DNA from: Acidobacteriota bacterium
GTDB lineage: Bacteria > Acidobacteriota > UBA6911 > RPQK01 > JADFOI01
Direction: 5' to 3'
Length of the DNA stretch: 64,000 bases
Assembly: GCA_963663035.1 (NCBI GenBank)
Contig: OY760074.1
Location: forward strand, 480,001-544,000
Shown here: one piece after another, positions 1 through 64,000 of the stretch
Position numbering within the stretch: position 1 is the first letter of the stretch
How the letters are laid out: every line of letters begins with the position of its first letter
Notes under the pieces: model-generated
The model's input: only the letters and a program-made list of their open reading frames with translations
Told to the model about the DNA's origin: nothing
Databases searched by the model: none
Translations under genes and position numbers: made by a program

Positions 1-133
1 ACTATGATTGACTGCTATTTTAAAAGTTGCAAAGTAATTTCAGTGATTCGCGGAAGATCGGTCACATAGTTTACACCTTAATCCACTCAATCAGAGAAGG
101 AAATAGAGAAAGAGAGAGAGACGGGACTGGGGG

Positions 134-528
134 CGGGTGTTCAGGGAGGTCAAGATCGAGGCCGCACAAGCCCTGCGACCGCAGGCGTAGTTTAAGTACT
201 CCCTTTCATAAAGACGGTAACGTTTGCGGATGGGGCTTGCGAGGCGAGGTCGCGAAGGGAGGAGGAGGCGATGTCAGGGACATCGACGACGACGAGTGAC
301 AAAGAGATCGCCCGCAACCCCCATCCGCCCGAAGGGTTGGGGCGGGACGGGCCCATTTCTTTGTTGCATCTCCTCGCCGATGTCCCTGACATCGACTCGT
401 CGTCGCGCCTCGATCTGGGCTCCGTCGCGCTCCCAACAAACGCTATCGTATTTATCAAAGTGAGTACTATGCTACGTCGAGGATCGAAGGGCGCGGAGAA
501 CGAAGAGCTTGGCCTTCCTGGACACCCG
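134..528. mobile_element. MITE family A copy 1 (395-bp fold-back, nested)
   Basis: Imperfect TIRs cgggtgttcagggaggtcaag / cttggccttcctggacacccg. Near-identical copies at 17901-18295 (inverted) and 21715-22109. No transposase. Confidence 0.9.
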
Positions 529-530
529 TA

Positions 531-1130
531 TTAGTACTTTCTCATGATGCCGACTACGACACCTTGAATTCTTATCCGGTCCTCTTTCACCCATATAGGC
601 TCCAGGGTGGGGTGAGCGGGTTGAAGACGGATCGTTTCCTGTTCTCGATAAAATTTCTTCAGTGTAGCGTTTTCCCCATCGATCAGAGCGATGACCATTT
701 CCCCATCGCGAGCGCCCTCCCGCTCCTCGATGACCACAAAGTCACCATCCTGGATATGTTCATCAATCATGGAATCTCCTCGGACCCGCAGTACGTAGTT
801 CCTCTTGCGGGTGAGAAAACTCTCGGGAACAGAAATCTCTTCCACATTCACCACTGCTTCTACCGGTTTTCCCGCTGTTACGTAGCCTAGCAGTGGGAGT
901 GTTGTGGGTGAGGAGGCTTCAGGGTTCAGTAACTGAATGGATCGCGCTTGGTTGGGAAGACGCCGAATGAAGCCTCTTGTTTGCAGTGCCCTCAGATGCT
1001 TATAAACTCCATTCAGTGAGGACAGATCAAAGTGGTCGGCGATCTCTTCCAGAGTGGGTGAGTAACCCTGCCGTTCCAGGTACCCTCTCACGAAATCCAG
1101 GATCTCCTTTTGTCTCCTGGTCAGTGGCAT
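531..1130 (-). CDS. lexA: SOS repressor LexA
   Basis: N-terminal wHTH (LTRRQKEILDF...PTLEEIA), Ala-Gly cleavage site (VTAGKP), catalytic Ser (GDSM) and Lys (TLKK). Confidence 0.97.
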   Translation of the reverse strand: MPLTRRQKEILDFVRGYLERQGYSPTLEEIADHFDLSSLNGVYKHLRALQTRGFIRRLPNQARSIQLLNPEASSPTTLPLLGYVTAGKPVEAVVNVEEISVPESFLTRKRNYVLRVRGDSMIDEHIQDGDFVVIEEREGARDGEMVIALIDGENATLKKFYREQETIRLQPAHPTLEPIWVKEDRIRIQGVVVGIMRKY

Positions 1131-1148
1131 GAGCTTCCTTTCTCAGCC

Positions 1149-1177
1149 ATAATGGTGAATAAAAGGTGAATTGTCAA
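1149..1177 (-). promoter_or_regulatory. lexA sigma70-type promoter with overlapping direct-repeat operator (putative LexA box)
   Basis: Minus strand reads TTGACA-N17-CATTAT. The spacer contains ATTCACC twice at 11-bp period (ATTC-N7-ATTC). Confidence 0.6.
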
Positions 1178-1184
1178 GTGGGGG

Positions 1185-1207
1185 CACCTGACAGCTGACA
1201 CCTGGCA
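1185..1207. repeat. short heptamer (CTGACAN) tandem repeat
   Basis: cacctgacagctgacacctggca; same unit as the arrays at 16444 and 17303. Confidence 0.55.
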
Positions 1208-1264
1208 ATTATGACAGATGCGGTGGTAGAGTCTGCGTGGATGCAGGGAGGCACTTAGGTTTAC

Positions 1265-1717
1265 ATGCGAGCCGTTATACAGAGGGTTCAAGAAGCCAGG
1301 GTTCAGGTTGACGGGAGGGTCGTCGGAGCGATCTCCAAGGGGCTGGTGGTTTTGCTGGCTGTCGAAGCTGGTGATGGGGCAGAAGACTTAGCCTACCTGA
1401 AGAAGAAGATCCTGAATCTTCGTGTCTTTGAAGATGACCAGGGCAAAATGAATCTTTCCCTCCTGGATGTAGGTGGAAGTGTGCTGATGGTTTCACAATT
1501 CACTTTATACGGCGACGCCCGCAAGGGGAATCGACCCAGTTACTCTCGGGCAGCGCCCCCGACTCAAGCCAAAAAGCTTTACCAGGAGCTCATTGACCTC
1601 CTCCGTCGGGACGGAGTTGTGGTGGAGGCGGGTCAGTTCCAGGCCATGATGAAGGTTGCTCTGGTGAATGATGGCCCGGTCACTCTGATCGTGGATTCGA
1701 AGAAAGGCTACTACTGA
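1265..1717 (+). CDS. dtd: D-aminoacyl-tRNA deacylase
   Basis: MRAVIQRV start, SQFTLYGD and NDGPVT motifs. Confidence 0.97.
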
Positions 1718-2433
1718 ACCGGAACCGGTTGTAGTTCCCACTCTTCCAGGAGTTCCTGGGGAAGGTTCGGGGAGTAGGGGGGCTCTCGAAAAAGTAGGAT
1801 CCTGACCTGAGCCTTACGCCGTGTATTGCTTATCCATCTATCCATTTCTTGGTTGGTTCTCTCCAGGATAAGGATCTCCCGAATCTGTTCCTGGACCAGT
1901 TCAAAGGCAGGGAGAGGGGCACCAGTCTCTCTTAATTGGGGAACAAGTGTCTCATCGTAATATTGCTGAATCTGTTGGGGTAAGAGAATGATAAAGGGTT
2001 CGAATCGGTTCTGAACGAACTTCCAAACAGCCAGCTCGCGCTGGATGACGTCGCGCAGATCAGACTCGGTCATCTCCATAGATTTGAGGTTCTCCTGAAA
2101 TTGATCTGGTGAGGAAAAGCGACGCTGATAGGCTTGCATCTGAATGTCCACTTCTTCCTGTGAGATTCCGATTCCAGGAGTTTGTTGAGCCTGGCGTGAG
2201 CTCAGCTTTTGATTGATGATTTGATCCAAAACGGTTAAATACAAGTCTCGCCTCTCTTGGGGCTCCTCGGGTACCGCCCAACCCTTGTATTAGACCAGCT
2301 GCTGGACCTCCGAAAAGGAAATGACTTCCCCGTCGACCAAGGCGGCAACCTGATCCACGATCTCTCCCCGAATGGGCATCGTAGAAAACAACAAAAGAAG
2401 AATCGCGCTTGCCACAAACATCGTGGTATTCAT
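1711..2433 (-). pseudogene. SurA N-terminal-domain-like periplasmic chaperone, interrupted by an in-frame TAA at 2290-2292
   Basis: Translation from ATG 2433 gives a signal peptide and EIVDQVAALVDGEVISFSEVQQLV*YKGW..., continuing in the same frame into ORF 1711-2244. Confidence 0.7.
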
Positions 2434-2448
2434 GGGACGAGACACTAG

Positions 2449-4087
2449 CCGCAATTATTCATAAGTTTGGGGTGAGTGTCGATTTTCTGCGGAAGTTCAG
2501 GGCTGAGAGTGTGTTCAGGTGCGATTACAAGGCGTCCAAGCTTGTTGAGCCGAATAGAGATGAAGCGAGAGCCCCTTCCGGAAACAGCTCGGCCCGCAGG
2601 GGGCTGTATATCTGTGTTGGCGCAGGGAGTCAGGGGACCGTCAGGTGGGACACAGACGGTGCATCAGTAATGCGAAGAGCTTTTGTTCGGGATAAGACGA
2701 TGCCAGGTGCACCCAGATGCGACGAGAAGTTTCCCGAACCCGGGCACCGATTTTGAACAGGCGGCGGCGGAGCGTCTCAATCTCCAGGTTGTGCCAGGGA
2801 GTCCCGCACAGGTAATCCCGCAGGCGCAGGATTAAGACATAGGCCAGGGCGTGGATGAAGAGTCGGAACTGGTTGGCCAGGAAACGGTGGCAGCTCAAGC
2901 GATCCATGGCCAGATCTTTTTTGAAAGCTTTCACGAAGTTCTCGCACTGGCCCCGTCCGATGTAGTGGTCATACAGCTGCCCGGCCGTGAGATCCTGGCG
3001 GTTGGTGACCACAAAGCGACGGTTGAACCCGCGCTCGCTCACTTCCACCTTGGCCACCATGCGCCGCTCCCGGTCCCAACTGTCGGCCTGATAGACGAGC
3101 TCGGTGAACTGGCGTTGCTTTTCTCCTGAGTCGTCATAGTCTGCTTGCACCTGCTCAACCAAGGGCTCGACGGTGGCCGCCAGCCGGGAGTTGCGGGCAA
3201 AGCCCACCACATACTGCAGTTTTTCCTCCTCACAGAACTCGTACAGTGCCGGCGTCGCAAAGCCACTGTCGGCTCGCACTTCGATCGGAACATCGGATCC
3301 CAGAACCTGGCGCATCCGGGCCACCACCCGTTTGAGAACCGCCACCGCGTGGGCGGCCGCCCCCTGGTTGCCGGGCCGCAGTAGCGCACATACCAGATCG
3401 CCCGTCTCGCCATCGAATAGCAGCAGCGGATGATACATGTGCTCGCGATAATAGCCGTGGTAAAAGCTGAACTCCTGCTGCCCATGCGTGACGTCATCCG
3501 TGCTGTCGATGTCCAGGATGATCTTCTCGGGCCGGCTCTTCTTGCGGTGCTTCAAGTAGGTCTCCAGCAGCCACTGTCCCAGGCGAGTGAGATCCTTCGA
3601 GTCCACCGAGTTCTCCAGTCGCGACAGCGTGGGTTGAGAAGCCAGATCCGGATCGCTTTCCGGCAGCCGATCACACACGGTCTTGAAGATGGGATCCGAG
3701 CGCAAGCTGTCGGCATCGTTGCAGTCCTCATAGCCGGCCACGATCTGAAAGCTGCGCTGGGTGAGCAGTTCGCGAATCTGGTGGCGGACGTAGCGGCTAT
3801 CTCGAGCGTCCTTCAGGCAGGAGGCAAAGCCAGCCGTCAGTCCGTGCTGTTGATCCAGGGCGTACAGACACAGCAGCCCGGCATCGGAGGAGAGCCGGCC
3901 TCCATCGAATCGAGCCACCACTTTTCTGTCAGGGTGAGATGGCAAGTTGATCTGGCAGACTGATGCATCGCTGGGCCGTACCTTTTTGGTTTGGAGTTGT
4001 TTCATAACCCCTTTTATATCAAAGAGGTACGGCATCTTTTTGTGCCCTCGATCAGACCCCTTCTTCAGAATTTATGAATAATCCGGG
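2449..4087 (-). mobile_element. IS1380-family insertion sequence, complete, flanked by a CTAG duplication
   Basis: TIRs ccgcaattattcataa / ttatgaataatccggg; CTAG at 2445-2448 and 4088-4091; intact transposase inside. Confidence 0.9.
2641..4035 (-). CDS. IS1380-family DDE transposase
   Basis: FDGGRLSSDAGL, YEDCNDADSLRSDP, LDIDST, VRADSGF and YIGRGQCEN motifs typical of IS1380 (DDE_Tnp_1_4-like). Confidence 0.93.
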   Translation of the reverse strand: MPYLFDIKGVMKQLQTKKVRPSDASVCQINLPSHPDRKVVARFDGGRLSSDAGLLCLYALDQQHGLTAGFASCLKDARDSRYVRHQIRELLTQRSFQIVAGYEDCNDADSLRSDPIFKTVCDRLPESDPDLASQPTLSRLENSVDSKDLTRLGQWLLETYLKHRKKSRPEKIILDIDSTDDVTHGQQEFSFYHGYYREHMYHPLLLFDGETGDLVCALLRPGNQGAAAHAVAVLKRVVARMRQVLGSDVPIEVRADSGFATPALYEFCEEEKLQYVVGFARNSRLAATVEPLVEQVQADYDDSGEKQRQFTELVYQADSWDRERRMVAKVEVSERGFNRRFVVTNRQDLTAGQLYDHYIGRGQCENFVKAFKKDLAMDRLSCHRFLANQFRLFIHALAYVLILRLRDYLCGTPWHNLEIETLRRRLFKIGARVRETSRRIWVHLASSYPEQKLFALLMHRLCPT

Positions 4088-7000
4088 CTAGAAGGGCTGC
4101 CCCAAAGTGATGTGGAAGTTCCAGCGGTGGAACACCTCCACGTCAGGAGGGTTCGGCGTGTACCCGACATCGAAGCGAAGGACTCCTACTGGAGAATTGA
4201 TTTGAAGCCCGGTTCCCACCGCATGATTGAATCCTGAGGAAAGTTCGGTGGGACTGCGGAAGACGTTGCCCACATCGTAAAAAAGCGTTCCTGAAAGGAA
4301 GGCCACCAGGGGAAATCTCAGCTCCAGGTTAGCGATCAGAAGGGCATTACCTCCTAAGGGAACTGGACGGCCATTGGGATCTGGTTCCCCGAGGGCGTCG
4401 ACGAGTATGACCTCTCCCGTTTCGGGATCCTGCAGAAGAGGCCCAGCCAGATCCTGGGGAAGTCCTCGCAGTGTTGTCGATCCTCCAGAGAAAAATCGCT
4501 CACTGATGGGAATCGGATTTTCGAGCGGTTGGCCGGCGGTTCTACCGAAGGGAGCGATAACACCCAACCTCAGGGAAGATGCCAGGACTAAATCGGGGAA
4601 AAGCTTACGATAATACTGCCCCTGGGTGAAGATGCGCACAAAGTCCTCATCGGAGCCGATCACCCGAGTCGAAAGCCGTGCATCTCCAGAAACGAGAAAG
4701 CCCACCTTGGGATCGGTTGGATTATCGCGCGACTCGTTGAGATAGGATACTGAAAAACTGGAAAGACGGAGTTCTTCTTCTTCTCGAAAGAATTGTAGGG
4801 GCGCAGCAAGGTTTTCGGGCAGGTCGATCCGGACCTTCTCGAAGTTGTAGCGAAAGAAGAGAGCGTCCCGGCGGCTCAAGGTTCGCTCGGTTTGGGCCGA
4901 GGCGCTGAGGCGGAGTTCGCCAAAAGGCTTTCCGCGAATGGCTTCCCGTCCTCCTGCAATGTCTTCTTTCAGAGCCTCTTCGTTGGTGGCAGTCAAGGAA
5001 ATGAGTGAGGGGAGTTTTCGCTCAAAAAGGCGGGACAGGCTATAGGAGAGGTTTGCACGTTGGCGCCTGGCCCCAACCCGGAGACCCAGAGAGAGAGTGC
5101 TCGCTCTGCCCAGAAAGTTACTGTTGGCAATGCCGAAAGTGCCACGTGGTCCCTCGAATGAGCTGTAACCGAGACCGTAAAGAAGCGTATATTTTTTTGC
5201 TTCTTCCATATTAACTATCACGTTTTTCTGAAGTGGATCTCGGTAGGAAGAAACTTCTCTGACCTGTACTTTGTTGAAAATAGCCAAATTGTACAAGTTG
5301 GTCTCGGTCGCCAGGACACGATCCAACGACAGAGGGTCCCCGGGAGCAATCTCCACTTCTCTTTGAAGCAGATCCTTCCGAGTGGTGAGGCTGCCAGTCA
5401 GGATGACCTGTTCGGTGGAGGTACGGGGCCTTTCCCGAATCAAGTATGTGATCGCAACTCGTCCCGGCTCTGGGTAAACGACTTCAGAGCTGAAGTCCAC
5501 TTCCCGGTAACCCAGGTTTGCGTAGACAGCAAGAACGTTGGCACGATCCTGGGCCACAACAAGAGGGGAGAAGGGTGTCCCGGGCCGGCCCTGAAGTTCC
5601 TCATAAAGGGTCTCCTTACTGAGGTCTTTGTTGCCAGTGAACTCCACAGATTCGATCAGATAGCGCGGACCCTCCTGAATCTTGTAAAGCACTGTGAGAT
5701 CATGCGAGTCAGGACTCTCCACGATAAGGGAATGAGCGACTTCCACATCCTGGAAGCCACTTCGCTGATAGTACCTCGTGATGCTGATCACATCTTCTTC
5801 TGCCCTCTCGGTCGAGAACTTTCCTCGAGTAAAGAGTCCGTTCTCCTCAACGCTGAGGATCTTCTTCAGGGATCCACTTTGGGCGAACCGGTTTCCTTCG
5901 AACAGGGCTTCCTTGAGACTGTATTTCTGGCCTTTATCGACGGTGATCACGACCTTGGTAGGTTCCCGGCCGGTCCCTGTGGTTTCGTAATCCACTTGGG
6001 CCATGAAGTAACCCTCATTTTGATATCCCTGGCGAAGTTCTTTTCGAGTTGCCTCCAGATAGAAGGGTGCTGTACCTCTTTGGCTGAAGACGGGAAGATC
6101 TGCAAGTTCCTCACGACTAGCTTCGATGCCATGAAATTCAATCTGAGTTCGTTCTTTCGGTTCAATGCGAACAGTCAATGAGGCAGAATTCTCCGTATCG
6201 TGGTATTGAACTGTCTCCCTCACGAAACATTGAAGGTAGCCTTGCAAGAACAGATACTTCTCGATTGTGCGAAGGTCTTCTTCCAGTTGAACCCGGGAAA
6301 AAGCTTTTTCTTCACGGGTCTCCATCAGAGACTGGATTTCTTTCACATTCAAATCTCCCTCGACATCAAGACCAAGCTCATCCACAAGGGCCTGATCCCC
6401 GGCTTCGATCTGCAGTCTCAGAATGAGGCGCGCATTCTTATGAAGGAGTTCAAAGCGGGGTTCGATTCGGGCACGGTAGTAGCCGTGTCTCTGGTACAGC
6501 TCACTTAAACGGCCAAGGGTTTCTTCCATCAAAACTGCTGAATAGGCTTCTCCAGCTCGAAAGGCCAGTTCTCGACGGAGTTGTTGCCGGTCCAGTTCCA
6601 AGTCTCCCTCGAATTTGATTTCCTGGATCAAGTATTTACGAATGAGAAGAATCCTGACCCGCACCTGATCGCCAGCGGGTTCGAGGTCAACCTGTACGTC
6701 GTGGAAGATTTCAGTGGAGAACAGGCGTTTCAGAGAGCTTGCGGTTTGAGAGGCGCTGTAGGGCTTTCCCTCGCGGAGTTCAATCAAGTTGAGAAGATCG
6801 TTGGTCGAGATGTGATTCAGTGGGCCGTCGGATTGGAGTTCGATCGTCTGAATGATCTTCCCCTCAAATGGGGAATTGGCTCGAAGGAAACTCGGCAGAG
6901 TAAAGCAAAAAATCAGACTCAAGAAGAGAGCCAGTATCGCTTTGTCAACCGGGCCGGCTGATGAATTGTGCGCTCCAGCCCGGATTATGCATAGGTTCTT

Positions 7001-7159
7001 GTCACGAAGCGACGAAAGCGCCGAGCTGACAAGGCGCGCGAGGGGTACCCGCCACGGGTCGGCCCCCGCAAACGTACTCTTGAGTACGTTGAGGAGGCCG
7101 ACTGAGAGCAACGCTGTCAGGGCGGATGATTTCGTCGCTGCAGTAGAGAATTTATGCAT
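4088..7159 (-). CDS. Omp85-family (TamA/BamA-like) outer membrane protein with multiple POTRA domains; start uncertain, first in-frame ATG lies in the MITE end
   Basis: Signal-like hydrophobic stretch, repeated POTRA patterns (I.F.GN; Y...GY), RFFSGGSTTLRG barrel motif, C-terminal ...LGQPF. Confidence 0.85.
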   Translation of the reverse strand: MHKFSTAATKSSALTALLSVGLLNVLKSTFAGADPWRVPLARLVSSALSSLRDKNLCIIRAGAHNSSAGPVDKAILALFLSLIFCFTLPSFLRANSPFEGKIIQTIELQSDGPLNHISTNDLLNLIELREGKPYSASQTASSLKRLFSTEIFHDVQVDLEPAGDQVRVRILLIRKYLIQEIKFEGDLELDRQQLRRELAFRAGEAYSAVLMEETLGRLSELYQRHGYYRARIEPRFELLHKNARLILRLQIEAGDQALVDELGLDVEGDLNVKEIQSLMETREEKAFSRVQLEEDLRTIEKYLFLQGYLQCFVRETVQYHDTENSASLTVRIEPKERTQIEFHGIEASREELADLPVFSQRGTAPFYLEATRKELRQGYQNEGYFMAQVDYETTGTGREPTKVVITVDKGQKYSLKEALFEGNRFAQSGSLKKILSVEENGLFTRGKFSTERAEEDVISITRYYQRSGFQDVEVAHSLIVESPDSHDLTVLYKIQEGPRYLIESVEFTGNKDLSKETLYEELQGRPGTPFSPLVVAQDRANVLAVYANLGYREVDFSSEVVYPEPGRVAITYLIRERPRTSTEQVILTGSLTTRKDLLQREVEIAPGDPLSLDRVLATETNLYNLAIFNKVQVREVSSYRDPLQKNVIVNMEEAKKYTLLYGLGYSSFEGPRGTFGIANSNFLGRASTLSLGLRVGARRQRANLSYSLSRLFERKLPSLISLTATNEEALKEDIAGGREAIRGKPFGELRLSASAQTERTLSRRDALFFRYNFEKVRIDLPENLAAPLQFFREEEELRLSSFSVSYLNESRDNPTDPKVGFLVSGDARLSTRVIGSDEDFVRIFTQGQYYRKLFPDLVLASSLRLGVIAPFGRTAGQPLENPIPISERFFSGGSTTLRGLPQDLAGPLLQDPETGEVILVDALGEPDPNGRPVPLGGNALLIANLELRFPLVAFLSGTLFYDVGNVFRSPTELSSGFNHAVGTGLQINSPVGVLRFDVGYTPNPPDVEVFHRWNFHITLGQPF

Positions 7160-7167
7160 AATACGGG
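6979..7167 (-). mobile_element. MITE family B copy 1 (IS1380-like ends), 189 bp
   Basis: TIRs cccggattatgcata / tatgcataatacggg, flanked by ccag / ctag; internal palindrome aacgtactcttgagtacgtt. Confidence 0.88.
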
Positions 7168-7175
7168 CTAGACTT

Positions 7176-10100
7176 TCAAAATCGTTGCTTGAGCTTGAAG
7201 TCGATGGCAACTGATCCGTCCTGGTCCCGGTTCCAACCGCGGTCAACCAGTCCGTTATTTTGTATTCGAAGACCACGATTTGACCCTGCTGATCGCTGCT
7301 CAAATCAGTGCTGTAGTTAACGGATAGATCTCTCGTCAACTGTTTGCCCAGGGTGATTCGAGCTCCCGGGTCGCGCTCGCTCCCGAAAAGGAATGGATCG
7401 ATGGAAAATTTTTCGAATCCGAAAAGCCGACTCGTTCGATTTTCCAGTCTTTCTCCGAGACTCTTACTGAGAACAGCTCCCGCTCCATAGACAGCCAGAG
7501 TGCCAGCTTCGCTCTGTCTTTCCCCTCCAAACCCTAGAATTTCTTCCTGGGTCTGCCCGATCGCGAGAAGGGAAACAATGCTCGGTGTGGGCATGGGAGG
7601 ATCCGAGCGGAAAGTGAACTCCAACTGATCGAGAGGTCCCTGGACAATTACCGAGATCGTGAACTCCCGAATCTCGGTTTGACCCTCCAGATTCACAAAA
7701 GGTCGAGTGCGTCTGGGATCATTGAAATTGACGATTCCTCGAGAGATCTCATAGTCATTATTCTCCAAAAACAGTTGACCACTGTCGATGGTGACAGTGC
7801 CCAGAATGACAGGGTTCTGTAAGGTACCGCGGGCAACGAGTTCAGCACTGGCCACCAGGTCGGCCAGATTGTTGGTAGCGCGTAGACTCTGATAAGCCTC
7901 GACCGTGACATCCAGGACCACTTCCGGAGCCGCTGTGGTGGGGAGGGAAGCGATCTCACCCTGAGCATATAGGGAAATGATTTCAGGGATAGAGATGTCC
8001 TGGTTGTACTCCGCAGCCCGCACATAGACCGCACCAGAGATCAATTCGGAGATGTCGCTTTTCAGGAGGTCCAAATCCACGTCTATGGTCGAAATCAGGT
8101 TGCGTGGATATTCCAGACGGAGGCCGTTTCCAAAGACGTTGATTTGCCAACGGGTAGCCGTTAAACCCTCCAGGAAGATCCCTCCTTCCGCGTTTACCGT
8201 GCCAAAGATGGTATTTGAGGAAAAGCTGTCCAGAGAAACCTGATTAGCAGTGAACCTGAGACTGCCCTCCGCATCAAAGAGGGTGGTTGGCAATTGGGGA
8301 TGATCAAGGAAGCCCTCTTCCAGTTCAGCAATTCCGACCATGCGGGGCTCGCTCAATGGACCCGCGATGACCATTTCCAACTGGACCTGCCCGGCCATGG
8401 TCCCGGAAGGCAAGAAGCTGTTCATCACCAGCAGGTTCATGGTCCCTTCCAGCTCGAGATTGATGCTTCGGCTTTCTCCCAGGTCGATTGTTCCTCCGAT
8501 CTGAAGCTCGGAATCCTCGCCGTTCAGGCTGAGTTGGTCCAGGGTCAACAGCCCGGCTCGATAAGAAAGCCGTAAGGGGTTCAGGTTCTTCAGCTGGTAA
8601 GTCGACAGGGAAAGGTCGATTTGTGGAAACACCACCTCAACGCTGAGTTCGGCGGGATCCTTTAAGGGTCCAGTCAGTGTCAGGCGGCCGCTCACAAGAC
8701 CACCAACATCCGGGAGATCCTGGGCAGGAATCAGCTGCAGGTAAGGATCCAGGGAGACTTCTTTCAACTCCGATGTGGCATTGATCCAGTAAGGGTCAAC
8801 GAGTCCGAGCTGCCCTTCAAACAGGAAAGAATTTCCCAGGTAGCCGTGCTGCAAACGAAAATCAAGAGCTTCTCCCCGGCCTTCTGCCTGCAGACGAACG
8901 TTCTCCAGGACGGACTCCTGGATGACGATTCGAGGTCCCTCCAGGAGAAGTTCAAAATTCGAGTCACTGAAGTTACCCTTTCCTGTGAAGGTGAAGTTGA
9001 TTGGACCTTTGGCTGGAATCTCCTTTTGCAGCCAGCCAAGATTCTCCAGTGGGAACTGGTCGCCCTTGAGATCGACCCTATAGGATTGATCATTCCAGCT
9101 CACAGCCGCCTGGCCGGAAACTGTGCCCTGCTGGACTGAGCCTTGAAGCTCTTGCAGAAGAATCTCCCCGTCTTCAATATCGACCTTGACACTGAAGCGG
9201 TCCAGTCCTTCGTCGTAAACTCTCGGCTGTAAGACTGAAAACCTTCCGCTGCCCCTGTAATCACCCGAGGCGATCTCTTCGAGGTGAAGTTGGCCGCTCA
9301 CCTGTCCCTGCATGGGGATCGCCAGAGGGGTCATGGAGAGAAAACGTTCTATGGGGACTTGATCGAGTTGAAGCTCGAGTGCTTCCAATGACGGAATCTC
9401 TGTCGAGTCGAGGGACAGGCGCAATGAAGTACTCAGTCCAAACCCGGGCCCAAGGAGTCTCGCTTCATCGATTTGGAAGGTCTCTTCGGATAAGCTGATC
9501 CGTGTTTCGAAGTCTCCCAGGAGTTCGTCTCTGAGGTGAATTTGCTCGCTCCGAACTGTTCCTCTCAGGCTCAATGGGTCCTTTCCTCCCTCCAGAGTTC
9601 CGGAGATACGAGTTGGGCCCTTGATCTCGATGAAATCGTGGTAGAGGAATCGTTCTGGCACTCCGCTGGACCCGATCAGTGTGAAGAGTTCCTCACTCTG
9701 CTGTGACACAAGGTCGAGATCTAACCGATAAGCTCCTGGGAAACCGATAGAACCGCTATAGTTGATCAGGCTTGAGGGAGTACGAAGCACGCCATCTGTC
9801 AGGTTGATTTCCTGCTGTCGGAACGAAATCGAGGAGTTCCCCTGGAAGGAAAGAGCCGGCAAGGTCGAGCTTCCCATGGGAGCTTGGGGAGAAAGCTCCC
9901 CCTGGTAAGAGAGATGACCTTGGGCACTCACTTCTTCCCAGTGAAGTCCGGGCCAACCCACCTGGCCAGTGAAGTCTGCAGAGCCGTGGAGTGGGAAGGC
10001 TTCCTGCCCCAAAGCTGTGAGGAGAGGGTCAATCGTGATCTGAGATGCGTCAACCTGAAAGTCAGAGGCGCCATCCTTCCAGTAGAGCTTTCCATGTGTC

Positions 10101-11116
10101 CGAACACTGCCGTCATAGAGCTGTGCCTCCAGGCTCTCCACAGTCATCGCTTGAGAATCGATGAGAACCCTGGCCGCAACTCGGCGGAGAGGAAGCGTTT
10201 CAAGTTGAATCGCATCAGAGTACGCTTCCCCCTGGAATAAGAAGTCCCCTGCTGTATTCGACAGGGTCCCGCTCAGAGAAAAGCGACCCTTCTGGACATG
10301 AGAGCTGAGAGGAGACCTTTCTAATCGGGCAAGATCGAGAGACAGATTGGTCTGGAAGCGGTATGCCCCAGCTCTGATATCGCTGATATTGCCCTCAGCA
10401 CGAGCTTCAATCTCGTGAGAATCAAGCCTTAGGGAAAGAACTCGAAGTTGGTTCCCCAGGGCTTCAAAGTCCAGGGACAAGCTTAAATCTGTGACACTGA
10501 ATCCGTTGAACCTCATACTAAAGTGTTCAAAGCTGCTGTGACCGATATACTTGCTTTCTTCGGGAATAAACTGCAGTGTGGTGGCCAGTCCCCCTTCGGC
10601 TGAATCCAGAACGAAAGCTTGGTCCTTGTAGAAAATCATCCCCTGGTTGAGTACCAGCTGCTGGATCCCCAAGGCTGGGAGGGAGAACTCGCCCTCCTGC
10701 TCCGGCAGGTCCTGGGACCAGAAAATATTTGAAAAATTGAATTTCTGGTTCGGATCCTCGGCAAGGTGGATATGAGGGTAGTCAAGGGTGAGGTTGTCCA
10801 GGGAGATGGAAGGAGCCAAGAAGTGAGTCATCGAGAAGTCCAGCAGGATGTGGTCAATGTCGATGGCGGGTTCGCGACCCGGGTATGCCCGGCTAAACAG
10901 TTGGAGATTATAGATATCGACCTGGGCCCCGAACAACTGAACGTCAAGGTAGCCAAGTTCAAGACGTGCATTGAATCGCTCTTCAAGAGTCTCGATTATC
11001 TGGTTTCTCAGCCACTGTTTGAAACCATCGCTGCGGACATACCGGCCTACAGCGGTTGGTACCGCCAGCACCAGGAAGAGAGAAAAGAGCGCGCCTATCT
11101 TGACAATTCGCCGCAT
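7176..11116 (-). CDS. tamB: TamB / AsmA-like translocation and assembly module protein (1-nt frameshift near 7228 close to the C-terminus)
   Basis: N-terminal anchor, long beta-rich body, DUF490-like C-terminus. An alternate frame gives (R)DQDGSVAIDFKLKQRF* ending at 7176. Confidence 0.8.
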
Positions 11117-11221
11117 GAGACTCCCAAGAATTCTCCCAGAATTTGGGGACTTTCCCCGAATTCCGTTAAAGATTAAATTTTAACAAAAAAGGTGTAACCA
11201 GAGGCGTTTGCAGGGTGTAAG

Positions 11222-11489
11222 CCCGCACTTCTCACACCCGTTCTACTGCATCGGCGCAATGATCCGGCCTGTACCCTGCGTTGCACGACCCGCACGGGAG
11301 CGCGGGTACCCCTCGGCCTCCTCAACGTACTCAAGAGTACGTTTGCGGGGGCCGACCCGCACGTGGGTACCCCTCGCGCGCCAGTCGGAGCCGCAGGCTA
11401 AAGCCTGCGGGCGCCCGTGGGCTAAAGCCCACGGCTCTGTTTTCCGGCCCTTCCGCCGCTTCGCTACGAACTGGTGTGAGAAATGCGGG
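11222..11489 (+). mobile_element. MITE family B-related element with different TIRs
   Basis: TIRs cccgcacttctcacacc / ggtgtgagaaatgcggg followed by ctag. Shares internal modules with family B (aacgtactcaagagtacgtt, gcaggctaaagcctgc, gtgggctaaagcccac). Confidence 0.85.
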
Positions 11490-11496
11490 CTAGACG

Positions 11497-12822
11497 TTAA
11501 TCCAGGATGGGTAGGTTCTTAGCCAGATCGTTGAAAATCACAATCCCCATGAGCAGGATGAGGAAGACAAAACCGACTTGAAAGATGCGTTCCTTCACAC
11601 GCATGCTGAGGTCTCGCCGAATGAGCGCTTCAAGGGCAAGCAGTGCGATCACTCCACCGTCCAATATGGGGATGGGCATCAGATTGAAGATTCCCAGTTG
11701 CAGTGAGATCAAGGCCATAAAGCTGATGAGTTGAACCAGACCCATTGCCACAGCCATCCCCGAATAGCGGGCAATCTCGATTGGCCCGGACATGGCTCGC
11801 AAGGAGGTCCTTCCTGTGAAAATCCTTCCCACCACCTCGAAGGTCAGCATGGTCAACCGGTAGTTTCGCTCGAGCGATTTTTGTGTCGCCTCAACCAGTC
11901 CATACTGCTCCAGCTGCATCACCTGCACTGCGGTGCCAATGCGCCAGCGGTCCTCCATTTGAACGGCGGTAATGGATTTCTCAAAAGTCTGGTTGTCTCT
12001 GACAACCTCCAGCCGCAAAGGTAGTCCCTGGGAGGAGTTAATCAGCTGAGCGCTTTCCTCAAATCCCGATGTGGTTTGGTTCCCCATCGTGACTGTGACG
12101 ATCTCATCTCCAGACTGCAGTCCGGCCGCAGCAGCAGGGGAGCCTGCTTCAACCTCGTCGATGATGTAGGGAAGATACGGGGCAGCTCCAATCGTCCCAG
12201 CTTCGAACCCTTCCATAACTGAAGTGGTAATTTCCTGCTCAAAAACCTTCTCCTGACGTTCAATGGACAGCACGATCCTCTGATTGGGGCTGATGCTGAT
12301 ACGAAGCTGTGCTTCCTGCCAAGTGGGGACGGATCTTCCATCTATGGCCACGATGGTGTCGGCGATCTGCAGGCCGGCCTGATCTGCCGGTGAACCCGCT
12401 TCGATACTGCCAATCATCGCCGGCTGCTGCAGGTACGTCGCGACTGGGACCCCCAGCATATAGGTGGTCGTCAGCAGTATGAGAGCCAGAGCAAGGTTCA
12501 TGGCCGGACCCGCTACAGCAACCAGGAAACGATGTCCTTTGGGATGCGACTGAAACTCCCCGGCGTCGCCGGTGAGTTCCTCATCGTAGTTCTCTCCAGC
12601 CATCTTCACATAGCCTCCCAAGGGTAGGAGGCTAATCCGATAATCAGTATCTCCTCTGTGAAAACCGATCAGTCGACGGCCAAAACCAAGCGAAAACACT
12701 TCCACCCGAATTCCCAGTAGTTTTGCGGCTAGGTAGTGTCCAAGCTCATGAACGAAGATCATCACCCCAAGCACGAAGAGAAAGGAAAGGATGATCTGAG
12801 CGAAGGAAGTTAAGGGGGCCAA
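11497..12822 (-). CDS. rseP: RIP metalloprotease RseP
   Basis: HELGH, two PDZ domains, NLMPIPILDGG. Confidence 0.96.
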   Translation of the reverse strand: MAPLTSFAQIILSFLFVLGVMIFVHELGHYLAAKLLGIRVEVFSLGFGRRLIGFHRGDTDYRISLLPLGGYVKMAGENYDEELTGDAGEFQSHPKGHRFLVAVAGPAMNLALALILLTTTYMLGVPVATYLQQPAMIGSIEAGSPADQAGLQIADTIVAIDGRSVPTWQEAQLRISISPNQRIVLSIERQEKVFEQEITTSVMEGFEAGTIGAAPYLPYIIDEVEAGSPAAAAGLQSGDEIVTVTMGNQTTSGFEESAQLINSSQGLPLRLEVVRDNQTFEKSITAVQMEDRWRIGTAVQVMQLEQYGLVEATQKSLERNYRLTMLTFEVVGRIFTGRTSLRAMSGPIEIARYSGMAVAMGLVQLISFMALISLQLGIFNLMPIPILDGGVIALLALEALIRRDLSMRVKERIFQVGFVFLILLMGIVIFNDLAKNLPILD

Positions 12823-12884
12823 GACAGTGTAATCTCCTAGTAGCTGCTTACGTCAACCATTGTCCGTTGGATCCAAGAGATTTG

Positions 12885-14039
12885 TCAAATGAGGCCGTTT
12901 TGAATTGCCTCCTGAGCCAGGTGACGAGCGTGACGGTCCGCCTCCAACACCGTCTCTAAGTCTTTGACGGGAGAAGGAATGTGTTGGTTTAGCACCTCCT
13001 CGATCACTTCGGCAATAGACGTAAAGGGAAGAGCCCGATCCAGGAAGTAGCGAACAGCAACTTCATTGGCGGCATTGAGAGCAGTTGGGTAGGTATCTCC
13101 ACTATCGAGAGCCTGATAGGCCAGGCGAATGCAGGGAAATTTATCGGTCTCCGGAGCCCGGAGTTCAAGCGCTGAAAGGGAAAGCAGGTCCAGTCGAGGT
13201 AAATGCGAGTCCCAACGTTCTGGGTAGGCCAGTGCATAAAGAATAGCAGCACGCATGTCTGTAATGCTCATTTGTGCCAGGATCGTGCCATCGATGAATT
13301 CAACCATCGAGTGGATGATTGATTGAGGATGGATCACGATGGAGATTTGAGCAGGTTTCATGGCAAAGAGATGATGGGCTTCAATCACTTCTAGACCCTT
13401 GTTCATCAGTGTGGCTGAGTCGACGGTAATCTTGGGTCCCATGTTCCAGGTGGGGTGATTCAAAGCCTCATCAACAGTGACACGTTTCAGCTGCTGTCTG
13501 GACTTGTGAAGAAAAGGTCCACCAGAGGCCGTCAAAACCAGTCGATGCACTTCCTGTTTCTCTGAGCCTCTCAAGCACTGATGGAGAGCACAGTGTTCGC
13601 TGTCCACCGGAAGCAGGTTGACCTGTGTACTTTGGACGATGGGCATGATCAACTCTCCTGCCATCACCAGGATTTCCTTGTTTGCCAAGGCCACGTCTTT
13701 CTTTTCCAGCAGCGCTCTGTAAGTCGGTATCAGGCCCGCCGCTCCCGAAATACCTGCCAGCACGACATCCACATTGGGATGGATAGCGGCTTCTATGACG
13801 CCCTCAACACCGGACAGGACCCGCATGTCGGGAAGACGCTGCTGGAGTTCCTGTGCTGCTTCTGGATCAGAAAGAGCGATCAGTTCGGGGTGGTACTTCA
13901 GGCTTTGCTGATGAAGCAGCTCTACACTGGTTTGTGCGGCCAGGGTTACGACCTGAAAGCGTTCCGGGTAGAGATCTACCAGGTCCAGAGCGCTCTTTCC
14001 GATGGACCCAGTCGATCCCAAGATAGCCAGTTTTCTCAT
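12885..14039 (-). CDS. dxr: 1-deoxy-D-xylulose-5-phosphate reductoisomerase
   Basis: ILGSTGSIG, LANKE, PVDSEH, LTASGGPF, HPTWNMG. Confidence 0.97.
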   Translation of the reverse strand: MRKLAILGSTGSIGKSALDLVDLYPERFQVVTLAAQTSVELLHQQSLKYHPELIALSDPEAAQELQQRLPDMRVLSGVEGVIEAAIHPNVDVVLAGISGAAGLIPTYRALLEKKDVALANKEILVMAGELIMPIVQSTQVNLLPVDSEHCALHQCLRGSEKQEVHRLVLTASGGPFLHKSRQQLKRVTVDEALNHPTWNMGPKITVDSATLMNKGLEVIEAHHLFAMKPAQISIVIHPQSIIHSMVEFIDGTILAQMSITDMRAAILYALAYPERWDSHLPRLDLLSLSALELRAPETDKFPCIRLAYQALDSGDTYPTALNAANEVAVRYFLDRALPFTSIAEVIEEVLNQHIPSPVKDLETVLEADRHARHLAQEAIQNGLI

Positions 14040-14052
14040 CTCGATGGATCGC

Positions 14053-14841
14053 TCATTTTATCAGAACCAGAAGGGCATAATAGGCGGGAAGGGCAAACAG
14101 TAGACTATCGATACGGTCCAAGATCCCTCCGTGCCCCGGAAGCAAGGTGGAGCTGTCCTTGATGCCTGCCCCGCGTTTGAGCATTGACTCAAACAGGTCC
14201 CCCACTGCACCCACCAATCCTATGAATGCGCCGATCAAGACTAAATCAGCGGTTGACCAGGTAGTCAGGAAGTAGCCTCCGAAAGCCGTGGCGGCCAACA
14301 GTGAGCAGAGGAGTCCGGCAACGTATCCTTCCCAGGATTTGTGGGGACTGACTCGGGATATCACCTTATGCTTTCCCCACTTGTGACCGACCCAAAATCC
14401 AGCGATGTCACCCGCCCAAATGACAGAAAGGATCAGCAAGAGCTCTGGTACCTGATCCTGATCACTTTGAAAGCTTCCCGCAATGGATAGAGGGATGCCG
14501 ATGTACAGGATGGCCATCAGGTTGCCTGACACGGAGAAGAATCCTAGTTTCATCTTTTGAGTCTGAAAGACACCGTGGCCCATACAGATCAAACTGCTGA
14601 TGACAAGATAGGTTAGCACCCAGTCCGGAGAGAATGTCCATACCCAAGGCAGGAGTAGAGCCAAGGGAAGGGTGAACCAATAGGCTTCGACTTCATAGCG
14701 GGCCAGAATCCGAAGGAATTCGAAAACACTGAGACCCAGGAGAAGGTCAACCAGCAGAAGAAACAGGTAGGCTGGAAGGTAAAGAATGGCCGAAAGAACC
14801 AAGGGCAGGAGAATCACTGCCGTGGCGACGCGCTGCATCAT
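14053..14841 (-). CDS. cdsA: phosphatidate cytidylyltransferase
   Basis: SPHKSWEG; GDLFESMLKRGAGIKDS...PGHGGILDRIDS. Confidence 0.96.
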   Translation of the reverse strand: MMQRVATAVILLPLVLSAILYLPAYLFLLLVDLLLGLSVFEFLRILARYEVEAYWFTLPLALLLPWVWTFSPDWVLTYLVISSLICMGHGVFQTQKMKLGFFSVSGNLMAILYIGIPLSIAGSFQSDQDQVPELLLILSVIWAGDIAGFWVGHKWGKHKVISRVSPHKSWEGYVAGLLCSLLAATAFGGYFLTTWSTADLVLIGAFIGLVGAVGDLFESMLKRGAGIKDSSTLLPGHGGILDRIDSLLFALPAYYALLVLIK

Positions 14842-15629
14842 TTGACACTGTGTAACGAAGCGTAGCGAAGTCCTCCGTAGCGCCGCTCACGTTTCTGAAA
14901 TTCGAGAACCGCTTCCAGCAGGTGAAGTCCACGAAAATCCGGCCAGAGCACCTCGGTGACATAGATTTCTGCATAGGCGATCTGCCACAGAAGAAAGTTG
15001 CTCACACGCATTTCTCCACTGGTGCGGATCATGAGATCTGGCTCCGGAAGTCCCACTGTATAGAGGCTGTTTTCAATATCGTCTTCGCTGAGCGGATAGG
15101 CTGCTCCGCTCTTCAGGAGATGGTTGAAGGCATCCACCAGTTCGAGTCGACCACTGTAATTGAGGGCGACCACCATTTTGGTTCCCTTGTTGCTTCGGGT
15201 TTCCTCTTCTGCGAGCCGCAACTCTTTTTGAACTTCGGCGGGCAGTTCATCGATGCGTCCGATTGGCAGGAATCGAATGTCGTTTTGATGAATGGTTCGG
15301 AGTTCTCTCCGAATGTACTCCTTGAGAAGATTCATGAGCATGCTGACTTCGGTTTGAGGCCGCTTCCAATTCTCAGCTGAGAACGCGTACAGTGTGAGCA
15401 CCGGAACCGACAGCCGCGCTGCAGTTTCTACTACCGCCCTTACGGCATTGATTCCCGCTCGGTGCCCTGCTGCCCGTGGCAACTTGCGTTCCTTGGCCCA
15501 ACGACCATTTCCATCCATTATTACGGCAATATGGCGGGGGAGCTTGTAGGGATCAATTCGCTCAAGGAGTTCCGCTTCGGGGCTAGAAGGGTCAAAAACA
15601 TTCTCGAACTTTTTGACCAAACCATTCAT
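14838..15629 (-). CDS. uppS: undecaprenyl diphosphate synthase (isoprenyl transferase)
   Basis: HIAVIMDGNGRWA, YAFSAENWKRP, IRTSGEMRVSNFLLWQ. Confidence 0.97.
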   Translation of the reverse strand: MNGLVKKFENVFDPSSPEAELLERIDPYKLPRHIAVIMDGNGRWAKERKLPRAAGHRAGINAVRAVVETAARLSVPVLTLYAFSAENWKRPQTEVSMLMNLLKEYIRRELRTIHQNDIRFLPIGRIDELPAEVQKELRLAEEETRSNKGTKMVVALNYSGRLELVDAFNHLLKSGAAYPLSEDDIENSLYTVGLPEPDLMIRTSGEMRVSNFLLWQIAYAEIYVTEVLWPDFRGLHLLEAVLEFQKRERRYGGLRYASLHSVK

Positions 15630-15664
15630 AAAGTCACCTCGTACTCTACCACACTTGGTGCTCC

Positions 15665-16408
15665 TTAGTACCAGACTTTCATTAGATAAAGACCTTGGGC
15701 GGGTGCTGTAGGTCCGGCCATACGGCGGTCTTTGGAAGCCAGGATTTCAAGGATGTCAGTGGGGGGCCTTTTCCCCACCGCGATTTCCAGAAGAGTACCG
15801 GCGATGTTACGGACCATGTGATGTAAGAAGCCGTCGCCCTCGACCTGATAAGTGATGTGGCATCCCCGTTCTTGCATTCGAGAGAGAAACACAGTTCGAG
15901 TCGGGTCTTTCACTCTTGTGGATGCTGCTGCGAAGCCGCTGAAGTCGTGGGACTGGCACAGTGATTGTGCTGCTTCTTGCATGGCTTGAACATTTAAAGA
16001 GTGTTTCATGTGGTGGACGTAACCATACAAAAAGGGAGGCAGAGCAGGGCCATTGTAGATTCGGTATTCGTAGAGCTTTTTCAAGGCGTCTTTCTGAGCA
16101 TGAAATCCTGGCTGAGCAGGGTCAAGGTGCATAACCCGAATGTCCCAGGGCAAGACTCCATTGAGCCCTCGGAATAGCTTCTCAAGAGCAGTTTCTTGAG
16201 AAAGAGTGAAGTGGCCCACCTGCTCCATGGCGTGAACACCTGAATCTGTTCTTCCTGCCCCGACGACGGTGATCACTTCGCCTGTCAATTGGTGGAGGGC
16301 GTCTCTTAACTTGCCCTGGACAGTTTGCTGATCCTTCTGGATCTGCCAACCGGCATATCGGGTGCCAACGTATTGAAGAATGACTTTGTATCTAGGCATT
16401 CGTTCCAT
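15665..16408 (-). CDS. truA: tRNA pseudouridine(38-40) synthase
   Basis: GAGRTDSGVHA, FLHHMVRNIAG, TAPAQGL. Confidence 0.96.
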   Translation of the reverse strand: MERMPRYKVILQYVGTRYAGWQIQKDQQTVQGKLRDALHQLTGEVITVVGAGRTDSGVHAMEQVGHFTLSQETALEKLFRGLNGVLPWDIRVMHLDPAQPGFHAQKDALKKLYEYRIYNGPALPPFLYGYVHHMKHSLNVQAMQEAAQSLCQSHDFSGFAAASTRVKDPTRTVFLSRMQERGCHITYQVEGDGFLHHMVRNIAGTLLEIAVGKRPPTDILEILASKDRRMAGPTAPAQGLYLMKVWY

Positions 16409-16443
16409 CCTACGGCTTACATGGTTTTCCGCGGAGTCCTCTA

Positions 16444-16485
16444 CTGTCAGGTGTCAGCTGTCAGGTGTCAGTTGTCAGCGGTCAG
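16444..16485. repeat. heptamer tandem array (NTGTCAG) x6
   Basis: ctgtcag gtgtcag ctgtcag gtgtcag ttgtcag cggtcag. Confidence 0.9.
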
Positions 16486-16560
16486 CCTCTCCAGGTCCAT
16501 GCTACAATACGAGTGATCTTCAAATCATACTATCGATTCTAGTAGGGAGGAATTAAGAGT

Positions 16561-17313
16561 ATGTCGGGGCACTCTAAATGGCATTCCATCAAGCACAAAA
16601 AGGCCAGCGTCGATGCCAAGAGAGGAAAGCTCTTTACCCGGCTTATCAAGGAAATCAGTGTGGCAGCTCGGCTGGGCGGAGGTGATCTGGAGGCCAATCC
16701 TCGACTGCGAGCATCGGTGCAGACCGCTAAGGACGCCAACATGCCCCAGGACAACATTAAGCGTGCCATCATGAAGGGAACGGGGGAACTCCCCGGCCAG
16801 ACCTACGAGTCTATCTCTTATGAAGGTTTCGGCCCGGGAGGAGCGGCGGTTTTAGTTGAGGTCCTGACCGACAACAGGAATCGAACCGTAGCGGAGCTTC
16901 GCAACATCTTTTCCAAGCAGGGGGGGAACCTGGGCGAGACGGGCAGTGTCCAGTGGATGTTCGAGAGGAAAGGGTATATCGCCATAAAAAGGAAAGAGGT
17001 GTCGGAGGACCAATTACTGGAAATTGCACTCGAAGCTGGAGCTGAGGATCTGACAAGCGAAGGGGATATCTCTTCTATTTACACTTCGATAGAGAACTTC
17101 GAGGCTGTCAGGCAAGCCCTGCGAAAGGCTGGAATCTCAATGGAGTCCAGCGAACTGACCATGATCTCACAGAACAACGTACAACTCGTGAATAAGCCAG
17201 CCGAACAAATGATCCGGTTAATGGACGCTCTGGACGATCATGAGGATGTGGGGAACGTGTATGCCAACTTTGATATCGATGAGGCGGAGATGGAGACTCT
17301 CGCTGACCGCTGA
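16561..17313 (+). CDS. yebC: YebC/PmpR family protein
   Basis: MSGHSKWHSIKHKK start, YEGFGPGG, LTDNRNRT. Confidence 0.96.
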   Translation: MSGHSKWHSIKHKKASVDAKRGKLFTRLIKEISVAARLGGGDLEANPRLRASVQTAKDANMPQDNIKRAIMKGTGELPGQTYESISYEGFGPGGAAVLVEVLTDNRNRTVAELRNIFSKQGGNLGETGSVQWMFERKGYIAIKRKEVSEDQLLEIALEAGAEDLTSEGDISSIYTSIENFEAVRQALRKAGISMESSELTMISQNNVQLVNKPAEQMIRLMDALDDHEDVGNVYANFDIDEAEMETLADR

Positions 17314-17349
17314 CCACTGACAACTGACAGCGAGTTCGGTCAGTTGGCA
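17303..17349. repeat. heptamer array (CTGACNN) x4 with short inverted arm
   Basis: ctgaccg ctgacca ctgacaa ctgacag ... cggtcagttggcag; overlaps the yebC stop. Confidence 0.8.
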
Positions 17350-17362
17350 GGAGTATCATGAT

Positions 17363-17863
17363 TTGGTGGTTATTTTAGGCGTTGACCCGGGAAGTCGAAT
17401 GACAGGCTATGGGGTCATCAGCACTGAAGGGACTCGTCTTTGCTGCATTGAGTATGGAGGAGTCTCGGGCCTCACCAAAGGGGGATCGAATCTTCTCCCA
17501 GATCGGCTAACACGAATTTACACAAAGCTGCGCAGTGTACTGGAGCGCCACGAGCCGGAAGTGGTTGCGGTTGAAGACATATTTTTCGCTGTCAACGCCA
17601 AGAGCGCTTTGAAACTGGGGCAAACTCGAGGAGTGATTTTGCTGGCCGCAGGCCAATCCGAAATTCCCCTTTTCGAATATTCACCCTTGGAGGTCAAGAA
17701 GGCGGTCGTGGGTTACGGTAGGGCAGAGAAGGCCCAGATCCAAGTGATGGTTCGGACCTTGTTGAATCTCAAGGAGGAACCTCAGCCTCACGATGCTGCT
17801 GATGCACTGGCCATTGCCTTGTGTCATGCTTTCAGTGCCTCACGACTTCGGCACACCCAATGA
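17363..17863 (+). CDS. ruvC: Holliday junction resolvase RuvC
   Basis: ILGVDPG, AVEDIFF, VVGYGRAEKAQ, DAADALAIA. Confidence 0.96.
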   Translation: MVVILGVDPGSRMTGYGVISTEGTRLCCIEYGGVSGLTKGGSNLLPDRLTRIYTKLRSVLERHEPEVVAVEDIFFAVNAKSALKLGQTRGVILLAAGQSEIPLFEYSPLEVKKAVVGYGRAEKAQIQVMVRTLLNLKEEPQPHDAADALAIALCHAFSASRLRHTQ

Positions 17864-17900
17864 CGCTGGAGTAAGCTTGGGTAATGGTATGGCTGGGTGG

Positions 17901-18295
17901 CGGGTGTTCAGGAAGGCCAAGCTCTTCGTTCTCCCCGCCCTTCGATCTTCGATGTAGCATAGTACTCACTTTGATAAATACGATAGCGTTTGTTGGGAGC
18001 GCGACGGAGCCCAGATCGAGGCGCGACGACGAGTCGATGTCAGGGACATCGGCGAGGAGAAGCAACAAAGAAATGGGCCCGTCCCGCCCCAACCCTTCGG
18101 GCGGATGGGGGTTGCGGGCGATCTCTTTGTCACTCGTCGTCGTCGATGTCCCTGACATCGCCTCCTCCTCCCTTCGCGACCTCGCCTCGCAAGCCCCATC
18201 CGCAAACGTTACCGTCTTTATGAAAGGGAGTACTTAAACTACGCCTGCGGTCGAAGGGCTTGTGCGGCCTCGATCTTGACCTTCCTGAACACCCG
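17901..18295. mobile_element. MITE family A copy 2 (inverted)
   Basis: Reverse complement of 134-528; lies between convergent ruvC and grpE. Confidence 0.9.
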
Positions 18296-18297
18296 CT

Positions 18298-18921
18298 CTA
18301 CGCTTTCTCACCGGCTTGATACTGGCCGATTCGGACTCTTGCAGGACGAAGTACTCGCTCTCCCCAGCGGAAGCCACGTTGTAGGACTTCGGCGACGTGT
18401 TGATCAAGATCCGGATCATCCACTGCCACGACTCCTACCGCTTCCGCCTCATGCGGGTCGAACGGCTGGTGGAGAACATCCATAGATTCGATACCCAGAG
18501 ACTTGAGTTTATTCAGGAAGAGTTCCAGATTAAGTCGAACACCTTCATTTAAAGCTTCGAAACTTGGACTCTCCTGCGCGGCCCCCAGAGCACGCTCGAA
18601 GTTATCGAAAATCTCCAGAAAGTTCCTGAAGAGTTCAAGTTTCTCGCTCTCCAGTCGTCTTTCCAGGTCCTTTGTGAGGCGGAGACGAAAGGCTTCATTC
18701 TCCTCGTCCAGTTTCGCGACTTTCTCCTTGAGCTTTTGCTCAGCCAGCTCCGTCCGCAGTTTGAGCTCTTCCACAAGAGTCGGATATTTCTGGGCCGGAA
18801 TAGAAGCCTCGTCGATGGCAGCCTCATCCTGTACCCAGAATCGCCGATCCGTCACTTGAATGGGTGATTCTTTCTTAGCTTCATCCATTTTGGATTTCTC
18901 GCTCTTCCCCGTCGAAGTCAT
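18298..18921 (-). CDS. grpE: nucleotide exchange factor GrpE
   Basis: DNFERAL, FDPHEAEAV, LQRGF...LRPARV. Confidence 0.92.
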   Translation of the reverse strand: MTSTGKSEKSKMDEAKKESPIQVTDRRFWVQDEAAIDEASIPAQKYPTLVEELKLRTELAEQKLKEKVAKLDEENEAFRLRLTKDLERRLESEKLELFRNFLEIFDNFERALGAAQESPSFEALNEGVRLNLELFLNKLKSLGIESMDVLHQPFDPHEAEAVGVVAVDDPDLDQHVAEVLQRGFRWGERVLRPARVRIGQYQAGEKA

Positions 18922-19005
18922 TTTATCCTCAGTATCATTATCATAAGATTTCGATCCACCCCCGTCAAAGTTCGACAGAATTCGGTGACTGTCCCTGAAT
19001 TACGT

Positions 19006-19036
19006 CTTGTAACAAGGCTTTGCCAATCATATATAA
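19006..19036 (+). promoter_or_regulatory. putative heat-shock promoter CTTG-N20-TATATAA upstream of clpB
   Basis: Same motif and spacing upstream of dnaK (52425-52455). Confidence 0.5.
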
Positions 19037-19052
19037 GGGAAGAAGGAGATTT

Positions 19053-21704
19053 ATGGATATTGATCGTTTAACAGAGAAGGTCCAAGAAGCACTGAGAGAG
19101 GCTCAAACCAAGGCTCTGCGCTACAGTCACCAGTATCTTGATGTGGAGCATCTCTTGCTGGCCCTTCTGGAGCAGGAACAGGGGTTGGCTAGCTCGATTT
19201 GCAATCGAGCGGAGATCAACGCGGAAGGTCTCAGAGGGCGTCTCCAAGAGGAGCTCGGAGGTCTTCCCACAATCTCTGGTCCCTCGGGAGCTCCGGACGG
19301 GGTCTATGCTGCGGGACGTCTCAATATTCTCCTGGCGCAGGCTCAGGAGGAAGCCAAGACACTTGGCGACGAATATGTTTCCGTGGAGCATCTCTTGTTG
19401 GCCATGACCGATGACAAGGGTGTTGCTGGGAAAAGCTTTAAAGAGTTTGGAGTGACTCGAGAGAGACTGATGCGGACCCTGCGGAGCATACGAGGCAGCC
19501 AACGAGTCACCACACCAAGTCCGGAAGCAACTTATGAGGCCCTTGAGCGTTACGGCCGCGATCTGACTCAACTGGCGGCCCGCGGTAAAGTGGATCCTGT
19601 CATTGGGCGCGACGAGGAAATCCGTCGCATCACGCAGGTTTTATCTCGCCGTACTAAAAACAATCCAGTTCTCATTGGGGAGCCAGGCGTTGGAAAGACC
19701 GCTATTGTGGAAGGATTGGCTCAGCGGATTGTTCGGGGTGATGTTCCAGAGGGCTTAAAGAAGAAGCGGATCGTCTCTCTGGACATGGGTACGCTGATCG
19801 CTGGTGCCAAGTACCGGGGAGAGTTTGAGGAAAGGCTCAAGGCCGTTCTCAAGGAGGTCCAGGATTCCCAGGGCGAGATTATTCTTTTCATTGACGAGCT
19901 GCATACGGTAGTGGGCGCCGGTCGGGCGGAAGGCGCTATGGACGCCGGGAACCTCCTGAAACCGATGCTGGCCCGAGGAGAACTGCATTGTATAGGAGCT
20001 ACCACTCTAGACGAATTTCGCAAGTATATCGAAAAGGATGCCGCGCTGGAGCGGCGATTTCAACATGTTCTGGTCAGTGAGCCCTCTGTGGAAGACACGG
20101 TTTCTATCCTACGCGGGTTGAGCGAGCGATACGAAGTACACCATGGTGCCAGAATCAAGGATTCAGCTCTGGTTGCGGCCGCGGTGCTGTCCAATCGCTA
20201 TATCTCAGATCGGTTTCTGCCTGATAAGGCAATTGATCTGATCGATGAGGCGGCTGCGAAGTTGCGCACCGAAATGGATTCTCTGCCTGCGGAGTTAGAT
20301 GAGTTGCAACGCCGCGTCATGCAGCTTGAGATTGAACGAGAGGCATTGAAGAAAGAAACGGATAAGGTGTCAAAGGAGCGCCTGGCCCGGCTCGAAAAGG
20401 GACTTGCAGATACGAAGGTACAGGCCGATACACTGCAGGCACAGTGGCAGACAGAAAAGGAGAGGCTGCAGCGATCGCGGACTATCCGCGAACAGATTGA
20501 GCAGGCCAAGATTGAGATCGAGCAAGCCGAGCGCCAATACGATCTCAACCGGGCGGCCGAGCTGAAGTACGGCACACTGGCGGAGTTGGAGGGGCAACTT
20601 GAGAAGGAAGAGGAAGGCCTGAGCAAGGAGCCTGGCGATCACCACCTGTGGAAGGAAGAAGTGGATGAGCAGGACATTGCCGAAGTCGTCAGCCGTTGGA
20701 CTGGAATTCCGGTGTCCAGGTTGCTGGAAGGAGAAGTGCAGAAGCTGCTCCAGCTAGAGGATGCCCTGCATCGGCGAGTTGTGGGTCAGGAAGAAGGAGT
20801 CACTGCTGTTGCCGATGCGGTGATTCGAGCTCGCTCGGGTCTGAAGGATCCGGACCGTCCCCTGGGGAGCTTCATCTTCTTAGGTCCAACCGGTGTGGGT
20901 AAAACAGAACTGGCCCGTGCCCTGGCTGAGTTCCTGCTTGACGACGAGCGCGCCATGATTCGGATCGACATGTCCGAGTACCAGGAAAAACATACAGTGG
21001 CACGACTGATCGGAGCACCTCCGGGATATGTCGGATACGAGGAGGGAGGCCAGCTCACTGAGGCGGTACGGCGTCGTCCCTATTCGATCATTCTCCTGGA
21101 CGAGATTGAAAAGGCCCACTACGATGTCTTAAACACTCTCCTGCAAATCTTGGACGATGGTCGCCTCACCGATGGGCAGGGCAGAACGGTTGATTTCAAG
21201 AACACCATTGTGATCATGACTTCCAATATTGGGAGTCATAGCATTCTCGAATATGGACACGCCTTTGAAGGGCCGGAATATGAAGAGATGAAAGAAACCG
21301 TATTGAAGGAACTGAGTCGTCACTTTCGACCGGAATTCCTTAACCGGGTGGATGAAATGATTGTCTTTCATGCGTTGTCCAAGGATCAGCTGAAGGAGAT
21401 TGTAGGAATTCAGCTCCAGAATCTGAGCCGTCGTCTCAAGGATCAGAATATTAGGATTGAGCTGACCGAGGAAGGACGCCAGTTTTTAGTCCAAGTTGGC
21501 TATGATCCAAGCTTTGGTGCTCGTCCCTTGAAGCGCAGTATTCAAAAGGAGTTGGAAAACCCTCTCGCTCGCCTGATTCTTCAGGGAGCGGTCGAGGAAG
21601 GACAAGAGGTGTTGGTTGACTATGATGCCTCAAAGAACGGATTGACCTTCTCGCCGCTGGAACTGAAAAGTGAAAAGGAAGTTGCGGCTACGCTCGGAGT
21701 TTAA
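19053..21704 (+). CDS. clpB: ATP-dependent chaperone ClpB
   Basis: Two AAA+ modules ([16 protein letters not shown]), middle coiled-coil domain; SD aggag before ATG 19053. Confidence 0.97.
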
Positions 21705-21714
21705 GGTCAGGTGG

Positions 21715-22109
21715 CGGGTGATCAGGAAGGTCAAGATCGAGGCCGCACAAGCCCTTCGGCCGCAGGCGTAGTTTAAGTACTCCCTTTCATAAATACGGTA
21801 ACGTTTGCGGATGGGGCTTGCGAGGCGAGGTCGCGAAGGGAGGAGGAGGCGATGTCAGGGACATCGACGACGACGAGAGACAAAGAGATCGCCCGCAACC
21901 CCCATCCGCCCGAAGGGTTGGGGCGGGACGGGCCCATTTCTTTGTTGCTTCTCCTCGCCGATGTCCCTGACATCGACTCGTCGTCGCGCCTCGATCTGGG
22001 CTCCGTCGCGCTCCCAACAAACGCTATCGTATTTATCAAAGTGAGTACTATGCTACGTCGAGGATCGAATGGCGCGGAGAACGAAGAGATTGGCCTTCCT
22101 GGACACCCG
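21715..22109. mobile_element. MITE family A copy 3
   Basis: Near-identical to 134-528; lies between convergent clpB and the LysM transglycosylase gene. Confidence 0.9.
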
Positions 22110-22111
22110 GA

Positions 22112-23614
22112 CTAGGGAATGAGAAGGACTTGGCCCAGAAAGATCCGATGGGGGTCGTCGATCTGGTTAACGCGCTGTAGCTGTTGAAAAGAGATACCGA
22201 ATCTGCTGGCAATTTCGGTTAAAGTATCGCCCGACTTGACGCGGTATTGAAGGGGTCGTTGAGAAGAGGCTGCCGAGATGGAAAGAAGCTGTCCTGGATA
22301 GATTCGGTCCGGATTAGGGATGTTGTTAGCATGCTGAAGGGTGGAGACGGAACTGCCAACTCTGCCCGCTATGACGAGTAAGGTGTCACCATACTGCACC
22401 CGGTAGCCAATCGACCCGTCCTCGGCCACCAGAATTGGGCTGGGGGCGAGAGGAGCCGTCTCAAGCGCTGCCTGCACCACTTCTCCCTGCCCTTTTGGAA
22501 GATGGAGCTCGAGTCCGGCGGGTAGAATTTTCGATCCTTCCCAGACGCCTTCTCTGATGTGCGGGTTATATTCCCGAAGGATTTCCTCTGTCACTGTGGG
22601 AGTTTGAGTGAAAGTACTCAAACGATGTGACCTTTTCAAAGAGACGGTGTCATATTGCCGGGGAGAGGCAAGTTCCAAAGGGCCGAAGTAGTCCGAATAG
22701 TTACGGGCCACTTCGATGGCTGCTAAGAGTTCAACATAGAAGTTCTTGCTGGCGAATCCGAAGGTTCGGGATTTGTAGCTTTTGATGATCTCACCCATAT
22801 CCGTGCCAAAGCTTCTCTTGGCCCGCAGCATCCCGTTCTGGCCATGATTGAAGGCGGTCACGGCCAGGGGCCATGCTCCCAAGGATTCATAGTTCTCTTT
22901 CAACAACCGGGCTGCGGCTTCACTCGATTTCAAAGGATCCAGGCGCTCATCAACCCTAGTGTCAATCCTCATGAATCGGCGTCCGGTCCCGCGAATGAAC
23001 TGCCAGATGCCAGCCGCGCCTCGTTTAGAGTAAGCACTGTAATCAAAGGAGGACTCGACATGGGGTAAGAGAGCGAGTTCTGTGGGAAGATCGTGTTCCT
23101 CAAAGATTCTTTCAATCTCGCTGAGATATTGCCCAGAGCGAATCAGACCGTCCCGAAACTTCTCCTTGATCCCCCGTTGGGAACGGATGTTCTTCCCAAG
23201 TGTGCTCAATGAACTGGAGGAAAGAGAGTAGCCGTGAGACTGAAGAAGTTGGAGTATGTGCTGATGCCTACTGGTGAGCCTATCTGAATCGGAACCCCAT
23301 TTTCGGATCTCTTCAAAAATCTGCTGGAACTCTTTCTCCCTCTTGTCCGTTTCATCTCGCTGACGTCTGAATTCGGCTTGATCGTTACCAACCTCCCTGG
23401 CAAACCTGACCACTTCGTAGATCAGACGAAGATCGTTTTGGTCATGGATAAGGACTTCTCTCTCGCCGTAGCGGGTGAAAATCGTCTTCCAAAACTCGAT
23501 CTGAACCTCAAAGCCCTGGGAAGGGAACAAGTCTGAGATCTGATTCAAGGAAAAGGAACTGGCCAACAAGAAGTTCACTGAAAAGAGAAGGAAAAAGGGA
23601 AGCGCTTTCAACAT
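22112..23614 (-). CDS. MltD-like lytic transglycosylase with two C-terminal LysM domains
   Basis: PHVESSF...AAGIWQF SLT motifs; YRVQYGDTL and YRVKSGDTL LysM repeats. Confidence 0.9.
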   Translation of the reverse strand: MLKALPFFLLFSVNFLLASSFSLNQISDLFPSQGFEVQIEFWKTIFTRYGEREVLIHDQNDLRLIYEVVRFAREVGNDQAEFRRQRDETDKREKEFQQIFEEIRKWGSDSDRLTSRHQHILQLLQSHGYSLSSSSLSTLGKNIRSQRGIKEKFRDGLIRSGQYLSEIERIFEEHDLPTELALLPHVESSFDYSAYSKRGAAGIWQFIRGTGRRFMRIDTRVDERLDPLKSSEAAARLLKENYESLGAWPLAVTAFNHGQNGMLRAKRSFGTDMGEIIKSYKSRTFGFASKNFYVELLAAIEVARNYSDYFGPLELASPRQYDTVSLKRSHRLSTFTQTPTVTEEILREYNPHIREGVWEGSKILPAGLELHLPKGQGEVVQAALETAPLAPSPILVAEDGSIGYRVQYGDTLLVIAGRVGSSVSTLQHANNIPNPDRIYPGQLLSISAASSQRPLQYRVKSGDTLTEIASRFGISFQQLQRVNQIDDPHRIFLGQVLLIP

Positions 23615-23654
23615 TGCCGGTTATCTTAGCAAAGCCGCCCGACCACTGAAAGAA

Positions 23655-24158
23655 TTATCTCATGTCCGTCAATTCAATGTGCACTTCCGAGCAGACTTGG
23701 TGGGGGGATTTGTCTTGAACCTCCACCTGGATGTCGGCCAGGCAATAGTCCTTTTCGCGAAGGTGAAAAAGCGAGTCCCATTGTTCAGGGTTTCTTGCCA
23801 AAGGGCGGTGCTGTGAGTCCCTGCATCGTTCCTTTGCTAGCTGCAGGGGAATTTTGAGCCATACCGAAATCCCGTGTTTCGAGATAAAGTCGCGGTTGAA
23901 CGTGCTGACGAAGGTTCCTCCTCCCAGCGCCATGACGCAGGGCATCAAATGTTCGCTTTGAATCAATTGGTGCGACTCCAATTCTCGGAAAGATGTCTCT
24001 CCCTGGGACTCGAAGATATCGGAAATGCTCTTCTCCTGTTCCTTCTCGATCAGCTCATCCAGATCGTAGAAGGGACGATCCATCTCACCTGCCAGGAGCG
24101 GACCAATTGTGGATTTCCCGCTTCCCATGAATCCAATGATATAAATGTGCCTTTCCAC
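23655..24158 (-). CDS. aroK: shikimate kinase
   Basis: IGFMGSGKST, DLDELIE, FRELE, LGGG, RPL. Confidence 0.95.
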   Translation of the reverse strand: MERHIYIIGFMGSGKSTIGPLLAGEMDRPFYDLDELIEKEQEKSISDIFESQGETSFRELESHQLIQSEHLMPCVMALGGGTFVSTFNRDFISKHGISVWLKIPLQLAKERCRDSQHRPLARNPEQWDSLFHLREKDYCLADIQVEVQDKSPHQVCSEVHIELTDMR

Positions 24159-24160
24159 TT

Positions 24161-25453
24161 TCAGGTTCGGGAGCTCAGAGATTGAAGGACTTTGAAAAAT
24201 TCAGGGAAGGATACGGATACACAGGACGGGTGGTCTAACTCGACCGGTTCTGTGGCGATCAATCCGGCCACTGCAAAGGCCATAGCAATTCTATGATCTC
24301 CAAAGGTTTGGACCCTTCCGCCCTGAAGCTGTTGGCCCGCTGGAACGCAAAAGCCGTCCGGGAACTCTTCAACCCGCACGCCTAGATTTTTCAAATTCAC
24401 CACTATAGAGTGGATCCTGTCGGATTCCTTCTTGCGCAGTTCTTCCGCTCCCCTGACACTGAGTCCTCGCTCAAGACGTGTAGCAAGGACAGCCAAAGCT
24501 GGAATTTCGTCAATCATGTAGGGGAGCTGTTCTCCACTGATCTCTAAAGGAAACCTGCTGAGCGGCTCAGGGCTAAAGCTAACCTTAAGGTCGCAGACCG
24601 GTTCAGAGTTGAACTCTTTGAGATTCGTCCTTTCAACCCGGGCTCCCGCATTCTCCAGCAGAGTGAGCAGACCTGTGCGGGAAGAATTCACCCCTACTCT
24701 TCGCACCCAGACCTCTGCACCGGGAACTATAAGAGCTGCGATGATGAAAAACACGGCGGAAGAGAAATCGCCAGGAATCTGCATTTGTGCTGCTCGTAGA
24801 GATGCTGGTCCTCTCACTTTTAAGCCCTGGTCCGCTCCTTTCGGGACGACATCGAAGAAGGGCAGTGCGCGTTCAGTGTGATCACGGGAAGGAGTTTCTT
24901 CTACCACCGTGGTTTCTCCCTGGGCCATGAGTCCGGCCAAGAGAATACACGATTTTACCTGAGCACTTGGCACTGGCAGCCGGTAATGAATCCCCCGAAG
25001 CTGTGAACCCGTGATACGCAAAGGTGGGTATTCATGCTTGGTCGCCCCGATTTCCGCTCCCATTTGAATGAGAGGCGTCATAATGCGCCTCATGGGCCGA
25101 TGATTCAAAGATTCGTCTCCCTGGATGGTTGAAACAAAGGGGGAAGCGGAAAGCAAAGCAGAGAGAAGGCGAATTGTTGTTCCGCTGTTTCCGGCATCGA
25201 GTAGCTCCTTGGGTTGCTGAAACGTATTCCAGCCTCCGCTTCGGATTTCGAGGTCATTTCCTGACTGGTGAATCTCCAAGCCAAGTGCCTTGAGACAGTG
25301 AAGGGTAGCCTGACAATCCTGGCTGTCTGAAAAGTGAGAAATTCGGGTAGTCCCTTTGGCCATGGCCCCAAGAATGGCATAGCGGTGCGAGATCGATTTG
25401 TCCCCGGGGAGATGGATCTCACCCCGCAGGGAGGAGACCGGTTGAATTTGCAT
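24161..25453 (-). CDS. aroA: 3-phosphoshikimate 1-carboxyvinyltransferase
   Basis: PGDKSISHR, GNSGTTIRL, SAQVKS, KESDRI, GDHRIAM; likely start ATG 25453. Confidence 0.96.
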   Translation of the reverse strand: MQIQPVSSLRGEIHLPGDKSISHRYAILGAMAKGTTRISHFSDSQDCQATLHCLKALGLEIHQSGNDLEIRSGGWNTFQQPKELLDAGNSGTTIRLLSALLSASPFVSTIQGDESLNHRPMRRIMTPLIQMGAEIGATKHEYPPLRITGSQLRGIHYRLPVPSAQVKSCILLAGLMAQGETTVVEETPSRDHTERALPFFDVVPKGADQGLKVRGPASLRAAQMQIPGDFSSAVFFIIAALIVPGAEVWVRRVGVNSSRTGLLTLLENAGARVERTNLKEFNSEPVCDLKVSFSPEPLSRFPLEISGEQLPYMIDEIPALAVLATRLERGLSVRGAEELRKKESDRIHSIVVNLKNLGVRVEEFPDGFCVPAGQQLQGGRVQTFGDHRIAMAFAVAGLIATEPVELDHPSCVSVSFPEFFKVLQSLSSRT

Positions 25454-25454
25454 T

Positions 25455-27533
25455 TTAAGGCTTCTCCGGATGATCACTGAGGAACCCCAGTTGCAGGTCC
25501 AACTCTTTCAAGCGCTTGATCCTGTCTCTGTATTCAGCCGCCTTTTCAAATTCAAAGTTTTGGGCGGCAGTCTTCATTTGGGTCTCCAGCTTCGCCATCT
25601 CTTCCCTGATCTCCTCTGCCGAGGAGTACTTCTCAATCTCCTCTGCCACCAGGGGGGTCTCATAGTAATCCAGCTGAGTCATCTGCAAAAGAGTGGCATC
25701 GATTGGTTTGCGAATGGTTTGAGGAGTAATTCCGTTTTTTTGATTGTACTCTTTCTGGATCTGCCGACGCCGTTCAGTTTCTTCAATGGCTGTGGTCATC
25801 GAACGGGTGATCACATCGGCGTACATGATGACCTTTCCATTGACGTTACGGGCAGCTCTCCCGGCGGTTTGAATCAAAGATGTGCTGCTGCGCAAAAATC
25901 CTTCCTTATCCGCATCCAGAATAGCGACCAGAGAGACTTCTGGCAGATCCAGACCTTCCCGCAGGAGGTTGACTCCAATCAAGACGTCAACCTTTCCGAG
26001 CCGAAGGTCCCTGAGGATCTGCACTCGATCCAGGGTGTTGATCTCCGAATGGAGATAACAGACGGCAATTCCCAGTTCAGTGTAGTACTCGCTCAATTCC
26101 TCGGCCATTCGCTTGGTGAGCGTGGTCACCAAGACCCGTTCCTTTTGTTCCGCTCGCTGACGAATTTCCTCCAACAAGTCCTCGATCTGGCCTTTGACTG
26201 GCCGCACCTCGATTACTGGATCCATCAGGCCGGTCGGTCGAATAACCTGCTGGACGGTCTCTCCACCACATCGCTTCAGCTCGTAGGGTCCGGGCGTGGC
26301 TGACACGTATAGCGTCTGAGGCAATCGAGCTTGTACCTCGGCAAAGTTCAGAGGTCGATTGTCCAAGGCGGAGGGTAGACGAAAGCCATACTTCACCAGA
26401 TTCAGTTTTCGTGAACGGTCACCTTCATACATGCCGCGGAGTTGCGGGACTGTGACGTGGCTTTCATCAATGAAAACCATGGCATCAGAGGGGAGGTAAT
26501 CCATGAGCGTTGGAGGAGCTTCACCGGGAAGGCGGCCGGTCAAATGACGAGAATAGTTCTCGACTCCCCGGCAGTATCCTACGGTCTTGATCATTTCCAG
26601 ATCAAACATGGTCCGTTGGTGAACCCGTTGAGCTTCTACATGCAGTCCTGCTTTCTCTAAGCGCGTTCGATGCTCCTCCAATTCCTGTCTAATGCTTTCC
26701 ACCGCAATATCCCACTGACCTCGAGGCATCACGTAGTGAGATTTAGGATAGATGGGAACTCTTGGATGTGGCTTGAGAATCTCTCCCGTGAGGGGATCGA
26801 ACTGGTAGATGGCGTCAATCTCATCTCCAAAAAGTTCGATCCGGATACCGTAATCTCCGTAGGCAGGGATGACCTCAACAACGTCGCCGCGGACGCGAAA
26901 GGTTCCTCTCATAAGCTCCTGATCGCTGCGCTCATACTGGATTTCGACTAATTTGTGCAGAATCTCCTGACGCTTGATTTGCTGGCCCTTGCTCAACATC
27001 AAGAGCATCCCGTGATAGGCTTCGGGTGATCCCAAACCATAGATACAGCTCACACTGGCCACGATGATGCAGTCGCGCCGTTCCAACAGCGATCGGGTGG
27101 CAGAGTGACGGAGTCGATCGATTTCGTCATTGATCAGGACCTCTTTCTCAATGTAGGTATCGCTGGAAGGGATGTAGGCTTCGGGCTGGTAGTAATCGTA
27201 GTAGCTTACGAAGTACTCAACGGCATTAACCTGAAAGAACCTTTTGAATTCCTGGTAGAGCTGGGCGGCCAAGGTTTTGTTGTGGCTTAAGATCAAAGTC
27301 GGACGATTCACTTTCTCAATGATCCTGGCCATGGTAAAAGTTTTTCCTGATCCGGTGACTCCCAACAGAGTCTGATCCTGTTGGCCTTTCTCGATCTTCC
27401 TCACAATTTCACTAACCGCTCTGCTTTGGTCTCTGCTGGGATGAAAGGCACTCACCAGCTTGAGATCAGCTGAGTTGGCCCAGTCCTGTCCGTAGGAAAT
27501 TCCGGAGTAGGAAAGTTCTTTCGAGCTGGACAC
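25455..27533 (-). CDS. uvrB: excinuclease ABC subunit B
   Basis: [23 protein letters not shown]-terminal UVR domain. Confidence 0.97.
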
Positions 27534-27554
27534 GAGAATTATTATAAAGCAGAG

Positions 27555-27660
27555 AGGAGGCAGGAGTCAGGAGACAGAAGGCAGGAGAAGAAGAGAGAAT
27601 CCAGAATATCTTTGGAACTCCTTTAGATTCTGCCTCCTGACTCCTACCTCCTGACTCCTT
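27555..27660. repeat. inverted pair of heptamer arrays (AGGAGNC / GNCTCCT) able to form a hairpin, followed by a T-tract
   Basis: aggaggc aggagtc aggagac agaaggc ... gcctcct gactcct acctcct gactcct. Confidence 0.8.
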
Positions 27661-27772
27661 CTTTTTTTGGCAGGGTTGCTGGCTAGAATCAGTGTTCCTA
27701 CACCTGAGCCTTCTGGATGTTAAACTAAATGAGTGAGTTCAGAATGTAAGCCTTCTGGCCGGAAGGCAGGGA

Positions 27773-28159
27773 ATGGGGAACACCGGGATGAGTAACAAGC
27801 ACGGGGACACAGGGCTTGGTTGTGTGGTCTTGCTCCTGCTGGTAGCCATATTGGGCTACCTCGTTTTTCGAATTGTCCCGGTCTATATGGAGCAGGACGC
27901 CTTTCATGAAGCTTTGCTCGACATTTCCGGCAGAGCCACCATCGCGAGATGGGACAACCGCAGGATCATTGAGCGAGTGTTGCAGTCAGCTGAGAACCAT
28001 AACTTTTCCGTCGAATCGAAGGACATCCAAATCCAGCATATCCGTGGCCGGCCGGAAGTCGTCCTCATAGTGAACTATACGAGGACGGAAGAGTTTCCGG
28101 GTGGCTACGTGTATGTTTTTTACTTCCGCTCTGCGGCTCAGGGTTCTCTTGGATTTTAG
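27773..28159 (+). CDS. DUF4845-like membrane-anchored protein
   Basis: Single N-terminal TM followed by RIVPVY...; family call by resemblance only. Confidence 0.55.
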   Translation: MGNTGMSNKHGDTGLGCVVLLLLVAILGYLVFRIVPVYMEQDAFHEALLDISGRATIARWDNRRIIERVLQSAENHNFSVESKDIQIQHIRGRPEVVLIVNYTRTEEFPGGYVYVFYFRSAAQGSLGF

Positions 28160-28239
28160 CCCGCAACGCACTTTCCAGGTCTCGGGTTGACTTGAAGCTG
28201 GTTGAAGCCCGCACCACGAACCTTTAACTTCACAGACTC

Positions 28240-29172
28240 ATGCGAGTTCTCGTCACTGGCGGAGCGGGCTTTATCGGCGGTCACTTGTGTGAGGCTCTGC
28301 TCCAAGCAGGACATGAGGTGCTGTGTCTGGACAACCTCTTTTCAGGATCCATGCGCAACATCTCCCCTTTTTTGAGTGACAGCTCCTTTGATTTCATTCG
28401 GCACGACGTGGTCCAACCGATACTCCTGGAAGTGGATCAAATCTACAACCTGGCTTGTCCGGCATCGCCTGTTCACTACCAATTCAATCCGGTCAAGACG
28501 GTCAAGACTAATGTGATGGGAACCATCAACATGTTGGGTTTGGCCAAGCGAGTGAGAGCCCGTATTCTGCAGGCCAGCACTTCAGAGGTTTACGGGAATC
28601 CGCAGGTGCACCCTCAATCAGAAGATTACTGGGGGAACGTCAATCCCATCGGGTCGCGCAGTTGCTACGACGAGGGCAAGCGAGTGGCGGAGACCCTGAT
28701 GATGAATTACCACCACCAAAGCCAAGTCGATATTCGAATTGCCCGGATTTTCAATACCTACGGTCCTCAAATGTCTATTAATGACGGACGTGTCGTGAGT
28801 AATCTGATCGTCCAGGCCCTTCGGGCTGAGCCGCTGACCCTTTATGGAGATGGATCCCAGACTCGCTCTTTCTGCTATGTCTCTGATCTGGTGCGGGGTG
28901 TAAGGGATTTGATGGACTGTGAAGGGACTCACCAGCCCATTAACCTTGGAAATCCAGTAGAAGTTTCTATCCTTTCGCTGGCGGAACTGGTCCGTGAAGT
29001 GACAGGTACAAGCTCGCAGCTCTCTTTTGAGCCTCTACCACCGGATGATCCGGAGCGGCGAAAGCCTGATATTTCTGCAGCCCGCAAGCTGCTCAACTGG
29101 GAGCCGCAGGTGGAGCTGAAGAAAGGATTACAACAAACGGTCGAGTATTTTGAGGAGCGGCTCCGCCACTGA
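28240..29172 (+). CDS. UDP-glucuronate decarboxylase-family SDR
   Basis: [36 protein letters not shown]. Confidence 0.93.
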
Positions 29173-29262
29173 TGCCAGCCCGGGCTATAGAAAGTGCTCG
29201 TGTTGGTGAGAAAGTCGATGTGTTAAGATACTTTGCCAGATTTGGCCCGATCATTTAGGCTT

Positions 29263-29299
29263 AGTGTCTCGTCCCATGGAAGTGATGGGACGAGACACT
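29263..29299. repeat. perfect 15-bp inverted repeat (element C); one arm recurs at 2432-2446
   Basis: agtgtctcgtcccat-ggaagtg-atgggacgagacact. Confidence 0.85.
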
Positions 29300-29316
29300 G
29301 ATGTAGGGAGGGTGAA

Positions 29317-29673
29317 GTGCTGGCTGCATATGTTCCTATCCTGATTTTTATCCTGGTTGCCCTGTCTATGCCTGTGGTGGGGCTGCTTGTGGGGAAATTG
29401 ATTCGACCCTACAGACCTCATGCCACAAAGTTGATGCCCTACGAATGTGGCGTGGACCCAGAGGGCGATGCCCGCGACCGATTTTCGGTTCGCTTTTATA
29501 TCATTGCCATACTTTTCGTGGTTTTCGACGTTGAAACCATCTTTCTATTTCCGTGGGCCATCATTTATGATCACCTGGCTCTGTTCGGATTTATCGAAAT
29601 GCTGGTTTTCTTGGGGATCTTGCTTGTGGGTTATCTGTATGTTTGGAAAAAGGGGGCCTTGGAGTGGGTTTAA
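29317..29673 (+). CDS. nuoA: NADH-quinone oxidoreductase subunit A
   Basis: [24 protein letters not shown]. Confidence 0.96.
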
Positions 29674-30164
29674 TTGAGGGGCGGATGGAAAAGAATATCG
29701 TGACGACGACGGTCGATTCGGTCTTCAACTGGGCCAGGAAGTCCTCGCTCTGGCCCATGACATTCGGGCTGGCCTGTTGCGCAATCGAGATGATGGCCAC
29801 AGGCGCCTCCCGTTTTGATATGGATCGTTTTGGCGCTGGAATCTTTCGGCCTTCTCCCAGGCAGAGTGATCTGATTATCATTGCCGGGACGGTGACTTTG
29901 AAGATGGCAGAGGTGATTCAGCGGCTGTACGATCAAATGCCGGAGCCGAAGTGGGTCATCTCCATGGGGGCCTGTTCCAGTGCCGGTGGGCCGTTTGACA
30001 CTTATTCAACTCTTCAGGGCGTGGATAAGATCATTCCCGTGGATGTTTATATCCCTGGATGTCCGCCTCGTCCCGAAGCGCTGCTCTATGGTCTGATGCG
30101 ACTTCAGGACAAGATCGATCACATGACCATTGCCAAAGAAGAGGAGCAGCTTCCGACCGGCTAA
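29664..30164 (+). CDS. nuoB: NADH-quinone oxidoreductase subunit B
   Basis: [22 protein letters not shown]; GTG start likely. Confidence 0.96.
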
Positions 30165-30205
30165 TCGAGCAAGCCTGACCGCGTTTTGTAATCTCCTGGT
30201 GTGAA

Positions 30206-31045
30206 ATGGACGAAGAGGACAAGCCAAAGCAACCCCTAGAGCCAGAAGGCCAAGAGGCTCAAACTACAAAATCCGAGGACAGCGAAGCCCCCAAACCTTC
30301 GAAGCCGAGCCCGAAATCGGCTGAGCCGGAGAAATCTGTCAAGCCTACTCCCCCCACAGCAGCCAAGGACAAGCCAAAGCAACCCCAAGAGCCAGAAGGC
30401 CAAGAGGCTCGAACTACAAAATCCGAGGACAGCGAAGCCCCCAAACCTTCGAAGCCGAGCCCGAAATCGGCCGCGCCCGAAAAACCTCCCAAGTCTGCTC
30501 CCCCCAGAGCCGCCAAGAAGAAGGTACTCTCGTACGAAGATCTGGAAGATGATGTACTCCTTCAGAAGCTGAAAGAGAAATTCTCAGGCGGGATTCTGTC
30601 CGGTCAGTCCTTTCTCGATCAACCCATTTACACGGTTTCCATGGAATATTTCAGTGACCTTATGGTTTACCTCAGGGACGATCCGGAGTGGGACTTTGAC
30701 TACTTGATTGATGTGACCGCTTTGGATTACCTGGGAGACGAAAAGCGGTTCTGTATGGTCTATCATCTCTATTCTCACCAGCACGGGAAGCTGATTCGAA
30801 TCAAAGCCCGAATATTGGAAGAGGAAGTTGTGCCCTCGGTGAGTTCCATCTGGAAAGCCGCTGATTGGATGGAGCGGGAAGTCTACGATCTGTTCGGCAT
30901 CGAGTTTTCCGGACACGACAATTTGAGTCGGATTCTTCTGCCCGATGACTGGCACGGTCACCCCTTGCGCAAGGATTACGACATTAAATTGCAGGACCAG
31001 GCCTGGATTAAGAAGCATCTGCACATCACAAAGACTCCCCCATGA
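30206..31045 (+). CDS. nuoC: NADH-quinone oxidoreductase subunit C with Pro/Lys/Glu-rich duplicated N-extension
   Basis: [12 protein letters not shown]...GHPLRKDY. Confidence 0.93.
30217..30471 (+). repeat. in-frame direct repeat, 150-bp period, inside nuoC
   Basis: ggacaagccaaagcaaccc... at 30217 and 30367. Confidence 0.9.
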
Positions 31046-32181
31046 AGACACTGGAAGACATGAACACAATGGAAGAATCGACCATTCTCGACGCCAAGGT
31101 CCTGGAACTCAATATGGGTCCTCAGCACCCGTCTACTCACGGTGTGCTTCGAGTGAAGTTAAAGTTGGATGGTGAACGGGTGATGGATGCGGAGTGCATC
31201 ATCGGTTATTTGCACCGGGGTGTGGAGAAGATCAGCGAGAATCGGTCTTACATCAAGTGCGTTCCCTATTACGACAGGACGGACTACATTGCGGCCGTTT
31301 CCAACGTCTACGGTTTCCTCCTGGGCGTGGAAAAAATGATGCAGATCGAGGTGCCAAAACGTGCCCAATGTATCCGCATCATGATGACGGAGTTTTGCCG
31401 CATCTCGAGCCACCTGCTCTGGTTGGCCACCCATGCCATTGATATCGGGGCCATGACGGTTTTTCTGTATTGTTTTCGGGAGCGGGAGGAAATTCTCAAA
31501 TTGTTCGAGGCTCTCTTCGGTGCCCGACTGACCACTCATGCCTTTCGAGTGGGCGGCCTGTGGAAGGACTTGCCTGCAGGATTTGAGGAGGCAGCGCGCA
31601 AATTTATCGATGAGTTCTCCGACCGAGTAGATGAGTACGAACAGTTGCTCACCAAGAACCGAATCTGGCTGGGTCGGACCAAGGGGATCGGTGTGATTTC
31701 TGGTGAAGAAGCTATCCAATGGGGATTGACCGGTCCTGTCCTGCGTGGTTCAGGGGTGGACTACGATCTCCGCAAGGCTCGTCCTTATGGAGGATACGAA
31801 GAGTTCGACTTCGACGTCCCGCTGGGTGAAAACGGAGACACCTACGATCGATATCTGGTGCGGCTGGAGGAGATGCGCCAGAGCCGGCGAATCATTCAGC
31901 AGGCACTGGATAATCTGCCGGAAGGACCTATTCGCGGGAAGGCACCCAAGATTGTCAAACCGCCTGTGGGCGAGTACTACTCTGGTATTGATGGTCCCCG
32001 CGGGGAGTTGGGCTATTACATTGTCAGCGATGGCTCGGCTCAGCCCTTCCGGGTGAGGATCCGTCCTCCCACCTTTCTCAGTCTGCAAGCCTTGCGCCGC
32101 TTGGTGAAGGGGCATCTGTTTGCCGACGTGGTTGCCATAATCGGCACATTGGACATCGTTTTGGGTGAGGTCGACCGATGA
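31042..32181 (+). CDS. nuoD: NADH-quinone oxidoreductase subunit D
   Basis: [27 protein letters not shown]. Confidence 0.97.
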
Positions 32182-33278
32182 TCGAGATCTTACTTATTTA
32201 TTTCCTCATACCATTGGTGAAGATTTCCGTTATCGTGTTGATCCTTTCCGGGGCAATCGCTTACTTGACACTGCTGGAACGCAAGTTGATTGCTCATATG
32301 CAGGTCCGTCTTGGACCCATGAGGGTGGGATGGCACGGTCTCCTTCAGCCCATTGCCGATGGTTTGAAGTTTCTTCTCAAAGAGGACATCGTTCCCGCCA
32401 AAGCCGACGCTTTGATTTTCACCATCGCACCGGCGATTTCCTTGATCCCCGCCTTCCTGGTTTTTGCAGTAGTGCCATTCGGGCCTCCTGAGATGTTTCA
32501 GGGGCTGCTTCGTTGGACCCTGAGCTGGGTCCTGGACGCTGCTACCACAGAAAGAGTGGTGCAAAATGCCCTTGCTTCCGGGGGATACGTGACTGACATC
32601 AACATCGCTGTCTTGTTTGTCTTGTCGGTTTCCTCGGTCGGCATTCTGGGGATCATTCTGGGAGGATGGGCATCCAACAGCAAATATCCTCTGTTGGGGG
32701 CGCTGAGATCCTCCGCTCAGATGGTCAGTTACGAGGTGGCCCTTGGATTTTCCATCATTGGAGTTCTTTTGCTGGCAGGTTCTCTCAGCTTGGTCGAGAT
32801 TGTTCAAGCTCAGCAGGAAGCGCACCTTTGGTATTTCTTTGTCCAGCCCCTGGCCTTTGTGATCTTTTTTATCTGTGGGCTGGCGGAAACCAATCGTCTT
32901 CCCTTCGATTTTGCTGAGGCCGAAACCGAGCTGGTAGGGGGCTTTCACACCGAGTACAGTGGATTTCGATTCTCACTTTTCTTCCTGGCAGAGTACGCCA
33001 ATATGATTACCGTTTCTGCCATAGGAGTGACACTTTTTTTGGGGGGGTGGCTGCGGCCCTTTCCGAGCTTCGAGTGGCTGTCGTTCCTGGATTTCATCCC
33101 AGGCGTGATATGGTTCCTGGCCAAAGTATTTCTATGGCTTTATGTTTTCATTTGGATACGGGGAACTTTACCCCGTTTCCGGTTTGACCAACTGATGCAA
33201 TATGGTTGGAAAGTCTTTTTGCCCCTGGCACTGGGCAATGTCATTGTGTCAGCAGGCGTCTTGCTTGCGTTTTTGTGA
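32178..33278 (+). CDS. nuoH: NADH-quinone oxidoreductase subunit H
   Basis: [26 protein letters not shown]. Confidence 0.97.
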
Positions 33279-33287
33279 GAGTGAACA

Positions 33288-33752
33288 ATGGTTGACTTTT
33301 TGAGACGCATTTTTCTCATCGATATTTTAAAGGGTCTAGCCCTGACTTTCCGTTACACCTACCGGAAGGTTTACACGGAGCAGTATCCGCTGGAAAAACC
33401 GAAACTCGCGGAAAGGTATAAGGGAGCACCCCGTCTGAACAACGATCCCGTGACGGGAGAGACCCTGTGTATTGCTTGCGATCTGTGTGCCGAGATTTGT
33501 CCAGAAGATCTCATCGTTGTGGGTTCACAGCGCGATCCTGAAAGCCGGAAAAAAGTCCTCACCCATTACACATTCGATACCTCGCGTTGCCTCTTTTGCG
33601 GGTTGTGCCAGGAAGTCTGCCCGACCAACGCCATAGAGTTGACCCAGGACTTTGAATTGGCTAGCTATTCCCGAAGTAACATGGTCTGGGATCGGGCGCA
33701 GTTGGAAAAGGGATGGGATCGGATCGTGTTCGGAAAGGATTACCACAAATGA
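33288..33752 (+). CDS. nuoI: NADH-quinone oxidoreductase subunit I
   Basis: Two CxxCxxCxxxCP 4Fe-4S motifs. Confidence 0.96.
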   Translation: MVDFLRRIFLIDILKGLALTFRYTYRKVYTEQYPLEKPKLAERYKGAPRLNNDPVTGETLCIACDLCAEICPEDLIVVGSQRDPESRKKVLTHYTFDTSRCLFCGLCQEVCPTNAIELTQDFELASYSRSNMVWDRAQLEKGWDRIVFGKDYHK

Positions 33753-33778
33753 AGGCTGACACCTGACACCGCTTTACC

Positions 33779-34291
33779 ATGGAAGCTACTCTCTTCTACA
33801 TACTGGCCACAATCTTGGTGGTTTTTTCTATTCTCACGGTAACTGCAGGGAACCCGGTGCGCAGTGCGGTTTATCTGATTTCCGCTCTGCTGGGAATGGC
33901 GGGACTCTTCTTTCTTCTGAAAGCCGAATTCGTTGGAGCTGTTCAGATTCTCGTCTATGTGGGTGGGATCATGGTGCTGTTCCTCTTTGTGATCATGTTG
34001 GTCAGTGTTCGGGAGGTGGAGACTCAAAGGAAAGCTAATCGCCAGTGGAAAACGGCTGTGGCCTTGGGGATTGTGCTGTCCTTCGAGCTGCTCTTTTTTG
34101 TAGTGCGAGGCTCTGCTGTCTTTCACACCGGAACGGTCAGTCAGGGATTGGTTGAACAGCCTCAGACTTACAATACGGAGTCGGTCGGTGCTCTGCTCTA
34201 CAGCACCTATCTCCTGCCCTTTGAAATAGCTTCCGTGTTATTGCTGGTTGTCATGGTTGGAGCTGTTGTTTTGACGAGGAAGCAGATATAG
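33779..34291 (+). CDS. nuoJ: NADH-quinone oxidoreductase subunit J
   Basis: QILVYVGGIMVLFLFVIML, PFEIAS. Confidence 0.96.
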   Translation: MEATLFYILATILVVFSILTVTAGNPVRSAVYLISALLGMAGLFFLLKAEFVGAVQILVYVGGIMVLFLFVIMLVSVREVETQRKANRQWKTAVALGIVLSFELLFFVVRGSAVFHTGTVSQGLVEQPQTYNTESVGALLYSTYLLPFEIASVLLLVVMVGAVVLTRKQI

Positions 34292-34306
34292 CCCGGATTA
34301 TGCATA
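34292..34306 (+). mobile_element. solo family B / IS1380-type TIR right after the nuoJ TAG
   Basis: atag|cccggattatgcata. Confidence 0.7.
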
Positions 34307-34332
34307 GTCCTTGCTGCTGAAAGGATTCAAAT

Positions 34333-34635
34333 ATGGTGGATACTTCACACTATCTGGTTCTCAGCACCATTGTTTTTACGATTGGAGTCATAGGAGTTCT
34401 CACGCGCCGAAATGTCATCATCATCCTGATGTCGATTGAACTGATGCTCAACTCGGTCAACTTGAACCTGGTTGCTTTCTCCGACAGACTTCAGGATCTC
34501 TCGGGCCAGGTCTTTGCTGTTTTTGTCATCACCGTGGCAGCAGCGGAGGCGGCCATTGGTCTGGGCATCGTGATTGCTCTGTTTAGCAACAAGGAGACGG
34601 TGAATGTGGACGAGATTGACCTCCTGAGAGGATAG
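34333..34635 (+). CDS. nuoK: NADH-quinone oxidoreductase subunit K
   Basis: [18 protein letters not shown]. Confidence 0.96.
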
Positions 34636-34638
34636 CCC

Positions 34639-36732
34639 ATGCTGAACACTCTCTGGCTCATTCCCCTGTCTCCACTCATCGGCTTTTTTCTCAATGGTCT
34701 GTTCGGACTGTGGAAGGTCTCCAGAACCGGAAGCGGTCCTAAAAAGTTCTACGTTTACTGCGTTGCCTGTGGGAGTATCCTGATCTCTCTGCTCCTTTCT
34801 GTGGGCTGTTTCTGGGCACTGGTCCAACTCGACCCGGAGCATCGACTGGTGGAACAGGAGCTGTTTACCTGGATCAGCGGCCCGGCGGTGCTCACTGCTG
34901 CAGGTGAACTGGCCAACTTCCACATCACCTGGGGACTCCAGCTGGATCCGCTCTCTGCCGTAATGATCCTGGTGGTCACGGGAGTGGGCTTTCTGATTCA
35001 TGTTTATGCCATTGGCTACATGGCGGAGGAGGAGGGTTTCTATCGTTTTTTCGCTTACATGAACCTCTTCATGTTCATGATGCTGACCCTGGTTCTCGCC
35101 AGCAATTACCTGGTCATGTTTGTGGGGTGGGAAGGGGTGGGTCTCTGCTCGTATTTGTTAATTGGCTACTACATCCACAAAAAGAGTGCCGGCGACGCGG
35201 CCAAAAAGGCCTTTGTGGTCAACCGAATAGGAGATTTTGCCTTCATCATTGGGATGCTGATGATGTTTACCTATTTTGGCACGTTGGACTTCACTGAACT
35301 GTTTCACGGAGTAGGGGAGATGTTTCCCACTCCGGAATCAACCTGGGGCCCGCTGAGCTGGATCGCCTTGCTGCTGTTCATTGGTGCCACTGGGAAGAGT
35401 GCCCAGATTCCACTCTTTGTGTGGTTGCCTGACGCCATGGAGGGACCCACACCGGTGAGTGCCCTCATCCATGCGGCGACGATGGTAACGGCCGGAGTCT
35501 ATATGGTGGCCCGCTCGAGCGCCATTTACAGTCGTGCCCCCGACGTGCTTTTGATCGTGGCTGTAGTGGGTATCTGTACAGCCTTGCTGGCAGCCTCCAT
35601 TGCTCTTTTCCAGCACGACATCAAGAGAGTGCTGGCCTACTCGACAGTCAGTCAGCTGGGCTATATGTTCGCCGCCCTGGGAGTGGGAGCTGCAGCCGCT
35701 GGGATCTTTCACCTGATGACCCATGCTTTCTTCAAGGCACTGCTCTTCTTGGGATCAGGAAGCGTCATCGTGGCTCTTCATCATGAGCAGGATATGAGGA
35801 AGATGGGCGGTTTGAGGAAGTACCTCCCCAGGACCTGGTGGACCATGGGGATTGCTTCCCTGGCCATCGCGGGTGTACCCGGTCTGTCCGGCTTTTTTTC
35901 CAAGGATGAAATTTTGTGGCGGGCTTTCAGTAACCCTCAGGGGCACCTCCTGATCTGGTTGGTGGGAGTCCTGGTGGCAGGGATGACCGCCTTTTACATG
36001 ATGCGCCTCATGTTTCTCACCTTCCACGGGGAGGAGAGGATCTCGCCGGAAGTGGCAAGCCATGTTCATGAATCCCCAAATGTGATGACTGTGCCCTTGA
36101 TTGCCCTGGCCATCGGATCTGTGCTGGTGGGATACCTGGGTCTACCTGCCTGGTTGGGACCCAATGCCTTTGAGCACTTTCTGGAGCCCGCCTTCGAAAC
36201 CAGTTATCAGTCGGCGGGTGAACCAGCTGCCTCCGGACATTCCACCGAGATACTCTTAACCTTCGTTTCGATTACCCTGGCTGGAATCGGAATCTTTCTG
36301 GCCTATCATTTCTTCCTGAAATGCAAGGAGAAACCGGCCCAGTGGCGGGAGCGATTCAGTGGCCTTCACCAGCTCATCTACAACAAATACTATGTGGATG
36401 AGGCCTACGATCTCTTGTTCGTCAGTGGAGGGAAAGGCTGGGGTCGGTTTTTGGGAGCGAAGAATTGGGGTCGACATTTTTCAGCCTTCGACAACAACGT
36501 GGTGGACGGAGCTGTCAATGGCAGTGCCACCATTACGCACATCTCAGCTTGGCTCTCGGGTCAGGCTGACATTCACATTGTGGATCGCATCGTCAACTTG
36601 GTGGCCAAAGTGTTTGAGTTGTGCAGTACCGTCTTAGGGAAGCTTCAAACCGGGCTGGTGCAGCGATATGCCCTGTTCTTTGTGATCGGGATTATCCTGG
36701 TGATCAGCCTCTATCTCTACATGGGAGTGTAG
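34639..36732 (+). CDS. nuoL: NADH-quinone oxidoreductase subunit L (extended transverse helix)
   Basis: GWEGVG, WLPDAMEGPTPVSALIHAATMV, THAFFKALLFL. Confidence 0.97.
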   Translation: MLNTLWLIPLSPLIGFFLNGLFGLWKVSRTGSGPKKFYVYCVACGSILISLLLSVGCFWALVQLDPEHRLVEQELFTWISGPAVLTAAGELANFHITWGLQLDPLSAVMILVVTGVGFLIHVYAIGYMAEEEGFYRFFAYMNLFMFMMLTLVLASNYLVMFVGWEGVGLCSYLLIGYYIHKKSAGDAAKKAFVVNRIGDFAFIIGMLMMFTYFGTLDFTELFHGVGEMFPTPESTWGPLSWIALLLFIGATGKSAQIPLFVWLPDAMEGPTPVSALIHAATMVTAGVYMVARSSAIYSRAPDVLLIVAVVGICTALLAASIALFQHDIKRVLAYSTVSQLGYMFAALGVGAAAAGIFHLMTHAFFKALLFLGSGSVIVALHHEQDMRKMGGLRKYLPRTWWTMGIASLAIAGVPGLSGFFSKDEILWRAFSNPQGHLLIWLVGVLVAGMTAFYMMRLMFLTFHGEERISPEVASHVHESPNVMTVPLIALAIGSVLVGYLGLPAWLGPNAFEHFLEPAFETSYQSAGEPAASGHSTEILLTFVSITLAGIGIFLAYHFFLKCKEKPAQWRERFSGLHQLIYNKYYVDEAYDLLFVSGGKGWGRFLGAKNWGRHFSAFDNNVVDGAVNGSATITHISAWLSGQADIHIVDRIVNLVAKVFELCSTVLGKLQTGLVQRYALFFVIGIILVISLYLYMGV

Positions 36733-36735
36733 TCG

Positions 36736-38295
36736 ATGAGTTTTTTTATGGAGAACATTCTCACCATCGTGTGTTTTTTCCCGCTCGTTGGAGTGGTGCT
36801 CATTGTACTGTGGCCGAAAGGAGAGGGCCAGGACGATTCGATTAAATGGATTGCCAATATCGTTTCCTTCATCGGCTTTCTCATCTCTCTTCCGCTCATT
36901 ACCCAGTTTAATAATCCCGGTCACATTCAAGAGGCCACCGGCATGAGATTTGTGATCCGGGCGGACTGGATCGATGCCATCGGCGCCCAGTACCACTTTG
37001 GTATCGATGGGATCAGTATGCTGCTGATTCTCCTGACGACGCTTCTAGGTTTTATTTCGATTCTTTCCTCCTGGTCGGCGATTACGGAGCGGGTCAGGGA
37101 ATACTATTGCTACTTTCTCCTGCTTCAAGTGGGGATGTTAGGTGTCTTCATGGCACTGGACTTCTTTCTTTTCTATGTCTTCTGGGAAGTCATGCTGGTG
37201 CCCATGTACTTCATTATCGGGGTGTGGGGAGGACCTCGCAAGCTCTATGCGGCCATTAAATTCTTCCTCTACACATTAGCCGGCTCGGTCCTTTTGCTCC
37301 TGGGTATTCTGGCCCTCTACTTCTATCAGCACAGCGTGACGGGAGTTTGGTCCTTTGACATCCTGGCCCTGCAGCAGCTGGACATTCCTCTGGAATTGCA
37401 GGGGTGGATTTTCCTGGCCCTTTTCCTGGGTTTTGCCATTAAGGTCCCCATGTTCCCTTTCCATACCTGGCTTCCTGATGCTCACGTGGAGGCGCCCACT
37501 GCCGGGTCCGTCATTTTGGCCGCCATTTTGTTGAAGATGGGGACCTACGGGTTTGTCCGCCTCAGCCTGCCCATTCTTCCTGAGGCGTCGATGGCATTCC
37601 TCTATCCCCTCTTGATTTTATGTGTCATCGGCATTATCTACGGTGCCCTGGTGGCCATGATGCAAAAGGATATGAAAAAGCTGGTGGCTTACTCTTCGGT
37701 CAGCCACCTGGGCTTTTGCATGTTGGGAGTATTTGTTGCCACCCCGGTGGCTCTGGAAGGCGGAATCCTGCAGATGATTAACCACGGAATCTCCACAGGG
37801 GCTCTCTTCTTGATTGTGGGCGTCCTTTACGAGAGGCGTCACACCCGGATGATTGCCGACTTTGGAGGGCTCTCCCAGATCATGCCGGTTTACGCCACCG
37901 TTTTTTTGATCATGACCCTTTCTTCGATTGGCATGCCCGCACTCAACGGGTTCATCGGGGAGTTCATGATCCTGCAAGGAGTGTTCGCGGACCCCACCTA
38001 CAGGCTCTGGGCGGTTTTCGGGGCGGTGGGTATTGTCCTGGGTGCGGCCTACATGTTGTGGCTTTATCAGCGTGTGATGTTCGGCCCGCTGGATAACCCG
38101 GAGAACCAAAATCTCCCAGATTTGAACTGGCGGGAACTGGCGACCTTTGTGCCTTTGATCATTCTGGCCTTCTGGATCGGGCTCTACCCGAAAACCTTTC
38201 TGGATTATCTCCATGATCCGGTCAATCAGATCGTTGAAAGAGTGCACCCAGGCGAGTTTGGCCCTCTTCCTGTTCAGGTGGCGGTGAGGGAGTAA
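36736..38295 (+). CDS. nuoM: NADH-quinone oxidoreductase subunit M
   Basis: FWEVML, HTWLPDAHVEAPT, LKMGTYG. Confidence 0.97.
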   Translation: MSFFMENILTIVCFFPLVGVVLIVLWPKGEGQDDSIKWIANIVSFIGFLISLPLITQFNNPGHIQEATGMRFVIRADWIDAIGAQYHFGIDGISMLLILLTTLLGFISILSSWSAITERVREYYCYFLLLQVGMLGVFMALDFFLFYVFWEVMLVPMYFIIGVWGGPRKLYAAIKFFLYTLAGSVLLLLGILALYFYQHSVTGVWSFDILALQQLDIPLELQGWIFLALFLGFAIKVPMFPFHTWLPDAHVEAPTAGSVILAAILLKMGTYGFVRLSLPILPEASMAFLYPLLILCVIGIIYGALVAMMQKDMKKLVAYSSVSHLGFCMLGVFVATPVALEGGILQMINHGISTGALFLIVGVLYERRHTRMIADFGGLSQIMPVYATVFLIMTLSSIGMPALNGFIGEFMILQGVFADPTYRLWAVFGAVGIVLGAAYMLWLYQRVMFGPLDNPENQNLPDLNWRELATFVPLIILAFWIGLYPKTFLDYLHDPVNQIVERVHPGEFGPLPVQVAVRE

Positions 38296-38298
38296 TGA

Positions 38299-39789
38299 AT
38301 GCCTGAGATTCCGATATTGGAGAACCTTGTGGGGTCCTTCCAGGCCATTGGACCCCAAATCCATCTCATTCTCTGGGCTCTGGGAATCTTGTGCCTTGAC
38401 TTCCTGACTCCACCAGGCAAGAAGGGCTTCGGTGCAGTTCTTGCTTTGAGCGGACTGTTGATAGCTTCTGCCCAGCTGTATTCGTCTTGGGATGTCGGAC
38501 CAGTTTCTGCCTTTTACGACATGCTCGCGCTCGACTCCTTTGCCCTTTACTTCGATTTACTTTTTCTTGTGGCCGCTTTTCTGGTTGTGTTGATGTCGTA
38601 CAAGTACCTGGAGGTTGAAGATGAACAGCAAATGGAGTACTACGCGCTCATTCTCTTCGCCACCGCTGGGATGATGTTCATGGCCGGCGCCATTGATCTG
38701 GTGAGCCTTTTTATCAGTCTGGAGCTGATGTCCATTTCCACCTATGTCCTGGTCGGCTTTCTGAGAAACCGAAAGAGATCCAATGAAGCCTCACTGAAGT
38801 ACTTCCTCCTGGGAGCTTTCTCTACCGGAATCATACTGTACGGGATGTCACTGCTTTACGGACTGGGCGGTAGTACAAACCTGCATGAGATCGCACGGCA
38901 GGTCTCCCAATTGGAGAACAACACCCTACTGACGCTTTCTCTCTTCATGATCATGGCGGGTTTGTGCTTTAAGATTGCCGCCGTTCCGTTTCACATGTGG
39001 GTTCCCGATACCTACGAGGGAGCCCCTACTTCCATTACCGCCTTTATGTCGGTGGCGGTGAAAGCGGCGGCTTTTGCCATCTTTTTCCGAATCTTTTTCG
39101 TAGCCTTTGGCGATCTGCGTGAAGTTTTTATATTTCCTCTGGCTCTCATTGCCATGGTTACAATCACCTGGGGAAATGTGGCCGCTCTGAGCCAACAGAA
39201 TGTCAAGAGGTTGTTGGCATACTCCAGTATTTCTCACGCTGGTTTTGTCCTGATGGGACTGGTGGCTGGCACCGAGCGCGGAGTCACCGCCTCGGCGCTC
39301 TATCTGTTGGCTTATACCTTCATGAATTTAGGTATCTGGGCGGGAGTGATCTTGCTGCGGCGCAAAGATATCCCTGGGGAGAGAGTGGAAGACTTTGACG
39401 GCCTCTACTTCAAACACCCGGCCCTTGCCGTTCTGATGCTGGTCTTTTTCCTGTCTTTAGCAGGAATTCCTCCCTTGGCAGGATTTTTCGCCAAGTACTA
39501 TGTTTTTCTTTCAGTGCTGGAAGTTGCGTTCATTCCGGGTGAACCCCATTCCTCCCTGATGGTTTGGCTGGCAGTGGTGGCTGCTCTAAACGTGGTGGTT
39601 GCCCTGTACTATTACTTCCGCATTGTGGTGTCGATGTTCATGAAAACGGATTCTGTACCTGTTCCTTTGAGCTTTTCGAAGGGCTTGCTGGTGGTGCTGG
39701 TTATTACCGGATTCTTCACCCTTCTGATAGGGGTCTATCCCGAGCCCTTTATTAAGCTTGCCCAAGCCGTCAGCCTGCCGCTGATTTAG
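38299..39789 (+). CDS. nuoN: NADH-quinone oxidoreductase subunit N
   Basis: EASLKYF, PFHMWVPDTYEGAPT, LAYSSISHAG. Confidence 0.97.
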   Translation: MPEIPILENLVGSFQAIGPQIHLILWALGILCLDFLTPPGKKGFGAVLALSGLLIASAQLYSSWDVGPVSAFYDMLALDSFALYFDLLFLVAAFLVVLMSYKYLEVEDEQQMEYYALILFATAGMMFMAGAIDLVSLFISLELMSISTYVLVGFLRNRKRSNEASLKYFLLGAFSTGIILYGMSLLYGLGGSTNLHEIARQVSQLENNTLLTLSLFMIMAGLCFKIAAVPFHMWVPDTYEGAPTSITAFMSVAVKAAAFAIFFRIFFVAFGDLREVFIFPLALIAMVTITWGNVAALSQQNVKRLLAYSSISHAGFVLMGLVAGTERGVTASALYLLAYTFMNLGIWAGVILLRRKDIPGERVEDFDGLYFKHPALAVLMLVFFLSLAGIPPLAGFFAKYYVFLSVLEVAFIPGEPHSSLMVWLAVVAALNVVVALYYYFRIVVSMFMKTDSVPVPLSFSKGLLVVLVITGFFTLLIGVYPEPFIKLAQAVSLPLI

Positions 39790-39964
39790 CCTGGATTATG
39801 CATAAATTCTCTACTGCAGCGACGAAATCATCCGCCCTGACTGCGTTGCGCGACCCGCTAGCGGGTACCCCTCGCGCGCCAGTCGGAGCCGCAGGCTAAA
39901 GCCCACGGCTCTGTTTTCCGGCGCTTGTCGTCGCTTCGTGACAAGAACCTATGGATAACCCAGG
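39790..39964 (+). mobile_element. MITE family B copy (175 bp) inserted at the nuoN TAG
   Basis: ttag|cctggattatgcataa ... tatggataacccagg|ctag; internal deletions relative to 44900-45154. Confidence 0.88.
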
Positions 39965-39980
39965 CTAGGAGGCAGGAGAA

Positions 39981-40223
39981 ATGGCCGGTCAGCGTGATCA
40001 TTTTCTGGCAAAATCCTTTGAGTATTTGCAAGAAAATGTCCGCCGGTCGGGACCGGCCGCAGCAGCCAGTTATACCTTGGTGGGAGCTGTGCTATTGTTG
40101 GGTGCGGGTGGTTACCTGATTGACCAGTGGCGTGATACCGACCCCTGGTTTTTGCTGGGAGGATTGATGTTGGGTCTAGTGGTTGGTTTTTACGAAATTG
40201 CGAAAGCGATCTGGAAGCGATGA
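39981..40223 (+). CDS. AtpZ/AtpI-family small membrane protein
   Basis: Two TMs, GYLIDQW...PW...G pattern; upstream of atpB. Confidence 0.85.
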   Translation: MAGQRDHFLAKSFEYLQENVRRSGPAAAASYTLVGAVLLLGAGGYLIDQWRDTDPWFLLGGLMLGLVVGFYEIAKAIWKR

Positions 40224-40573
40224 ACATCCTTTGGTACATCCTTGTGTTGTGTGTCGGCTCCTGGGGACTTGTCTCCTGGATGGTGCCTGAATCGGTGGTG
40301 GAGATTTTCCTGGGCATGCTGATCCCTTTGCTGTTGGGAATTGGGACCATCGTGCTGGTGAAAAGAACCTATCAAAGGGACGCCAGGAGACTCACTGCGC
40401 TGCTGACAAAAGCCTTTGTGGGCAAGATGCTGCTCTACGGAGTTTATGTGGCCGTGATTGTCGGCTTTTTTTCGTTCCAGCCAGTGCCCTTTGCGATCAG
40501 TTTTACCGTTTACTTTACGGGCCTTCATCTAGCTGAAGCGCTCTATTTGAAGACTCTGTTCGAAGGTAGATAA
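40220..40573 (+). CDS. ATP synthase I-chain-like membrane protein
   Basis: Four hydrophobic segments; position between atpZ-like gene and atpB. Confidence 0.65.
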   Translation: MNILWYILVLCVGSWGLVSWMVPESVVEIFLGMLIPLLLGIGTIVLVKRTYQRDARRLTALLTKAFVGKMLLYGVYVAVIVGFFSFQPVPFAISFTVYFTGLHLAEALYLKTLFEGR

Positions 40574-40594
40574 AAGAGCGGTGAGGAAGACATC

Positions 40595-41509
40595 ATGATC
40601 CCAGCTCAAGAGACTGGATCCGAAGGATTCGATGCTGGAGAAGTGATCATTGAGCACGTTTCAAACAGCCCACTTGATCATCCCATTATTGAATTGCCAA
40701 CCCTATTGGGCATCAACTTCTCCGTGACCAAGCATGTCTTGATGCTGTGGATCGTGGCGGCTCTTTTATTTGTGGTCATTACCTGGTCTACCCGGAAATA
40801 TCTGAAGCAGGATCGTCCAGTGCCTTCCGGATTCATGAATGCCCTGGAGGCAGTGGTCCAGTTCATTCGGGATTCGATTGTTCTCCCCAATGTGGGAGAG
40901 AGGTTCTTGAATACCTGGACCCCCCTGGTTCTGACCTTCTTTTTCTTCATTGTGACGGCAAATGCCTTCGGCCTGATTCCGTTGTTTGAAGTGGTTGGTG
41001 CTGTTGATCGCTTTGTTTTACATACCGACCACGAGTCCATCATCAATCGAGTGCTTCACGGTGGGGCGACCGCCACCGGGAATTACAATGTGACCGCTGG
41101 TCTGGCCACCATCACCTTTCTGGCTATCATTGTGGCTGGAACGAAAGCCCACGGTTTCCTCAAGCACTGGAAAAATCTGGCACCTTCTGGTTTAGCCTGG
41201 CCAGTCTATTTTATTCTGATTCCTATTGAAGTCATGGGGATGCTGGTCAAGCCCTTTGCCCTGACCATGCGGTTGGCGGCCAACATGACGGGGGGCCATA
41301 TAGCTATCATGGCGATCCTCTCCTTTGTGTTCATTTTCGGTGAGATGTTTCAGAGTGCTCTGGTTGGTATCGGTGTGGGCCTTCTGGTGTCGGTCCCACT
41401 GGCGGTGGGCATTTCCGCTTTGGAAATCATTATTGTGTTGGTGCAGGCCTATGTCTTCACCCTGCTGACGGCCGTGTTCATTGGCATGGCAATCAATGTT
41501 CATCACTAA
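40595..41509 (+). CDS. atpB: F0F1 ATP synthase subunit a
   Basis: ALTMRLAANMTGGH with the essential Arg; VQAYVFTLL. Confidence 0.96.
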   Translation: MIPAQETGSEGFDAGEVIIEHVSNSPLDHPIIELPTLLGINFSVTKHVLMLWIVAALLFVVITWSTRKYLKQDRPVPSGFMNALEAVVQFIRDSIVLPNVGERFLNTWTPLVLTFFFFIVTANAFGLIPLFEVVGAVDRFVLHTDHESIINRVLHGGATATGNYNVTAGLATITFLAIIVAGTKAHGFLKHWKNLAPSGLAWPVYFILIPIEVMGMLVKPFALTMRLAANMTGGHIAIMAILSFVFIFGEMFQSALVGIGVGLLVSVPLAVGISALEIIIVLVQAYVFTLLTAVFIGMAINVHH

Positions 41510-41532
41510 TCGTACGAAACGGAGGTACCGAT

Positions 41533-41757
41533 ATGGAAGTTCTACATTACTTTGGTGCGGCAATTGGTCTTGGGTTGATTGTGATTGGCGCTGGTCTGGG
41601 AATTGGTAGATTCACCGCCGCTGCGGCCGAGAGCATTGCCCGTCAGCCGGCAGCAGCTGACAAGATAACAGCCGCCATCAATTTGCCGCTCTTCCTGCTT
41701 GAAGGGGTGGCAATTCTGGCGGAGGTGTTCGTGCTCCTGGTTGTGTTTATGAGATGA
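41533..41757 (+). CDS. atpE: F0F1 ATP synthase subunit c
   Basis: GAGLGIG, ARQP loop, ion-binding Glu (LLEG). Confidence 0.94.
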   Translation: MEVLHYFGAAIGLGLIVIGAGLGIGRFTAAAAESIARQPAAADKITAAINLPLFLLEGVAILAEVFVLLVVFMR

Positions 41758-41803
41758 AACTAGTCAACTCCATGGATCAGTAAGCCTTTGAAGGGAGTTT
41801 GTC

Positions 41804-42307
41804 ATGGATAATCCTCTGGTCCAGCCAGATCCGGGTTTGTTTCTCTGGACCATCCTCACTTTTTTGGTCCTCTTTGGATTGCTGGCCAGGTTCGCCTGGA
41901 AACCTCTTCTGGCCATGTTGGAAAAGCGAGAGGAAATCATCCGGCAGTCTCTGGATGATGCCGAGAAGGTAAAAAACGAGCTGCAGCGACTTCAGCAGGA
42001 ATCGAAAGAGATCCTTTCCAAAGCCAGAGTGGAGGCTCAGTCCATCCTGGCCAAAACTCGGTCTGAGGCTGAGCAGTTGAAGGGAGAGATCAGGCAAAAG
42101 GCCAAGGCTCAGGCCGATTCGATTCTCCGTGATGCAGAAAAACAGATCCAGGTGGAGACGGAGAAGGCTATCGCTGTGCTTAAAAGTGATGTGGTCGACC
42201 TCTCCCTGGTGGTGGCATCCAAGCTGATCAGGAGAAATCTCTCGAAAGAGGACAACCAGTCACTCATCGAAGAGTCCTTGAAGCAGTTCGAAGCCTATCG
42301 GACCTGA
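41804..42307 (+). CDS. atpF: F0F1 ATP synthase subunit b
   Basis: PDPGLFLW TM, AWKPL...REE coiled-coil. Confidence 0.94.
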   Translation: MDNPLVQPDPGLFLWTILTFLVLFGLLARFAWKPLLAMLEKREEIIRQSLDDAEKVKNELQRLQQESKEILSKARVEAQSILAKTRSEAEQLKGEIRQKAKAQADSILRDAEKQIQVETEKAIAVLKSDVVDLSLVVASKLIRRNLSKEDNQSLIEESLKQFEAYRT

Positions 42308-42413
42308 TGGAGCAGCACTCTTTCACAGGATCTACTTTTTCTCTTTTTATGTGCTTTATTAGCTGATAAGATAGAAGGGCCTCCATTTGGGGGGGGAAGA
42401 AGGGAACACTCAT

Positions 42414-42851
42414 ATGCCTCACCTGAAGTTTCTGATAGTGGGAGCGCTGATCGTGGGAGCCATCTCCTATTTGATGTTCAGTGGAATCAACGATTCCATG
42501 GTCTACTATTACACTGTCTCAGAGGCTCTCGAGATGGTACAGGAACTTGACAATAGAGGAATCCGCGTAGGTGGTTATGTCCAGGCCGGCACTATTCAAA
42601 AGGACAACAGTCAATCTCAGGTCGAGTTTCTGGTTTTTGAGAAGGAAAGTGATCGGACTCTCCCGGTGATCTATCAGGGGATCATCCCTGACACCTTTAA
42701 GGATAATGCCGAGGTCCTGGTGGAAGGAATGTATCGCCCTGAGGAAGGAATATTCCATGCCAACGTTCTTCTGGCCAAATGTCCTTCCAAATACGAAGCA
42801 CTAGGTCCCGAACATCCACAAGATATTCCCATCGGAAAGGGTAGTGACTAA
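42414..42851 (+). CDS. ccmE: heme chaperone CcmE (Cys-type, CPSKY)
   Basis: YYYT, IRVGG, PDTFK, VEG, LAKCPSKY. Confidence 0.9.
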   Translation: MPHLKFLIVGALIVGAISYLMFSGINDSMVYYYTVSEALEMVQELDNRGIRVGGYVQAGTIQKDNSQSQVEFLVFEKESDRTLPVIYQGIIPDTFKDNAEVLVEGMYRPEEGIFHANVLLAKCPSKYEALGPEHPQDIPIGKGSD

Positions 42852-42902
42852 CCTCAGCTCGGTGATCTTTGTGGTGAGGCACTAAGTGAGGCACTGACTG
42901 CA

Positions 42903-44894
42903 ATGATCGAGCTTGGCCATTATTGCCTCATCGCTTCCCTACTGGTCTGTGCCTACGGGATGGTGGCGGCTATCGCGGGGGGAGTGCAGAAGAACCTCCC
43001 ACTGGTGCGGAGCGCCGAAAACAGCATTATTGCCCACTTTACCATCCTGGTGGCGGCTTCTTTCTGTCTCTGGTACCTGCTGTTGAGCGACAACTTTCAG
43101 GTGGAGTATGTCGCAAACTTCAGCGCAACTGATATCCCTACTCGTTTTAAGTTCACAGCCTTCTGGGGAGGACAAGAAGGAAGCCTTTTATTGTGGGCGC
43201 TGGTGCTTTCCTTTTTCTCTTTTCTGGTGGTGGTTCAAAACCGCCACCGAAATCGCGATTTGATGCCCTACACCGCTGCTGTTCTTCTGGGGACCATTGG
43301 TTTTTTTATGCTCCTGTTGAACTTCGCCACCAATCCCTTTGAAACGCTGGATTTCATACCGGTTGATGGGCAGGGATTGAATCCGCTGCTGCAAAATTAC
43401 TATATGATCATCCACCCGCCCATACTTTTTTTGGGTTACGTCGGTATGACGATCCCCTTCGCCTTTGCCATGGGGGCCTTGATCAGTGGACGGCTCGACA
43501 CCTCTTGGCTTGCCACTGCTCGCCGATGGACCCTGGTGGCATGGATATTTCTCACCTTTGGGTTCACGCTGGGGGGGATGTGGGCTTACGAAGAACTTGG
43601 CTGGGGAGGATACTGGGCATGGGACCCAGTTGAGAATGCTTCCCTCATGCCCTGGCTCATAGCCACGGCTTTCCTGCATTCGGTGATGATTACGGAAAAG
43701 AAGGGAATGCTCAGGATTTGGAACTTTGTCTTGATTTTGCTGGCATTTGAGCTTTCCATCTTCGGTACTTTTATCACTCGAAGTGGAATCATCTCATCCG
43801 TTCACTCCTTTGCGCTCTCCAGTGTAGGACCGTTTTTTGTGGGCTTTTTGGCCCTTAGCTCTTTCGTCGGTGTTTTTTGGATTGTTTATCGGTCGAAGGA
43901 ATTGCACAGTGAGCAGCGGATGACGTCTTTCTTGTCTCGTGAAGCTTCCTTTCTGCTCAACAACTTACTGTTTGTGTCGATCTGTTTTGCTATTTTCTGG
44001 GGTACGGTGTTTCCTATTCTCTCCGAATGGGTACAGGGTGAGAAAATTACCGTCTCAGCGCCTTTCTTTAATGCGGTGAACCTACCCTTGGGTTTAGCCC
44101 TGCTGATTTTGACCGGTGTGTGCCCTCTGATCGCCTGGCGCAAGGCCTCAGCAAAGAACTTTCGAAGAAACTTTGTCACCCCTCTCCTGGCGGGCTTTCT
44201 CAGCAGTGTGGCGGTGGTGGCTGCAGGTGTTCGTGATCTCATCCCAGTGCTGTTCTTCTCTGCCTGTGGTTTTGTGGCCATGACCCTGATAAACGAGTTC
44301 TATAAGGGCGCTCGTGCTCGCCAGACCATCCGACCCTCGGGGTTTCTCATCGCCTTAACGGATCTGACTTTAATGAACAAGCGTCGTTACGGTGGATTTA
44401 TCATCCACATTGGAGTGGTTTTGGTCTTCGTTGGAATCATCGGCAGCTCATTTTTCCAGAGTGAGGAGCTCTTCACCGTGAACAGAGGCGAGGAATTCAC
44501 TATCGGGGACTACACCTTGAGATTTGAGCAACTGACTTTCAGAGAGGATCCGGAAAAGGAGGTCGTTTTGGCTCACCTAGATATTCTGAAAGGCGGACAG
44601 AAGATCGATGAAATCTATCCCGAAAAGGACTTTCATTACAAAAGTGAGCAACCCATGACAGAGGTGAAGATTCGTTCCACGCTCAAAGAGGATCTTTACG
44701 TGGTTCTGTCAGGGTGGGATGAGGAGGGACAGGCCACCTTTCATGTCTTTATCAATCCTCTGGTTCAACTGATCTGGATCGGAATCGGCATCATGGTCTT
44801 GGGGGGGATGTTCGTTCTCATTCCCAACAAGAAGCTCGGACCAGCGGTGGCTCTCAAGAGACCTGACCAGGAGGTGAGAGAGGAGGCGGCTTAG
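42903..44894 (+). CDS. ccmF: cytochrome c heme lyase CcmF
   Basis: WGGQEGSLLLW, IHPP, WGGYWAWDPVENAS. Confidence 0.96.
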   Translation: MIELGHYCLIASLLVCAYGMVAAIAGGVQKNLPLVRSAENSIIAHFTILVAASFCLWYLLLSDNFQVEYVANFSATDIPTRFKFTAFWGGQEGSLLLWALVLSFFSFLVVVQNRHRNRDLMPYTAAVLLGTIGFFMLLLNFATNPFETLDFIPVDGQGLNPLLQNYYMIIHPPILFLGYVGMTIPFAFAMGALISGRLDTSWLATARRWTLVAWIFLTFGFTLGGMWAYEELGWGGYWAWDPVENASLMPWLIATAFLHSVMITEKKGMLRIWNFVLILLAFELSIFGTFITRSGIISSVHSFALSSVGPFFVGFLALSSFVGVFWIVYRSKELHSEQRMTSFLSREASFLLNNLLFVSICFAIFWGTVFPILSEWVQGEKITVSAPFFNAVNLPLGLALLILTGVCPLIAWRKASAKNFRRNFVTPLLAGFLSSVAVVAAGVRDLIPVLFFSACGFVAMTLINEFYKGARARQTIRPSGFLIALTDLTLMNKRRYGGFIIHIGVVLVFVGIIGSSFFQSEELFTVNRGEEFTIGDYTLRFEQLTFREDPEKEVVLAHLDILKGGQKIDEIYPEKDFHYKSEQPMTEVKIRSTLKEDLYVVLSGWDEEGQATFHVFINPLVQLIWIGIGIMVLGGMFVLIPNKKLGPAVALKRPDQEVREEAA

Positions 44895-44899
44895 TCTAG

Positions 44900-45154
44900 C
44901 CCGGATTATGCATAAATTCTCTACTGCATCGACGAAATCATCCGCCCTGACTGCGTTGCACGACCCGCAAGCGGGTACCCCTCGGCTCCTCAACGTACTC
45001 AAGAGTACGTTTGCGGGGACCGACCCGTGGCGGGTACCCCTCGCTCGCCAGTCGGAGCCGCAGGCTTTAGCCTGCGGGCCCGTGGGCTTAAGCCCACGGC
45101 TCTGTTTTTCGGCGCTTTCGTCGCTTCGTGACAAGAACCTATGCATAAACCGAG
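44900..45154 (+). mobile_element. MITE family B copy (255 bp), open in frame with ccmH
   Basis: ctag|cccggattatgcataa ... tatgcataaaccgag|cttg. Confidence 0.88.
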
Positions 45155-45606
45155 CTTGTTCCATTACTCTTGTGCTCCTGCTGTTGGGCTCTTTGGCATT
45201 TGGGCAGGACTCCTCCCAAGAGGAAATCGTTTCGCGGATTACCGCCAACCTGATGTGCACCTGCGGATGTCCTCATATCATCCACCAGTGCGGCAACGAA
45301 TGTTCCGTAGCACCCCAACTGGAGAAGGAGATCACAGACTTGGTGATCTCAGGCAGGACAGAGGAGGAAGTCTATGCCATCTTCGAAGCCAGCTACGGGA
45401 TGAGGGTGCTAGCGGTTCCCAGGGCAGAGGGATTTAATCTGCTGGCTTGGGTGATGCCTTTTGTGGGGCTTTTAGCGGGAGCTGTTTTTATCTTTATGGT
45501 GATTAAGCGTCTCAAGCCTGATGACTCCAACCAGAAAGCTGAAGACGTCCTTCCCGAAGTTAGCGAAAGATATCGAAAGCTCATAGATAGGGAATTGGAG
45601 CGGTGA
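44908..45606 (+). CDS. ccmH: CcmH/CycL-family protein; start uncertain, first ~82 codons are MITE-derived
   Basis: LMCTCGC...C, YGMRVLAVP, LAWVMP. Confidence 0.8.
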   Translation: MHKFSTASTKSSALTALHDPQAGTPRLLNVLKSTFAGTDPWRVPLARQSEPQALACGPVGLSPRLCFSALSSLRDKNLCINRACSITLVLLLLGSLAFGQDSSQEEIVSRITANLMCTCGCPHIIHQCGNECSVAPQLEKEITDLVISGRTEEEVYAIFEASYGMRVLAVPRAEGFNLLAWVMPFVGLLAGAVFIFMVIKRLKPDDSNQKAEDVLPEVSERYRKLIDRELER

Positions 45607-45918
45607 ATGATCTTACTCATCGCGCCCCTTTTGTTCATAGGCGCAGTCCTCTATATTGCCTATCCTCTTCTGAAAGATGAGATCAGGGAGCCAGCCCCTG
45701 AGGATGAAACAACAGATCAAGAGAAGCTTCTGCAAGAAAAAAAGGACATTATTGAGTCCTTAAAAGATATCGAGATGGATTTCCGCATGGGCAAGTTGTC
45801 TACCCTGGACTATCAATCTCTCAAGAGCGATTTCGAGCAGCAGGCCGTGAAAAGTTTCCAAAGGATTCAGTCACTGCAGGCGAAGGACGGCAAGATCGGG
45901 AAGAAGAAAAGAACCTGA
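45607..45918 (+). CDS. CcmI N-terminus-like membrane protein
   Basis: TM then LKDIEMDFRMGKLS..DY, resembling the CcmI/CycH cytoplasmic loop. Confidence 0.6.
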   Translation: MILLIAPLLFIGAVLYIAYPLLKDEIREPAPEDETTDQEKLLQEKKDIIESLKDIEMDFRMGKLSTLDYQSLKSDFEQQAVKSFQRIQSLQAKDGKIGKKKRT

Positions 45919-45920
45919 GG

Positions 45921-46655
45921 ATGCCCCCCAAAGCCGTCCCTCTGTTACGACTTTCTAAACTCACCAAGAAATTCGGAGCCATCCGGGCGGTCTGGAATGT
46001 GGATCTGGAGATCAGCCGGGGCGATTGTCTGGCTATCTTTGGTCCCAATGGGGCCGGTAAGACGACCTTGCTCAAAGTTATTGCGTCCTTAACACAGCCC
46101 ACCAATGGAGAAATTTCCTTCAAGGGCCACAATCGGAGGCGGGACGGGGTGGGCTACGTCTCGCACCTCAGCCTTCTGTACAACGAGTTGACCGGTATGG
46201 AGAACTTGTTGTTTTATGCGCGTCTGTTTCAGATAAAGGACGCTCAGCTACGGGCAGCTGAAATGTTATCCAAAATGGGGCTAAAGGAAGCACGCAATCA
46301 GCCTGCTAGAGAGTATTCGAGGGGTATGAAACAGAGATTGACCTTGGCCCGGGCGCTCTTGCACGAACCCCAATTGCTGCTCCTGGATGAGCCCTACACC
46401 GGACTCGATCAACACGGATGTCGTCTTTTCACGGAAGTCCTCCGAGGATTGAAACAAGAGGGGAGGACCATCTTGCTGGTCACCCATAATCTTGGCGAAG
46501 GACTGGAGTTGTGTAATCGAGTGATGATTCAGAACAGAGGTGAAGTGGTTTTTCAAGCTCCTCGCGAGCATGTGGATCCCTCTGGATTTGAAAGACTCTA
46601 CTTTCAGGCAGTTGAAGAAGGAGGCAGGAGGCAGGAGATAGGAGGCAGGAGATAG
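45921..46655 (+). CDS. ccmA: heme exporter ATP-binding protein CcmA
   Basis: GPNGAGKT, YSRGMKQR, LLLDEP; context. Confidence 0.9.
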   Translation: MPPKAVPLLRLSKLTKKFGAIRAVWNVDLEISRGDCLAIFGPNGAGKTTLLKVIASLTQPTNGEISFKGHNRRRDGVGYVSHLSLLYNELTGMENLLFYARLFQIKDAQLRAAEMLSKMGLKEARNQPAREYSRGMKQRLTLARALLHEPQLLLLDEPYTGLDQHGCRLFTEVLRGLKQEGRTILLVTHNLGEGLELCNRVMIQNRGEVVFQAPREHVDPSGFERLYFQAVEEGGRRQEIGGRR

Positions 46656-46745
46656 GAGGCAGGAGATAGGAGGCAGGAGATAGGAGCACAGGCTCTGTAC
46701 ACAAATGTGCTTATTCTGACTCCTACCTCCTGACTCCTACCTCCT
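46620..46745. repeat. heptamer array (AGGAGGC/AGGAGAT) plus inverted arm
   Basis: gaggcaggagataggaggcaggagat... then gactcctacctcctgactcctacctcct; overlaps the ccmA 3' end. Confidence 0.85.
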
Positions 46746-46752
46746 TCTTATT

Positions 46753-47430
46753 ATGAACTCCATTAGGCTCATCTGGATACTGGTTGCGAAAGATCTCAAG
46801 ATCGAATGGCGCTCAAGACAGGCCTTATTGACGACCGTGTTCTTTGCGCTTCTCATCCTGGTTGTGTTCAATTTTGCTTTTGATCCGGGAAGTCAAGCTA
46901 CCAGGGAGGCGGCACCGGGGATTCTCTGGGTGGCTTTGCTTTTTCCCGGAATTATCCAGGTGAATCGTTCCTTTCAGATCGAGATGGAAGAGGGGACGTT
47001 ATACGGATTGTTTCTCTCGCCTGCTGATCGAGGAATCCTTTTTTTAGGCAAATTTCTGGCCAACTGGTTATTCTTGATGGTTGTGGACCTGGTCGTTCTG
47101 CTGCTTTTTTTGATTTTCTATAATTTCAGCCTTTCTATTCAAATCCTCTGGATAGCTCTGTTGGTAGTACTCTCTGGTGTCGGTTTCGCAGCGGTTGGGA
47201 CACTGTTTGGTGCCATGGTCAGTAACATTCGTACCCGGGAAGTCCTGTTGCCCATTTTGCTCTTTCCCATCCTCCTCCCTATAATTCTACCTGCTGTCAA
47301 TGGAACACAAGAAGTCTTGCTTTTCCAAGAAATACAGTCGCTGAACCGGTCGGTCGGGTTTCTGGTTTGTTTTGACGTGATTTTCGTGGCCGCCGGATTT
47401 CTACTCTTCGAATATGTCGTCTCTGATTAA
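46753..47430 (+). CDS. ccmB: heme exporter permease CcmB
   Basis: KDLKIEWRS, PGILWV, LLPILLFP. Confidence 0.92.
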   Translation: MNSIRLIWILVAKDLKIEWRSRQALLTTVFFALLILVVFNFAFDPGSQATREAAPGILWVALLFPGIIQVNRSFQIEMEEGTLYGLFLSPADRGILFLGKFLANWLFLMVVDLVVLLLFLIFYNFSLSIQILWIALLVVLSGVGFAAVGTLFGAMVSNIRTREVLLPILLFPILLPIILPAVNGTQEVLLFQEIQSLNRSVGFLVCFDVIFVAAGFLLFEYVVSD

Positions 47431-48139
47431 TCAGTCTTCCTGGCTATCAGCCAGACGGTCTCTGCGAATCGTGGATTGGTCGCTGATTCCCCTCTATCTC
47501 TTGATGGTTGCGGCTTTATATGGAGCCTTTCTTTACGCCCCCACTGAAAGCGAGATGGGTCCAGTGCAGCGCATTTTCTATTTCCACGTGGGTGCCGCCT
47601 GGAATGCCTTTCTGGCATTCTTCGGTGTGTTTCTGGGTGGACTTCTCTATCTCATCACCCGCAAACAGAGTTGGGATCATTTGGCGGCCTCGTGCGCGGA
47701 AGTCGGTGTGGTCTTTACCACCATCGTTTTGACCACAGGCCCGATCTGGGCCAAACCAATTTGGAACACGTGGTGGCCGTGGAGTGACCCCAGAGTGATG
47801 ACTACCACGGTGTTGTGGCTCATTTATGTGGCTTATCTGATTCTGCGATCCAGCTTGCCGGAGGGAGACACAAAGTACAAATACTGTGCTGTCTTTGGGA
47901 TTATCGGCTTTCTTGATGTGCCGATTGTTTGGCTGTCGATTCGTTGGTGGAGAACCATCCATCCTGTTGTTATCACCAGCAGCGGTGCGCAATTGGAGCC
48001 CGAGATGCTCCACGCTTTAATCGTTTCTGTCATCGCCATGACATTTCTCTGCGTTACGCTGGTGATGTTGAGAATGGCCCAGCTTCTGAACTACAGCATG
48101 GCAGAAGAACTTGCTCAAGAATTGGTCGAACGAGCATGA
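47414..48139 (+). CDS. ccmC: heme exporter CcmC
   Basis: IFYFHV, WAKPIWNTWWPWSDPR (WWD domain), WRTIHP. Confidence 0.92.
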   Translation: MSSLINQSSWLSARRSLRIVDWSLIPLYLLMVAALYGAFLYAPTESEMGPVQRIFYFHVGAAWNAFLAFFGVFLGGLLYLITRKQSWDHLAASCAEVGVVFTTIVLTTGPIWAKPIWNTWWPWSDPRVMTTTVLWLIYVAYLILRSSLPEGDTKYKYCAVFGIIGFLDVPIVWLSIRWWRTIHPVVITSSGAQLEPEMLHALIVSVIAMTFLCVTLVMLRMAQLLNYSMAEELAQELVERA

Positions 48140-48273
48140 ATTTCCTTTTTCTCGGATATGGAGTTATCTGGACGATTCTGTTCTGCTACCTCGTCTACCT
48201 GACACGAAGCCAGAAGCGGGTGAATGAGAAGTTGAAATCCCTATTGGAGGGATTGCAGGATCGCAACAGATAA
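48136..48273 (+). CDS. ccmD: CcmD-family small membrane protein
   Basis: MNFLFLGYGVIWTILFCYLVYL plus basic tail; ATGA overlap with ccmC. Confidence 0.8.
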   Translation: MNFLFLGYGVIWTILFCYLVYLTRSQKRVNEKLKSLLEGLQDRNR

Positions 48274-48595
48274 TCCTCCGTGCGTGAATTCAAATATGTT
48301 TGCTTGAGGTGGGGTTCCTTTCTCTGGGGAGAGCCGGAGAAGAGCTTCCCTGGATTTGTAGTCATAGCAGCTGAGATAGTATGATAATCAAGGAAGTAAA
48401 GAAGGTGATTTCTGCACTTTTTAGAACGTTTCGGTGCATTCTACTGGCTTGTTAGTTAAATCATTTCAGAATAGAGGATTGCGTACGAGTGACCTGTGCT
48501 TTAGCTGATCATTCGGGTGGACCCGAAATTGACAGTCATCGAATCACGAACAACTTTGGGGAAGCTCCTGGAGAATACTGCGGCGGGAGGCAATC

Positions 48596-50506
48596 ATGCT
48601 GCTGAGTCTCTATAAGGTCGTTCTCCCGGTATCTGACATTGATAAAGCCGAGGCCTTCTACAGTCACCTGCTGGGAGTGCCTGGTCGACGAGTCTCTCCG
48701 GGCCAGCATCACTTTGACTGTGGAGGAATGATCCTCAACTGCTATGACTCGATGGCTGACGGAGATTCCTCCCAGGTTTCCCCCAGTCCTCACAAGTTGT
48801 ATTTTGTTGTGGAGGATCTCGAAGCCGTATTTGAACGAGCCAAGAGTGCCGGCTGCCCTTCCCTGGACGAGAAGATCGACAAGCAACCCTGGGGTGATTG
48901 CTCTTTTTCTGCACAAGATCCCTTTACAAACTCCCTCGGCTTTCTGGACGAAAAAACAGCGGTTCAACAAATTGGCCAACAATCAGCAACGGGACCTGAC
49001 GATGGCCTGAGGATCGGAACTGCACTCTCCGTTCAGTCAATTGAAGGAGAGACTGAAAGGCAGGCGGCTGCTGTTTTAAGAATCTTCAGTGACGAAATCT
49101 GGTTGCAATTTTCACAACCATTCGCTCAGCCCCTCTTCAAGCAAGGAGAAAAAGTCAGAGTTCAATATGGAGATGGATCTGCATATGTGTACTCTGACAC
49201 AGAGATCGTCAAACTTGTTCCTTCAGACAATCAATATTTAGCCATCTCCATCCCCGAGAAAGCGCATGCACTCAAGAGGAGGGCAATCCCCCGGATCCAG
49301 TCTGAGGTTCCCATCACCGTTTCAGTCCTCACCTCTGCTAATGGCGAGGTTGCCTCAGGGGAAGCCTTTGACTCCAAGACCCATGACATTAGCACCGGGG
49401 GGCTGAGATTTGACACGACCTTTCCATTGGAGAAAGGGGACGAACTATCGCTGAAACTTCAGTTGACTTCGACGCAGGAGATCTCCCTCACCGCAAAAGT
49501 GATGGGATCCAAGAAGGTTAAGCTGAAAGGAAAGGCTGTGATTTTGGTTGGCACCCAGTTTGTTGAAATGCACCTGGATGACCAGATCAAGCTCCTCCAG
49601 TTCTTGATCGGGGAAGAAGAAGGTGGGGGAATAGCTCCTCCGGCAGTGAAGAGCCTGGTGGAAGAGCCCAAGGTGGCTGCTCCGGCGGTGCCAAGTTCGG
49701 TGGAAGAGCCCAAGGTGGCTGCTCCGGCGGTGCCAAGTCCGGTGGAAGAGCCGAAGGTGGCTGCTCCGGCGGTGCCAAGTCCGGTGGAAGAGCCCAAGGT
49801 GGCTGCTCCGGCGGTGCCAAGTCCGGTGGAAGAGCCCAAGGTGGCTGCTCCGGCGGTGCCAAGTCCGGTGGAAGAGCCCAAGGTGGCTGCTCCGGTTGTC
49901 CAAAGTCCGCTGGAAGAGCCCAAGGTGGCTGCTGAAGCAGTCAGTCAGAAAAAAGAGCTGAGGTTAGCTGTTGAGGAAGTGAAGAGTCCGGAGGAAGAGC
50001 CCAAAGCGGCTGCTGAGCCTGTGCCAGGTCCGGAGGAAGAGCCCAAGTCAGACCTGTCCTGGTTTGCCTCCCAAATTCATCAGCCGGAGAAGAGTGAGGA
50101 TGTCGTACAGGCGGCAGCTCCCGAGGCGATGAAGAGCGAGACAGCGGAGAAAGCTGTCATGTCGATAGTTCAGGCAGTTCCAAGTGTTCAGTCGGGGAAG
50201 GCATTTCTGGAGTTCAGTAATGGCTACCATCAACCGGTAACGTTGAAGAACGTGTTCGCAGCAAAGGGAGCAGGCTCCTTGACCCCATTACTGGCTGAGC
50301 CAAGACAACTTTCCTCGGGGGAAACGCAGCGCCTGGACGTGACCGAAGCTCTGCTTCCTTTGTTTAACCAGAACGCTTCGGAGGTACAAGAGAAACCGGT
50401 CCAGATCTTACTCGCTTTAGAGCCGGAACCGCCAGATCAACCAGCGCCTTCCCGCTACCTTCTGAAGTTTGATAAAGAGAGTTTCACGGAATTCTCTTGC
50501 CGGTAG
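48596..50506 (+). CDS. VOC/glyoxalase-like + YcgR-like/PilZ + Pro-rich repeat protein
   Basis: VSDIDKAEAFY...PWG...DPF (VOC); RRAIPR and DISTGG (PilZ); 14-aa repeats. Confidence 0.75.
   Translation: MLLSLYKVVLPVSDIDKAEAFYSHLLGVPGRRVSPGQHHFDCGGMILNCYDSMADGDSSQVSPSPHKLYFVVEDLEAVFERAKSAGCPSLDEKIDKQPWGDCSFSAQDPFTNSLGFLDEKTAVQQIGQQSATGPDDGLRIGTALSVQSIEGETERQAAAVLRIFSDEIWLQFSQPFAQPLFKQGEKVRVQYGDGSAYVYSDTEIVKLVPSDNQYLAISIPEKAHALKRRAIPRIQSEVPITVSVLTSANGEVASGEAFDSKTHDISTGGLRFDTTFPLEKGDELSLKLQLTSTQEISLTAKVMGSKKVKLKGKAVILVGTQFVEMHLDDQIKLLQFLIGEEEGGGIAPPAVKSLVEEPKVAAPAVPSSVEEPKVAAPAVPSPVEEPKVAAPAVPSPVEEPKVAAPAVPSPVEEPKVAAPAVPSPVEEPKVAAPVVQSPLEEPKVAAEAVSQKKELRLAVEEVKSPEEEPKAAAEPVPGPEEEPKSDLSWFASQIHQPEKSEDVVQAAAPEAMKSETAEKAVMSIVQAVPSVQSGKAFLEFSNGYHQPVTLKNVFAAKGAGSLTPLLAEPRQLSSGETQRLDVTEALLPLFNQNASEVQEKPVQILLALEPEPPDQPAPSRYLLKFDKESFTEFSCR
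49658..49933 (+). repeat. 42-bp coding tandem repeat, about 6.5 units (VEEPKVAAPAVPSP)
   Basis: gtggaagagcccaaggtggctgc recurring every 42 bp. Confidence 0.95.
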
Positions 50507-50519
50507 GAAGCTTCTCGGT

Positions 50520-51170
50520 CTATTGGCCTGAGATGAACGCTTTGAGTTCCTGAACGCCCACCCCAAACCCGGCGGTGGAATCTTCCGGTCCCATCCTGTA
50601 ACTTGCGATTCCAACCACGGTCCCTTGCTCAGTGACAAAAGGGCTACCACTGTTTCCAGGATCAATCTGCTGATCAACTTGAATGAGGACGGTGCCTTCA
50701 ATCACTCGAAGCGCATTGATGATGGTCTTGGTCAGTTCTCTGGAACCACCGGACGGAGGACCGAGTACAAAGACGTCCTCACCCACATCGACGCTACTGG
50801 CATCTCCCAGGGTGAAGTATTGAGGAGTCTTGGTCGGAATTTGAATGAGAGCCAGGTCCCGACCTTCGTCCAGACGCACAATCTTTCCCAGAAAAACGTC
50901 TCCAGAAGGCGTGCTGACCTTGATGCGGTTCGCTGCATTCACGAGATGGAAGTTCGTTGCGATCATTCCATCTCCATCCACCATAAATCCTTTTCCTGTC
51001 CTTCCATCAGCTGTGATGGTGACCACACTCCCCGAGGCTGTAAAGGAGGAAGGGACCTCAGGAGTGACGCTTTCAGAAGTTGGTGCAGCCTGAGGAGGCG
51101 GCTTCCTATCGCTCAATGATCGGAGATGATCCTTTAAAGCTCGTATTCGCTGCTCTTTAGCCTCCTTCAT
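50520..51170 (-). CDS. trypsin-like (S1C/HtrA-type, no PDZ) serine protease
   Basis: Catalytic triad motifs TNFH, DLALI, PGNSGSP; no signal peptide seen. Confidence 0.85.
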   Translation of the reverse strand: MKEAKEQRIRALKDHLRSLSDRKPPPQAAPTSESVTPEVPSSFTASGSVVTITADGRTGKGFMVDGDGMIATNFHLVNAANRIKVSTPSGDVFLGKIVRLDEGRDLALIQIPTKTPQYFTLGDASSVDVGEDVFVLGPPSGGSRELTKTIINALRVIEGTVLIQVDQQIDPGNSGSPFVTEQGTVVGIASYRMGPEDSTAGFGVGVQELKAFISGQ

Positions 51171-51277
51171 TCTTCCGGCTCCCGATTAGAATACCCCTAT
51201 TTGTCGATTGTTTTGTGGCAATGCCGAGCAGTATAGCAACATCGCCTATACTAATAAACTGGTCCAAGTGCATAACG

Positions 51278-51301
51278 GAATTTATGAATAGTTCGGGCTA
51301 G
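51278..51301 (-). mobile_element. solo IS1380-type terminal repeat remnant
   Basis: gaatttatgaatagttcgggctag versus IS end gaatttatgaataatccgggctag (4068-4091). Confidence 0.75.
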
Positions 51302-51370
51302 GCTTGTGTGCTAGCATACTGATGTTCCCTCAATTCTTGAGGCGGTTTAAGCCAATACCTGGGAGAGGCT

Positions 51371-52369
51371 GTGCAACCTTCGGGAAGTCGCACTATTGCT
51401 ATTGCCAGTGGCAAGGGTGGAGTCGGCAAGACTGTAACAACTGCAAATCTCGCGCTGAGCTTAGCTCAACAGTTTCGCGAGAAGTCAGGCTCAGTGGTGG
51501 CTGTAGACCTCGATTTAGGCTGCGGCAATCTCAATGCCTGCCTGGGTGTTCGCTCCACAAATGGGACCATCAACAGCTTCATTTTGAACAAAGTCTCCGA
51601 CCTCGAGGAAATCCTGACTCCCACTGATCAGGAGAATCTAAAAATGATCTGTTCCTCGTACAGCGGAGCGCCGGAGATGCTGCTGGACGATGGTTTGAAA
51701 CAAGACCTGCTGGATGGGATCGGGGCCTTAGGTGCAGATTATGTTCTAGTGGACCTGGGAGCAGGGACTTCTAAGGTCGTTTTGGATCTATTTTTGGGTG
51801 CTACAGAAAAGATCATTGTCATCACTCCCGAAGCCCTTTCACTGCACAATGCCTTTGTTTTCCTGAAAGCAGCAATGCTTCACTTTTTATGGGGTGAGCT
51901 TGAAAGAGAAGAATTCCTTTCTCCAGTGAGTTCAAACTTACGGTGGATGATCGAAGATGAAAAGGATCTCAACATCGGAAAGCTGATCGAGCGACTCAAG
52001 TCATGGGATCGCTACGCAGCATACGTTTTGGGTGGCTTAATCAACGATCTCAAGATTAAGTTCGTGGTGAACATGTACCGAGGCGGAGTTCAGAAGTCCC
52101 ACCTCCAAAATTTCCATCGTCTCCTGTTCAAATATCTGTGCGTGAGAAACAACCTCAGTTATCTGGGCTTTATCCACTATGACCGCGGCATCCCGGCCTC
52201 GATCCAGACAATCAAGCCATTTCTCCTTCGCCATCCCGAGAGGCGGGCAGCCCGTGATTTCATGCAGATTGCGATGCGGCTCGCCGATCAAGAAGAGCCG
52301 AACCACATTCCTCTTTTACACTTTCCCCAACAATCCTGGTGGCAAATACCCCCCTTCTTTCAGGGATAG
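51371..52369 (+). CDS. MinD/FlhG(FleN)-like P-loop ATPase
   Basis: SGKGGVGKT deviant Walker A, DLDLGCGNL, DLGAG. Confidence 0.85.
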   Translation: MQPSGSRTIAIASGKGGVGKTVTTANLALSLAQQFREKSGSVVAVDLDLGCGNLNACLGVRSTNGTINSFILNKVSDLEEILTPTDQENLKMICSSYSGAPEMLLDDGLKQDLLDGIGALGADYVLVDLGAGTSKVVLDLFLGATEKIIVITPEALSLHNAFVFLKAAMLHFLWGELEREEFLSPVSSNLRWMIEDEKDLNIGKLIERLKSWDRYAAYVLGGLINDLKIKFVVNMYRGGVQKSHLQNFHRLLFKYLCVRNNLSYLGFIHYDRGIPASIQTIKPFLLRHPERRAARDFMQIAMRLADQEEPNHIPLLHFPQQSWWQIPPFFQG

Positions 52370-52424
52370 GGAGAATTCGGGGACAGGCCCCACATTTCCC
52401 AACTCTCGCCCGAATTCCGCCCAA

Positions 52425-52455
52425 CTTGACAGAGAGAGACTCAGATCCTATATAA
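52425..52455 (+). promoter_or_regulatory. dnaK promoter TTGACA-N17-TATATA with overlapping HAIR-like site
   Basis: CTTGACA-N7-ACTCAGA versus HAIR consensus CTTGAGT-N7-ACTCAAG; hspR-like gene in the operon. Confidence 0.6.
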
Positions 52456-52463
52456 AGCTAGAG

Positions 52464-52510
52464 CCGTGATTTTTCATAGGTTCTCGTCTCTGCAGTAGAG
52501 AATGTATGCA
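52464..52510 (-). mobile_element. degenerate, internally deleted family B MITE in the dnaK leader
   Basis: cataggttct joined to ctgcagtagagaatgtatgca, matching both ends of 6979-7167. Confidence 0.6.
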
Positions 52511-52565
52511 GGGGGCGAGACCCTAATTACACTGATTTTTGGTGAGAGCAAGAGAGGAGTTTTGA

Positions 52566-54500
52566 ATGGGTAAAATCATTGGAATTGATTTGGGTACCAC
52601 CATCTCGGTAGTCGCTATGATGGAAGGGGGGGAGCCCTCGGTGATCACCAATCCTGAAGGGAGTCGCCTAACCCCCTCGGTGGTTGCCATAACCAAGAGT
52701 GGCGAACGGCTGGTTGGTCAGGTAGCCAAGCGCCAGGCCGTTACCAATCCGGAGAACACAGTCTACTCGATCAAGCGCTTCATGGGTCGCAAGTACGATG
52801 AGGTCTCTGAAGAGATCGGGATGGTGCCGTATAAAGTTTTCAAGACCTCCAATGGAGATGCCTGGGTAGAATTGGGTGGTAAGGAGTTCTCTCCACCTGA
52901 AATTGCTGCCATGATTTTGCAAAAATTGAAGGCATCCGCCGAAGCATATATGGGCGAAAAGGTGACCCAGGCGGTCATCACCGTTCCAGCATACTTTAAT
53001 GATGACCAGCGACAGGCAACCAAAGATGCCGGCCGAGGTGCCGGTCTGGAGGTTCTCCGTCTAGTGAATGAGCCCACGGCGGCTGCCTTGGCCTACGGAC
53101 TGGATACGAAAAAGGATGAGACGATTGCGGTTTTCGACTTTGGCGGAGGCACGTTCGATATCTCGATCCTGGAGGTCGGTGAAGGTGTAGTTGAGGTGAA
53201 GTCTACCAACGGTGATACCCACCTTGGTGGCGACAACCTCGATCAGCGGATCATAGTGTGGATTATCGAAGAGTTTAAAAAGGACCAGGGGATCGATCTC
53301 TCTCAGGACAAGATGGCGTTGCAGCGGCTGAAGGAAGCGGCTGAAAAGGCCAAGATGGAGTTGTCAACGACTCAGGAAACCGACATCAACCTGCCCTTTG
53401 TTACGGCCGATTCCAGCGGACCAAAACATTTAAACATGAAACTAACCCGCTCCAAGTTTGAGCAGTTGGTCGAGGATGTCCTTCAGCGGACACTCGACCC
53501 TTGTAAGCAAGCGCTGGATGATGCTGGCTTGAAGCCCAAAGAGATCGATGAAGTGGTGCTGGTTGGCGGTTCGACTCGGATCCCACGCGTGCAGAAAGTC
53601 GTCAAGGACTTTTTCGAAAGAGAGCCCCATAAGGGCGTCAACCCGGATGAAGTTGTCGCGGTGGGTGCTGCAATACAGGCCGGTATTTTGGGTGGGGATG
53701 TCAAGGACTTACTGCTGCTGGATGTGACACCGCTCTCTTTGGGGATTGAGACCCTGGGGGGAGTCGATACGGTTCTGATCGCGCGCAACACAACTATCCC
53801 CTCGCGTAAGACCGAGGTCTTTTCAACAGCCGCTGATGGCCAGACCTCTGTGGAGATTCATGTCTTGCAGGGAGAGCGTCCCATGGCTGCTGCCAACAAG
53901 TCGCTCGGTAAGTTCCACCTGGTCGGAATTCCCGCTGCTCAAAGGGGAATTCCCCAGATCGAGGTCAGTTTTGACATCGATGCCAATGGGATTTTAAACG
54001 TCAGTGCCAAGGATCGCGGCACCGGTAAGGAGCAAACGATCACCATTACCAGTTCCAGTGGTCTGTCCGACGAAGAGATAGAAACAATGGTGACAGAAGG
54101 GGAATCTCATGCCGAGGAAGATCTCCGTAAAAAGGAGGAAGTCGAAGCGCGCAATCAAGCAGACAACCTCATTTACAATACCGAGAAGATCCTCAAGGAA
54201 AGTCGAGACAAGATCAGCGACAGCGATGCAAAAGCCATTGAAGACTCGATAGCAGAAACCAAAAAGGCCATCGAAGAAGGTGGCGTGGAGGACATTAACA
54301 AGGCAGTGGAGAACCTGACTCAAGCTTCCCACCGGTTGGCCGAGGTCATGTACCAGTCTGCTCAGCAAGGGGGGGATGAGCAAGCGCAAGGTGGTGGCCA
54401 GCCGACTTCTTCTGAAAATGCCGTTGATGATCAACAAGGTAATCAACAAGAAGATGAGGTCATCGATGCCGAATATGTAGACGTGGATGAGAAGAAATGA
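52566..54500 (+). CDS. dnaK: chaperone DnaK (Hsp70)
   Basis: [37 protein letters not shown]. Confidence 0.97.
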
Positions 54501-54509
54501 AGGTGTTGA

Positions 54510-55511
54510 GTGCCAGAGAATTTCTATAAAGTCCTGGATGCCAAGAGGAACTCATCGCAGTCGGAGATTAAGAAAGCTTATCGACGCTTGGCACGAAAGC
54601 ATCATCCTGACGTCAATCCGGGAGACAAGTCAGCTGAGGAGCGGTTCAAGCAAATTCAGGAAGCCTATAAAGTCCTGAGTGATCCGGATAAACGGAAGAT
54701 CTATGATCAGTACGGTGATTATCGCCCAGGACAGGAGGCAGCTGGTGGGGAAGCTTTCGGGGACTTCTGGTCCTCCGGTGTTGATTATAGAAATGTCGGC
54801 GGGGGACGATGGCAGGGCGCGGTCGGTGATGTTTTTACGGAGTTTTTTGGGGGAGGAAGATCCGGGACTAGCGCACATTACCCCAGAAGAGGGAGGGATC
54901 TGGAATATACCATAGAGATTCCTTTTTTAGATGCAGTTCGTGGAACTCAAACTCGCATCAATGCGAGCCGCCGGGATGTGTGTCCCAGGTGTAAGGGTTC
55001 GGGTGGCGGTTGTTCCCAGTGCAGTGGCAGCGGTCTCATTCAAAAAGTTGAGAGCTTGAGAGTGAAAATTCCTGCCGGGATGAAGACCGGTTCCCGCGTA
55101 CGACTACCGGGTAAGGGAGATGCAGCTGAGTTTGGTGGTCCTGCGGGAGATCTTTTTCTGGTGGTGCGGGTCCAACCGCACCCACTCTTTTCACGACAGG
55201 GAAATAACATCGTGTGCAGAGTGCCGGTCACCTTCGAGGAGGCGGCTTTGGGAGCAGAAATAGAGGTGCCCACAGTCGCAGGAAAGGCGCGCTTGAAGAT
55301 TCCTCCCGGAACTCAGAGTGGGCAAAAACTTCGACTTCGGGGTCGAGGAACTCTTTCAGCAGGAGGAAAGGGTCGCGGAGATCAGTTGGTTGAAGTGAAG
55401 GTGGTTCTGCCAGAAATTTCGGATGAAAGATCGAAAGAACTTCTGCGTGAGCTTTCTCGCTTGAACCCGCAGAATCCCAGAGAGAAGATCGGTCTTGCCG
55501 ACTCTGGTTAG
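54510..55511 (+). CDS. DnaJ/CbpA-family co-chaperone with a reduced zinc finger
   Basis: HPD J-domain, G/F region, only two CxxCxGxG motifs, DnaJ C-terminal domain. Confidence 0.92.
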   Translation: MPENFYKVLDAKRNSSQSEIKKAYRRLARKHHPDVNPGDKSAEERFKQIQEAYKVLSDPDKRKIYDQYGDYRPGQEAAGGEAFGDFWSSGVDYRNVGGGRWQGAVGDVFTEFFGGGRSGTSAHYPRRGRDLEYTIEIPFLDAVRGTQTRINASRRDVCPRCKGSGGGCSQCSGSGLIQKVESLRVKIPAGMKTGSRVRLPGKGDAAEFGGPAGDLFLVVRVQPHPLFSRQGNNIVCRVPVTFEEAALGAEIEVPTVAGKARLKIPPGTQSGQKLRLRGRGTLSAGGKGRGDQLVEVKVVLPEISDERSKELLRELSRLNPQNPREKIGLADSG

Positions 55512-55546
55512 AAGGCGGCTCCACTTTCCCGGAGGTACAAGGCACT

Positions 55547-55843
55547 ATGAAAAGAGCAGTGGGCTTCACCATCAGTAGCGTCGCCGACATCTACAAGATT
55601 CACCCCCAGACGCTTCGGACCTACGAGCGTGAGGGACTCCTGAAGCCTGCACGGACCAAGGGAAATACCCGGCTTTATCGGGAAGGAGATCTGCAGCAGT
55701 TGGAGCTGATCCTGACTCTGACACGTGAATTGGGTGTCAATTTGGCGGGTGTGGAGGTTGTCCTCCATATGCGGGAAAAAATGGAGAGAATGCATATCGA
55801 GGTGGAGAAGCTCATCGATCTGGATCCCGACCTCTTTGCTTGA
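55547..55843 (+). CDS. hspR: MerR-family HspR-like heat-shock repressor
   Basis: HPQTLRTYEREGL..P.RT.GNTRLY; LGVNLAGVE; follows dnaK-dnaJ. Confidence 0.85.
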   Translation: MKRAVGFTISSVADIYKIHPQTLRTYEREGLLKPARTKGNTRLYREGDLQQLELILTLTRELGVNLAGVEVVLHMREKMERMHIEVEKLIDLDPDLFA

Positions 55844-56255
55844 TTTCCTTTTCTGCCAGTTTTAGTTTGTCTCGAATTCTCTTGTAGATACGCCTGACTT
55901 TAGATTGATGTCGTTTCTCAGGGAGATTTTCCTCCAGCAAGAGGTTCTTAATCAGCTTCAAGGCTTTTTCGAGCACAGGAAGCACGCGGGTCGTGACGGT
56001 GGGGTCATAGGGGGCCCTGATGGACGGCATGCCGAGTTCAGCGAAAATACGCAAATAATGTGCGGTGCTCATATCTGGACAGGTGATTCTTTTTTGAGCT
56101 GCCTTCAGTTCAAAGCCGAGAAAGGTGTGGAGAATGCGAGGTTCGCACTTACGACCCAGCAGGGGTACGATTCGGGTGGGTCCCGGCAAGATCTCCCTCT
56201 TATAGGTCCTGACTAGCTTTTCGATCTCCTCCTGAATAACCGTAGGTCTTTTCAT
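55812..56255 (-). CDS. hypothetical basic protein
   Basis: 143+ codon ORF with SD-like agagg; no recognised family. Confidence 0.6.
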   Translation of the reverse strand: MKRPTVIQEEIEKLVRTYKREILPGPTRIVPLLGRKCEPRILHTFLGFELKAAQKRITCPDMSTAHYLRIFAELGMPSIRAPYDPTVTTRVLPVLEKALKLIKNLLLEENLPEKRHQSKVRRIYKRIRDKLKLAEKEIKQRGRDPDR

Positions 56256-56364
56256 CGTGGCCTCTTCTTATTATGGCCATCTTTCATTTTGAATGTCGCA
56301 TGGCGCGCCTCCTTTTTCGCCGGAAGTTGTGGGGGAGAGTTAATATGGTACGATTAGCGTTTTT

Positions 56365-57030
56365 TTGGCAAGGCTTGTGATGTTATTGGCAACAGCAGAA
56401 GGATTGTGGAGTACCCTGCGAGCCGCTATGAGCCAGGTCTATTTCCTGGTGGCGAGTTTGGGCGGTCCAGGTCTCTTCTTTATTGCTCTTGCAGATTCCT
56501 CTTTTCTTTCCTTACCGGAAGGGAATGACATTTTGATTGTGGTGCTTTCCACAGGCCAGACCTGGGGGACAATGACCTACTACGTGGTGATGACGATTCT
56601 GGGATCTGTCTGCGGATGTGCTGCGCTCTATGCGGTTGGACGTCGAGGTGGAGCCTTCCTCCGCAAGCGTTTGAAGCCGGAAAGGTTGAAAGAAGTAGAG
56701 CGTCTTTATGGACAATGGGGAATCTGGGCGATTGTGATTCCCAGCGTGTTGCCGCCTCCCACCCCTTTCAAGATCTTTGTACTATCGGCAGGGTTGTTCA
56801 GAATCTCCTGGGTGAAGTTTCTTCTGTCAGTTGCTGTAGGTCGCAGCATACGATACTTCATGTGGGGAACTCTGGCCGTGTTGTACGGGGAGTTGGCTAA
56901 GCGTTTTCTGGAAGAGAACTTGCCTGTGGTGGGTACTGTGCTGTTCTTACTGTTTGTTACAGCCCTGGTGAGTTATGCCATAATGTGGTTGCGGGCAAAG
57001 AGGAAATCTCCCCAGCACGAGATAGCATGA
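56365..57030 (+). CDS. DedA/YqaA (VTT domain) membrane protein
   Basis: DSSFLSLP, PPPTPFKIFVLSAG, GRSIRY. Confidence 0.85.
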   Translation: MARLVMLLATAEGLWSTLRAAMSQVYFLVASLGGPGLFFIALADSSFLSLPEGNDILIVVLSTGQTWGTMTYYVVMTILGSVCGCAALYAVGRRGGAFLRKRLKPERLKEVERLYGQWGIWAIVIPSVLPPPTPFKIFVLSAGLFRISWVKFLLSVAVGRSIRYFMWGTLAVLYGELAKRFLEENLPVVGTVLFLLFVTALVSYAIMWLRAKRKSPQHEIA

Positions 57031-57953
57031 GAAGACTCGCCACAATGATCTCCATACTCCTCCTGGTGGGCTGTGGTGGTGCAGTCAAGAGGAGAACCAC
57101 AATCGAGACTCCTGCAGCGTATGCATCGGCCAGGGTGGCCAGTCTGGAGGAGTTGGTGGGGTTGATCAATGAGCGTTATGCTGCAGCCGAAACTCTCTCC
57201 GTTTCCAGTCTGAAAGTGGAGTTTTTCAGTGGTTCCATGGAGACAGGATATTTAGAGGAATATCGCACCGCAAAGGCCTATCTGGTTGCCCAGTGGCCAG
57301 AATCTCTCTATCTGAACATTCTCAATCCCCTGACCAGTTCGACGGTAGTCGTGATGGCTGCGGATGGGGATACTTTTCAAATCTGGATACCTGGAGAAAA
57401 CAGATACCTGACGGGAAGAGTGGATGCTGAGATAGAGGAAAAGAGCCCTATCTTGAACGTTCGGCCACAGCATCTCTTGAAGGGAATATTGGTGGAGCGG
57501 ATTCCTGTCAACAGTTTTCGCCATCGTTATTTTCTGGAAGAGACAGAGGACCTCCAATTCAAGTACTATGTTGTGGGAGTCATCCAGGTTGAAGGGAATT
57601 CCCAGACCGTTCAACTGGAGAGAAAACTCTGGATTGAGCGAAGTACCATGCATCTGGTTCGCCAGCACTACTACGAGTCTGGCGAACTGGTGAGCGCTAT
57701 CACGTACGATCAGCCGAGTGAGATCGACGGAGTGCTGGTGAGTTCCAATATTGAGATCGAAAGAGCACGCGAAAGCTATCGTATTGCTTTTGAACTCGTT
57801 AGAGAAGGGATCAAGGTCAACCAGTCGATTCGAGAGGGGGCTTTTGAAGTACCCGTTCCTCCCGGTGCAGAGGTGGTAGTCGTGAAAGGGAAGACAACTG
57901 ACAGGGAGGATCCTGTAGGGAGCAGACAGGGTCCTGTCCGTGAAATAAGGTAA
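57027..57953 (+). CDS. lipoprotein, DUF4292/LolB-LolA-fold-like
   Basis: Lipobox LVGC after MRRLAT...; beta-rich body; fold call by resemblance. Confidence 0.6.
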   Translation: MRRLATMISILLLVGCGGAVKRRTTIETPAAYASARVASLEELVGLINERYAAAETLSVSSLKVEFFSGSMETGYLEEYRTAKAYLVAQWPESLYLNILNPLTSSTVVVMAADGDTFQIWIPGENRYLTGRVDAEIEEKSPILNVRPQHLLKGILVERIPVNSFRHRYFLEETEDLQFKYYVVGVIQVEGNSQTVQLERKLWIERSTMHLVRQHYYESGELVSAITYDQPSEIDGVLVSSNIEIERARESYRIAFELVREGIKVNQSIREGAFEVPVPPGAEVVVVKGKTTDREDPVGSRQGPVREIR

Positions 57954-57976
57954 GATCTATCTCAGCTGGATGAAGT

Positions 57977-59068
57977 ATGTTTAAACTGGTTTTCTCTAAT
58001 CTTCGACAGCGGCCCACGCGAACTTGTGTGAGCGTGATAGCCGTGGCCTTGGGAGTAGCGTTGCTGCTCGTCACTTTGGGTCTGTCTTACGGGCAGCTGG
58101 TGGACATTACCAAGCGGACCCAGGGGATTGGAGGGGACTTTATCCTTCAGCCGTCGGATGCTTCGCTGATCTTTGCCCTTAACAGCGGCACCATTCCGGT
58201 TCGAGTCAACAAGGTGATTGAAGAAGTAGACGGTGTTGAAGCTGCCACTCCGATCCTGGCAAAGTTTTTGGGCGATCAATTCCATATCGTTTTTGGAATT
58301 GATCCTGAAAGTTTCGGACGGGTGAATAACAGCTTGAGCTTTGTTGAAGGAGGAAGATTCTCAGGTCCTCGTGAACTGATCATTGACACGATCTATGCCG
58401 ACTCCAGGAAATTGAAAACCGATGACCCTTTGCACATCCTGGGTCATCAGTTCACCATTGCAGGAGTTTTTCGTCAGGGTATAGGCGCGCGGGTGCTTCT
58501 TCCGCTTACCACTTTACAGGAACTCAATGGGACTCCCGACAAGGCGACCATGTTCTTTATTCGGGCCAAAGAAGAGATCCCGCTTGAGACAGTGTATGAC
58601 TCGTTGAAGGAAAAGTTCGAAAATTATAAGCTCATCAAGGCGGCTGAATTGCAAGGCTTGGTCATGGAGAATACTCCCGTCATCAAGGAGTTCCTGAGCG
58701 CAATGGTGTTCATCTCTGTAATCATCAGCTTTCTGATTATTCTTCTGGCCATGTACAGCACCATTACAGAGAGGACTCGAGAGATTGGAATTCTCAAATC
58801 AATGGGAGCGTCCAGAAGCTATATTATCAGGCTGATCCTGAATGAATCTCTGGTGATCTGCCTTGCTGGGGTAGGGCTCGGCTTCGTTCTGACTTTTTTC
58901 GTGCTTCAACTCGTTGTGTCAGCTTTTCCCACAGTTCCAGTGACGATCACACTGTTTTGGCGGATTACAGCTCCCATAATGGCAGTGACAGGTGGTATCT
59001 TAGGGGCCCTCTATCCCGCTATCAAAGCGGCTCGAATGGATCCTGTGAAAGCGCTGGGGTACGGGTGA
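57977..59068 (+). CDS. MacB/FtsX/LolE-type ABC permease
   Basis: ERTREIGILKSMGA, YPAIKAARMDP. Confidence 0.9.
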   Translation: MFKLVFSNLRQRPTRTCVSVIAVALGVALLLVTLGLSYGQLVDITKRTQGIGGDFILQPSDASLIFALNSGTIPVRVNKVIEEVDGVEAATPILAKFLGDQFHIVFGIDPESFGRVNNSLSFVEGGRFSGPRELIIDTIYADSRKLKTDDPLHILGHQFTIAGVFRQGIGARVLLPLTTLQELNGTPDKATMFFIRAKEEIPLETVYDSLKEKFENYKLIKAAELQGLVMENTPVIKEFLSAMVFISVIISFLIILLAMYSTITERTREIGILKSMGASRSYIIRLILNESLVICLAGVGLGFVLTFFVLQLVVSAFPTVPVTITLFWRITAPIMAVTGGILGALYPAIKAARMDPVKALGYG

Positions 59069-59069
59069 C

Positions 59070-59801
59070 ATGATCGGAGTGAAGCGAAAGAAAGATCTTA
59101 TAGTCGTTGAAGACCTTCAGATGGTCTACCGTCTGGGTAGAATCGAAGTCCCAGCATTGCGCGGCGTGGATTTCACTGTGAAAGAAGGGGAGTTTGTGGC
59201 CGTGGTGGGCCCCAGTGGGTGTGGGAAATCAACCTTGCTTCATCTCATGGGCGGACTGATGCAACCCACCGCGGGCCGAATTTTGGTCGAAGGCATCTGC
59301 ATCAGCTCGGTGAGTGATGTGGAGAGAACCAGAATTCGGCGTTACAAGATGGGCTTTGTGTTTCAGAGCTACAACCTCCTGAGCACCTTGACGGCAAGAG
59401 CGAACATTGGGTTGGCCCAACGAATCCATGGGAACGGTTCTTACGAGGAGGGAAGAGCTCGTCAGATGCTGCGGCTGCTGGGATTGGAAGACAAGATGGA
59501 CCACAAGCCTAGTGAACTGTCAGGTGGCGAGCAGCAGCGAGTAGCCATTGCGCGGGCGGTCGTGAATAGCCCCCCCCTTCTCTTGGCTGACGAGCCTACC
59601 GGGAGTCTCGACTCGGAGAATTCCAGAATTGTTCTGGACATGCTTCAGGAGTTGAATCAATCCAGAGGGCAGACGATCGTTATCATCACCCATGATCCTG
59701 AAGCCGCCGCAACGGCAAACCGCGTTCTCGAGATGCGGGACGGGAGGATTGTGAACCCAGTGCAGAATCTCTTTTACGCCGTGGAAGAACAGAGTTCCTG
59801 A
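59070..59801 (+). CDS. LolD/MacB-type ABC ATP-binding protein
   Basis: [29 protein letters not shown]. Confidence 0.93.
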
Positions 59802-59810
59802 GGCACCTAT

Positions 59811-60029
59811 ATGCCGGTATTTTTTAGAGTCATATTCTGGACCTACCAACGTGGTGGCTGGCAGTTCGACGTTATCTCCGGCTTCATTCTAGCCTTCATC
59901 TTTCTCACTCCAAGGACAGTCTTTGATGGTTCTGCATTTATCCAAGAACAGAGCCCGCCAAAGGTTGAACAAGAGGAACAACAAGTGACTGAACCAGCAG
60001 CACTTCAGACGCTTTTGCAAAGCTCCTAA
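59811..60029 (+). CDS. small single-TM hypothetical protein
   Basis: FWTYQRGGWQFD followed by TM and TPR..F; operon-like spacing. Confidence 0.6.
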   Translation: MPVFFRVIFWTYQRGGWQFDVISGFILAFIFLTPRTVFDGSAFIQEQSPPKVEQEEQQVTEPAALQTLLQSS

Positions 60030-60060
60030 CAACCTGGACTCATAATTTCACTCTTATATA

Positions 60061-60792
60061 TTGATGGCTAGGGAAGAAAAGAGGAGTTTCTCGGTGAAGT
60101 CCTGCCAAAGGGTCTCTCTTGTTTGGTTGCTGCTGTTGGCCGGTGTTGGGTCTCCTCTTCAGGCATGGGAGGCAGAGTCCCTCACGCTGGAGCAGGTTTT
60201 GACCAAGATCGATCAGAGAGGGGCTGTTCTCCGATCGATGACTTCATCGATTACACAGAAAAGATGGACCGATATTTTAGAAGAGTTCGACCAGGGTGAA
60301 AGCGGCCAGTTCCTCTTCTTGAAAGAAGACGACGGAATTTACCTGCGCAAGGACATCGTCAAGCCGCAGCCAAATACGCTGATCATCGGTGACGGAATAC
60401 TCTCTTATTATCAGCCTAAGATCAAACAGTTGCAGAGGTATGATTTGGGTCAGAGACGTGACAGAGCGGAGTTTCTCCTTCTCGGATTCGGTTCCAACAA
60501 GAAAGCCCTCGAGGAAGCTTACGAGATCAGGCTTGGAACCATGGAAATTGTTGAAGGTCGTGAAGCCTATCCATTGGAGCTGACCCCAAAATCACAGACA
60601 GTGTCTGCCTACTTTACTCAGATCGTGCTGTGGATTGACACAACCTTGTGGGTTCCCATCCAGCAAAAGCTGGTGGAACCCACCCATGACTACTTGCTCA
60701 TTCGTTTCGAAGATATTGATCTGAACCCCAAGATTCCCAAGTCGCAATTTGACTTGAAGGTGCCCAAGGGTGTCACGGTAGTGGGGGGATAG
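60061..60792 (+). CDS. LolA-like outer-membrane lipoprotein carrier
   Basis: Signal peptide; YYQP, LELTPK, LWID and C-terminal F..P.GV pattern of the LolA fold. Confidence 0.8.
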   Translation: MMAREEKRSFSVKSCQRVSLVWLLLLAGVGSPLQAWEAESLTLEQVLTKIDQRGAVLRSMTSSITQKRWTDILEEFDQGESGQFLFLKEDDGIYLRKDIVKPQPNTLIIGDGILSYYQPKIKQLQRYDLGQRRDRAEFLLLGFGSNKKALEEAYEIRLGTMEIVEGREAYPLELTPKSQTVSAYFTQIVLWIDTTLWVPIQQKLVEPTHDYLLIRFEDIDLNPKIPKSQFDLKVPKGVTVVGG

Positions 60793-60810
60793 ATTTCTTA
60801 CGAAACTACC

Positions 60811-61551
<741 letters not shown>

Positions 61552-61563
61552 GCTTTGAGTTTT

Positions 61564-62940
61564 CTAGAATAGTTCGAGTTTGATGGTTAAAAACTCCTTC
61601 GGGTTTTGACGGAAATCGTAGAGCAACTTCACCATTTCCGCAGAAACCTGGCTCAAGTTCTCGTACAGTTGCTCGTCCTGGGCCAGGCGGCCTAAACTGC
61701 CCTTCCCCTCTTGAATGTCGTTGACAAAGGCCGCAAAGTTCTCCAGCGATTGGTCTAAACTCAGGTAGAGCTGATCATCATTGGACAACTTACCTAATGT
61801 TCCGTCACCAAGCTCGATTCGTCGAGTGATTCGCTCGATGTTCCCCACCATTTTCGCAGTCTCTTCGAAAACGGAAGGATCGTTGATAAATCTACCCAAA
61901 GACCCCTCTCCCCGGTCAATTTGGGCCACGACTTCTTGCAGGTGACCTGTTGCGGAGCTGATCTTATCATAGACCTCACGCTCCTGAACCAGGAGGGCAA
62001 TAGCTCCTTCACCTGTTCTGAAGTCGCGGATGAGTTGGGTGGCCTCGTCAACTGTTTGGCCGGCCTTGAGGACGGCGTCGCTGATGTTCTCGTAAAAAGA
62101 CTTGTCACTGAGGAATTCGCCCAGGCTGCCTTCGCCCGCTGAGAGCGGCGACAGGATATCATTTACTTTCTCAGAGAGTAGTGACAAGTTGGCCAGAGCG
62201 TCATCAGCACCTGTGATCAACTCCTGGAACCCGGGCTGAGTTGTACCCGTGATCTGGACCACTTCATGGGTGGAAGATCCTAACCACCCTTCGGATACCT
62301 CAGTCACCACAAGGGGAGGCTCAGTTCCCCGTCCCAGGGAGATCTCGATGTATTTGTCTCCCAGTAACCCGATAGAGCCTAATGAGATTTTACTGTCCCT
62401 CTTGATCCAGTCGCGATACTCTGCCTTGATTTCTGCGGAAACAACGATGTTTTGCAGATTTCCCTGGGCCCTTTCGATACGGGTCTGGATCTGCTCAAGA
62501 TCGGCCCTTTGCCTGTCAACCTGCTCTTCCAGGTCTTCCACATCTTCGCCGTATTGCTCTGCCGCCTGATTATATTCCTCCCTCAGGCGACGCAGGTCCT
62601 CCTCCGTTGTGGAGATTGCCTGTTGGAGCTCATCTGCTTGTTGGCTCCAGTCCTCTATCTGGCTCAGGAGTCTCTGATTGGAGTCAGTAACAGGTATGTC
62701 GTCGGCTTCCGAGATGTAGACGTCAATGACATTGCCCACTTCCACGCCGGAAAGGAGCACGATATCTCCGGGTTTCAGTCCGGAAACGTTGTTCAGGTAA
62801 GTTCTCGCGTAGAAGGTATCCTCGAGCAAGCCCACCTGGGTCCCAATCGTGAAGATTGCTAAAGCCAGAATGATACAGGTGACCAGGACAAAGATTCCCA
62901 CTTTGAGCTCTGCAAGACTGAGTGTACCCCTTGCTGTCAT
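61564..62940 (-). CDS. MlaD/MCE-family protein with long helical C-terminus
   Basis: LKVGIFV TM, GLKPG..V.LSGVEVG.V, GLLGDKYIEI, repeated GEGSLG motifs. Confidence 0.9.
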   Translation of the reverse strand: MTARGTLSLAELKVGIFVLVTCIILALAIFTIGTQVGLLEDTFYARTYLNNVSGLKPGDIVLLSGVEVGNVIDVYISEADDIPVTDSNQRLLSQIEDWSQQADELQQAISTTEEDLRRLREEYNQAAEQYGEDVEDLEEQVDRQRADLEQIQTRIERAQGNLQNIVVSAEIKAEYRDWIKRDSKISLGSIGLLGDKYIEISLGRGTEPPLVVTEVSEGWLGSSTHEVVQITGTTQPGFQELITGADDALANLSLLSEKVNDILSPLSAGEGSLGEFLSDKSFYENISDAVLKAGQTVDEATQLIRDFRTGEGAIALLVQEREVYDKISSATGHLQEVVAQIDRGEGSLGRFINDPSVFEETAKMVGNIERITRRIELGDGTLGKLSNDDQLYLSLDQSLENFAAFVNDIQEGKGSLGRLAQDEQLYENLSQVSAEMVKLLYDFRQNPKEFLTIKLELF

Positions 62941-62999
62941 GATTTTTCCTCACATGGATGCGTACCTTTCTCGGCAACCGAGAAAGGGCACGGTATTAC

Positions 63000-63797
63000 T
63001 TATGTTAAGAAATCCTGGATGTATTCATTCTTGACATCTCTCAGGGTTTCGTCGCTCCCCTCGAAAAGAACGGCCCCCTCCTTTAACATCACGAAGTGAG
63101 TGTTCACCAGACAAAGGTTCTCCTCCTCGCTTTTGAAGACCACCTCGCCATTGGGTTGAGCCTCAGCGAATTCACTAGCCAGTGTTTTGGCTGCTTTGAG
63201 GTCGTGGGTCACAAAGATAGAAGCGACCCCTTCCAGGTCACGCAACTTGATGACCAATTCGCAAATGGTGCGGGCTGTAATAGGGTCCAGGCCTGCCGTA
63301 GGGGCGTCGTACAGTAGAATGGGGGGATTTCCTACCAAAGCTCTAGCGATTCCAACTCGACGCATCATTCCCCCCGAAAGCTCCGAAGGAAACTTGTCCA
63401 TCGCATCACTCAGTTCAACGAAGCCCAGTAACTGTCGGACCGTCTCTTGTTGTTCTTCTTCACTGTAAGTTCTGGCCTCCCGCATTCGATAAGCGATGTT
63501 CTCACCTACGGTGAGCGAGTCAAAGAGTGCACCCTCCTGGAAAACCATACCAATTTTCTTGCGAATCGGCATCAGTTCTACTTCTTTTAAAGAGGTGATC
63601 TCCTGATCCTGGACGAATATTTGGCCCGAATCAGGTTTCACCAAACCCAATACCATTTTCAGGATAGTGGTCTTCCCTGACCCACCTCCGCCTAACATCA
63701 CCTTTGTTTCACCTGGCTGGACCTCCATGCTGAAGTCCCGCAGCACCACCTTTTCGTCGAAAGACTTACACACGTTTTCAAAGCGGATAGCACTCAA
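63000..63797 (-). CDS. MlaF-like ABC ATP-binding protein
   Basis: GSGKT, FQEGALFDSLTV, LSGGM, YDAPTAGLDP; TTG start at 63797 overlaps the mlaE stop. Confidence 0.9.
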   Translation of the reverse strand: MSAIRFENVCKSFDEKVVLRDFSMEVQPGETKVMLGGGGSGKTTILKMVLGLVKPDSGQIFVQDQEITSLKEVELMPIRKKIGMVFQEGALFDSLTVGENIAYRMREARTYSEEEQQETVRQLLGFVELSDAMDKFPSELSGGMMRRVGIARALVGNPPILLYDAPTAGLDPITARTICELVIKLRDLEGVASIFVTHDLKAAKTLASEFAEAQPNGEVVFKSEEENLCLVNTHFVMLKEGAVLFEGSDETLRDVKNEYIQDFLT

Positions 63798-64000
63798 TAT
63801 CTGAACTCCAGGATGACCTTGCTCACAAAGAAGTCCGCAATGATCACAAGGATGGATGCAGTGACCACGGCTTGTGTCGTGGACTGACCGACACCACGGG
63901 TTCCTCCGGTCGTGTTTAATCCGCAATAACAGCCAATCATTCCAATAATAAACCCGAAAACCACCGGCTTGATCAACCCTTCGAGAGCATCAGTGTACGA
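63794..64000 (-). CDS. MlaE-like permease (3' part, truncated by window end)
   Basis: KPVVFG...G...GGTRGVGQSTTQAVV. Confidence 0.88.
   Translation of the reverse strand, partial: SYTDALEGLIKPVVFGFIIGMIGCYCGLNTTGGTRGVGQSTTQAVVTASILVIIADFFVSKVILEFRY

Follow-up and report, generated by a model that had tools for sequence, protein, structure and literature searches.

A nuoEFG-less complex I operon of an acidobacterial genome with a duplicated module in the lateral helix of NuoL and a single nuoM gene

The nuo operon of the window

The window analysed here, a stretch of 64,000 nucleotides, belongs to an Acidobacteriota genome assembled as one contig (3.59 Mb, 96.6% complete). It contains an operon of 11 genes on the + strand, nuoA-B-C-D-H-I-J-K-L-M-N (29317..39789), and all 11 products match NCBIfam models of named subunits. 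Neither the list of open reading frames (ORFs) nor the NCBIfam matches gave a nuoE, nuoF or nuoG within this operon. The gene for NuoL (34639..36732, + strand; 697 residues) was assigned with TIGR01974 (753.6 bits; cut-off 407.5), and its product also passes NF005141 (737.1 bits; cut-off 556). It is followed by nuoM (36736..38295, + strand; 519 residues; TIGR01972, 622.7 bits), the sole nuoM of the operon, and by nuoN (38299..39789, + strand; 496 residues; TIGR01770, 434.2 bits). These three genes are contiguous, with spacers of 3 nt and no other ORF in between. The order L-M-N, the single nuoM and the absence of N-module genes from the operon, all given in a preliminary description of this DNA, were thus recovered from the ORFs and the NCBIfam matches. 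The Shine–Dalgarno-like sequences upstream of nuoL, nuoM and nuoN gave no sign of raised NuoM output. Genes for ATP synthase F0 and ccmE/ccmF lie downstream of the operon.

The key residues of the antiporter core are present in NuoL (TM5 Glu, TM7 Lys and TM12 Lys-Asp) and in NuoM (TM5 Glu151, TM7 Lys236, TM8 Lys267 and TM12 Glu409). The best solved relative of the window NuoL is Nqo12 of T. thermophilus, and the nearest NuoL loci in public genomes are those of Acidobacteriota metagenome-assembled genomes (MAGs; 84, 81 and 73% identity).

Two further observations concern other genes of the window. NuoC carries an N-terminal extension of ~105 residues (30206-30520) that is rich in Pro, Lys, Glu and Ser and has an internal repeat of ~40 residues; the Pfam and NCBIfam matches of NuoC begin only at about residue 118-146. 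An additional membrane element was considered for this extension and ruled out, as it has no hydrophobic segment. On the − strand, a single ORF of 2342 residues (4088-11116) combines an AsmA/TamB-like part (residues ~1-1293), four POTRA repeats and an Omp85 barrel (residues 2000-2341), so that functions usually divided between TamB and TamA are fused in a single protein.

The duplicated module of the lateral helix

The C-terminal part of NuoL comprises TM15 (residues 535-560, 36241..36318; assigned by hydropathy, AlphaFold2 helix 534-561), the lateral helix (HL) region (residues 561-669, 36319..36645; delimited by AlphaFold2 helices) and the QTG turn with TM16 (residues 670-697, 36646..36729; assigned by conserved residues, AlphaFold2 helix 674-694). 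The HL region is 109 residues long, compared with ~75 in the paralogous NuoL of the same genome. Near its start lies the first acidic docking motif, YYVDEAYD (residues 584-591, 36388..36411), which is conserved in NuoL sequences with a long and with a short lateral helix (D587 in 100 and 98%, E588 in 95 and 95% and Y590 in 97 and 98% of long and short forms, respectively). Residues Q670, G672, Y677 and G684 of the QTG turn and TM16 are likewise equally conserved in both forms, as is R667.

The difference in length is due to a module of 26 residues. Module A (residues 617-642, 36487..36564) has no counterpart in the paralogue or in 57 short forms, while module B (residues 643-668, 36565..36642) is common to the short forms and resembles module A. 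The two share 7 of 26 residues, with an ungapped BLOSUM62 score of 26 that was reached by two of 100000 shuffles of module B; within the whole of NuoL, module B is the best match to module A (26, with the runner-up at 6). At the DNA level the copies are identical at merely 34 of 78 positions, and the duplication is therefore old. The motifs DNNVVDGAVN (36490, residue 618) and DIHIVDRIVN (36568, residue 644) lie in the nuoL frame 78 nt apart, and the span from Y585 to G672 is 88 residues (36391-36654), both as the preliminary description had reported. The TIGR01974 profile match on NuoL stops at residue 617, where the duplicated module starts. The paralogous NuoL (648 residues) lacks exactly 26 residues here, in gaps of 2 and 24.

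Among 131 NuoL sequences, the distance from D587 to Q670 is bimodal, with 57 short forms (37-51 residues), 74 long forms (74-84 residues) and none between; 60 of the 74 were selected for matching the long helix, and 13 long forms were present among the 69 rows of a NuoL similarity search. The length of the insert is fixed, the distance being 74-75 residues in 71 of the 74 long forms. Asp residues 618, 623, 644 and 649 are invariant in all 74, and likewise in 51 of 51 sequences in another comparison. Other residues of module A are also kept in the 74 long forms (G624 in 96%, V626 in 97%, N627 in 93%, G628 in 92% and T633 in 97%). In module B, V652 is kept in 74 of 74 long forms, and the short forms have D644 in 100% and D649 in 98%. 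Hydrophobic-moment profiles of the helix added little.

The window NuoL has a second, lineage-specific insertion, a tandem duplication of nine residues identified by alignment (GGKGWGRFL/GAKNWGRHF; 27 nt twice, 36427..36453 and 36454..36480, + strand). The copies are identical at 18 of 27 nucleotides, as counted from the sequence, and this duplication is younger than that of the 26-residue module. Its columns are filled in only three of the 74 long sequences; the duplication aligned only with locus L007, and a third row is also filled. The D587-to-Q670 span of the window NuoL, 83 residues, includes both the 26 residues of the module and these nine. At the same site, the short forms have a Pro that is conserved in 95%.

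Structures of both NuoL proteins of the genome were predicted with AlphaFold2. The model of the window NuoL (mean pLDDT 86.6) has TM15 at 534-561, short helices at 565-572, 574-581, 583-596 and 600-604, a long helix at 607-669 and TM16 at 674-694, and that of the paralogue (mean pLDDT 87.2) has TM15 at 519-546, short helices at 548-557 and 559-566, a long helix at 568-622 and TM16 at 626-647. In these models the 26 extra residues lengthen the continuous helix, with a confidence of 56-79 along the lateral helix of the window NuoL, and are not placed in a loop outside it, the outcome that would have spoken against a helix duplication. The predicted breaks of the helix (597-599 and 605-606) coincide with the nine-residue duplication. 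Compared with solved NuoL, the model gave a VIA-align Z of ~50 and a core r.m.s.d. of 1.7-1.8 Å over 522-558 residues. The superposition holds to about residue 596-613; when TM16 is included, the r.m.s.d. rises to 9.6-10.5 Å. As a model of a single chain, it is silent on what the lateral helix rests upon.

The nine-residue insert indicates that the helix tolerates slack at the hinge and is therefore not a strict ruler. One explanation of the longer helix builds on such slack: both ends would dock as usual on an arm of three pumps, the helix would bend or stray along the membrane surface and so absorb the additional 39 Å, and the module would serve for bracing or lipid contacts. Loci with two nuoM genes and a short helix (see below) also fit this explanation, as they show helix length and gene number to be separable. 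A free bulge should, however, drift in length and sequence, whereas the insert is fixed in length, keeps invariant Asp pairs and a small-residue pattern like that of the canonical module and is predicted to lie within one continuous helix. We consider slack of this kind a rather unlikely explanation.

The long-helix family and its antiporter-like genes

In the complex I superfamily, longer lateral helices go with larger numbers of antiporter-like subunits, as described in PMC9474812 and PMC9040806, and a 26-residue insertion has been taken to indicate a complex I that contains an additional proton pump. The preliminary description had suggested that a second antiporter subunit might be supplied in trans. 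In the complete one-contig genome, PF00361 has six matches, which form two L-M-N sets. The second set is located at C1:663988-668899 and adjoins nuoJ2 and nuoK2; the remainder of this set, nuoA-B-C-D-E-F-G-H-I, is at C1:1766449-1774248. Of the two enzymes thus encoded, the canonical one has 14 subunits and a short helix, and the other lacks EFG and has a long helix. The PF00361 search of the whole genome gave no orphan nuoM or mrpD and, at 96.6% completeness, no fourth antiporter-like gene for the long-helix set elsewhere. Supply of a fourth antiporter-like subunit from the second nuo set or from another locus would fit the presence of further PF00361 genes besides the long-helix set in every genome checked. 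In this genome, however, those genes are only L2, M2 and N2, which go with nuoJ2 and nuoK2 as part of a complete 14-subunit set, and in five complete f44 genomes (G073, G110, G258, G325 and G334) no L-M-N cluster other than the long-helix set was matched. The suggestion gained no support in this genome, and a subunit supplied in trans is very improbable. In the five f44 genomes the remaining PF00361 genes, 2-3 in number, cluster with very long ORFs and are Mrp-like by size only.

A search with the helix region gave matches in 288 of 401 genomes of the phylum, a tally that counts G024, G049 and G152, whose sequences entered no alignment or tree; all 150 of the matches listed span both modules. 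Exactly one NuoM-type gene follows nuoL in each of 80 fetched Acidobacteriota loci picked for the long helix, with the order L-M-N in 74 and L-M with nuoN not adjacent in six. The 15 long-helix loci from the NuoL similarity search also have one nuoM each, and neither a further nuoM nor an ORF scored as its remnant was found in any of the 95 long-helix loci. Where upstream DNA was available, nuoD adjoins nuoH with no E, F or G in 12 of 13 long-helix loci, the 13th being without upstream nuo genes, whereas E and F lie between D and H in 20 of the 22 short-helix loci that show both. The window locus is of the EFG-less long-strap type: nuoD adjoins nuoH, nuoE, nuoF and nuoG are absent, the helix has four modules and the single nuoM belongs to the M1-type clade.

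The opposite mismatch was observed in two Blastocatellia MAGs (L036, 12084-15460; L042, 12112-15483), which have the order nuoL-nuoM-nuoM-nuoN with nuoEFG upstream and a short helix. In the tree, the two groups of their NuoM proteins are sisters, the result of a duplication specific to this lineage.

In the NuoM tree, a clade with support 99 unites 68 of 73 NuoM sequences of long-helix operons, including that of the window (win_M1), and is separate from the sequences of short-helix operons. The NuoM tree needs three changes of helix state, of which well supported branches force only one, compared with 10-12 changes in the tree of the NuoL core. A single clade of the NuoL core was rejected by the AU test (p = 0.027), for a group that was named after inspection of the tree. 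Taken alone, the NuoL core tree could point to a module gained and lost repeatedly; in view of the three changes in the NuoM tree, this is not claimed here. The conflict may reflect exchange between the cores of paralogous nuoL genes. Given the NuoM clade, common descent suffices to account for the association of the long helix with the loss of EFG.

In the NuoL core trees, the paralogous nuoL of the present genome (G000:C1:666953-668899) is placed with long-helix NuoL sequences from its own order (support 95-99), and the NuoM of the second set, M2, groups with the NuoM of short-helix operons. Judged from these trees, exchange between the cores of the two nuoL copies is possible.

Four genomes of family f38 (G087, G259, G249 and G032; loci L166-L169) contain true 2M operons, A-B-C-D-I-H-J-K-L-Ma-Mb-N, again with no EFG; in these operons nuoI precedes nuoH. 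The lateral helix of the window NuoL aligns without gaps to the four 2M NuoL sequences, with the insert in the same place and the same length of 74 residues between the D587 and Q670 columns, which upholds the earlier assignment of the insert as 2M-type. The 2M NuoL and both 2M NuoM proteins have long branches and fall outside every other NuoL and NuoM sequence sampled, and the window enzyme is not close to them. Ma and Mb are only ~31% identical in the four enzymes; both keep the TM5 Glu and the TM12 Glu, and Mb has Leu in place of the TM7 lysine. Module A and module B are more alike in the one-M enzymes (median BLOSUM62 score 28, n = 74) than in the true 2M enzymes (−14, −3, 5 and −13), a contrast that depends on a single 2M clade on a long branch. 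In family f38, the long-helix one-M operon is found in five genomes and the 2M operon in four, and none of the nine has both.

The equal helix length of the true 2M operons of the phylum would also fit a relic, the extra module being a functionless leftover of a lost second nuoM, as the preliminary description had proposed in the alternative. Such a relic is scarcely credible: none of the 95 loci retains a second nuoM or a scored remnant ORF, each having one nuoM; the module keeps residues that do not vary across the phylum; and the 2M NuoL with both its NuoM proteins branches outside the clade of the window. The window locus is very probably an ordinary member of a large, old nuoABCDHIJKLMN lineage that lacks EFG and in which NuoL carries an ancient, helical extra FD..VVDG.VN module under purifying selection, with no matching antiporter-like gene in the operon or the genome.

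The added length of helix and known systems

In solved enzymes, TM16 of NuoL docks at the junction of NuoN, NuoK and NuoJ. In the description given in PMC8762328, TMH15 lies at the tip of the arm and TMH16 beside ND2, ND4L and TMH4 of ND6. The lateral helix of the window NuoL would likewise run from TM15 near the NuoL tip to TM16. TM15, the YVDE motif, the length of the TM14-TM15 linker and the QTG turn with TM16 are alike in long and short forms, so the ends of the strap look fixed; if both dock in the usual way, a partner is needed for 39 Å of conserved, tightly packing helix. One module would correspond to the width of one antiporter-like subunit, the helix acting as strap and ruler, and an additional conserved, tightly packing module would call for a further partner of subunit size between NuoL and NuoN. 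On the most economical reading, one that the preliminary description had also raised, this partner is a second copy of NuoM from the same single gene; the arm would then have four pumps (L-M-M-N), and the enzyme would be a one-gene counterpart of the published 2M enzyme with its two genes. We give this reading a probability of roughly 0.3. Such an arm would be suited to a donor of low potential, or to electron flow in reverse, in an enzyme that lacks NuoEFG. The same tentative reading may be extended to the whole long-strap EFG-less family, which would then be four-pump enzymes in which one nuoM product fills two adjacent, non-equivalent positions and the NuoL helix serves as the ruler.

Three observations fit a second NuoM copy: the two modules of the one-M enzymes are alike, the one-M and 2M operons of family f38 replace each other, and Ma and Mb share their Glu pattern. 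As both M subunits of the 2M enzymes keep the TM5 and TM12 Glu, an M/M junction is chemically like the M/L junction that the window NuoM already makes. Against a second copy, were there two M positions throughout the phylum, an occasional tandem duplication of nuoM would be expected, yet none was found in the 95 long-helix loci; the slack at the hinge (the nine-residue insert) and the two nuoM genes with a short helix in L036 and L042 also speak against it.

A longer brace is nearly as likely as a second NuoM copy, doubtful as either may be. Here the arm would have three pumps, in agreement with the gene content, and the strap would extend past NuoN along NuoK, NuoJ and NuoA, with TM16 anchored nearer NuoA or NuoH, so that the whole membrane arm of these N-module-less enzymes is braced. 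NuoK, NuoJ and NuoA together have about the helix count of one antiporter-like subunit, and the long helix accompanies EFG-less operons. The predicted TM16 also lies off that of solved NuoL in rigid superpositions (9.6-10.5 Å, against 1.7-1.8 Å for the core). The likeness of R667, Q670, G672, Y677 and G684 in long and short forms points, weakly, to the same docking site instead, and the second FD..VVDG.VN motif would sit on a different boundary (NuoN/NuoK) and yet keeps the same invariant residues.

If a second NuoM copy is present, a ruler helix, and not gene content, could determine how many pumps complex I has, and many soil Acidobacteriota would use a low-potential donor to drive an enzyme that pumps five or six protons. 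If not, the strap must dock in a mode that is absent from every solved structure. Since the insertion is the conserved norm in a large family with no extra pump gene, 2M enzymes cannot be called from NuoL alone.

Compared with canonical 14-subunit complex I (T. thermophilus, PDB entry 4HE8; E. coli, PDB entries 3RKO and 7Z7S; and the second set of this genome), the window NuoL is alike in fold, in its TM15-helix-TM16 design and in its YVDE and QTG motifs. The canonical helix, in contrast, has one FD..V.DG.VN module and a conserved hinge Pro, and none of the solved chains compared has the module twice. Cyanobacterial NDH-1 (PDB entry 6HUM and others) resembles the window enzyme in the absence of NuoEFG and in its L-M-N type arm. 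Its helix, however, is short, and its single D.NVVDGVVN motif (NdhF, 6HUM) aligns to both copies of the window NuoL.

The 2M complex I (Chadwick, Hemp, Fischer & Orphan, 2018, as represented in the citing papers PMC6606698, PMC9040806 and PMC11636273) has the same ~26 additional residues at the same place in the lateral helix of NuoL. Its clade 3 is described as having an operon without nuoE and nuoF (PMC6606698), as in the window. The window differs in that neither its operon nor the genome contains a second nuoM.

A helix insert unmatched by an additional pump gene has already been published. Complex_I_1 and Complex_I_2 of Ca. Manganitrophaceae (Yu et al., 2022, mBio; PMC9040806) combine the NuoL helix insertion with the canonical number of pump subunits, a mismatch that the authors call "curious" and for which they propose an ability to accommodate additional subunits or, alternatively, an evolutionary transition. 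In the literature searched, this remark was the only account found, with no printed account of a long-helix, one-M enzyme in Acidobacteriota. What is added here is the comparison with 2M enzymes of the same phylum, the NuoM clade, the contrast in module similarity and the nine-residue duplication at the hinge. The window shares with Ca. Manganitrophaceae a NuoL insert without an extra pump gene in the cluster. As far as the published description goes, the genomes of that family (Nitrospirota) also encode a five-pump complex, whereas the window genome has no surplus pump gene, and their clusters are canonical in gene content, whereas the window operon lacks nuoEFG. Overall, the locus belongs, as an unexceptional member, to a kind of enzyme that is already known.
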